Positions 1-36,650 of a DNA stretch of 36,650 bases are shown piece after piece (within the stretch, counting starts at the first letter, position 1; every line of letters begins with the position of its first letter). The stretch is from positions 1 to 36,650 of the forward strand of contig JACPAV010000041.1 of the NCBI GenBank assembly GCA_016180645.1, in the 5' to 3' direction. The DNA comes from Nitrospirota bacterium. GTDB lineage: Bacteria > JACPQY01. The translations under genes and the position numbers were made by a program. Below the pieces are notes generated by a model. The model saw only the letters and a program-made list of their open reading frames with translations, was not told the origin of the DNA and made no database searches.

Positions 1-192
1 GCCCATCCCCTCAGAATACGCACTAGCCCCTCGCCAAGCAAGGAATCCAGCTGTGATATACTCACCTTCACGCCGGATTCAGGTTAAGGCTCGGCTACAC
101 GTATGAAAATATACGTGATATGAATACGGCATTACATTTTCGACATAGTATACTAATTATTGGCTTGACGGGTTGTTGTTCATCCCCGAAAC

Positions 193-702
193 GTGGAGAA
201 TGGCAGCGTGGAGAATTTTCACGTCAGGATCGAACGTGGGCAGGCTCATTTCTGTTCGGGCCATTTTCTGATCTTTCCGAACGGTAGGTCCGAACCGATT
301 CATGGCCACAACTACCGTGTTGAGGTGGAGGTGGCCGGCAAGCCCGGGCCCGGCGGATTGGTAGTCGATTTCCTCAAACTCATGCCGATCGTGCAGGCGG
401 TTTGTCGAACTCTGGACAATCGGACGATTCTGCCCACCCGGAATCGACGTTTGAAGGTCCGGCGAGGCACCGGACGGATCGAGGCCACGATCGGACGCAA
501 ACGATACGAGTTGCCGGCATCGGATGTCGTTCTCTTGCCTCTGGAAAATTCCAGCTGCGAGCTCCTGGCCCAACACGTCGGTCGCGAGATCATCAAGCGC
601 CTTCGGAGCGCCGTCGGCGTCCGGCGGCTGCACAGCCTCCGAGTATCGATCGAGGAGGCCCCCGGGGAGGTGGCCTCGTTCACCGGGAGATTTGCCGGAT
701 GA
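193..702 (+). CDS. 6-pyruvoyl-tetrahydropterin synthase (QueD/PTPS, T-fold) family protein, probably PTPS-III type
   Basis: FxSGHF, EPIHGHNY, G.VVDF, LPLENSSCE.LA and SIEE motifs typical of PTPS; the stop codon overlaps the next ATG (ATGA 699-702). Confidence 0.85.
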   Translation: MENGSVENFHVRIERGQAHFCSGHFLIFPNGRSEPIHGHNYRVEVEVAGKPGPGGLVVDFLKLMPIVQAVCRTLDNRTILPTRNRRLKVRRGTGRIEATIGRKRYELPASDVVLLPLENSSCELLAQHVGREIIKRLRSAVGVRRLHSLRVSIEEAPGEVASFTGRFAG

Positions 703-1592
703 CCGTGGAAACGGCCCCTGGCGTCGCGGCCTCCGTTGCGCGGCTGGAGGCGGACGGCGTCCGCGTCCTGTCGGCCTTCCAGGAGCCGTACAAGAACCGG
801 ATCCAATTTCTTGTGAGCCTGCCCATCGAGAAAGTCGTTCCCGCGCCGTTTCAGCGGGACATCTCGAAGCCGCACGTGGACAAGCTCAAGACAGTCATCA
901 AGAAGGTGGGCCGATACCTTGACCCGATCCTGATCGTGCGCGCGGATGACGGCGGATATTGGACGCCCAACGGGGTGCACCGATGGGAGGCGATGAAATC
1001 GCTCGGAGCCCGGACGATCACCGGCATCCTGGTGGAAGGGGAGGAGATCTCCGAGTTCATTCTCGCCCTCAACACGGAGAAGACGCCGAACGTCCGCGAC
1101 AAGGCGCTGGAGGTCATCCGGATGTACCGACGGATGTTGGAGAAGACTCCGCGCCGCAAAGAGAGCGAATTGGAGGACCGTTTCGAGGCGGCCTTTCTCA
1201 TCACGTTGGGGCTGGTGTACGAACAAAAGCCCCGGTTCAGCGGATCCACCTATGCCCCCATTCTGAGAAAGGTGGACGCGTTTAGGGACAAGGGCTTGGA
1301 ATCCGCCATGGGCGATCGAGAACAAATGCGGGACGAATTGGTGAGCGTGGATGCTCAGGTACAAGACATCGTCAAGAAGCTTCAATCTCGGGGATTCAAG
1401 TTTCCATACCTCAAAACGTTCGTTCTTTCGAAGTGCAATCCTTTCCACGGCAAGAGGAAACTGAAGGAGGAGTTCTTCCAGGTGATGGCCGCGCTCAGAA
1501 GGAACCTCGGTTCCTTTGACCCCGGATCGGTGCGTCGGGATCAGATTCTGGCGATGGCCGGAATCACCGCGGGAGCCGGGAGCACCGAATAA
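699..1592 (+). CDS. ParB/Srx N-terminal domain-containing protein
   Basis: PFQRDIS, YLDPILIVR and TPNGVHRWEAM resemble the ParB N-terminal fold. Start set at ATG 699 (coupled to the upstream stop) rather than 402. Confidence 0.75.
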   Translation: MTVETAPGVAASVARLEADGVRVLSAFQEPYKNRIQFLVSLPIEKVVPAPFQRDISKPHVDKLKTVIKKVGRYLDPILIVRADDGGYWTPNGVHRWEAMKSLGARTITGILVEGEEISEFILALNTEKTPNVRDKALEVIRMYRRMLEKTPRRKESELEDRFEAAFLITLGLVYEQKPRFSGSTYAPILRKVDAFRDKGLESAMGDREQMRDELVSVDAQVQDIVKKLQSRGFKFPYLKTFVLSKCNPFHGKRKLKEEFFQVMAALRRNLGSFDPGSVRRDQILAMAGITAGAGSTE

Positions 1593-1620
1593 AAACCTAT
1601 CTCCGTAGTCGTCGGAATCG

Positions 1621-1657
1621 CCCCTCCTCCCAGCCCTCTCCCGCTCGAGGGAGAGGG
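1621..1657. repeat. Palindromic CCCTCTCCC...GGGAGAGGG element; possible terminator between convergent genes
   Basis: 9-bp perfect stem, 1634-1642 with 1649-1657. Confidence 0.55.
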
Positions 1658-1765
1658 TGTCCGACGGAACGTCGCCTCGGATTGCTGGAAGCTCCTACAC
1701 CCTCACTCGTCTCGTTATGCGGCCATCGTGGCCGCGACCAGTGGAAACGGGTACGGGTCTGATCC

Positions 1766-2293
1766 TCAGACCCGCCAACCCGGCTGGGCGGGGGCTTTGG
1801 AAGTTACATTGGACCGTAATTGCCTGAGCCAATCGTTGGATACCGGCTTGAACACCTGAAGAAAGAAGTCGAGCTTACTTGTGAGCTGCTTGGAGAATTT
1901 CTCGCAGTGGGCTTTCGCGATCCCCATGACTTTCTCCCATGAAGGGCCGAACAGGCCGATGACCTCCTTGTCGAAATAGGAGGCGGGAACGGGCTTGCCG
2001 CCGAAGACGAACATCCGGCCCTTGTCCGAGGCCTGGAAGGGGACCTTCTCGTCGGCGATACCCTCGGCGAGGAGTTTGGGGACATCCGGGGCGGGGATTT
2101 CGCCGGGCACGTCCGCTTCCAAATCCTTCCAAAGGGGCGCGTTCTTGATGATGGCCCCGTTCTTGAAGAGGGCAAAGTTCAAGGCGCGGTTGGCTGCCCA
2201 GCTCTTGGCGTCCGTGTCGGGCATGCCCAGCTTCAATGCCCGGGCGTACTGGAGCACGGCCATGATGTGAAAGGTACTCAGCTGCTCAGGCAT
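1766..2293 (-). CDS. Hypothetical protein, probably of a conserved family (F.IMA.LQ.ARA..LG.P...AKSW..NRA N-terminus)
   Basis: 175-aa ORF with protein-like composition. The N-terminus resembles an uncharacterised family I recall from bacteria and archaea; not verified. Confidence 0.7.
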   Translation of the reverse strand: MPEQLSTFHIMAVLQYARALKLGMPDTDAKSWAANRALNFALFKNGAIIKNAPLWKDLEADVPGEIPAPDVPKLLAEGIADEKVPFQASDKGRMFVFGGKPVPASYFDKEVIGLFGPSWEKVMGIAKAHCEKFSKQLTSKLDFFLQVFKPVSNDWLRQLRSNVTSKAPAQPGWRV

Positions 2294-2413
2294 GGGTTAT
2301 CCGATTTCCAGCTGGCGAATACGCCATCCTGGCTTTCACTCTCCAGTACTGCACCGTCCTAGCGCGGTACTGGAGCACGGTCATGATGTGAAAGGTACTC
2401 AGCTGCTCAGGCA
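2246..2413. repeat. 47-bp direct repeat (2246-2292 and 2367-2413, 1 mismatch) duplicating the first 16 codons of the 1766-2293 gene
   Basis: gtactggagcacgg(c/t)catgatgtgaaaggtactcagctgctcaggca occurs twice. Confidence 0.95.
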
Positions 2414-2420
2414 CCTCGGT

Positions 2421-2448
2421 ATACTAGTAGGCGGGATCGTGATGTCAA
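2421..2448 (-). promoter_or_regulatory. Sigma-70-type promoter
   Basis: TTGACA (2448-2443), 16-bp spacer, TAGTAT (2426-2421); predicted TSS near 2414. Confidence 0.6.
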
Positions 2449-2507
2449 GCCATGAGAAAATGCCCCTAATCCGTAAACAAGCCTTCCTTCGGGCTGGGGA
2501 TATTCCC

Positions 2508-2564
2508 CGTAGCGCCCGATTTTACATCGGGCGAAAAACGTCCGGCATGAAGCCGGACGCTACG
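2508..2564. repeat. GTAG-type REP doublet (REPIN-like)
   Basis: CGTAGC...GCTACG ends enclose two 8-bp hairpins (2513-2533 and 2539-2559). Confidence 0.7.
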
Positions 2565-2764
2565 AAGCCTTCCACCCGTTGCGTGCCCCCCCCCCGCGAG
2601 AGGGAAAGCGAGTTGTCTGCGGATTAAGGAAATGCCACCTGCCCGTTGCGAAGCCGCCGCAGGGGTGGGGTGTTTCCCCTGGGTATCTGGTGATTTCTGC
2701 TCATTTACTCAAGGAGTGACATCGGGTAATTAAGGGGCACAACAGGGGTTATTGTTGCAACGCG

Positions 2765-3976
2765 ATGGCTCAAAGAGGGGTTCAATTGAGTGAAATGCCG
2801 GAGGTGAGGGATGAACTGCTGGAACGCGGTCCCTCCGCCGCCGGAACCGTCGCCCGCGCCAGGGAAACCGTCGAAATTTCCAAGTTTCTGGAAGCGTGTC
2901 TGCCGGGACGGGCGATGGGAAAGGTCCGCGACGCGTTGCAAGTGTTCTGTTCCAGTCCGCTCCTCACGAATCTGCTCGTGACGGGAAATCCAGGCACGGG
3001 CAAAAGTCACCTCGCGGGCATCGTGGCCGCCGCCTTGCGGTGGGAGACGTTGCCCCCGCCGGAGCGGGGCGCCATTTCGGGGCGGCCGATCAGCATCGAG
3101 GTCCTGAGCGAGAAGTCGGTCGGTCGCATCGAACTGCCGGGGATTCAGGACACCCTGATCGAGAGCGAGCTGTTCGGCTACCGGAGAGGTGCGTTCACGG
3201 GCGCGCACCAGGACAAGGTGGGGCTGCTGTCCACGAGCTACGAAGTGATTCTCCTGGATGAGATTGGCGACGCGAGCCCCTCCATGCAGGCCAAGCTGCT
3301 TCGCCTCGCCCAGGATCACCGCTTCCGACCGATCGGCGCCTCTATGGACACGGAGTTTACGTATGAGGGCAAGCTCGTTTTTGCCACGAACAAAGATCTG
3401 AATCGGTTGGTTCGCGAAGGACGGTTCCGGGAAGATCTGCTGCACCGGCTGAGCCTGATCCACGTGCAACTGCCGGATCTTCGAGAAGACCCGGACTATC
3501 TCCGGTTTTCCATTGAGGTCATGCTGATGAAAATTGGCCGGGAGGCCTGCAACGGGAATGGCAACGGAAACGGCCGGGCGAACGGCAATGGGAAGAACCA
3601 TGGGAACGGCGGCAACGGTGCGGAGATCGTTCTTTCACCGGAGGATGAAGCCTGGGCGATGAAGTATTCCTGGCCGGGCAATTTCAGGGAGTTGGAGGGC
3701 GCGTTCCGGAGATGGATCGCGTTGGGACATGCGCCGGGCGGACTGCGGAAATCTGCGGAGGCATCCATGTTAACGCTCCCCGGGCCGATCGCGGAGGGCG
3801 CGTCCTTCGGGGATTTCCGCAAGGCGCTCTTCGGCCGGGTGGATGAGTTCCTGTACGACGAGATTCGCAGGATCGACGAGCAGACGTTCCACCGAATCTT
3901 TCCAGAATCGAGTCGACCCTCGGCTCTGCGTGTCGTCCGAAGGGGCCTTTCACGAAGCCGCGCGGAAGAAGAGTAA
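2765..3976 (+). CDS. Sigma-54-dependent AAA+ enhancer-binding protein with no recognisable sensor domain or Fis-type HTH
   Basis: Walker A GNPGTGKS, ESELFG, GAFTGA, Walker B LLDEIGD, FATNKDL, FREDLLHRL and WPGNFRELE; Asn-Gly insert at 3551-3619. Start could be 2795. Confidence 0.9.
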   Translation: MAQRGVQLSEMPEVRDELLERGPSAAGTVARARETVEISKFLEACLPGRAMGKVRDALQVFCSSPLLTNLLVTGNPGTGKSHLAGIVAAALRWETLPPPERGAISGRPISIEVLSEKSVGRIELPGIQDTLIESELFGYRRGAFTGAHQDKVGLLSTSYEVILLDEIGDASPSMQAKLLRLAQDHRFRPIGASMDTEFTYEGKLVFATNKDLNRLVREGRFREDLLHRLSLIHVQLPDLREDPDYLRFSIEVMLMKIGREACNGNGNGNGRANGNGKNHGNGGNGAEIVLSPEDEAWAMKYSWPGNFRELEGAFRRWIALGHAPGGLRKSAEASMLTLPGPIAEGASFGDFRKALFGRVDEFLYDEIRRIDEQTFHRIFPESSRPSALRVVRRGLSRSRAEEE

Positions 3977-4010
3977 ATTCGTCAAGCGCCGGTCCAGTCC
4001 GGCGGATGCC

Positions 4011-7000
4011 TCACGGGGCATCCAGATTTTGGACCTGCACGGGCGTGGCGGCGTCGAATTCCGATCCGTCCCCAAGCTGACCGAACCGATTCGATCCCCA
4101 GCAGTAGATCTTCCCGTCGGCCATCATGGCGCAACTGTGATCGGACCCGGTCGTAACCGCCACGACGCCGGAGAGCGATGCGACGGGGACCGGTTCGAAG
4201 CGGCTCTCACTCGTCCCATCGCCCAGTTGCCCGCTCAGGTTCAGGCCGAAACAGCGGATGGTGCCGTCCGCGATCAGGACGCAAGTGTGATGGTCGCCCG
4301 TGGTGACCGCCACCCCTCCGGAGAGGGACGAGGCGGCGATGGGGATGCCGGGACTGGCGGACTCCCCGAAGCCGAGCTGGCCGTCCGCGCCGCGACCCCA
4401 GCATTTCACCGTACCGTCCGAGATCAGCGCGCAGGTGTGATACAGGCCGGCGGAAATGGAGACGGCGTTCGACAGGGATGTGACGTCGCTGGGCGAGCCC
4501 CGGTTCACCGTGGTCCCATCGCCGAGTTGGAAATTGTCGTTGAACCCCCAGCATTGCGCGCGGCCGTCCGAGAGCAAAGCGCAGGTGTGCCCGCTGCCCC
4601 CGGTGAGACCGGTGGCCCCGGTCAATCCCGATACCGTGACCGGCGTGGCGGCGTCCATCGTGGTGCCGTCGCCCAATTCCCCGGTGTAGTTTCGTCCCCA
4701 GCATTTGGCCGTGCCGTCCGCCAGGACCGCGCAGCTATGGTTCAGACCTCCGGCCACGGATACGGCGTTCGTGAGGGTGGAGACGGCAACGGGCGTCAAT
4801 CGATTGAAGCCGGTTCCGTCGCCCACCTGGCCGCTGTAGTTCGCCCCCCAGCACTTCACCGTGCCGTCGGCCATCGCCGCACAGGTGTGATAGATCCCTC
4901 CGGTCAGGCCCACGGCGTCCGACAGAAACGCCACGGACTCCGCAGTGGGTTTGCCGGACATCGAACCGTTCCCCAATTGTCCAAACTGATTTCGCCCCCA
5001 GCACTTGGCGGACCGGTCGGAGAGGAGGACGCAGGAGTGATACATCAGATGGCCGGCCAGGGACTCGCGGAGAGGACGCGGTTGGAGAGCGCCGGAGGAG
5101 GGGGTGGAGTCTTGCACGCGGCGGGCGAGAATTCCGATGGGACCGACCAGGTTCTCCACGGAGACAGGTCCGAGGCGGGTGAGCCGCGTCCCGTCTCCCA
5201 CCTGGCCGAACGAGGAATCTCCCCAACATTTCGTGACGCCGCCCGATACCAACGCGCAGGTATGCAATGAGCCGGCGGCAATCATGATCACGCGATCCAG
5301 GCCGGAGATGACTTCGGGCGAGGAGGCATGGGCCCCGGTGCCGTTTGCGAGCTGACCCTCCGCGCCGCGCCCCCAACAGGCCACGGTGCCGTTCGCGAGG
5401 AGGGCGCATGTATGATGCGTTCCTCCGGTGACAGACAGTGTGTTTGAGAGGAGGGAGACGGCCGCCGGGGCGAGCCGATTGACGGTGGTCCCATCCCCGA
5501 GCTGACGGTTGATGTTGAGTCCCCAGCATTTCGTGGATCCGTCGGCCAGGATGGTGCACGTGTGGGCGGCGCCGGCGGCGGCGGCCACGACGCCCACGAG
5601 GGAGGAAACGGCAACGGGCACAGGGCGGCTCACGGTGGTCCCGTCGCCGAGTTGCCCAAAGAGATTGGCGCCCCAGCACCGCATGATGCCGTCCGACAAC
5701 ACAGCGCAGGAGTGATCGCTCCCTGTGGCTACCGATACGGCGTTGGAGAGCGACGTGACGGCCACGGGAGTCAGGCTGCTCACCGTGGTGCCGTCACCGA
5801 GCTGGCCGTAAGTGTTGGCGCCCCAGCAGTGAACCGAACCTCCGGCGATGAGCGCGCAGGAATGGGCGGTGCCTCCGGAGACCCCCACGGCGTTGGAAAG
5901 ACCGGTCACTCTCTTTGGCGTCGGGCTGTCGGCGGTCGATCCATCTCCGAGTTGGCCGAAGAAGTTTGATCCCCAGCATCGGACCGACCCATCGGGCATG
6001 AGGGCGCAGGTATGGAGGAGCCCTTGCGAGAGAGAGACGATTCCGGAGAGCGAAGTGACCAGGACGGGCATGGGTTGGCTCGTGGCGGCTTCCGCGCCGA
6101 TCTGGCCACGGTCGTTTCTTCCCCAGCATTTGACGCGGCCGCCGGGAATAAGAGCGCAGGCATGGTCACCGGCGTGGGTGAAAACGGCCTCCGCGTGGGT
6201 TCCCCAGGTGCTGGCTGTTCTCCGAACGTCATTGAGATCGAAATTTCCGGCCTCGTCCATGGCCCGCACGATGTAGGAATAGCGGGCGCCGATGACGAGG
6301 GACTGGCCGCCGCAGTTGCCGCCCTGATCGCTGAAGGCCGTGGCTCCCGGGTCCGTCAAACAGGTGGGCGCGAACACGGAACAGCCGTCGGCCGTGGTGG
6401 ACCGGCAGATGGCGTAGCGGAGGTCACCTTGAGCCGTGAGGTTGTCTGTGGCGGGGCTCCAGGAGAGATCAATCTGGGTGGTGGATTCGGGCGCGATCGT
6501 GGATAGGCCCGCGAAGGCCGGAGGTGTGGGATCGGGGATGAGGCCGTCCGATACGGTGATCGGGCTCGTGTTTCCGGCTTTGTCCCGCGCGCGGACGTGG
6601 ACGAAATAGCGGGATCCCTCCGTCAGGAAGAGCGCCGTGCGGGTCAACGACGTAACGTTTCCGAGGCGCTGAAAGGTGAAGTCGATGCCCACACAGACCC
6701 CCGGGGAGCTCGAATTCGAAACGCAGGCCTCATAGGTGTCCAACCCGGATCCCGCATCGATGGAAGCGGGCCAATTGGCCTCGAGCGCGAACGAGGAGGA
6801 CTGGATGTCAATGTCGGGGCCCGTGCCGTCGTTGACCACGGGAAGCGTGGAGGGGGCTTGCGTGTCGGTCCTGGCGGTGGAGGCTGAGGCATACAGGGAG
6901 TGTTGACCGGCGCCGTCGTACACGATGAGTTGGTACTGGAGACAGGTGGAGGTGGCGGCGGAGCTGTCGACGTACGGGGACGTTCGTGGGTTCATGGCGA

Positions 7001-9113
7001 GTGTGACGTAGGGTCCATAGGCCGAGCAGATATTGTCCTTCAGGGCCGACGTGCGTCGCTGGAGTACGGTTTGGATGATGCCGGTCCCGATGTCCGTGCC
7101 TGTGGAAAACGTGATGGGGATGCTGAGCACTTTGTAGTATCCGTCCGTGAAACTGATCGAGCCGGCGGATGGAGGCGAAATGTCATTGGAGACCTGAGTG
7201 GCGGCGGATTGATTTCCAGCCGCATCGGTGGCCGTGAGGTAGAGGGTGCCGAACTCGTTGTCGCCGATGGGGAACTCGCTGAATGAGCCGTCGGCGGAGG
7301 CCGTGCGGGTGCGGATGAGGGTGGTGAGAAGGCCGTCGGCCCAGGCCTTCAGAATGGAGTTTCCTTCGACGGCCCCGTCCTCCCCTTGGAGCGTGTCGGT
7401 GGTTCCCGGTGCATTCCGGCCGACCAGTATTCGCTGGCGGTCCGGCGGCGCGGGGGCGAGACTGTCCACCGTCCACGAATGCGAGATGGGATCCTCCACG
7501 CGGCCGCTAGGGCCGATCGCGCGAACCTGGAGGAGGTGAGGGCCGGAGGCCAAATCTTTGACGACATAGGGCGACGTACAGGGCACGTACGGTCCGCCGT
7601 CGAGCGAACATTCGTAGCGGAGGTTCACGGTGGACGATCCGAAGGTGAACGTGACCCTGTTCGCCTGCGTGAGGGGCGGCGGTCCGATGTCGATCTTCGT
7701 GTCGAACGGCCGGTCGGAGCCCGTGGGAATGTCGGGTGTGGGTTCGCCGGTCGTCGACCACGAATACACGATGGGGAGTGAAGATGTTCCGTTGACGTCC
7801 ATCGCGCGGACGGAGAAGGCGTGGTCCCCCGGCGGAAGGTCGGAGAGCGTGTAGGGGGAAGAACAGGCGCGGAAGGGGAGCCCGTCCCACGAGCAACTCC
7901 AGAGGCAGACGGAATCGCAGGCGAAACTGAAGGTGGCCGTGGCGCCGGTTCCCGACGGGGGGGTCTGCGTGTACTGGGCAATCGGCTCGACGGTGGAAAA
8001 GATGGGGGTTGCTGTGGATGCGTGTCCAACCATGAAAAACAGCAGGGCGCCGGCGGGCCCCTCCTCACCGCGGGAATCCTTGGCGCGCACCCGGAATTCG
8101 TGGAGGCCGGGCGATAGGTCGTTCCATGCGTAGGGCGCGTCGCAGGGGGCGAACGCCTCTCCGTCTTTTGAGCATTCGAAGAGGCAGGACTGGATGCGGT
8201 CGCAGCCAAAATTCAGGAAGATGCGAGTGGAGGAGAGAGTCCTGCCGGTTGCGCAGGACTCGTCCGTCGGTGATTCACAGAGGAACGGGGTGACGAAGGG
8301 CACGGTCAACGCGTCAGGATCGACCGTCAATGGGACGGATGCGCCGGTGTTGGATTGCAGTTGCTGGGAGAGCGATTGAGCGGCTGTCTGAAGGTGAGGG
8401 CTAAGCATTGAGGCGATGTTTGAGATGCGCTCGTCCGATCCGGGTCCGGCCGGCTTCACGGGATCGAGGCCAAGCTCGGGAGTCCTCTCCCGGGCAAAGG
8501 CCTGAACGAGGTTCGGGACTCCCGAGCTGTTGTTGGATGGAAGGTTGACATTCGCCAAGACCATGGAGGCCGCGGCCAGGGGATCGGTCGAATGCATGGG
8601 AACGGCGGCGCTTGCCTCCACGAGCGGAAGGGCGGCATCGTCGGGATGCGTCAGGACGGATGAGAAGATGTGGGAGCCATCCGGCAGCGGAATGGGCAGG
8701 GGGACCCGAATCCGGAATTCGAGACTTGGGTCGGATGCCGGCACATCGGGGGAAGGAGGTTCGATTCGCAGCGGATCGAGGAACCGGCGGTGCATCGGTG
8801 CGCCAAGGATGGGTTCCGGCGCGATCATCGCACGCGCGGGTGCTCGCAGCCGGGGCACGATCTCGCCCGGCACTTGGCGGACGAGGGTCTCGCCGTCGAC
8901 GCCGAGGTCCGCCGAAGAGACACGCAGACCGAATGCCATGGCGGCCTGTTCAGGGGTGAGAGGAACAGCCAGCTCGATATTCTGTTGGGTCCACGGAAAT
9001 TGATTTTCGCAGGTACAGGAACGTTGCGCGCACGCGGGGAGAATCAGCGAGAGGGCGAAGAGACGGACGCGTTTTCCGATCTGCCCTGCATGGAATCGAC
9101 GGGGCGAATTCAT
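4011..9113 (-). CDS. Large surface lipoprotein/adhesin: Cys-rich Ig-like and FN3-like domains plus 14 RCC1 repeats (7+7)
   Basis: Lipobox LILPA-C, ECSLDG..F..C.SP repeats and 14 H.CA....G...CWG.N..GQLG.G-type repeats. Start at ATG 9113 behind an AAGGAGGAG RBS. Confidence 0.85.
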   Translation of the reverse strand: MNSPRRFHAGQIGKRVRLFALSLILPACAQRSCTCENQFPWTQQNIELAVPLTPEQAAMAFGLRVSSADLGVDGETLVRQVPGEIVPRLRAPARAMIAPEPILGAPMHRRFLDPLRIEPPSPDVPASDPSLEFRIRVPLPIPLPDGSHIFSSVLTHPDDAALPLVEASAAVPMHSTDPLAAASMVLANVNLPSNNSSGVPNLVQAFARERTPELGLDPVKPAGPGSDERISNIASMLSPHLQTAAQSLSQQLQSNTGASVPLTVDPDALTVPFVTPFLCESPTDESCATGRTLSSTRIFLNFGCDRIQSCLFECSKDGEAFAPCDAPYAWNDLSPGLHEFRVRAKDSRGEEGPAGALLFFMVGHASTATPIFSTVEPIAQYTQTPPSGTGATATFSFACDSVCLWSCSWDGLPFRACSSPYTLSDLPPGDHAFSVRAMDVNGTSSLPIVYSWSTTGEPTPDIPTGSDRPFDTKIDIGPPPLTQANRVTFTFGSSTVNLRYECSLDGGPYVPCTSPYVVKDLASGPHLLQVRAIGPSGRVEDPISHSWTVDSLAPAPPDRQRILVGRNAPGTTDTLQGEDGAVEGNSILKAWADGLLTTLIRTRTASADGSFSEFPIGDNEFGTLYLTATDAAGNQSAATQVSNDISPPSAGSISFTDGYYKVLSIPITFSTGTDIGTGIIQTVLQRRTSALKDNICSAYGPYVTLAMNPRTSPYVDSSAATSTCLQYQLIVYDGAGQHSLYASASTARTDTQAPSTLPVVNDGTGPDIDIQSSSFALEANWPASIDAGSGLDTYEACVSNSSSPGVCVGIDFTFQRLGNVTSLTRTALFLTEGSRYFVHVRARDKAGNTSPITVSDGLIPDPTPPAFAGLSTIAPESTTQIDLSWSPATDNLTAQGDLRYAICRSTTADGCSVFAPTCLTDPGATAFSDQGGNCGGQSLVIGARYSYIVRAMDEAGNFDLNDVRRTASTWGTHAEAVFTHAGDHACALIPGGRVKCWGRNDRGQIGAEAATSQPMPVLVTSLSGIVSLSQGLLHTCALMPDGSVRCWGSNFFGQLGDGSTADSPTPKRVTGLSNAVGVSGGTAHSCALIAGGSVHCWGANTYGQLGDGTTVSSLTPVAVTSLSNAVSVATGSDHSCAVLSDGIMRCWGANLFGQLGDGTTVSRPVPVAVSSLVGVVAAAAGAAHTCTILADGSTKCWGLNINRQLGDGTTVNRLAPAAVSLLSNTLSVTGGTHHTCALLANGTVACWGRGAEGQLANGTGAHASSPEVISGLDRVIMIAAGSLHTCALVSGGVTKCWGDSSFGQVGDGTRLTRLGPVSVENLVGPIGILARRVQDSTPSSGALQPRPLRESLAGHLMYHSCVLLSDRSAKCWGRNQFGQLGNGSMSGKPTAESVAFLSDAVGLTGGIYHTCAAMADGTVKCWGANYSGQVGDGTGFNRLTPVAVSTLTNAVSVAGGLNHSCAVLADGTAKCWGRNYTGELGDGTTMDAATPVTVSGLTGATGLTGGSGHTCALLSDGRAQCWGFNDNFQLGDGTTVNRGSPSDVTSLSNAVSISAGLYHTCALISDGTVKCWGRGADGQLGFGESASPGIPIAASSLSGGVAVTTGDHHTCVLIADGTIRCFGLNLSGQLGDGTSESRFEPVPVASLSGVVAVTTGSDHSCAMMADGKIYCWGSNRFGQLGDGSEFDAATPVQVQNLDAP

Positions 9114-9154
9114 GGCACTCCTCCTTCGTTTCATGGCTTCCTGTTGGGAATAAG

Positions 9155-9170
9155 AGCAACGGATGTGCCA
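9155..9170 (-). promoter_or_regulatory. Sigma-54 (-24/-12) promoter
   Basis: Minus strand TGGCACATCCGTTGCT matches TGGCAC-N5-TTGCW, 42 nt upstream of ATG 9113, with an AT-rich tract further upstream. Confidence 0.8.
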
Positions 9171-9346
9171 TCACCACGGCGCCATGCGTGAAGTAATAAT
9201 CGAGTGCTAATAGTAGGTTTGCGAAGATCATTTTTGATGAAAAATATTTCAGTTGGCGCATGGTTCTGTTTGTCTTTTTCAGCGACAGATCTGTTCGCTC
9301 CCGAGCTATCGTAGATAGTGGGTTCTATTGGATAACGCGTTAGACC

Positions 9347-9403
9347 GGTAGGCGCAGGCTTCAGCCTGCGTCCAAAGACGCACCCATAAAGGGTGCGCCT
9401 ACC
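9347..9403. repeat. GTAG-type REP doublet (REPIN-like)
   Basis: GGTAGGCGCAGGCTTCAGCCTGCG...CGCACCCATAAAGGGTGCGCCTACC; related copy at 32237-32292. Confidence 0.75.
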
Positions 9404-9542
9404 AAGAAATCCCCCTCGCGGGTAACGATGGGGGGGGTCGAACCGAGCCCCGAAGGGAGGAAGGGATCGTGTCGGACTGGGATCAATGCCGTTGAGGCCG
9501 AGCTTCGATAGCGGCAATCGAGGGCTCTTACAGGCCGGTGGG

Positions 9543-12500
9543 TCAGGGAAGGCTCTGAACGGCTACGGGTGTGAGTCGATCGATGGTGGTGGAGTCGCCG
9601 AGCCCGCCGTAGACGTTGCGGCCCCAACACCTGACCGTGCCATCCGAGAGGATCGCGCAGGTGTGGTCGGCTCCGGCCGTCGCGGCCACGGCGCTGCTGA
9701 GACTGGAAACCGAGATGGGTGTGGATTTGTCCGCGGTCGTCCCATCGCCAAGCTGGCCGAAAGTGTTGTCGCCCCAGCATGTGATCGAGCCGCCGGAAAG
9801 GACGGCGCACGAATGGCTCCCGCCTGCGGTGGCGGCCACGGCGCCCGTCAGCGTCGAAACGGCGACCGGGGTGGGCCGATTGGTCGAGCCTCCATCCCCG
9901 ATGCGTCCGTCGGCGCCGCGTCCCCAGCACCGCACCGTTCCGTCGGCGATCAGCGCACATGAATGATAGAGGCCGGCGGCCAAGGCCACGGCATCGGTGA
10001 GGGTGGACACGACCACCGGTGTGGACTTGTTATTTGTGCTGCCATCGCCCAGTTGGCCGTTGTCGTTGAGCCCCCAGCACGAAACGGTGCCATTGGCGGT
10101 CAGCGCGCAGGCGTGGCTGCCGCCACCGAGAACGGCAACGGCGCTCGTCAGTGTAGAGACGGTCGTCGGCGTGCTGCGGTCCGTGGTCGATCCGTCGCCG
10201 AGCTGGCCGGAGCTGTTTCGGCCCCAGCACCGGACCGTGCCATCGGAGACGGCCGCGCAGGTGTGAAAATTGCCCCCCGAGAGCGCGGTCGCGCCGGTCA
10301 GCGAGGAGACGGTTATCGGCGTTGTTTTTCCCGCTGCCGAGCCGTCCCCCAACTGACCGTTGTTATTTAGTCCCCAGCACCTGGCGGTTCCATCGGAGAC
10401 CAGCGCGCAGGTGTGGTAATTTCCTTCGGTGATGGAGAGCGCGCCGGTGAGGCTGGAAACGGAGACCGGGACGAGCTTGTCCGCCGTGGATCCATCGCCG
10501 AGTTGTCCGTAGAGATTGTATCCCCAGCATTTGACGCGCCCGTCCGACACGAGCGCGCAGGTGTGATACGTCAAGTGCGCGGAGAGTCCCTCCCGGTTGG
10601 GGCGTTGGTGCGCGCCGATCCAGGCCGGAGTAGCGTCGTGCGGACTCCGCGCGAGCACGCTCATGGGTCCGCCGAGACCGGACACGGCGACAGGGGTGCT
10701 GCGGTCGACGCTGGTCCCATCTCCCAACTGACCTGCGGGGTTGTACCCCCAACATCGGGTCGCGCCGTCCGCAAGAAGAGCGCAATTGTGGAACGTGCCG
10801 GTGGTGATCCGAACCGCGCTGGTGATGGAAGAGACGGTGACGGGGGTGGCCGATGCCCCCGTAGCACCATTCCCCAACTGGCCCTCGCCCCCGCGGCCCC
10901 AGCACCTGATGGTGCCGTCCGAGACCAGGGCGCATGAATGAGAGTTGCCTCCCGTGACCGAGACAGCGCCGGACAGGGTGGAAACGGCGACAGGAGTCGA
11001 CTTGTCCACCGTCGTCCCATCCCCGAGTTGGCGGTTGTTGTTCAATCCCCAACACAGGGCGGATCCGTCCGACACCGTGGCGCAGGTGTGAGTGCCGCCC
11101 GCCGCGACGGTGAGTACGCCGGAGAGTGTCGAAACCGCCGTGGGTACGTTCTTGTCCGTGGTCGAGCCGTCGCCGAGTTGTCCCTTGGTGTTCACCCCCC
11201 AGCAGTGCGCGGCGCCGTCCGACAAGAGGGCACACGTATGATCGCTGCCGCCCGTGAGGGCAACCGCTTGCGTGAGGGTGGAAACGGCGATGGGGGTCAA
11301 CTTGTTGATGGAAGTTCCGTCGCCGAGGTCGCCGAAGAAATTGGCTCCCCAGCATCGGGCGGTTCCATCGGAGACCAGCGCGCACACATGGTAGCCCCCG
11401 CCCGCGAGAGCGACGGCCCCGGTAAGTGTCGAGACGGCGACCGGCGTGGACTTGCTCACCGAGGTGCCATCGCCGAGCTGCCCGTACTGGTTCCGTCCCC
11501 AGCATCGGGCCGTGCCGTCCAGCATCAATGCGCAGGTGTGCATGTACCCGCCGGTCAAGGACACCGCGTTGGAGAGGGAACTGACCATGACCGGCGCAAA
11601 ACTGTTGAGCGTTGTCCCGTCGCCGAGTTGCCCGTTGGACCCGGTTCCCCAGCACCGGACGGAACCGTCGCCGGCCAGGGCGCAGGAATGTTCCCCGAGG
11701 TGGGCCGAGACCGCGTTCATGACGGGTCCCCAGGTGATGGCGGACATTTCCGTGGCGTTCGAGTCCGAATTTCCGGCCTCATCCTTGGCGCGGACGACGA
11801 AGTAGTATCGAGTGGCCTGCGTCAGCCCGGTCATGGACATCGAGATTGTACCGGCTGTCGTTGTGGCGGTGGCCGTGAAACCCGCGGCGCAGGAGCCGGA
11901 TGCGGTGGATTGGCAGATGTCATAGACGATGGCGCCACCGCTACTCACGTTGTCCGTGGCTGCGGTCCACGCAAGATCGATCCGGTTGGTGGAGATGGGT
12001 ACGGCTGTGGCAGCCCCGGCGAAGCTGGGAGGGGTGGCATCGGCTTTCACGCCGTCCGAGACGGTGGTGGCCGTGTAGTGTCCCGCGTTGTCCTTCACTC
12101 GGACGTGCACGTAGTAAACCGTTCCCTCGGCAAGGGCCAAAGGAGTGCGGGTGAAGGAGGTGACGTTTCCGAGCTGTTGGTATGCGGAATCGATTCCGGC
12201 GCACACCCCGGGCGTTGTGGACGTGGATAGACAATATTCGTAGCGCTCTACGCCGGAGGCGGGATCGGTGGAAGCGGCCCAGTTGGCGCTCAGAGAAATG
12301 GTCGTGGCCTGAATATCGATATCCCCTCCGGTCCCATCGTTCACGGCGGCGAGGGTGGACGGGGCCTCCGAATCGACCCTGGCCGTGGCGGAGGAGGTGT
12401 ATTCGGCGGTCTGGCCGGCGGCATCGGAAACCACGAGTCGATACTGATAGCAGGATCCCGAGGCGACCGACGTATCCGTGTAGGGCGAAGGGGGCGGGTT

Positions 12501-14696
12501 TGTGGAGATCGTGGCGTAGGCGCCGTACGAGGAGCACGTCCCCGCGGCGAGCGATGCCGTCCGACGCTCGATGAGTGATTGGAGGATGCCGGTTCCAGAA
12601 TCCGTCCCGAGATTGAACGTGACCGGGATTGAGAGTGTCTTGTAGTAGCCATCGGTATGGCTGATCGAGCCGTTCGTCGGTGGCGCGGTGTCGTTCGTCA
12701 CCGTGCTGGCCTTGGATTGGTTTCCGGCGGCATCCGTGGCCGTGAGGTACACTGTGGAAAGCGCATTGTCTCCAAGGGAGATGGCCGCAAAACTTCCGTC
12801 ACCCTCCGCGCTCCGCGATTGAATCAGCATGGTGAGGAGGCCGTCGGCCCAGGCCTTCACGATGGCGTTAGCTTCGACCGCGCCCCCTGCTCCGTTGACG
12901 GTATCGCTTGTACCGGGGGCATTCTGAGCAACCGTCAGCTTCGCAGGGTCCGGCGCGGCGGGAGCGAGGTTGTCGACTGTCCACGCATGGGAGACCGGCG
13001 TCGGGCTGACCTCTCCGTTCGAAGCGATGGAGCGGACCTGGAGCACGTGCAGGCCCGGCGACAAGCCGGTGACCACGTACGGCGAGGCGCACGGGAGGTA
13101 GGGTCCCCCGTCAAGGGAGCATTCAAGATCGAGGTCAGTGGAGACCTCGAAAGAAAATGTGGCGCTGGTGAGCGGCGTGAGAGCCGGAGGAGCCTGGTTG
13201 ATTTGGGGGGGGTCGGCCGATGGAGCCGGGGATGATGAATTCGAGGGGACGTTCGAACCCGCGACGCTCCAGGCGTGAGTGATCGCCGATGCGCTTGTGC
13301 CGTTCGTGTCCGTCGCGCGAACGGAAAAGGCGTGGCCTCCGGAAGCAAGGTTGCTCAGCACGTAAGGGGGCGAACACGCTCTGAACGGGAGCCCGTCCCA
13401 CGAGCAGCTCCAGAGGCAAACGGTATCGCAGGTGAATCGGAACGTGACCGTCGCCTCACTTTCTGAGGATGGAGTCTGTGTGAATTGGGGCAGGGGGCCG
13501 GCGTCCGCCGAGATGGACCGCCGGGTGTCCGGCGCATTTTGCGTGAAGAAGGTGAGAGTGCTGGCGGGGCCCTCCCTTCCCTTTGTGTCCCGAGCGTGGA
13601 CGGAGAATTGGTGGACACCGGGGGTCAATTCGGCCCAAAGGAGAGGAGCATCGCAGGAAGCGAAGGCCCCATCGTCTTTCGCGCATTCGAAAGAGCAGGC
13701 CTCGACTCGATCGCATCCGAAGTTGAAGAGAACGGTGGTTGCCGAGAGTGTCTTTCCAGAGCCGCACGGCTCGTTGGCCGGCACTTCGCACAGCAGCGAG
13801 GTGACCGACGGTGCGGCCAGCGCAGTGGGGTCGACCACGAGAACCACCGGCGCCTCCTGGGCGTCGAGGAGGATCTGCGCGACGGCGGTGGCGGAGGCTT
13901 CCAGGTGAGGAGACAGCGTGGCGACGATATTCGTGATGTGTTCGTCGGAGAGAGGGGCGGCCGGCCGGGACGGGTCAAGGCCGAGTTCCGGCGCCTTGGC
14001 CTGCGCAAAGGCTTGGACGAGGTTGGGTAGCCCCGCCGTGTTGCCGGAAGGGAGAGAGACGTGCTCAAGGAACAGTGAGGACTCCTCCGGTTGTCCGTCC
14101 GAGGGAATGGAAAACGTGGCGCTGGCCTCCACGAGAGCAATCGAGGGATCGGAGGGAAGGAGGAGAATGGCGAAAAACAAATGCCGGCCTTCCGTGAGTC
14201 GGTCAGGGAGGTTCAGACGAGTGCGGAACGCGGGATTCCCGGTCGGCGGGGACTCCTGGGGCGCCTCGGTTTGGCGTCGCGGCGCCAGGAAGGCAAAGCC
14301 GCCCCGCGATTGGCCGGATGCCAGCCATGGAAGGTGCGGTACCCCGACCTCCGGGCCGGCCACGATGGGAGGCCACGGAAGGCGGGGTGCCACCAAGCGG
14401 GGCGGCGCGCCGGGCACCGGATCGGGGGCGCCGATCGCGCGGACGCGTCCATGAAGCGTCGAGGTAATTTGTCCCGGCACGGAGCGGCCGACGATGCGAT
14501 TGTCCACGCCCACGTGCGCTTGGACCACCTGGATGCCGCCGACCATGGCCGCCTGCTCCGCGGTGAGAGGGATGACGAGGTCCACCTCGCCCTCGGCCGA
14601 TTCACGCGGTGGTGAACCGCCGTTCTCACAGGAACAGGACCGACCGGCGCACGCCGGTAGAATCAGGCACAGGGCGAACAGCAGGACTTTTTGCAT
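9543..14696 (-). CDS. Large surface lipoprotein/adhesin, paralog of 4011-9113 (Ig-like, FN3-like, 14 RCC1 repeats)
   Basis: Start MQKVLLFALCLILPA-C (lipobox) at 14696, 4 nt after the HD-GYP stop; colinear with the neighbouring gene over its whole length. Confidence 0.85.
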   Translation of the reverse strand: MQKVLLFALCLILPACAGRSCSCENGGSPPRESAEGEVDLVIPLTAEQAAMVGGIQVVQAHVGVDNRIVGRSVPGQITSTLHGRVRAIGAPDPVPGAPPRLVAPRLPWPPIVAGPEVGVPHLPWLASGQSRGGFAFLAPRRQTEAPQESPPTGNPAFRTRLNLPDRLTEGRHLFFAILLLPSDPSIALVEASATFSIPSDGQPEESSLFLEHVSLPSGNTAGLPNLVQAFAQAKAPELGLDPSRPAAPLSDEHITNIVATLSPHLEASATAVAQILLDAQEAPVVLVVDPTALAAPSVTSLLCEVPANEPCGSGKTLSATTVLFNFGCDRVEACSFECAKDDGAFASCDAPLLWAELTPGVHQFSVHARDTKGREGPASTLTFFTQNAPDTRRSISADAGPLPQFTQTPSSESEATVTFRFTCDTVCLWSCSWDGLPFRACSPPYVLSNLASGGHAFSVRATDTNGTSASAITHAWSVAGSNVPSNSSSPAPSADPPQINQAPPALTPLTSATFSFEVSTDLDLECSLDGGPYLPCASPYVVTGLSPGLHVLQVRSIASNGEVSPTPVSHAWTVDNLAPAAPDPAKLTVAQNAPGTSDTVNGAGGAVEANAIVKAWADGLLTMLIQSRSAEGDGSFAAISLGDNALSTVYLTATDAAGNQSKASTVTNDTAPPTNGSISHTDGYYKTLSIPVTFNLGTDSGTGILQSLIERRTASLAAGTCSSYGAYATISTNPPPSPYTDTSVASGSCYQYRLVVSDAAGQTAEYTSSATARVDSEAPSTLAAVNDGTGGDIDIQATTISLSANWAASTDPASGVERYEYCLSTSTTPGVCAGIDSAYQQLGNVTSFTRTPLALAEGTVYYVHVRVKDNAGHYTATTVSDGVKADATPPSFAGAATAVPISTNRIDLAWTAATDNVSSGGAIVYDICQSTASGSCAAGFTATATTTAGTISMSMTGLTQATRYYFVVRAKDEAGNSDSNATEMSAITWGPVMNAVSAHLGEHSCALAGDGSVRCWGTGSNGQLGDGTTLNSFAPVMVSSLSNAVSLTGGYMHTCALMLDGTARCWGRNQYGQLGDGTSVSKSTPVAVSTLTGAVALAGGGYHVCALVSDGTARCWGANFFGDLGDGTSINKLTPIAVSTLTQAVALTGGSDHTCALLSDGAAHCWGVNTKGQLGDGSTTDKNVPTAVSTLSGVLTVAAGGTHTCATVSDGSALCWGLNNNRQLGDGTTVDKSTPVAVSTLSGAVSVTGGNSHSCALVSDGTIRCWGRGGEGQLGNGATGASATPVTVSSITSAVRITTGTFHNCALLADGATRCWGYNPAGQLGDGTSVDRSTPVAVSGLGGPMSVLARSPHDATPAWIGAHQRPNREGLSAHLTYHTCALVSDGRVKCWGYNLYGQLGDGSTADKLVPVSVSSLTGALSITEGNYHTCALVSDGTARCWGLNNNGQLGDGSAAGKTTPITVSSLTGATALSGGNFHTCAAVSDGTVRCWGRNSSGQLGDGSTTDRSTPTTVSTLTSAVAVLGGGSHACALTANGTVSCWGLNDNGQLGDGSTNNKSTPVVVSTLTDAVALAAGLYHSCALIADGTVRCWGRGADGRIGDGGSTNRPTPVAVSTLTGAVAATAGGSHSCAVLSGGSITCWGDNTFGQLGDGTTADKSTPISVSSLSSAVAATAGADHTCAILSDGTVRCWGRNVYGGLGDSTTIDRLTPVAVQSLP

Positions 14697-14700
14697 GGCG

Positions 14701-15777
14701 CTACTTCCGCACGGCGGGAGCCGCCCCGAGGGCCGCCCGGAATTCTTCAACGAGACGGCCGTCGAGCCAACCGATGCTTGCCTCCAGATCGAGCTCCTCC
14801 AGTGCCTCGTCATGGCTGAGGGCACGGCGGTACGGTCGATCGCTGGTCAGGGCATCATAAATATCGGCGATGGTGGTGACCCGCGCCACAAGGGGAATGG
14901 CCTCTCCGGAGATGCCTGCGGGATACCCGGAACCGTCGTAGCGTTCGTGATGGTGGTAGACGACGTCGAGCGTGAAAGCGAGAGACTTGAGATGCCGGAT
15001 GAGATCTCGCCCGACCCGGGGATGGGTCTTGATCGTGTCGAACTCCTCAGGGGTCAGGCGATCGGTTTTCAGGAGCACGCGGTCCGGAACGGCGATCTTG
15101 CCGAGGTCGTGGAAGAAACCGCCGCGACGGACGGCAATGAGATCCGTTTCATCCATCCCGATGGCCTCTGCCAGGAGCCCGGCGTAGTAGGATACGCGGA
15201 AGCTGTGACCGGCAGTGTACGGGTCGCGGGCGTCTACCGTTCGGGCGAGAGTCACGACCAGGCTTTCCGATTCCGGAGACTCGGCGGTGATGCTCTTGAG
15301 ATGAACGAGGGCCTGAACACGGTTCAGGAGTTTCTCCGGATCCATCACGGTGGACATGAGGTGGGTCATGCCATCGTCCAAGTCCTTGAGGCGTGCGGGA
15401 GCCAGGGCGTCATCCGTGAGCAACAACACGGGGAGCAGCCGGGTAAGCGCCTCGGCCCTCAAATGTTCAAGGAACCCTGTGCCGCCCGATCCGGGCAGGT
15501 GGGCGCCGAGGATCACCAGATCGGTGGGATGACTCCAGAGACGATCCACGGCTTGCTCTACTGAACGGGCCGACCGAACGACATAGCCGGCTTCCGCGAG
15601 CAGATAGACCAACCTTTCGCTGGACGATCCGTTTCCGGGATCCACGATCAGGACATGGCCTCCGGAATCGGCGCCAGGACGGCTGGCCATGCCCTGAGGG
15701 CCATGGATGGCCACGGTGGGTGCACCGAAGGCCGGGAAGGGGGTGCGCGGGTGAATGGAAGCTGTGGCGCCGTTCAT
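14701..15777 (-). CDS. HD-GYP cyclic-dinucleotide phosphodiesterase with a degenerate receiver domain (RpfG-like)
   Basis: HDLGKI, HP, HHHERYDGSGYP and ADIYDALTSDRPYR are intact. The REC-like N-terminus has ILGAHLPG where ILDxxMP is expected. Confidence 0.9.
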   Translation of the reverse strand: MNGATASIHPRTPFPAFGAPTVAIHGPQGMASRPGADSGGHVLIVDPGNGSSSERLVYLLAEAGYVVRSARSVEQAVDRLWSHPTDLVILGAHLPGSGGTGFLEHLRAEALTRLLPVLLLTDDALAPARLKDLDDGMTHLMSTVMDPEKLLNRVQALVHLKSITAESPESESLVVTLARTVDARDPYTAGHSFRVSYYAGLLAEAIGMDETDLIAVRRGGFFHDLGKIAVPDRVLLKTDRLTPEEFDTIKTHPRVGRDLIRHLKSLAFTLDVVYHHHERYDGSGYPAGISGEAIPLVARVTTIADIYDALTSDRPYRRALSHDEALEELDLEASIGWLDGRLVEEFRAALGAAPAVRK

Positions 15778-15852
15778 GGGCTTACCGACGGCTCCACGAT
15801 CTACATATCATGTAATCCGAGTATATCGTGCTATTCATGTTAGACGTGGATA

Positions 15853-15868
15853 AGCAAGATGCAGGCCA
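15853..15868 (-). promoter_or_regulatory. Sigma-54 (-24/-12) promoter
   Basis: Minus strand TGGCCTGCATCTTGCT has exact GG-N10-GC spacing; AT-rich tract with an IHF-like AATCAA at ~15889-15910. Confidence 0.65.
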
Positions 15869-16104
15869 TCGGAGCCATCTGGTGTGCGTTGATTAATTAA
15901 ATGTAATTGCAACATGTTGGCTTGGACAGCCCATGTGGAAGAGTTTCCGGTCGGGATCAGCGGACCGAAGAGTCCGCTAGGTGGACGATGTCGCGGGATT
16001 CTTGGCTGGAGTCGGATGGAACTGTTCGTCGATGGGGTGGGGCCTGGCGGGAGGGCGGCAACATCTCTCCGGGCGCGGATGCGGGTGGTTATTCCATCAA
16101 TCCT

Positions 16105-16866
16105 TCAACGCAGTGCCAGGAGGCGGAGGAGGCCGTCGAGGATGGTGTAGGGGTGGGGCGGGCAGCCGGGGATGTAGAGATCGACGGGGACGGTGGAATC
16201 GGCTCCATTCCGGGCTTCCGGATGGCTGACGTAGGGTCCGCCGGAAATGGCACACGCGCCGACGGCGATGACGATGCGTGGCTCGGGCACGGCGTCGAAG
16301 GTTTTCTTCAGGGCCCGTTCCATATTCTTCGTCACGGGACCGGTGATGAGGAGTCCGTCGGCGTGACGAGGCGAGGCGACGAACTGGATTCCGAATCGCC
16401 CCAGATCGAAGACGACCGTATTCAAAACGTTTACATCCGCCTCGCAGGCGTTGCACCCGCCGGCGCTCACTTGCCGAAGTTTGAGGGACCGGCCAAGCAG
16501 TTTCTTCAGCCGTGCATCCAGCGCCTCGGCCAATCGAAGTGTCTTGCCGTCGGAGAGTAGGTCTTCCCTCCGGCGCACGGCCATGCGGTAGTCGCGGGTG
16601 GCGGTGACCGCTCCCTCGGGGCAGGCGCGGACGCATTCGGAGCAAAACAGACAGCGGCCGAAATCGATCTTGGTTTTGGCTTCTCCGACTTTGGGCGAAA
16701 TCGCGTCTGTCGGACAGGCCGCGGCACAGTCCATGCAATCGGATCGACACCGGTCTGAGTCCACGGTGAGACGGCCGACGAACCGGTCCGGCATTTCAGG
16801 CTCCGACTTCGGGAAGTCCACGGTGCGGAACCCCTGTTGAATTCTGGCACGGAGAACTCGAATCAC
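16105..16866 (-). CDS. hyfI: Ehr/hydrogenase-4-like small subunit (NuoB/HyfI-like) fused to an N-terminal 2x[4Fe-4S] ferredoxin
   Basis: CRSDCMDCAAACP, CLFCSECVRACP, GGCNACE, SPRHAD, GACAISGG and PGCPP. Start set at GTG 16866, just after the upstream stop. Confidence 0.85.
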   Translation of the reverse strand: MIRVLRARIQQGFRTVDFPKSEPEMPDRFVGRLTVDSDRCRSDCMDCAAACPTDAISPKVGEAKTKIDFGRCLFCSECVRACPEGAVTATRDYRMAVRRREDLLSDGKTLRLAEALDARLKKLLGRSLKLRQVSAGGCNACEADVNVLNTVVFDLGRFGIQFVASPRHADGLLITGPVTKNMERALKKTFDAVPEPRIVIAVGACAISGGPYVSHPEARNGADSTVPVDLYIPGCPPHPYTILDGLLRLLALR

Positions 16867-16873
16867 GTCAGCC

Positions 16874-18397
16874 TCACAAATCGTGTCCGCAATAGGAAAG
16901 ATTGAAACTCTTGTTGCAGAGTGGGAAGTCGGAGATCTGCATTCCGCGCAGCGCCATCGCGAGGCCGGTCCAGTTGTGAAAGGACGGATCGACCATCTTG
17001 TACCGGCTGAAACGACCCCGTTCATCGGTCGAAGCCACGTGGCAGATTTCACCCCGCCACCCTTCGACCAGAGACACGGCGACGGCATTCGGCTTCAGCG
17101 GGCCGACGGTGGACTCAAGCGATCCCTCGGGTAGACGGTTCAACTGTGTCCGGACGAATTCAGCCGACTCGAGGATCTCCAGCCATCGGACGTGGGCGCG
17201 GGCGAAGATGTCGCCGGTCGGCCACGTGGAAGCGGTGGTTTCCTTCCAGGCCGACGGATCGATTGGGAACTCCCTTCTCACATCCCGTTCGATTCCACAT
17301 GCGCGGGCGGCGACTCCGACCAGGCCCAGATCCAAGGCCGTCTCACGGGAAATGACACCGGTCCCATTGAAGCGATCGGTGACGAGATGGGATTTCCACA
17401 TCGGTTGTCCCGCGCTCTGAACATCCTTCATCGCGTCGTCCAATCGATTCAGAATCGAGCGGACTCGTTCTGGCTCAACCTCGTGCCGGACTCCGCCGGG
17501 GCGGACGAGTCCGCGGCCAAACCGATTTCCGCAGAGCGAGGCGGTGAGGTTCAGAAAATCTCCACGGAGCCGCCCGAAGTAGGATGCCGGTGGAAGGTAA
17601 CCGATGTCGTTGGCCAATGCGCCAAGGTCGCCCACGTGATTGGCGAGCCTTTCAAGCTCGATCGCGATGGCGCGGATCGCGAGCGCACGTGGAGAGGGGG
17701 CGCTTCCGGAGAGTGTTTCGACGATCTGAGCGTAGGCGGTCGCGTGCCCGATGGTCGTATCGCCCGCGGCCGTTTCCATGAGGTGGATCGTTCGCTTGTT
17801 CGGCCCTCCGATGAGGGCTCGCTCCACGCCACGGTGCTGGAAGCCGAGGGCGATCTCGAGGTGGAAGACTTTTTCGCCGTGGCACTGGAACCGAAAATGC
17901 CCCGGTTCGATGATCCCGGCGTGGACCGGTCCAACGGCGACCTCGTGGACTTCTTCGCCCTCCACTCGGAAGAAAGACGTAACCGCCGGGATCAGTTCGC
18001 TTCCGGAACCGCGGCTCAACACATCTTCACGTTCGTCGAACGGGTGATGGAAACGAACGGGCTTCAGCCACGGATGCCCCACGGGCCGAATCCCGAACTG
18101 CTCCGCAATCTCCCGTTCGAACAGTTGGACTTGAGGACAGTCCGGCGTGATGGAATCGACCTCGGCTCTTACGTCAGTCACGGCCAGATCGAGTCGCTGC
18201 GATTTCGGGCGGGCCAGAAGAACGGTGAGGAGAATTCCGTCTCCTGGGCCGGGGGTGCCGAAGAACGCCACGACCCTCGACCCGGATTTGACGCTATCGA
18301 TCACCGTCGATCGAAAAACCTCCGGGACGAGCCGGGGGATTTCCTTCGTGGCGATCCTACCGCCGTTGGAATCGCCTGCGAGCGACGGCTCACTCAT
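16874..18397 (-). CDS. hyfG: Ehr/hydrogenase-4-like large subunit (NuoC+NuoD/HyfG-like) lacking the Ni-binding CxxC motifs
   Basis: FEREIAE, VGPVHAGIIEPGHFRF, HRGVE, ELERLANH, GD..AR, VEGWRGE and DPSFHNW; C-terminus SFNLSYCGHDL. Confidence 0.9.
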   Translation of the reverse strand: MSEPSLAGDSNGGRIATKEIPRLVPEVFRSTVIDSVKSGSRVVAFFGTPGPGDGILLTVLLARPKSQRLDLAVTDVRAEVDSITPDCPQVQLFEREIAEQFGIRPVGHPWLKPVRFHHPFDEREDVLSRGSGSELIPAVTSFFRVEGEEVHEVAVGPVHAGIIEPGHFRFQCHGEKVFHLEIALGFQHRGVERALIGGPNKRTIHLMETAAGDTTIGHATAYAQIVETLSGSAPSPRALAIRAIAIELERLANHVGDLGALANDIGYLPPASYFGRLRGDFLNLTASLCGNRFGRGLVRPGGVRHEVEPERVRSILNRLDDAMKDVQSAGQPMWKSHLVTDRFNGTGVISRETALDLGLVGVAARACGIERDVRREFPIDPSAWKETTASTWPTGDIFARAHVRWLEILESAEFVRTQLNRLPEGSLESTVGPLKPNAVAVSLVEGWRGEICHVASTDERGRFSRYKMVDPSFHNWTGLAMALRGMQISDFPLCNKSFNLSYCGHDL

Positions 18398-19971
18398 GGT
18401 TGGCCGCTCACACCTTCAAGGGCTTCCGGGTGTTCTGCGGGGGGAATTTCCGAAACTACCTGCGGGATCACGGCACCGGATGCCTCGTTCAAGTCTCCCA
18501 CGGGGCTTACGATGGCGGCGGCTTGTTCCAGCATCGAGCGAGCGCCCGCGGGCATCCATATTCCCAGGATGAGGAGAAAACCGAGGGGCGCCCAGATGAG
18601 GAATCTCGCCGTCCCGCCTGATGTGTCAGGATGCGCTCTGTCTCGTTTCCCGGCCCACACCACCGGAAGGACCAATCGCAACGCCCCGGTTAGGACGATG
18701 AACAGACCGACGAGGAGCGCCGCAAGTGGGGCCCATGCACGTTGATCGACGGCGGCGCGCGCGACCTGAAATTCGCTCATGAACGTGGCGAACGGCGCGA
18801 GGCCGACGAGTGCGAGCAGCGCGGCGTAGAGGCCCGTTCCCCACGCCGGCACATCGCGCGAGGCCCCGGCCAGGCGGTCCAAATCGTACGATCCGTGTTC
18901 CTGCCCGAGACGGCCGGCCGAGAAGAACGCGACGCACTTGCCCAAGGAGTGATTGAGAGTGTGGAACATCGCCGCAAACGCGCCGGCAGGTCCCAGCCCG
19001 AGCCCCAACGCGATGATTCCAATGTGCTCCACGCTGCTGTAGGCGAGGAGGCGTTTCACGTCCTGTTGGGTGACGATGAACACCGCCGCGACGGCGATGG
19101 AGAAGCTGCCGAAGAAGATGAGAACCTGGTGGGACCAGCCCGCGTGTCCCGTCGCCCCTTCCACAATGGGGAGATATCTTGCAATGCAATAAAGTGCGGT
19201 GCTGAGGAGAAAGCCCGAGAACATGGCGGAAACCGGGGCCGGGGCCTGGCTGTGTGCATCGGGGAGCCAGCCGTGGAGGGGTGCGATCCCGGCTTTCGTT
19301 CCGTAGCCAACCAGCAGGAATAGGAAGGCGACTTTGATCGGGGTTGGGCTGAGGGCGGCCGAGTGCGCCACGAGATCGGTCCACAGGAGGCTCTGGGACG
19401 CTCCCATGTCCACCCCCCGGGCCGAAGTGCCGACCAACAGAGTGCCCATGAAGGCGAAGGCGACGCCGACCGAACACATGACGAGGTACTTCCACATGGC
19501 TTCGAGCGAAGCGGAGGTTCGGTTTAGGCTGATCAGAAAGGCCGTCATGAGCGTGGTCGCCTCCAAGCCCACCCACATCAGGCCGAGGTTGTTGGAGGTC
19601 AGAACCAGCGTAATGGCCGTGAGGGCGCCGAGCCACAGCGCTCCGAACTGGCGGGCGCGACGAAGGGGAAATTCATTCCTCCCGATGGCCGCGTGGAAGT
19701 AGAGGCGGGCGTAGACCGAGCTGAGGAGGAACACCGCCGACAGAATCATGTGGTGAAACGCGGAAAGGGCGTCAATCCGCAACCAACCGCCGGGCGTTGC
19801 GAGTGGTCCCCCTGAAAATACGGTGCAGGCCACGCCGCAAGCCGCCGCGGCAAACACGGCCACGACGCCGGCCACCCACCCGAGCACACCGGAAGGCGAG
19901 CGGGCGACAAGGATCCCTGCCGCGCCGAGGGGCGGGATGAGCAATGGAAGGATGATCCAGATCGGCTGCAT
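18394..19971 (-). CDS. hyfF: Proton-translocating antiporter-like membrane subunit (HyfF-like)
   Basis: Polytopic; EATTL, EAMWKY, GYGTKAG.APLH.WLPDAHSQAPAPVSA and KRLLAYSSVEH. Confidence 0.9.
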   Translation of the reverse strand: MQPIWIILPLLIPPLGAAGILVARSPSGVLGWVAGVVAVFAAAACGVACTVFSGGPLATPGGWLRIDALSAFHHMILSAVFLLSSVYARLYFHAAIGRNEFPLRRARQFGALWLGALTAITLVLTSNNLGLMWVGLEATTLMTAFLISLNRTSASLEAMWKYLVMCSVGVAFAFMGTLLVGTSARGVDMGASQSLLWTDLVAHSAALSPTPIKVAFLFLLVGYGTKAGIAPLHGWLPDAHSQAPAPVSAMFSGFLLSTALYCIARYLPIVEGATGHAGWSHQVLIFFGSFSIAVAAVFIVTQQDVKRLLAYSSVEHIGIIALGLGLGPAGAFAAMFHTLNHSLGKCVAFFSAGRLGQEHGSYDLDRLAGASRDVPAWGTGLYAALLALVGLAPFATFMSEFQVARAAVDQRAWAPLAALLVGLFIVLTGALRLVLPVVWAGKRDRAHPDTSGGTARFLIWAPLGFLLILGIWMPAGARSMLEQAAAIVSPVGDLNEASGAVIPQVVSEIPPAEHPEALEGVSGQP

Positions 19972-19972
19972 C

Positions 19973-20608
19973 TTATCCTTTCAACGAATCCATCTGGTCG
20001 GCATCGATGTGATCGAAAGCCCGATTGATCTGCTGGAGCGCTATACCCATGACGAACACGGCGACGAAGACGTCCATCAAAACCCCGAGCTCGACCAGGA
20101 ACGGAATCTCACCCACTACCGCGACGCCGAACGCATAGATTCCGTTTTCCATCACCAGGAAACCAAGGACCTGCGTCAGCGCCTTTCGCCTCGCCACAAT
20201 GAGGAAGAGTCCCGTGAGAATGCTGAACAGGGCCGCGGGGAAGACGAGATCCGAGACCGGCCGGCCGGGGAACGGGAAACGCGTGCCCATCCAGAATGAG
20301 GCGGCGAGGACCGTGATGCCGATGACCATCGAGCTGGAATATCCGATGTACGGCTGCCTCTCGCGCCGGACGTTTGCCTGTTTCACCGCGCGAAAAAGGA
20401 GTCGCGGGAAAACGATTCCTTTGAGGGCCATCGTTCCCAGCGAGAGGACCACGGCGCGAATCGTGATCCCGTCCGAGCGGATCAGAAGGGGGAGGATGGA
20501 AATAATGGCGCCTTGAAGCGCGACGAGACGGATCAACCGGCTTGCACCCAGGAGGAGGAGATTCAGGAGAATCGAGGAGACCAGAACCGAATTGACCCAG
20601 ACGAGCAT
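19973..20608 (-). CDS. hyfE: HyfE-like membrane subunit
   Basis: Hydrophobic; QVLGFLVMENG, P.LVELG..MD; operon position. Confidence 0.85.
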   Translation of the reverse strand: MLVWVNSVLVSSILLNLLLLGASRLIRLVALQGAIISILPLLIRSDGITIRAVVLSLGTMALKGIVFPRLLFRAVKQANVRRERQPYIGYSSSMVIGITVLAASFWMGTRFPFPGRPVSDLVFPAALFSILTGLFLIVARRKALTQVLGFLVMENGIYAFGVAVVGEIPFLVELGVLMDVFVAVFVMGIALQQINRAFDHIDADQMDSLKG

Positions 20609-20611
20609 GGC

Positions 20612-21508
20612 TCAGGCCACCGCCAGCACGAGGGCAAGGGCGGACATCACGGCTGCGCCGACCAGAAGTTTGGGCACGGCGAGAAGTCTAAGGCGTGGAA
20701 GTATCGATTCCACCACGCCGGTGACCACGGCGAGCCCGAGGAGCGCCACAGGGAAAACGAGGGGACCCCATGCCGATCCGCCCAGGGGAAGCAGGACACC
20801 CGCGACGAGAGATGCCAGAATCCAAAGCTTGAGGGCGGAGGTGTATTGGATGAAGCCAAGATCCGGTCCGCCATGATCGAGGACCATCACCTCGTGGATC
20901 ATCGTCAGTTCCAGATGGGTGTTGGGATCGTCCACGGGAATCCGCGCATTCTCCGACAGAAGAACGATCCCGAAGGCCGTGGACGTGAGAAGCAGGGCGG
21001 GGAGGTGGGCGCGCCACAGTTCGGGAGTGAGAGCGGAAAACATCTCTGTGATGGAAAGGGTGCCGGTGATTCGCGCGAGTACCCCGAGGCCAAGGAGAAG
21101 GGCCGGTTCGGCGAGTGCGGAGAACTGAACCTCGCGGCTCGCTCCCATCCCTTCGAAGCTGGAGCCGGTGTCGAGAGCGGCGATGACGGTGAAGAAACGC
21201 GAAATGCCCATAAGATACGCCAGGAGGATGAGATCCCCCTCGAACGCGACCGGTCCGGTGGCGCCGCCGAGGGGCAGGATGAGGCATGCAGCCGCGGTTG
21301 CGCCGAGACCCACGACCGGTCCAGCCCTGAAGATCCACGTGGTGGTTCCGCTGTAGACGGCGCCTTTCCGCAGAAGTTTCCAGACATCGAAGTAAGGTTG
21401 GAGGAACGGCGCGCCGCGCCGTCCAGCGAATACGGCCTTGGTCCGGTTGATGACTCCGAAAAGGAGAGGCGCGAGCAGGAAGGGGATCAGGGCGTGGACG
21501 AGAATCAT
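20612..21508 (-). CDS. hyfC: HyfC/HycD (NuoH-like) membrane subunit
   Basis: GRRGAP.LQPY.D..KL..K, DTGSSFEGMGASRE and ENARIPVDDPNTHLELTMIHE. Start set at ATG 21508. Confidence 0.9.
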   Translation of the reverse strand: MILVHALIPFLLAPLLFGVINRTKAVFAGRRGAPFLQPYFDVWKLLRKGAVYSGTTTWIFRAGPVVGLGATAAACLILPLGGATGPVAFEGDLILLAYLMGISRFFTVIAALDTGSSFEGMGASREVQFSALAEPALLLGLGVLARITGTLSITEMFSALTPELWRAHLPALLLTSTAFGIVLLSENARIPVDDPNTHLELTMIHEVMVLDHGGPDLGFIQYTSALKLWILASLVAGVLLPLGGSAWGPLVFPVALLGLAVVTGVVESILPRLRLLAVPKLLVGAAVMSALALVLAVA

Positions 21509-21515
21509 TTCGGAT

Positions 21516-23510
21516 TCACCCCAGCTTGAGAATGAGGAGGACGAAAAGCGTGGCAGCGAGATAGAGCACATAGAGCTGAAGTCGTCCATGCTGGAAACTC
21601 TTGAACCGTGCGAACAGCAGCTCGGCGGCGCGGAAAGCCGGCGCGAAAAACTCTTCGGAGGCGGCATCAGGGGTTTCCGTGGCGTAGCGGGCCGAGCGCG
21701 GGAAATATCCGTCGACGTTGATCGCATGTTTTCTTGTCCGCAGGACTCTTCCGAACAGGTCCGTGAGAGGTTGAGCAAACGAGGAAGCGGTGTATTGCAT
21801 CCGAGCGGCCGGTCTTGCGTACCCGCAGTCCCACGTGACCGTTTGTTTCACGGATCGTCCTCTCAAAAGCCGATTCCTGACCACGGCCACCACGCCCGCC
21901 ATGCCGACGAGGACGGCCACTCCGATGGAGAGAGACCGGGCGATGGTGGAAAGTTCTTCAAGGCCCGGGAGGCCGCCATCCATCGCGGGGATAAACTGTC
22001 CCACAACGGGGACGACCCATTGAAGCGCGTAGGGCGCGGCCAGTCCGATGGCCACGCAGAGGCCCGCGAGAATGAACATCGGGACTCGCATCCATGGGCC
22101 GACTTCATGGGCCCTCTCGGCGTGAGTGGATCGCGGCGAACCCAGGAACACGATCCCGAAGGCTTTGGTGAAGCAGGCACAGGCCAGACCGCCGATGAGC
22201 GCGAGGCTGACGATGACCGCGGCGGAGGCCGCGGGCCAGGGCATCGAATCCAATGCGCCCCGGAACGCGCCGACGTAGATGAACAACTCGCTCACGAAAC
22301 CGTTCAGGGGAGGAAGCCCGGAGATGGCGATGCTTCCCACGAGGAACGTGAGAGCGGTCCAGGGCATGGTCTTGGCGAGTCCGCCGAGATGGTCGATGTC
22401 GCGGGTTCCCGTGGCTTTCGCCACCGCACCAGCGCCAAGGAACAGTAGACCCTTGAAGACGGCATGGTTGAGAACGTGGAGAATGCCTCCGGCGAATCCG
22501 GCCACGGCCAGGGTGGGGCGACCGGTGGCCAATCCGAGGACGCCCAGACCGATGCCGAGTGTGATGATGCCGATGTTTTCGATGCTGTGGTAAGCGAGGA
22601 GCCGTTTGAGATCGTGTTGGGCCAATGCGAAGAGGACACCCAGCACGCCCGATGTTGCGCCGATGGCGATGAGCGCCCAGCCCCAGGTCGGCGATGGCGT
22701 TCCCATCAGGAGCAACATGCGCAGTAGCCCGTAGATTCCCGTTTTGATCATCACGCCGGACATCAGGGCGGAGACGTGACTTGGTGCCGCGGGATGGGCC
22801 TCGGGCAGCCAGACGTGGAGCGGCACGAATCCGGCCTTGGTGCCGAAGCCGACGAGAGCCATGACGAAGATCGCGGTGGGGTGGGCCCACCGGCCGCCGA
22901 CATCGCTCCACCGGTCGAAGTCGTAGGAGCCGGCCTGCTGTCCCATCAGGAGGAACAGGACCAGCACGAACGCGGCCCCGGCCTGGCTGGCCACCAGATA
23001 GATCCATCCGGCCTTCCGCACCGAATCCTCTTGATGCTCGGAGGTGACGAGGAAAAACGAGGTTAGGGCCATGGCCTCCCATGCGATGAGAAAAAAGAGT
23101 GCGTTCCGGGCCAGAACCACCACGGCCATGCTGAGCACGAGACCGGCGAAGAAGAATTCCCGGGCGCCGGTCTTGCCGTGAGGGGCCTCGCCCCGGGTGT
23201 ACTCCACGCCGTAAATGGCAGAGAGGGCGCTGAGGCCCAGAATGGCGAGCAGGAAAAATGCGGAGAGAGGGTCGAGCTCGATGGACAGCCGGCCGAAGGG
23301 CATGGCCCATTCGATTGCGGCCGAGACGGGATGTGCGCCGGCAAGCACGGCGATCGCGGGGACCATCCCGAGAATCGAGCCGGTGGCGACCACGCCCGCT
23401 CCAAGCCGACGCGCCGTGTCGGAGCCTCGCACGAGGAGGCAGGCCACGCCGCCGGCGGCGATAATGAAAAGGCCGGACAGGAGCGTGACCAGCAGGAGCG
23501 TCTCGGCCAT
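21516..23510 (-). CDS. hyfB: HyfB-like (NuoL/M-type) antiporter-like membrane subunit
   Basis: AWEAM, GFGTKAG.VPLHVWLPEAHPAAPSHVSALMSG, KRLLAYHSIEN, PPLNGFVSE, TWDCGY and RMQYT. Confidence 0.9.
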   Translation of the reverse strand: MAETLLLVTLLSGLFIIAAGGVACLLVRGSDTARRLGAGVVATGSILGMVPAIAVLAGAHPVSAAIEWAMPFGRLSIELDPLSAFFLLAILGLSALSAIYGVEYTRGEAPHGKTGAREFFFAGLVLSMAVVVLARNALFFLIAWEAMALTSFFLVTSEHQEDSVRKAGWIYLVASQAGAAFVLVLFLLMGQQAGSYDFDRWSDVGGRWAHPTAIFVMALVGFGTKAGFVPLHVWLPEAHPAAPSHVSALMSGVMIKTGIYGLLRMLLLMGTPSPTWGWALIAIGATSGVLGVLFALAQHDLKRLLAYHSIENIGIITLGIGLGVLGLATGRPTLAVAGFAGGILHVLNHAVFKGLLFLGAGAVAKATGTRDIDHLGGLAKTMPWTALTFLVGSIAISGLPPLNGFVSELFIYVGAFRGALDSMPWPAASAAVIVSLALIGGLACACFTKAFGIVFLGSPRSTHAERAHEVGPWMRVPMFILAGLCVAIGLAAPYALQWVVPVVGQFIPAMDGGLPGLEELSTIARSLSIGVAVLVGMAGVVAVVRNRLLRGRSVKQTVTWDCGYARPAARMQYTASSFAQPLTDLFGRVLRTRKHAINVDGYFPRSARYATETPDAASEEFFAPAFRAAELLFARFKSFQHGRLQLYVLYLAATLFVLLILKLG

Positions 23511-23545
23511 GGGGTTCTGGATCTTCCCTGAAAAACGAGCAGGTC

Positions 23546-23893
23546 CTAAACTCGCGCGAGGTTCTTCAGAAGAGTTTCGCTCTCGCGCAGCTTCTTCCGG
23601 AGAATTTCGGCGATCGGGCGGAGGACGCGGAAGATGTCCCGGTCCTTGATGGCATAGAAGACGTTCGACTTGGCCTGTCGCGAAGTGAGAATGCCGGCCT
23701 GCCGGAGAATGGCGAGGTGCTTGGACAGGCTGGATTGCTCCACGCCGAGGTCCTGCACCATGCGGCCCACGGTCGCTTCGCTCTTTTTCAGGTATTCGAT
23801 GACGGCGAGGCGGACCGGGTGGGCCAGCGCCCCTAGAAAATCGGCTTTGATCTTGAACACGAGATCCGACCCGCGATTACCAGAGATGGCCAT
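23546..23893 (-). CDS. ArsR/SmtB-family transcriptional regulator heading the operon
   Basis: ALAHPVRL.VI..L, EQSSLSKHLAILRQAG and VFY. Confidence 0.9.
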   Translation of the reverse strand: MAISGNRGSDLVFKIKADFLGALAHPVRLAVIEYLKKSEATVGRMVQDLGVEQSSLSKHLAILRQAGILTSRQAKSNVFYAIKDRDIFRVLRPIAEILRKKLRESETLLKNLARV

Positions 23894-23912
23894 ATGCGAA
23901 TGCTATCATATG
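23891..23912. promoter_or_regulatory. Candidate ArsR operator (CATATG-N10-CATATG) overlapping the arsR start
   Basis: catatgcgaatgctatcatatg; TTGACA on the minus strand at 23955-23950. Confidence 0.45.
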
Positions 23913-24171
23913 TTCACGCCGCCATTCCCTACACCCGCGGGGCGGCGCGTGTCAAGCGGAGTGTGGTGCTCGGCGGTAAGGGTCCTGGCCCCGCTCATGG
24001 TTCGATTCGCTGCGGCGGACTTACCGCGATGAAAGGACTTCATTGAATCCTCTGAACCGCCCCGTCCGCCTTACGCAATATGCAAGATTGACCCGCAGCC
24101 CCGAGGTCCACCCGGCACTGGGGGTTGATGAAATTCGGCTCCAGGGAGACAATGCTCGGGTGGGAGTTGTA

Positions 24172-26028
24172 TTGGGTGCGAGCCGGTCTCGGATCTGGAA
24201 AGGGATGATGTTGGGCCTCTTCGGGCTAGGTTGTGCGAAAGAGACCCCCCTCGTGGAAATCTCGGTCGTAAACGTCTCGACTCGGTCGAAATCGTATGCG
24301 GGAGATCCCGCCAACTGGATTCCAAAGAGCGGCTTCGCCGTTCCACGGGCGGTTTGTCCTGGAGAGACTGAGAGAAGTGCAACCTGGCTCACGGCACTCG
24401 ATGAGTCCTGCCGAACTCAGGTTGGAAAGTGGGTGAATGATCATTTCCTTCGCTACGGGGACGTGAGAGGTGCGGGCGGGGGCGGGTGGAATGGTCAGGT
24501 TGCCTTCCTTCCTCTGCCCATATTTGACCAAGTTGCCTTGAACTTTGATGTGAAGGTACGACGTCACGAGCTTGTGACCCTGTCACTAGCATTGGACGGT
24601 CGAGAGATCCCGATTTCGTTCGATCGGCGGATGGCGACGGACAACGACTTTGGGCCGGGAGTCCTTGTGCGAACGGAGCCGACGTTCCCCGCGCAGTGGT
24701 CCATAGTCGTGCGCATCCAGGTGGATCTTGATACGGGGAAGTTCTCGCAGGACCCCCACACCCTCGATGTCCGCTGGGAGCAAACCGATGGCCCCGGGGG
24801 GCGGAAACGCCTCTATTTCGCACCGGTCCTTGATGCGAGTGCCGTTGCTTGGGAATCGGAGAGCATCCTTTGGGTGGGCACGCTGAGCCAGGGGGTGATG
24901 AAACTCGATCTTGGAAAAGATCTCGAATCGCCGGCGGACGACAGCGTCGAGCGGTATTTTCCCGATCTCCCACCTGGGGGGACCGTCATGGCACTCCACA
25001 AGTCGAGTTCGGGGGACCTCTGGATTGGATATGGATTGTCCTGGGGTGGCATTGCTGTCATCGGCAAAGGGAAAATGAGGAGCGACACCGGTCCTTGGCT
25101 CGTGCTCGATTTTGCAGACATTTCGCCCGAACTTGTGGGTTTCGTCGGTTTGAACCAGGGCATCGTGGCCAAAGACTCGAATCTGAATACACGTTGGAAA
25201 TTTTACAAGCGCGCGGATCCTCTCCCCGACAATGATACTTCAGGGTTGGACGTTGACCCAAAGGGGCATATCTGGGCCACGACTTTCGATCTGTCCAGTC
25301 CGGTCCTGTTCTCGTCGGCGGACCCAGACGTGGACGGCGTGGCGGTTTTAAAACTCAATGAATCTCGCGACGCCGCGAAGTGGGTAACCAATTTCGGCGT
25401 GCAGGACGGGCTCCGATCGGACTATCTTCTTGGAGTTTCACATGATCAAGCCGGGCGCATCTGGTTCCAGACACGCGCCGGGATTGAGGTGTTGGACTAT
25501 GGGAGCGATCCCGAGGACAAGTCGGATGACCGTTGGGAGAGGATAGGACCCGGCATGGCACAGGCGGTAGTCCACCTGCCACGGGGACGAGCCATGGTCT
25601 CCACTGCCGCGGTATACGTTGAGGACGTTGATGGGAATCCGAGGCTGTCCCAGGAGAATGCGCTTTGGCTGCTCCAGTACACGGACCTCTTGTCCAAAGA
25701 TGCAAGCACTCGTATCACGCCGATCAAGGAGTTGATCGGGAGGAGTGGCGATGCGGCCATGAGCGAGGCCGGGGTTGCTGCGATTGCCCCCTGTTCGGGG
25801 AAGAACACCGAGTGCTACTTTGGTAATGATGAGGGTAAAGCCTTGGATGGTGTGGTTCGTTTCTCAGAGAACAGCGATTCGGGTGTCCTCTTTCAAATCT
25901 TTCCTTGTCAGGGAATTTCGTTCGTTCGGATTGAGTCGGGCGACGCCGGCGGAGATTCAGCACAGGTCTGGCATCTTCTTCGCAGCTCAAGTCTCGATTG
26001 CGGCCAAGTGTTCCTCCCTGCCCCCTAG
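24172..26028 (+). CDS. Hypothetical lipoprotein with beta-propeller (two-component-regulator-propeller-like) repeats
   Basis: Lipobox LFGLG-C and repeated G.(L/I)W.(G/A)T blades; DGLRSDY...DQAGRIWFQTRAG. Start uncertain (24160, 24172 or 24205). Confidence 0.6.
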   Translation: MGASRSRIWKGMMLGLFGLGCAKETPLVEISVVNVSTRSKSYAGDPANWIPKSGFAVPRAVCPGETERSATWLTALDESCRTQVGKWVNDHFLRYGDVRGAGGGGWNGQVAFLPLPIFDQVALNFDVKVRRHELVTLSLALDGREIPISFDRRMATDNDFGPGVLVRTEPTFPAQWSIVVRIQVDLDTGKFSQDPHTLDVRWEQTDGPGGRKRLYFAPVLDASAVAWESESILWVGTLSQGVMKLDLGKDLESPADDSVERYFPDLPPGGTVMALHKSSSGDLWIGYGLSWGGIAVIGKGKMRSDTGPWLVLDFADISPELVGFVGLNQGIVAKDSNLNTRWKFYKRADPLPDNDTSGLDVDPKGHIWATTFDLSSPVLFSSADPDVDGVAVLKLNESRDAAKWVTNFGVQDGLRSDYLLGVSHDQAGRIWFQTRAGIEVLDYGSDPEDKSDDRWERIGPGMAQAVVHLPRGRAMVSTAAVYVEDVDGNPRLSQENALWLLQYTDLLSKDASTRITPIKELIGRSGDAAMSEAGVAAIAPCSGKNTECYFGNDEGKALDGVVRFSENSDSGVLFQIFPCQGISFVRIESGDAGGDSAQVWHLLRSSSLDCGQVFLPAP

Positions 26029-26033
26029 CCGCT

Positions 26034-26078
26034 GGGGTCAATGCTGAATGTTGAATGTCAACATTCAGCATTGATTCC
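26034..26078. repeat. Perfect 17-bp inverted repeat of the GGGGTCAATGCTGAATGTTGA family
   Basis: tcaatgctgaatgttga (26038-26054), atg loop, tcaacattcagcattga (26058-26074). Confidence 0.9.
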
Positions 26079-26136
26079 ATGAAAGAGGCGACCTCCTGCT
26101 CCATAATGGAGCGTGCGATGAAAGGAGGTCGCGATG

Positions 26137-26484
26137 ATGTATGTTGGGTTAGATCTGCACAAGAAGTTTTCGTACGTGGTGGGCACGGACGAGAAGGGAG
26201 AGACGAAGGTCCAGATGCGTTTGGAGCACCATGACGGAAGTGTGAGGGATTTTTTCGGTTCGATCCAGGAGCCCTGCCAGGTGGCGGTGGAGGCGACATC
26301 GAACTGGTATTGGTTGGTGGACGAGTTGGAGTCGATGGGGGTGGAGGTGGTATTGAGTCACCCCTCGAAGACCCGTGCGATTGCGGAGGCGAAGGAAAAG
26401 CAAAGGGCTCAAATCTTGACTTGGCACAACTTGCTCCATGGGCGATCCTCGGAAGGTCGAGTATGCTCGCGGGGTCAATGCTGA
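26137..26484 (+). pseudogene. Truncated IS110-family transposase (N-terminal DEDD domain only)
   Basis: MYVGLDLHKK, VAVEATSNWYW and V.LSHP.KTRAIAEAK; similarity is lost near 26395, before the usual KTD..DA motif. Confidence 0.85.
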
Positions 26485-26494
26485 ATGTTGACAA
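26464..26494 (+). repeat. Copy of the GGGGTCAATGCTGAA repeat
   Basis: tgctcgcggggtcaatgctgaatgttgacaa; 30/31 identical to 28243-28273. Confidence 0.9.
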
Positions 26495-26541
26495 GATCCT
26501 CGCGGCGAAGCGGCGCGATCCTGGCGCACGCCGCGACTTGA

Positions 26542-27159
26542 TCAGTCCGCCAGAGCTACCGTCTTGTCCGAAAAGTGAACGTTCAGTTTCGGCGCAACCT
26601 GCGCCATCGCCTCCATGCCAAGGAGCTTTTCACCCTCAAGTTCGTAGGCCTCCACATCCGCGGAAACATCATTAGTGCCTCCCCTCCGAATGCCGAATTT
26701 GATGAGGTGCAACCGGGCTCTGGCCGTCATTTTCCCGGCCAAGGTGATGTCCTCCTCCGCGACAAGATCGGAGCCCAATTCCGTTAGAAGTCCCCCGTCC
26801 AAGGCCAGCGCGCCGGAAAACCCCGTGTCCACGAGCATGGAAAGGTTCCCCGTCGAATCGAGAATCAGTGCGCCGCGCCTGACGGCTGCCGGGAGAAAAG
26901 GTCCAGACTGATCGACTTTCCCGCCCACAAGGATCGTTTTGAGCGCGTGGCGGGTGGGAGAACCCACGCGGACGACAAAAAAGACCGCCTTGGGGTCGGA
27001 CTTTCGGAGCCGTCCACCTCGAACCGCCTCGGCTACCGTATCGCCGACGAAATACTCACCACTGGCGGGGTCAACCGCGGCGATCTTGCCTTTCGGCGCG
27101 CCGTTCGCCGCCGCCGTGAGAGTCTTTACCGTCTCGGATGCCTTCCTGGAAAGATCCAT
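26542..27159 (-). CDS. DUF5678-like domain fused to a clan AA (retropepsin-like) aspartic protease
   Basis: N-terminal GKIAAVDP.SGEYFVGDT..EA and F.VRVG; C-terminal LVDTGFSG and LLGM. Confidence 0.7.
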   Translation of the reverse strand: MDLSRKASETVKTLTAAANGAPKGKIAAVDPASGEYFVGDTVAEAVRGGRLRKSDPKAVFFVVRVGSPTRHALKTILVGGKVDQSGPFLPAAVRRGALILDSTGNLSMLVDTGFSGALALDGGLLTELGSDLVAEEDITLAGKMTARARLHLIKFGIRRGGTNDVSADVEAYELEGEKLLGMEAMAQVAPKLNVHFSDKTVALAD

Positions 27160-27268
27160 CTCTCGCTAACTATACCCCCGTTCCTCGCGCGTCAGCAAGG
27201 TGTCGCGAGCCCAAATAATCAGACGCTATTCGGAAATCGGCAGGGTGCCAGATTCCGAACAGGGCTCC

Positions 27269-27331
27269 GGGATCAATCTTGAATATTGACTTGTTGAGAA
27301 GCGCTGAAAAGTCAATACTCAACATTGACGC
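27269..27331. repeat. Diverged palindromic copy of the GGGGTCAA..TTGAC repeat family
   Basis: gggatcaatcttgaatattgac ... gtcaatactcaacattgacgc imperfect inverted repeat. Confidence 0.65.
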
Positions 27332-27403
27332 GCTTCATCGGGTGTCATTGCGAGGAGTGCTCAACGAATCCATGTCAGCGATGGCCTGCCCGGTAGTCCC
27401 TTA

Positions 27404-27504
27404 GAGCGTCTAACAGAATGCGTAGGGGAGGGTCTTCAGACCCTCCCGACAAGAGGGAGCATCTGAAGATGCTCCCCTACGAATGGGCATTCTGTCAGAG
27501 GCTC
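27404..27504. mobile_element. 101-bp MITE-like element (17-bp TIRs, TTA duplication) enclosing a REP doublet
   Basis: GAGCGTCTAACAGAATG and CATTCTGTCAGAGGCTC (15/17 complementary); TTA at 27401-27403 and 27505-27507; internal CGTAGGGGAG...CTCCCCTACG at 27421-27481. Confidence 0.6.
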
Positions 27505-27549
27505 TTAGCTCGACTTTTGCCATTTTTTGAAAGGTTTATGTTGGTCATT

Positions 27550-27603
27550 ATGCGTAGGGGAGGGTCTTCAGACCCTCCCGACAAGAGGGAGCATCTGAAG
27601 ATG
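27550..27603. repeat. Second, truncated copy of the GTAG REP doublet
   Basis: 54 bp identical to 27418-27471. Confidence 0.9.
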
Positions 27604-27660
27604 TATGTGGACTGACCCCCATCTCTTGACAAAATAGGTCCTCTATCTTACAAGTAAGGC

Positions 27661-27894
27661 ATGCGCGCAGTTGACGTGACGCGTCTCTCCTCCAAAGGCC
27701 AAGTGGTCGTTCCCAAACGCCTCCGGAAGGCGTTGAACCTCAAACCGGGCGACAACCTGGTGATTGCCGCCGAGAATGACCGAATGATCCTTCGGAAACT
27801 GACCTTTGACGATGTCCTCAAGGATTCCCGCGAGGACTATCGGCGGGGGAGGACTTCTTCGCACGAGGAGACCTTCGCGCGCCTGCGCCGCTGA
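27661..27894 (+). CDS. AbrB/MazE/SpoVT-family DNA-binding protein (putative antitoxin)
   Basis: LSSKGQVVVPK.LRKAL.LKPGD; TTGACA at 27626-27631 upstream. Confidence 0.9.
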   Translation: MRAVDVTRLSSKGQVVVPKRLRKALNLKPGDNLVIAAENDRMILRKLTFDDVLKDSREDYRRGRTSSHEETFARLRR

Positions 27895-27897
27895 AGC

Positions 27898-28188
27898 GTG
27901 GCTTGGACGCTGCGGTACGGGCGATATGCACGGGCCGCTATCGACGATCTGCCGGTCAACATCGCCCAACGTGTTGAGAAGACGGCGCTCCTGCTTGGAG
28001 AAAATCCTCATCGAGGCAAACTCCTCAAGGGCTATGAACGAGAGAGGATCCGTTCCCTTCCGGTAACCACGACCGGCGGCGAGTACAGAATCATCTACGA
28101 GTTGATCCCGCAGGAGGAGGCCGTTTTCGTTCTGCTGTGCGAGACCCGCGAGGAGGTGTACAAGCTGCTCAGGCGGACATTCCGGTAA
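27898..28188 (+). CDS. RelE/ParE-family type II toxin
   Basis: 96 aa; L.ENP..GK.LKG, GEYRIIY and REEVYK; 3 nt after the antitoxin gene. Confidence 0.85.
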   Translation: MAWTLRYGRYARAAIDDLPVNIAQRVEKTALLLGENPHRGKLLKGYERERIRSLPVTTTGGEYRIIYELIPQEEAVFVLLCETREEVYKLLRRTFR

Positions 28189-28242
28189 CCTTGGTACACC
28201 GGATCATCAATTCTAACCGGGTATTCGAGATTGCCACTAGTG

Positions 28243-28309
28243 TGCTCGCGGGGTCAATGCTGAAAGTTGACAAACCGCACCCCTCAAAAGTCACAACCCA
28301 ACATTGACC
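28243..28309. repeat. Copy of the GGGGTCAATGCTGAA repeat with a degenerate inverted partner
   Basis: tgctcgcggggtcaatgctgaaagttgacaa ... gtcacaacccaacattgacc. Confidence 0.8.
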
Positions 28310-28343
28310 ATAGGGAGACTTCGTGCCTTTCGGGAAGGGAGCG

Positions 28344-29849
28344 CTAGGACAGCTGCCGGCCGGCCAGGTGGGCCGATAGTCGGCTGGCGAAGGCCATGAT
28401 GGTGATCTGGGGATTCACGCTCAGCGAGGTGGGGAAAATGCTCCCGTCGGACACGTAGAGATTCTCGTATCCATGCGCCTTCAGATTCGGGTCGACGACC
28501 GACCGCCTGGGGTCCGCTCCCATCTGGCATGTTCCCATGGGGTGAAAAGCGATCATGCCCAGCAATCTCCGCTTGATCGGCATGGACTCGATCGCTTTCA
28601 GATCATCCATCGAGCGGAGTTTGCCGAGTCCCATATAGGAGGTTTCGACCCATCTGGCTCCCGCGGCGAGCATCAATTCCGTCCCCTTCAGAAGCCCAAG
28701 CCGGGCGGTCTCGGCGTCGGCCTTGTTCACCTGGTACCAGATGAACGGGCGTGATCCCCAACTGATCACGCGGCCCCTCGTGGTGTCCGATATCATGATG
28801 CCGTTGAGCCCAAGGTGGGCGTAATCGGCCATATGGGCCATGTGTTCGAGTCCCCAGCCCGGCACGCCCGCGGCCACGAGCTCCGGCGGACCACCGGTCG
28901 CCTCCATCATGATCCCTTGCCGGATGAATTCATCGACGTAGTAGCTCTGAAGCACCCCTTTCCAAGGTTCGATCCGGTCATCAAACTTTCCGAGGACTTT
29001 CAGACCCGGATGGATGGTGAGGTTCTTCCCAACCTGTCCCGAAGGATCGGGCAGGCCGCTCTTCTTCCAGAGAAAGGGGCTGTAGATCGTTCCACCCGAA
29101 AGAATCAGGTGGCGGGGGCGGAGGGTGAACCGAATCCGGCGACCGTCGTCACGCGGTCGGGCCGACTCACCCTCAATCATCGAGATGCGTCCGTTCATGT
29201 GCGAAATCTTTCTCGCTCGCGCATGAAAAAAGAGCGTCGCTCCGGCTTCGACGGCCTTTGGGATGTAGGTGAGATTCGTTCCGAGCTTCGCATTCTGGGT
29301 ACAGCCGAAGCCGCACTCACCGCATCCCTTGCACCCGTCGATGTTCCGGCGGATCGGTCCGTGGCTCCATCCGAGCGACTCGGCGCCCTTGCGCACGATC
29401 CGCCCGTTCCCGCCGAGGATCTCCTCCCACACAGGTTTCACCTTCAATTCCCGCTCGACCCTTTCGTAATAGGAGTTCAAACTCTCCGGCGTGAGGCCGA
29501 GTCCCGAATTCTGATTCCACTCCTCGATGACGTAGCTTGGCGTTCGAAAACACGTCCCGCTGTTGATCGTGGTGGTGCCGCCGACCGTGCAACCGAGGGG
29601 GAGGACGACCGGAGGGAGCCCGAGTGTGCCGGTGATACCGCGATTCCGGTAGAGCTTCATGGCTCGCTCCATCGGCGGGCCGTGGAAGTCTTTCGAAGTG
29701 AAATGGCCGCCTTCCTCGACGACCACGACTTCACGCCCGGTCTCGGCGAGTTCTTTCGCCACCACGGCGCCTCCGGCCCCGCTGCCGATCACGCAGACGT
29801 CCACCTCCCGGTCGAGGTCTTCGGACAAAGTCGAGAGGTCAATCAACAT
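28344..29849 (-). CDS. GMC-family FAD-dependent oxidoreductase
   Basis: VIGSGAGG, VGGTTTINSG, C..CG.C.FGC, FHPMGTC and DGSIFPTSLSVNPQITIMA. Start set at ATG 29849. Confidence 0.9.
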   Translation of the reverse strand: MLIDLSTLSEDLDREVDVCVIGSGAGGAVVAKELAETGREVVVVEEGGHFTSKDFHGPPMERAMKLYRNRGITGTLGLPPVVLPLGCTVGGTTTINSGTCFRTPSYVIEEWNQNSGLGLTPESLNSYYERVERELKVKPVWEEILGGNGRIVRKGAESLGWSHGPIRRNIDGCKGCGECGFGCTQNAKLGTNLTYIPKAVEAGATLFFHARARKISHMNGRISMIEGESARPRDDGRRIRFTLRPRHLILSGGTIYSPFLWKKSGLPDPSGQVGKNLTIHPGLKVLGKFDDRIEPWKGVLQSYYVDEFIRQGIMMEATGGPPELVAAGVPGWGLEHMAHMADYAHLGLNGIMISDTTRGRVISWGSRPFIWYQVNKADAETARLGLLKGTELMLAAGARWVETSYMGLGKLRSMDDLKAIESMPIKRRLLGMIAFHPMGTCQMGADPRRSVVDPNLKAHGYENLYVSDGSIFPTSLSVNPQITIMAFASRLSAHLAGRQLS

Positions 29850-30234
29850 CGGTGTGACAGGAGGGCAGGGCGCCCATGGCCCGACGGACTTCTTCTTGAG
29901 CATAGAACACCGGCGCCAGGATCCCTCGGAGGCCGAGGAAGACCGACTGCACGATGTTCGATCGGGACTCGGAAAGATCGGCCAAATAGGCCACAGCTTC
30001 CTCGTCGGTCATCCGGCTGAATCGCCTACGGCGCGAAAAGACAGGCAGGACATCGAGGAGGAACAGGAGCGCCCGAAGGCCGGCCACCGCCTGCCCGCCG
30101 GCCAGCGAAAAGAATCGCTCGACTTTGGCGTCGAGGCCTACATCCGCGGCGCTGACGGGAATCGCGCCTCCGGAGGGGGCGAAGGAAAGACAGAGTTTTC
30201 GAAGGACGCTTTTTTCTCGGGTTCGAAGGTGCAT
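29839..30234 (-). CDS. Gluconate-2-dehydrogenase subunit-3-like small partner protein
   Basis: Small helical protein overlapping the GMC start; RRFSRM..EE...YL and FYA..EV..AMG. Confidence 0.65.
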   Translation of the reverse strand: MHLRTREKSVLRKLCLSFAPSGGAIPVSAADVGLDAKVERFFSLAGGQAVAGLRALLFLLDVLPVFSRRRRFSRMTDEEAVAYLADLSESRSNIVQSVFLGLRGILAPVFYAQEEVRRAMGALPSCHTDVD

Positions 30235-30274
30235 GGGGTCTGTATGGAGGCGGCCGATGGTGGATCGAGGGGCG

Positions 30275-30829
30275 TCAATCCGTTCCAGTCTCGCCCGGCG
30301 AATCCGTCTGGTAGCGGTAATATTCGCCGAGGAAGCTGAGGGCCTTGAGGTCCTTCATGCGTTCGACAAAGAGCGTGCCGATGAGGTGATCGCATTCGTG
30401 CTGAATGGCGCGCGCGAAAAACCCTTCGGCCTCGAAATCCTGCCGTTTCCCTTCGCGGTCGAAACTCTTGACGGATACTCTCATGTAGCGGGGGACGCGG
30501 CCGCGAAGGTCCGGAATACTCAGGCAGCCCTCCCAATCCTCCTCCATTTCCTCCGTCTCGGCGGAGACCGTCGGGTTGACGAGGACGCAAAGGGGAATGG
30601 CCCGGGCTTCAGGATACCGCTCATTGCCGTTCACTTCGATGACGACAATCTGCCTCGACACGTGAACCTGCGGCGCCGCCAGTCCCGCTCCGCCGTATTC
30701 GTGCATGGTCTCGATCATGTCGTCGATGAGCGACTGTGTTTCCGGGCCGCGAATGGCTTCCAGCGGAACGGGCTCCGCAACTTTTCGGAGGACCGGATGC
30801 CCCATGCGCGCGACCTTCAGAATCGACAT
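30275..30829 (-). CDS. def: Peptide deformylase
   Basis: GAGLAAPQ, EGCLS and QHECDHLIG. Confidence 0.97.
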   Translation of the reverse strand: MSILKVARMGHPVLRKVAEPVPLEAIRGPETQSLIDDMIETMHEYGGAGLAAPQVHVSRQIVVIEVNGNERYPEARAIPLCVLVNPTVSAETEEMEEDWEGCLSIPDLRGRVPRYMRVSVKSFDREGKRQDFEAEGFFARAIQHECDHLIGTLFVERMKDLKALSFLGEYYRYQTDSPGETGTD

Positions 30830-30888
30830 GCTTTCATCTTATCATTCCGAGTCGGTATTGCGAGTGGAGGTGGGCCGGCCGGTGTTTC

Positions 30889-30917
30889 TTGATTCGATGG
30901 GGGAGGGCAGGTATCAT
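30889..30917 (+). promoter_or_regulatory. Sigma-70-type promoter for hom
   Basis: TTGATT, 17-bp spacer, TATCAT, ending 8 nt before the ATG. Confidence 0.55.
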
Positions 30918-30925
30918 CCGGCCCA

Positions 30926-32203
30926 ATGGTTCGAACGGCGAAACGTACCCTTGGAATGCTCGGCTGCGGAACCGTCGGCGCGGAGGTCATCCATTCGCTT
31001 CTTCACCGAAGCTCGGCGCCCGTGTCCATCAAGAGGGTGGCCGTGAGAGACATTTCCAAACGGAGGCCGATCGGACCGGTTGCGAAGCGGTTGACCACGG
31101 ACTGGCGTGAAGTGGTGGACGATCCGGAGATTGAAGTGGTCCTGGAACTTATGGGAGGGGAGACGCCCGCGCTGGCCGCGATTAAGCGCGCGCTGGAGAA
31201 CGGCAAGTCCGTGATTACCGCCAACAAACTCGTGCTCTCCCGGCATGGGCATGACTTGCACGAAATCGCCGCCGGGCGCGGCGCTTTTCTGGGTTTTCGT
31301 GCCACGTTGGCGGGAATCCACCCGATCATTTTCTATCTGCACTCTTCCATTCCCTCCGGGAAAACGATCCGAAGCGTACACGCGGTTCTGAACGGAACGT
31401 GCAACTTCGTTCTGGATACCATGGAATCCCGGGGGGTCACGTTTGATGAAGCGGTCCGGCGGGCGCAGAACGCGGGTTTTGCCGAAGCCGACCCCAGCTT
31501 GGACGTGGACGGGATCGACACCATGAACAAGATTACGATCATCAATCGATTGATCTATGGCGCATTTCGGGGAGACGCGGCCACCATCGAGAGAAACGGC
31601 CTTCGCGAGGGCATTCGGGAGATCACGCCGCAGGACCTGGCCTTTGCCTCGGAGCTCGGCTATTGCGTGAAACTGTTGGGCATCATCGAGAACGTGAATG
31701 GTTTCCGGTCGGTCCGAGCCCATCCCGCTTTGGTGAGGAAGGACCACCCTCTTGCGGTCTTGAGAGGTGCGGAAAACGGCATCGTCATTGTCGATGAATA
31801 CGCGGAAGAATCGTGCTGGACGGGGCTGGGAGCCGGAGCGAAACCGACGCGTATCGCGGTCCTCCAGGATCTTTATGAGTGGGGGCAGGGTCGAAGGAGT
31901 ATTTCTCCCCTGCCGTCGAAAACCTTCAAGTTTCTCCCCTCGGATCAACTCGTATGCAAGTATTTCCTGCGGTTTACGGTGATCGACCGGCCCGGCGTAC
32001 TCGCCCAGATCTCACGCGTCCTTTGGAAGAATCACATTAGTATCTCCGCCGTGGTGCAGAAAGAACGGAGGGAGGGTGATCGGGTGCCCCTGATCATCAC
32101 GACGCATGATGCCCGGGAGCGGAACGTTCGCCGTGCGTTTGGCACGATCTTGAAGTTGGCCGTGGTGAAATCCCCCAGCACCTTCATCCGTATTGTGGTC
32201 TGA
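30926..32203 (+). CDS. hom: Homoserine dehydrogenase with C-terminal ACT domain
   Basis: GCGTVG, VITANK, LNGTCNF, GFAEADPSLDVDG.D...K, GAG..PT and DRPGVLAQI. Confidence 0.92.
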   Translation: MVRTAKRTLGMLGCGTVGAEVIHSLLHRSSAPVSIKRVAVRDISKRRPIGPVAKRLTTDWREVVDDPEIEVVLELMGGETPALAAIKRALENGKSVITANKLVLSRHGHDLHEIAAGRGAFLGFRATLAGIHPIIFYLHSSIPSGKTIRSVHAVLNGTCNFVLDTMESRGVTFDEAVRRAQNAGFAEADPSLDVDGIDTMNKITIINRLIYGAFRGDAATIERNGLREGIREITPQDLAFASELGYCVKLLGIIENVNGFRSVRAHPALVRKDHPLAVLRGAENGIVIVDEYAEESCWTGLGAGAKPTRIAVLQDLYEWGQGRRSISPLPSKTFKFLPSDQLVCKYFLRFTVIDRPGVLAQISRVLWKNHISISAVVQKERREGDRVPLIITTHDARERNVRRAFGTILKLAVVKSPSTFIRIVV

Positions 32204-32236
32204 TGGGCCAGGACGGCTCTGGTCCGGACCATTCCC

Positions 32237-32292
32237 GGTAGCCGCAGGCTTTAGCCTGCGCGCCGGACGCGGGCTAAAAGCCCGCGCCTACC
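32237..32292. repeat. GTAG-type REP doublet (REPIN-like)
   Basis: GGTAGCCGCAGGCTTTAGCCTGCG...CGCGGGCTAAAAGCCCGCGCCTACC; related to 9347-9403. Confidence 0.75.
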
Positions 32293-32301
32293 AAGAATTC
32301 A

Positions 32302-32330
32302 TTGCCAAGCCCGTGACGCTCTGTTAAGGT
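32302..32330 (+). promoter_or_regulatory. Sigma-70-type promoter
   Basis: TTGCCA, 17-bp spacer, TAAGGT, with an extended -10 TG. Confidence 0.55.
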
Positions 32331-32362
32331 TCGGCGAGTTCATGCGAAAGGAAGGCCGCTCT

Positions 32363-33916
32363 ATGCGACTCATGGCTTCATCGTTGGTTGCCCTGCTCAT
32401 CTTTTCGACCTCGGCCTTGGCCGAGGAACCTGAACCCGTCCCGCCGGAATCGACGCCCCCTGAAGTCGCCTCTCCAACTCCTCCGCCTGCTCCCGATGAG
32501 CCACGAGTCACGAGCCACGAGGAACGCATGCAGATCGATCTCCACGGGAACTACTGGGTGCGCGGACAATCCATGGCGGACGCGAATGCGGACAAGAACG
32601 AAGCACCAGGCGCCGCCTCGCTGTTTGAACACCGGCTCTTGCTGAAATCGCGCCTGAGCTTGGAAGAGAATGTGTCCCTCAACCTGGAAGCCTTCTTCTT
32701 CCAGTTCAGACCGTGGGGGCTCGAAGGGGGCGACGTGACCACCCAATCGAGCGAAGGGCGTCACCTCTTTGGAACGGAGAGCAAGACAAGCACTGATTTC
32801 GGACCGCGGCGGGGGTGGGGCGAAGTGCTGTTTCCGAATGTCGGTCTTTTCCGCGTTGGGCGCCAGCCTTCCGATTGGGGCATGGGCATCGTGGCGAACG
32901 ACGGGGACAAGCCGCGAAACGATTTCGGCGACAACCGGTTCGGCGACACGGGCGATCGGATCCTGTTTGCCACCAAGCCGCTTGGCGCCGAGGGACCGCT
33001 TCTCACCGCCCTCGGTTTCGGTCAAACCGTTGAGGGTGACGTGCTCACGGGGAGCGACGATGTACTCGAAGGGGTCCTTGCCGTGTACTTTGATCTGAAG
33101 CCGCAAAACCTGAAGGCCGGAACCTATGCGGTGTACCGAAATCAGGCCCGGACCGATACGAATCTCTTCATCGCGGATTTCTATGGACACGCCGAGCAGT
33201 CCGTTTGGTTTGGAGAGTTCGAGGCGGCGATCCTTGCGGGCCAGTCGAAGCTGTTCAACAATCCGGACGATACGGAGGCCAAGACAGTTTCGCAGTTTGG
33301 CGGCGCCTTGCGCGCAGGTGGGCTGGAAAAGCCGGTCGTGCCGATCATGGAGGTCGGCTTGGCGAGCGGCGACGGGAACCTGAATCTCGACCGGAAGATT
33401 TCCAATTTCCGATTCAGTCCGGACTACAACGTGGGCCTGATCCTTTTCGAAGAACTTCTCCCGGCGATCACGGAAGACATCTTCAAAAGAGGAATTGAGA
33501 AAAATGTCGAGCGGCCCCCGTCAGCGGCGAATTTCTTTCCGACGGAGGGGCGGGTGACGAACGCCCTCTACCTGTATCCGCGCGTGAAGTACTATCCGGT
33601 TGACTCGCTGGAGACAAAATTCGGTCTGGTGTGGGCGCGGGCGATGAAGGATGTGCTGAATCCGGCCAACCTGCTTACTCAGCCCACCGGGGGCGGCAAC
33701 ACCGGTCTCCGAGGGGCGGACCCTTCGGCGCGGAATTACGGCGCCGAGATCGACGCCGGGGCCGAGTACACCTATTCAGAGCACTATCGATTCGGTGTTC
33801 AGGGTGGACTCGCCTTTCCGGGAGATGTTTTCGACGTGGGAGACGGCCTTGGGAAAAAAGTCCGCGGTCCCGACCCCATCGCCAAGGGCGTCCTCCGCTT
33901 CACCTGGGAATTCTGA
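32363..33916 (+). CDS. Outer-membrane beta-barrel protein (porin/alginate-export-like)
   Basis: Signal peptide ending ALA-E, Pro-rich linker, GRQPSDWGMGI.ANDG, ASGDG, F.PDYNVGLILF and terminal Phe (LRFTWEF). RBS before ATG 32363. Confidence 0.75.
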   Translation: MRLMASSLVALLIFSTSALAEEPEPVPPESTPPEVASPTPPPAPDEPRVTSHEERMQIDLHGNYWVRGQSMADANADKNEAPGAASLFEHRLLLKSRLSLEENVSLNLEAFFFQFRPWGLEGGDVTTQSSEGRHLFGTESKTSTDFGPRRGWGEVLFPNVGLFRVGRQPSDWGMGIVANDGDKPRNDFGDNRFGDTGDRILFATKPLGAEGPLLTALGFGQTVEGDVLTGSDDVLEGVLAVYFDLKPQNLKAGTYAVYRNQARTDTNLFIADFYGHAEQSVWFGEFEAAILAGQSKLFNNPDDTEAKTVSQFGGALRAGGLEKPVVPIMEVGLASGDGNLNLDRKISNFRFSPDYNVGLILFEELLPAITEDIFKRGIEKNVERPPSAANFFPTEGRVTNALYLYPRVKYYPVDSLETKFGLVWARAMKDVLNPANLLTQPTGGGNTGLRGADPSARNYGAEIDAGAEYTYSEHYRFGVQGGLAFPGDVFDVGDGLGKKVRGPDPIAKGVLRFTWEF

Positions 33917-34250
33917 ACTTTCCGGGCGCGTCGCCCGGTTCACCATAACCCGGTGAGGCGTGAGGCGACCTCCGCTTCCCGACTGAACTCGACGGATGGC
34001 GCTTGGAATCGCATGGACACCCCGTCTGGAATACGCTAGAAATACGCTGGGGGAGGAAGGGTACGGAGAAACGCAGTCCCTTAGAAGGTAGTTCGTTTCT
34101 TTCGAGAAACAGGGCGGACCGCTTGATCGGTTCCGCGAAGCTCCATTCCCACTTGGTGAACCCCGCCGGCGAGTGGCACCTTCAATCAACCCTGGACATA
34201 CGAAGGAATCGCGCTTGACATCGAATCCAAGAACACGGAAAATACACTCT

Positions 34251-34372
34251 GCGACTGAGTGGGTCCCCTTTCTTGGGACCCGGGTGAGAACCATCAGTCG
34301 CCTTTTTTTTGGTCTCCGCTCCCACTTACGCGAGGTGGGAATTCCCGTTTTGTGTTGGGGAATTCCAGCGGA
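34251..34372. ncRNA. Putative structured RNA(s): two tandem three-way junctions upstream of the DUF3800 gene
   Basis: Stems 34251-58/34294-301, 34261-67/34275-81 and GGT-GAGA-ACC, then T8. Second unit: 34315-20/34367-72, 34321-27/34333-39 and 34340-46/34358-64. TTGACA at 34215-34220. Confidence 0.5.
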
Positions 34373-34421
34373 TCAGTTCTCGGCCACCGTCCCGTTGGAG
34401 TCCTGACGAAAGGAGATCAGC

Positions 34422-35180
34422 CTGTATATCCTCTATCTTGATGAATCCGGAAACCCGGATGCCCCCGCTGACCGGACCTTCGTGCTTGCGGGCGTGGCCG
34501 TATTCGAGAGGCAGGTCTACTCGGTTGGCCAGGCACTGGATAGAATTCAGGACCACTACTTCCCCAACTCCCCTCCTATCGAGTTCCACGCAACGAGCAT
34601 CCGCTCCGGCGACGGATTCTGGCGTGGCGTGGACAAGGAGACCCGCGGTCGAATCATGAGGGAGATCGGAGTGAATCTCCGGGAAGCCCACCAGACGGGT
34701 CTGGTCCTTTTCGGGGCCGTTGTGGAGAAAACGTCGCGCATTCACGGCGAGGAGGCTGTTCTGCTCGCGACCGAACAGATATGCAAGAGGTTTGACACCT
34801 TCCTCAAGAGGCGTGAGAATGATAACCACGATCCACAGAGAGGCTTGGTGGTTTTCGCGGAGGGTCGATTTCACCAGCGAGCCAGGCTTTGGGTGCGCGA
34901 CTTCAAGAAGCTTGGGACACAGTGGGGTGTACTGACGAAACTTTGCGATATTCCATATTTTGCCTCGACGCGGGAAACACGCCTGCTGCAAGTCGCCGAC
35001 TACGTCGCCCATGCGACCTACCTCAATTACGAGAAACGCTACGCCGAATATTTCGATGTGATCTCCAGTCGATTTGACTCGAAAGATGGCGTTGTCCACG
35101 GCTTGGTCCACTACCTGCGGGATCCGGGGGCGGCTCGTGACTGTTCAGGCCCGGCCTGCCGCAGGAGCATGACCCGATAG
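34422..35180 (+). CDS. DUF3800 domain-containing protein (probable CTG start)
   Basis: YILYLDESG, FVLAGV, EFHA..I and S..TRLLQVADYVA. In-frame stop at 34404-34406; AGGAG RBS 6 nt before CTG 34422. Confidence 0.85.
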   Translation: MYILYLDESGNPDAPADRTFVLAGVAVFERQVYSVGQALDRIQDHYFPNSPPIEFHATSIRSGDGFWRGVDKETRGRIMREIGVNLREAHQTGLVLFGAVVEKTSRIHGEEAVLLATEQICKRFDTFLKRRENDNHDPQRGLVVFAEGRFHQRARLWVRDFKKLGTQWGVLTKLCDIPYFASTRETRLLQVADYVAHATYLNYEKRYAEYFDVISSRFDSKDGVVHGLVHYLRDPGAARDCSGPACRRSMTR

Positions 35181-35217
35181 TGATGCGCCATGGGCGCGGC
35201 ATCCCGTCGGGGGACTG

Positions 35218-35325
35218 ATGGCTGAACGCACGACATCTTTTGCGCTTTCTCCGAATGCGTCGGGGGACCGGCATGATCTTGCGGATCACATCCGGCCCGT
35301 TGCACGGAAGGGAGACTGGAAATGA
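35218..35325 (+). pseudogene. 35-aa remnant resembling the N-terminus of a Cas3 HD nuclease (type I-C-like)
   Basis: MAERTTSFALSPNASGDRHDLADHIRPVARKGDWK*, similar to the (Y/F)AHS.N..G..H.L.DHL..VA start of Cas3; GGGGGA upstream. Not in the ORF track. Confidence 0.5.
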
Positions 35326-35519
35326 ATAGAATCTACCAAGGGCGCGTCACGAAAGTTGAAGTCTCCAAGGGCAAGGGTGCCGAAGGAAAGGAGCAGTGGG
35401 AGCCGTTGCCGGATTGGCCCGCCGCCCTCTGGCGGCACCACGAACTCTTCCAAGACGCGGTGAATTACTACACGCTTGCGCTCGCGGCATCTCCCGAAAC
35501 ATTTGCGGAATCAAAATAG
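35322..35519 (+). pseudogene. cas12b: 65-aa N-terminal remnant of Cas12b (C2c1)
   Basis: MNRIYQGRV..VE and LWRHHELFQDAVNYY..ALAA match the N-terminus of Opitutaceae-type Cas12b as recalled (LNRIYQGRV...LWQHHELFQAAINYY). Confidence 0.75.
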
Positions 35520-35529
35520 AGGAACACTG

Positions 35530-36585
35530 ATGAACGAACTTTATCGCACCTACGAAGTTCTAATAGAGGAAACGGTTCACCCCGACAATCCGAAGCGGAA
35601 AACCAGCAACAAGCCCGGCGTGTGGGATCAACAGAAATACGATGCCCTCCGCGACACGAACGCAGTGTTTCAGGATGCCGTGTGCTACTACACCATCTTG
35701 ATCGCGGGCTTGGGCGGCGACCTGAATCCACTTTGGGGCGAAATGTGCGAGCGGGAAGAGCATCCCGGCAATGATGTGACAAAGGTTCTGCAACGATTGG
35801 CCGCGAATTACCCGGGGCTGCCGCACGCGCAATCAGTGCGGGAGCTTGTGAGCGGTGCTCTTACTCAAGGCAAGTCAGAGACCGAGCGGAAACGAACCTA
35901 CGAGATACTTGAGAGTCAACTCGCGGGCGAAGACACCGAGTTGGATATCGAGAACCTCACAATGTTCGCCCACGACAACGGCCTGAGACTGTGCAGCCCA
36001 ACAAGCAAGAGGAAGATGCCTGGCTCGGCTTTGCTGAACAGGCTGTACTGGATGATACACGGTGCGCCACAGTCTCATGCGGACGTAGCGGCAATGGTGA
36101 CTCTGATTGACGAGTTCCGTAATTCAGTCGAGTTGCCTTCCCAAGACCGCGTGAAGGAACACTATCAAGCAGCGTTCACTGTTGCCAAATGCGGTCGAGC
36201 GAAGAAGTTGCGGCCTTTGATCGAAGCGCAACTCGCCGATTTGCAGGCGCATATTCAGGAGGAGGCTCATACGGACAGACGGTTTGTCTGGTTTCATCGT
36301 TCCGGCCCGGTCAATCCAATGGCGCACCTCGTGGCCCGCTTGCTCTGGTTCCAGAACGATGAGGTGCTCGCAAGGATCGCCCTTGAAGACTTGGTTGGTT
36401 TCATCAGCAACCCCGGTAACAAGATCGCCAAGCCTCTTGGCGACGAGGGCGGGATGCCAAGCAAATTCCCTTATTTCACGCAATGGCTTGGCATCAAGTT
36501 TGAATCACCTGCGTTCAGAGAGAAGTTCGATGACGCCGTGTTGAAGATGGCTGAAGTTACCCCCGTTTTTTGGACAGGTGGTTAA
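35530..36585 (+). CDS. Divergent Cas12b-related type V effector, N-terminal ~340 aa only, interrupted by an IS
   Basis: LYRTY, FQDAVCYYT (shared with the upstream stub), LCSP, ARLLWF, FPYFT and FDDAVLKMA are colinear with recalled Cas12b motifs. RBS GAGGA before ATG 35530; the last ~11 codons are IS-derived. Confidence 0.6.
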   Translation: MNELYRTYEVLIEETVHPDNPKRKTSNKPGVWDQQKYDALRDTNAVFQDAVCYYTILIAGLGGDLNPLWGEMCEREEHPGNDVTKVLQRLAANYPGLPHAQSVRELVSGALTQGKSETERKRTYEILESQLAGEDTELDIENLTMFAHDNGLRLCSPTSKRKMPGSALLNRLYWMIHGAPQSHADVAAMVTLIDEFRNSVELPSQDRVKEHYQAAFTVAKCGRAKKLRPLIEAQLADLQAHIQEEAHTDRRFVWFHRSGPVNPMAHLVARLLWFQNDEVLARIALEDLVGFISNPGNKIAKPLGDEGGMPSKFPYFTQWLGIKFESPAFREKFDDAVLKMAEVTPVFWTGG

Positions 36586-36650
36586 GCCAAGATTTTGGCA
36601 GAATCGAGGTTCAAGAAACGGAAGGAGAGATCATGGGACAGAAGCGGAAA
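36552..36650 (+). mobile_element. Left end of an IS3-family insertion sequence (runs off the window)
   Basis: TGAAGTTACCCCCGTTTTTTGGACA resembles IS3-family IRL (5'-TG...GGACA); GAAGGAG RBS and ATG 36633 give MGQKRK, typical of an OrfA start. Confidence 0.7.

Follow-up and report, generated by a model that had tools for sequence, protein, structure and literature searches.

Three tandem starts near the end of the contig

The window analysed here comprises 36,650 nt and corresponds to the whole of contig C62, one of the 65 contigs in a genome bin. Its G+C content is 61.5%, and it holds 344 ORFs of at least 35 aa over six frames, corresponding to 9.4 per kb. Towards its right end, following a DUF3800 gene (34482–35180, forward strand; PF12686, E 3.7e-8), three starts lie in tandem on the forward strand, each with a purine-rich tract 5′ of it. 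The first opens a 35-aa ORF (35218–35325) whose TGA (35323–35325) overlaps the ATG (35322–35324) of a 65-aa ORF (35322–35519). The TAG of the latter (35517–35519) is followed after 10 nt by a third ATG at 35530 (not 35531), which opens a frame that ends at 36585. This arrangement is as the original prediction had described it. The interpretation offered there was that the three ORFs represent the 5′ ends of effector modules that replaced one another in a single defence slot, a class 1 Cas3 followed by a Cas12b and then a new type of Cas12-like gene. As described below, our results support effector replacement, but neither the Cas3 stage nor the new effector type.

The original prediction had itself named a chimeric assembly as a possible refutation. 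A false fusion of cas12b genes from two strains would be compatible with the metagenomic origin of the bin and with the repeat at the contig end. However, in three runs of a single study, possibly the one from which the DNA came, the per-run contigs cover positions 34800–36581 of C62 contiguously, with zero differences and at even depth, and the junction between the second and third ORFs is therefore not an assembly chimera. The same tandem is moreover present in dozens of independent assemblies, and we regard the probability of an artefact as negligible. Scanning positions 35000–35700 for sigma-70 promoters returned no promoter-like sites, with a scan that may not fit this lineage, and a terminator scan of the same interval returned no sites, hence none between the second and third ORFs. 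No convincing tracrRNA anti-repeat was found in C62 34000–36551, where the best run (15) sits within the DUF3800 gene.

The 35-aa ORF had been likened to the start of a Cas3 HD domain. It shows no Cas3/HD or other significant family match in Pfam (E ≤1), NCBIfam or PADLOC (both E ≤10), and tblastn found no relatives of it in the fetched loci L008–L102 (best E 2.2). Since there is neither a family match nor a relative, and ORFs of at least this length occur at 9.4 per kb in DNA of 61.5% G+C, we conclude that it arose by chance in the 141 nt that separate the DUF3800 gene from the 65-aa ORF. The Cas3 reading of this ORF is rejected, and a class 1 stage at this locus finds no support.

The 65-aa ORF is a Cas12b N-terminus

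The identification of the 65-aa ORF (MNRIYQGRV...LWRHHELFQDAVNYYTLALAA) as the N-terminus of Cas12b was borne out by profile searches. It matches the Cas12b profiles PDLC01657 of PADLOC (E 6.8e-10, profile positions 1–41) and NF033949 of NCBIfam (E 4.6e-6, profile positions 1–23). When it was used to search for longer proteins, 431 were recovered at E ≤0.01. The best matches are 76–79% identical over 86–91% of the 65 residues and lie at the N-termini of proteins of 1376–1483 aa that bear the C2c1 helical and RuvC-like Pfam domains. Homology to the consensus of this canonical family runs from Met1 to ...FQDAVNYYTLALAA (residue 56, at approximately base 35490) and then ends. Of 22 columns with a conservation of at least 90% among 88 full-length proteins, the ORF departs from none (0/22). 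It is not a full-length Cas12b, being without the helical and RuvC domains and losing homology near residue 56. What follows, from 35490 to 35529 on the forward strand, is a junction made up of a non-homologous tail (SPETFAESK and the TAG) and the 10-nt gap, which contains an AGGA Shine–Dalgarno-like tract. The 65-aa ORF is a true Cas12b N-terminus, a 5′ stub derived from a canonical large cas12b gene and left over in front of a different effector of the Cas12b family.

The downstream gene is a large cas12b split by an insertion sequence

The ORF that starts at 35530 had been taken as a new Cas12-like gene. It is not a whole gene, since a multi-copy insertion sequence cuts it at 36552 and the left end of this element contributes the final 34 nt of the frame as well as its stop. 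The last 99 nt of the contig (36552–36650, forward strand) recur unchanged at the ends of C42 and C27; they carry the terminal inverted repeat, which starts TGAAGTTACCCCC, and include a presumed transposase ATG at 36633. The large ORF runs into this repeat, in which C62 ends, and its apparent stop belongs to the element. Contig C55 begins with 98 nt common to the ends of C8 and C32, representing the right end of the element. The three left junctions (C62, C42 and C27) and the three right junctions (C55, C8 and C32) pair in all three cases by 3-bp target-site duplications, GGC, GAG and GAA. The GGC copies stand at 36549–36551 and at C55:99–101. The two ends of the element are imperfect inverted repeats, as seen by comparing TGAAGTTACCCCC with the reverse complement GGAGCTTACCCCC. 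As expected for a multi-copy element, summed contig depth jumps at 36552, from approximately 40 to 341 in run X1 and by 4–8 fold overall. The body of the element is absent from the 65 contigs of the bin (the shortest being 5758 nt), in which just the 99-nt and 98-nt ends are present.

Removal of the element together with one GGC restores the reading ...DDAVLKM-A-FEDVFKYKQRT..., which matches the uninterrupted relatives P0002 and P0003 (...DDAALSMAFEDVFKYKQRT...). No uninterrupted allele was seen in the contigs of four runs, contigs being prone to drop rare variants. Residues 1–340 of the effector align to residues 1–359 of the 1555-aa protein P0162, and the part encoded on C55 aligns to residues 360–1554. 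Since the two halves abut at P0162 359/360 and the junctions of the insertion sequence pair, the gene was originally 1502 codons long. Its first 340 codons and 2 nt occupy 35530–36551 on the forward strand, the split falling inside the first helical (REC1) region, and the remaining 1162 codons lie at C55:100–3588.

The nature of this gene is evident from both halves. The first 340 residues have no match to NF033949 by themselves; they have 41 relatives at E ≤0.001, of which the full-length members recovered by protein search are 1471–1819 aa long and those in the fetched loci reach 1911 aa. One of these relatives, P0006, 36% identical over the N-terminal 340 aa, is annotated as Cas12b by NCBI. 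In the C55 part, NF033949 scores 398.8 bits over C55:100–3387 (cut-off 150; profile positions 282–1217), within a 1164-aa open frame that starts at the contig edge and constitutes the only other Cas12b signal of the genome. PF22126 (C2c1 RuvC-like) is also found there (E 1.5e-23), as are the strings SVDLG, LEDLTRY and NADENAA, which we take to be the RuvC I–III motifs.

The C55 contig further carries a cas4/cas1 fusion (C55:4377–6203; PF01930, E 3.5e-15, and PF01867, E 3e-88), cas2 (C55:6207–6497; PF09827, E 3.1e-20) and a two-spacer CRISPR array, with two identical 36-nt repeats and a degenerate third at 6768, 6838 and 6907. The best candidate for a tracrRNA anti-repeat (25/36 pairs, with a run of 11) lies on the forward strand between cas2 and the array, at approximately C55:6569–6604. 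An antisense 156-aa ORF at C55:3792–4262 has no Pfam match, and a suspected resemblance to toxins was not borne out. Because the insertion sequence has split the effector gene after codon 340, this type V-B locus is presumably now inactive.

A clade of large Cas12b1 proteins of type V-B (approximately 1,500 aa, up to 1,888 aa) is described in a published survey (PMC10691335), and as far as the text of that survey characterizes the clade, the present locus resembles it closely. The effector is 1502 aa long with a C2c1 RuvC-like domain and an NF033949 score above the cut-off, and the cas4/cas1 fusion, cas2 and the array of 36-nt repeats lie downstream. The downstream gene therefore belongs to this published clade and is not a new type V effector. 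Nevertheless, it differs from the clade as presented in that text in belonging to a sub-branch with the N-terminus M..ELYRTYEVLIEE.. instead of MNRIYQGRV.., in usually being preceded by the stub of the other branch and, in this genome, in being split by an insertion sequence.

The tandem of stub and effector recurs in related loci

We assembled loci that encode relatives of the effector N-terminus, 49 from metagenomes and 28 from genomes (77 in total), and scanned them with two small profiles, one for the canonical Cas12b N-terminus and one for the N-terminus of the present effector. Once duplicates had been removed, there were 62 non-redundant loci in which 200 nt or more preceded the effector. 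A MNRIYQG-type start is present within 700 nt upstream of the effector in 52 of these 62 loci, and nothing of the kind is found in the other 10. In 38 of the 62 the HHELFQDAV block also follows in the same frame. The typical stub is a short ORF that begins MNRIYQG(R/K)V just upstream of the effector start. The locus of the closest relative, L008 (71%), is cut by the contig start, yet shows the tail of a decayed stub. For comparison, 401 genomes of the phylum to which the L061 genome belongs yielded 10 with Cas12b, and 7 canonical loci among these include the N-terminus. In this small control a separate stub was present at 0/7 canonical cas12b loci, the motif being located there inside a long ORF. 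Since 52/62 loci have the tandem as opposed to 0/7 canonical ones, it is the usual state of this sub-branch of effectors and not a private accident of the present genome, as a history confined to this one defence slot would require. The effector N-terminus was absent from 60/60 other genomes searched, only one of which is of the same family.

The stub is frequent but not universal. Among the 32 loci with an intact effector of at least 1400 aa, 21 have both motifs in frame and 5 have none; in the remaining 6 the stub fails the test for the second motif, and four of these are clearly broken. Breakage of the effector itself is frequent, 18 further non-redundant loci having an effector ORF of less than 1400 aa that is not cut by the end of the locus.

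These data bear on two further explanations. Stub and effector lie on the same strand and closely spaced, as would be anticipated if they formed one gene expressed by programmed frameshifting or stop-codon read-through. Against this, the frame offset between them is 0, 1 or 2 depending on the locus, the stop codon may be TAA, TAG or TGA, and the gaps range from −38 to +123 nt, so that a recoded fusion is effectively excluded; in addition, the effectors of all loci begin with a conserved Met and an N-terminal strand of their own. The succession of three modules in one slot, from a class 1 Cas3 through type V-B to a new type V, is highly improbable. Three tandem starts do exist and the middle one does belong to a Cas12b N-terminus, but the first ORF is without Cas3 signal, the third gene is itself a Cas12b, and stub and effector form a standard unit in 52/62 loci, whether by inheritance or by exchange.

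Stub and effector have uncoupled histories

We compared the distances among stubs with those among the effectors that follow them. The two are unrelated (Mantel Spearman r = −0.035, a value reached in 3638/5000 permutations), and the histories of stub and effector are thus uncoupled. The loci L037, L044 and L057 illustrate the point, having nearly identical stubs (pS 0.04–0.12) and effectors at saturation (pS 0.75–0.86).

One mapped case of exchange is provided by the loci L018 and L050. Their upstream 3 kb, including the stub, are 88% identical (96% over the last 700 nt). This homology stops 2 nt past the FQDAV codons, and nothing can be aligned across the effector genes, whose proteins are only approximately 31% identical. 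Beyond the effectors, from approximately 37 nt past their stops, the two loci can again be aligned for 5.5 kb at 80% identity, and their CRISPR repeats are identical. The reciprocal situation is seen with L070 and L071, which encode effectors that are 91% identical; here homology sets in 85 nt ahead of the point where the conserved block ends, and nothing is alike upstream. In the pairs L010/L057, L053/L055, L051/L055 and L065/L070, homology that extends into the effector starts 32–54 nt before the block end, and the pairs L059/L061 and L030/L077 have the left side in common and different effectors. In the closely examined pairs, therefore, homology is lost at the conserved block encoding HHELFQDAVN or a short distance upstream of it. 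The conservation of this block itself partly sets where BLAST homology ends near it, although the contrasts at L018/L050 and L070/L071 are too sharp to be accounted for by block conservation alone.

No canonical 3′ stub was found after the effector stop, all matches to a C-terminal profile being inside effector ORFs. Since none of the effectors is followed by leftovers of a canonical C-terminus, the right-hand exchange point lies beyond the gene. BLAST comparison of 10 loci from the canonical search and the orphan-stub locus L092 with the 77 loci did not find an intact canonical gene at an orthologous position; only segments of adaptation genes are shared (65–82%), together with an upstream flank common to L092 and L046. 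The swaps that we mapped are all between loci that bear stubs, and the step from canonical to divergent effector is deduced from the footprints. The 60 other genomes searched offer no close relative by which the event at the present locus could be dated.

Is the stub peptide functional?

The original prediction had offered, as an alternative to remnants, that the short ORFs are retained as leader or regulatory peptides. Such a role does not apply to the 35-aa ORF, which arose by chance, and has to be weighed for the 65-aa ORF alone. The stub might be a functional gene, either a leader ORF that has to be translated for the effector to be expressed (translational coupling) or a micro-protein resembling the N-terminus of Cas12b by mimicry, maintained by selection and recombining independently of the effector. 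Several observations point in this direction. The MNRIYQG start is retained in the great majority of loci (52/62), and it is kept even at loci that have lost the remainder by deletion or frameshift, as in remnants of 20 and 27 aa (L026 and L064) that end 6–20 nt before the effector ATG. The gaps to the effector ATG are short, mostly 8–30 nt, and the stub of the window is without deviation at 22 conserved columns. Across 39 distinct stubs, identity at codon positions 1, 2 and 3 is 0.73, 0.78 and 0.48, with pN 0.24 and pS 0.70. This pattern is a signature of protein-level selection, but can also be explained by divergence that dates from the time when each sequence belonged to a working gene, and is not decisive.

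On the other hand, 5 of the 32 intact effectors manage without a stub and 6 more have one that fails the second-motif test. Even though well-kept stubs were pre-selected for the comparison, deviations at conserved columns amount to 52/838 cells in stubs versus 45/1929 in full-length proteins, a 2.8x excess (Fisher p 1.4e-6). The four closest pairs of stubs are near-neutral, with pN/pS of 0.56–1.13. Moreover the effector possesses its own homologous N-terminus and its own Shine–Dalgarno-like tract, and an orphan stub of 122 aa occurs at L092 with no cas gene nearby. Taken together, we consider it unlikely that the stub is a functional gene, and the peptide is probably dispensable, even though the pristine stub of the window (0/22) and the pN/pS of 0.10–0.66 in older stub pairs weigh against dispensability.

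A proposed model for effector replacement

The explanation that we favour, and hold to be probable, is that the locus has retained the 5′ end of a canonical cas12b gene whose effector was replaced by recombination, that the stub peptide is dispensable, that an insertion sequence split the new effector later and that the 35-aa ORF is due to chance. The 65-aa ORF would on this explanation be the kept 5′ end of a canonical large cas12b, with a divergent large cas12b now 10 nt downstream. As judged from the sequences, the stub is best read as the footprint of the replacement of an effector cassette. The part of the original prediction that had effector modules replacing each other and leaving their 5′ ends behind thus fits the comparative data as far as Cas12b is concerned, and fails for the class 1 stage and the new type V.

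We suggest that the tandem arose by recombination with a left crossover zone in the most conserved 5′ block of cas12b, comprising the codons for LW(Q/R)HHELFQDAVN, and a right crossover a short way past the effector stop, on the cas4/cas1 side. Stub sequence to the left of the block would stay with the host locus, and the block, a short spacer with the ribosome-binding site and the whole of the new effector gene would arrive together. The stub most likely persists as the carrier of a promoter and translation start for the incoming effector, and it probably supplies the expression signals of that gene. The conserved block may also continue to serve as a crossover site, helping the 5′ end to persist. 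In the present genome, the insertion sequence would have split the effector after codon 340 at a later time. More generally, we tentatively propose that two homology arms, the LW-HHELFQDAVN block and the sequence downstream toward cas4/cas1, exchange whole effectors, with the stub kept as an expression platform, such that effectors of approximately 31% identity serve the same repeats and adaptation genes. In our judgement the case for this wider scheme is close to balanced, falling slightly on the side of doubt.

Effector and adaptation modules of CRISPR–Cas systems are known to be shuffled in a modular fashion. The exchange between L018 and L050 conforms to this, the effector being exchanged and the cas4/cas1 fusion, cas2 and the array staying in place, but differs in that it can be mapped to short conserved blocks and leaves a recurrent and recognisable footprint. 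A further parallel exists with polymorphic toxins, in which a conserved motif stands at the boundary and orphan remnants are left. A published account describes how, in these loci, recombination with cassettes substitutes new toxin tips for the existing ones (PMC3482391). In both systems a conserved block borders the constant and the exchangeable parts, and a swap there leaves remnants. However, the incoming unit here is a complete gene with its own start and there is no immunity gene, and the remnant is a short 5′ piece that lies upstream, whereas that of the toxins is a displaced 3′ tip downstream. The tandem also resembles translationally coupled leader ORFs, since in most loci the short ORF ends 8–30 nt before the main ORF, but here it is recognisable as a piece of a paralogue, and about one-third of the loci with intact effectors either lack it or have it in broken form.

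In full-text literature searches, including PMC10691335 and PMC12669027, we found no description of a Cas12b 5′ stub, and neither its recurrence nor the location of exchange points at a short conserved block came up there. If our reading is correct, effector replacement has left a recognisable scar in one branch of large Cas12b, and this scar marks the site of exchange. The turnover of effectors could then be mapped at base resolution, revealing which parts move, how often they do so and whether anti-CRISPR pressure drives the process. It would also draw attention to very different Cas12b proteins that apparently use the same repeat, which bears on the compatibility of guide RNAs. For annotation, the stub accounts for small ORFs that precede large cas12b genes and are labelled ‘hypothetical’. 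Likewise, the predicted 351-aa product of C62 should be recognized as a fragment of a gene split by an insertion sequence.

Stacked and orphan cas12b starts in related loci

The stub, a short MNRIYQG-type open reading frame (ORF) directly upstream of the large Cas12b effector gene, has counterparts in related cas12b loci. In two of these, L077 (6357–7180) and L053 (1539–2019), one effector is preceded by two stacked MNRIYQG-type starts, and therefore stub stacking recurs outside the window. In L077, the first start continues for ~15 codons and is then fused to an unrelated ~200-aa frame. An orphan 5′ fragment of canonical cas12b (122 aa) was also observed at positions 1411–1779 of L092, on contig C35 of genome G063, without any neighbouring cas gene. 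The same genome has a stub and effector too, on a separate contig, and the upstream flank of the orphan is similar (75–81%) to that of another related locus, L046.

Several loci lack a stub (L014, L020, L032 and L045/L081). In these, the effector follows the 3′ terminus of a conserved ORF, whose product has the C-terminus ...GWVVIDYKSFQG...CYRQALAA... and is putatively Cas4-like. This conserved ORF points to another locus layout.

Effector genes and their flanks

The effectors of L018 and L050 are only ~31% identical, with near-identical flanks; the common flank containing the adaptation genes starts ~37 nt past the effector stop. Each effector adjoins an array and the repeats are identical between both loci. 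The same guide scaffold may be usable by very different Cas12b proteins. In 18 non-redundant related loci (including L011, L016, L023, L031, L055, L057, L060 and L062), the effector ORF is shorter than 1400 aa and is not truncated by the locus end, reflecting either frequent breakage of large cas12b genes or assembly errors.

On contig C55, which carries the remainder of the split effector (locus L006), an unusually long gap of ~790 nt (3589–4376) separates the effector stop from cas4/cas1. This gap contains an antisense ORF of 156 aa (3792–4262), for which a Pfam search gave no match. The mini CRISPR array region (6498–6960) has 36-nt repeats, two identical and a third degenerate, and two spacers. 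A candidate anti-repeat (~6569–6604, plus strand) was placed between cas2 and the array.

Insertion sequence and contig ends

The left end of the insertion sequence, at 36552–36650 of the window, is also found at the starts of contigs C42 and C27; its right end lies at the start of C55 and at the ends of C8 and C32. The element is multi-copy (at least three copies in the contigs of the source bin), has imperfect terminal inverted repeats and is flanked by 3-bp target duplications. Its body is absent from the bin; Logan contigs of 1013–1329 nt contain the element, at a depth ~4× that of the flank. At the opposite end of the window, the first 99 nt (1–99) also occur at the end of contig C37, an overlap that is an assembly-graph link.
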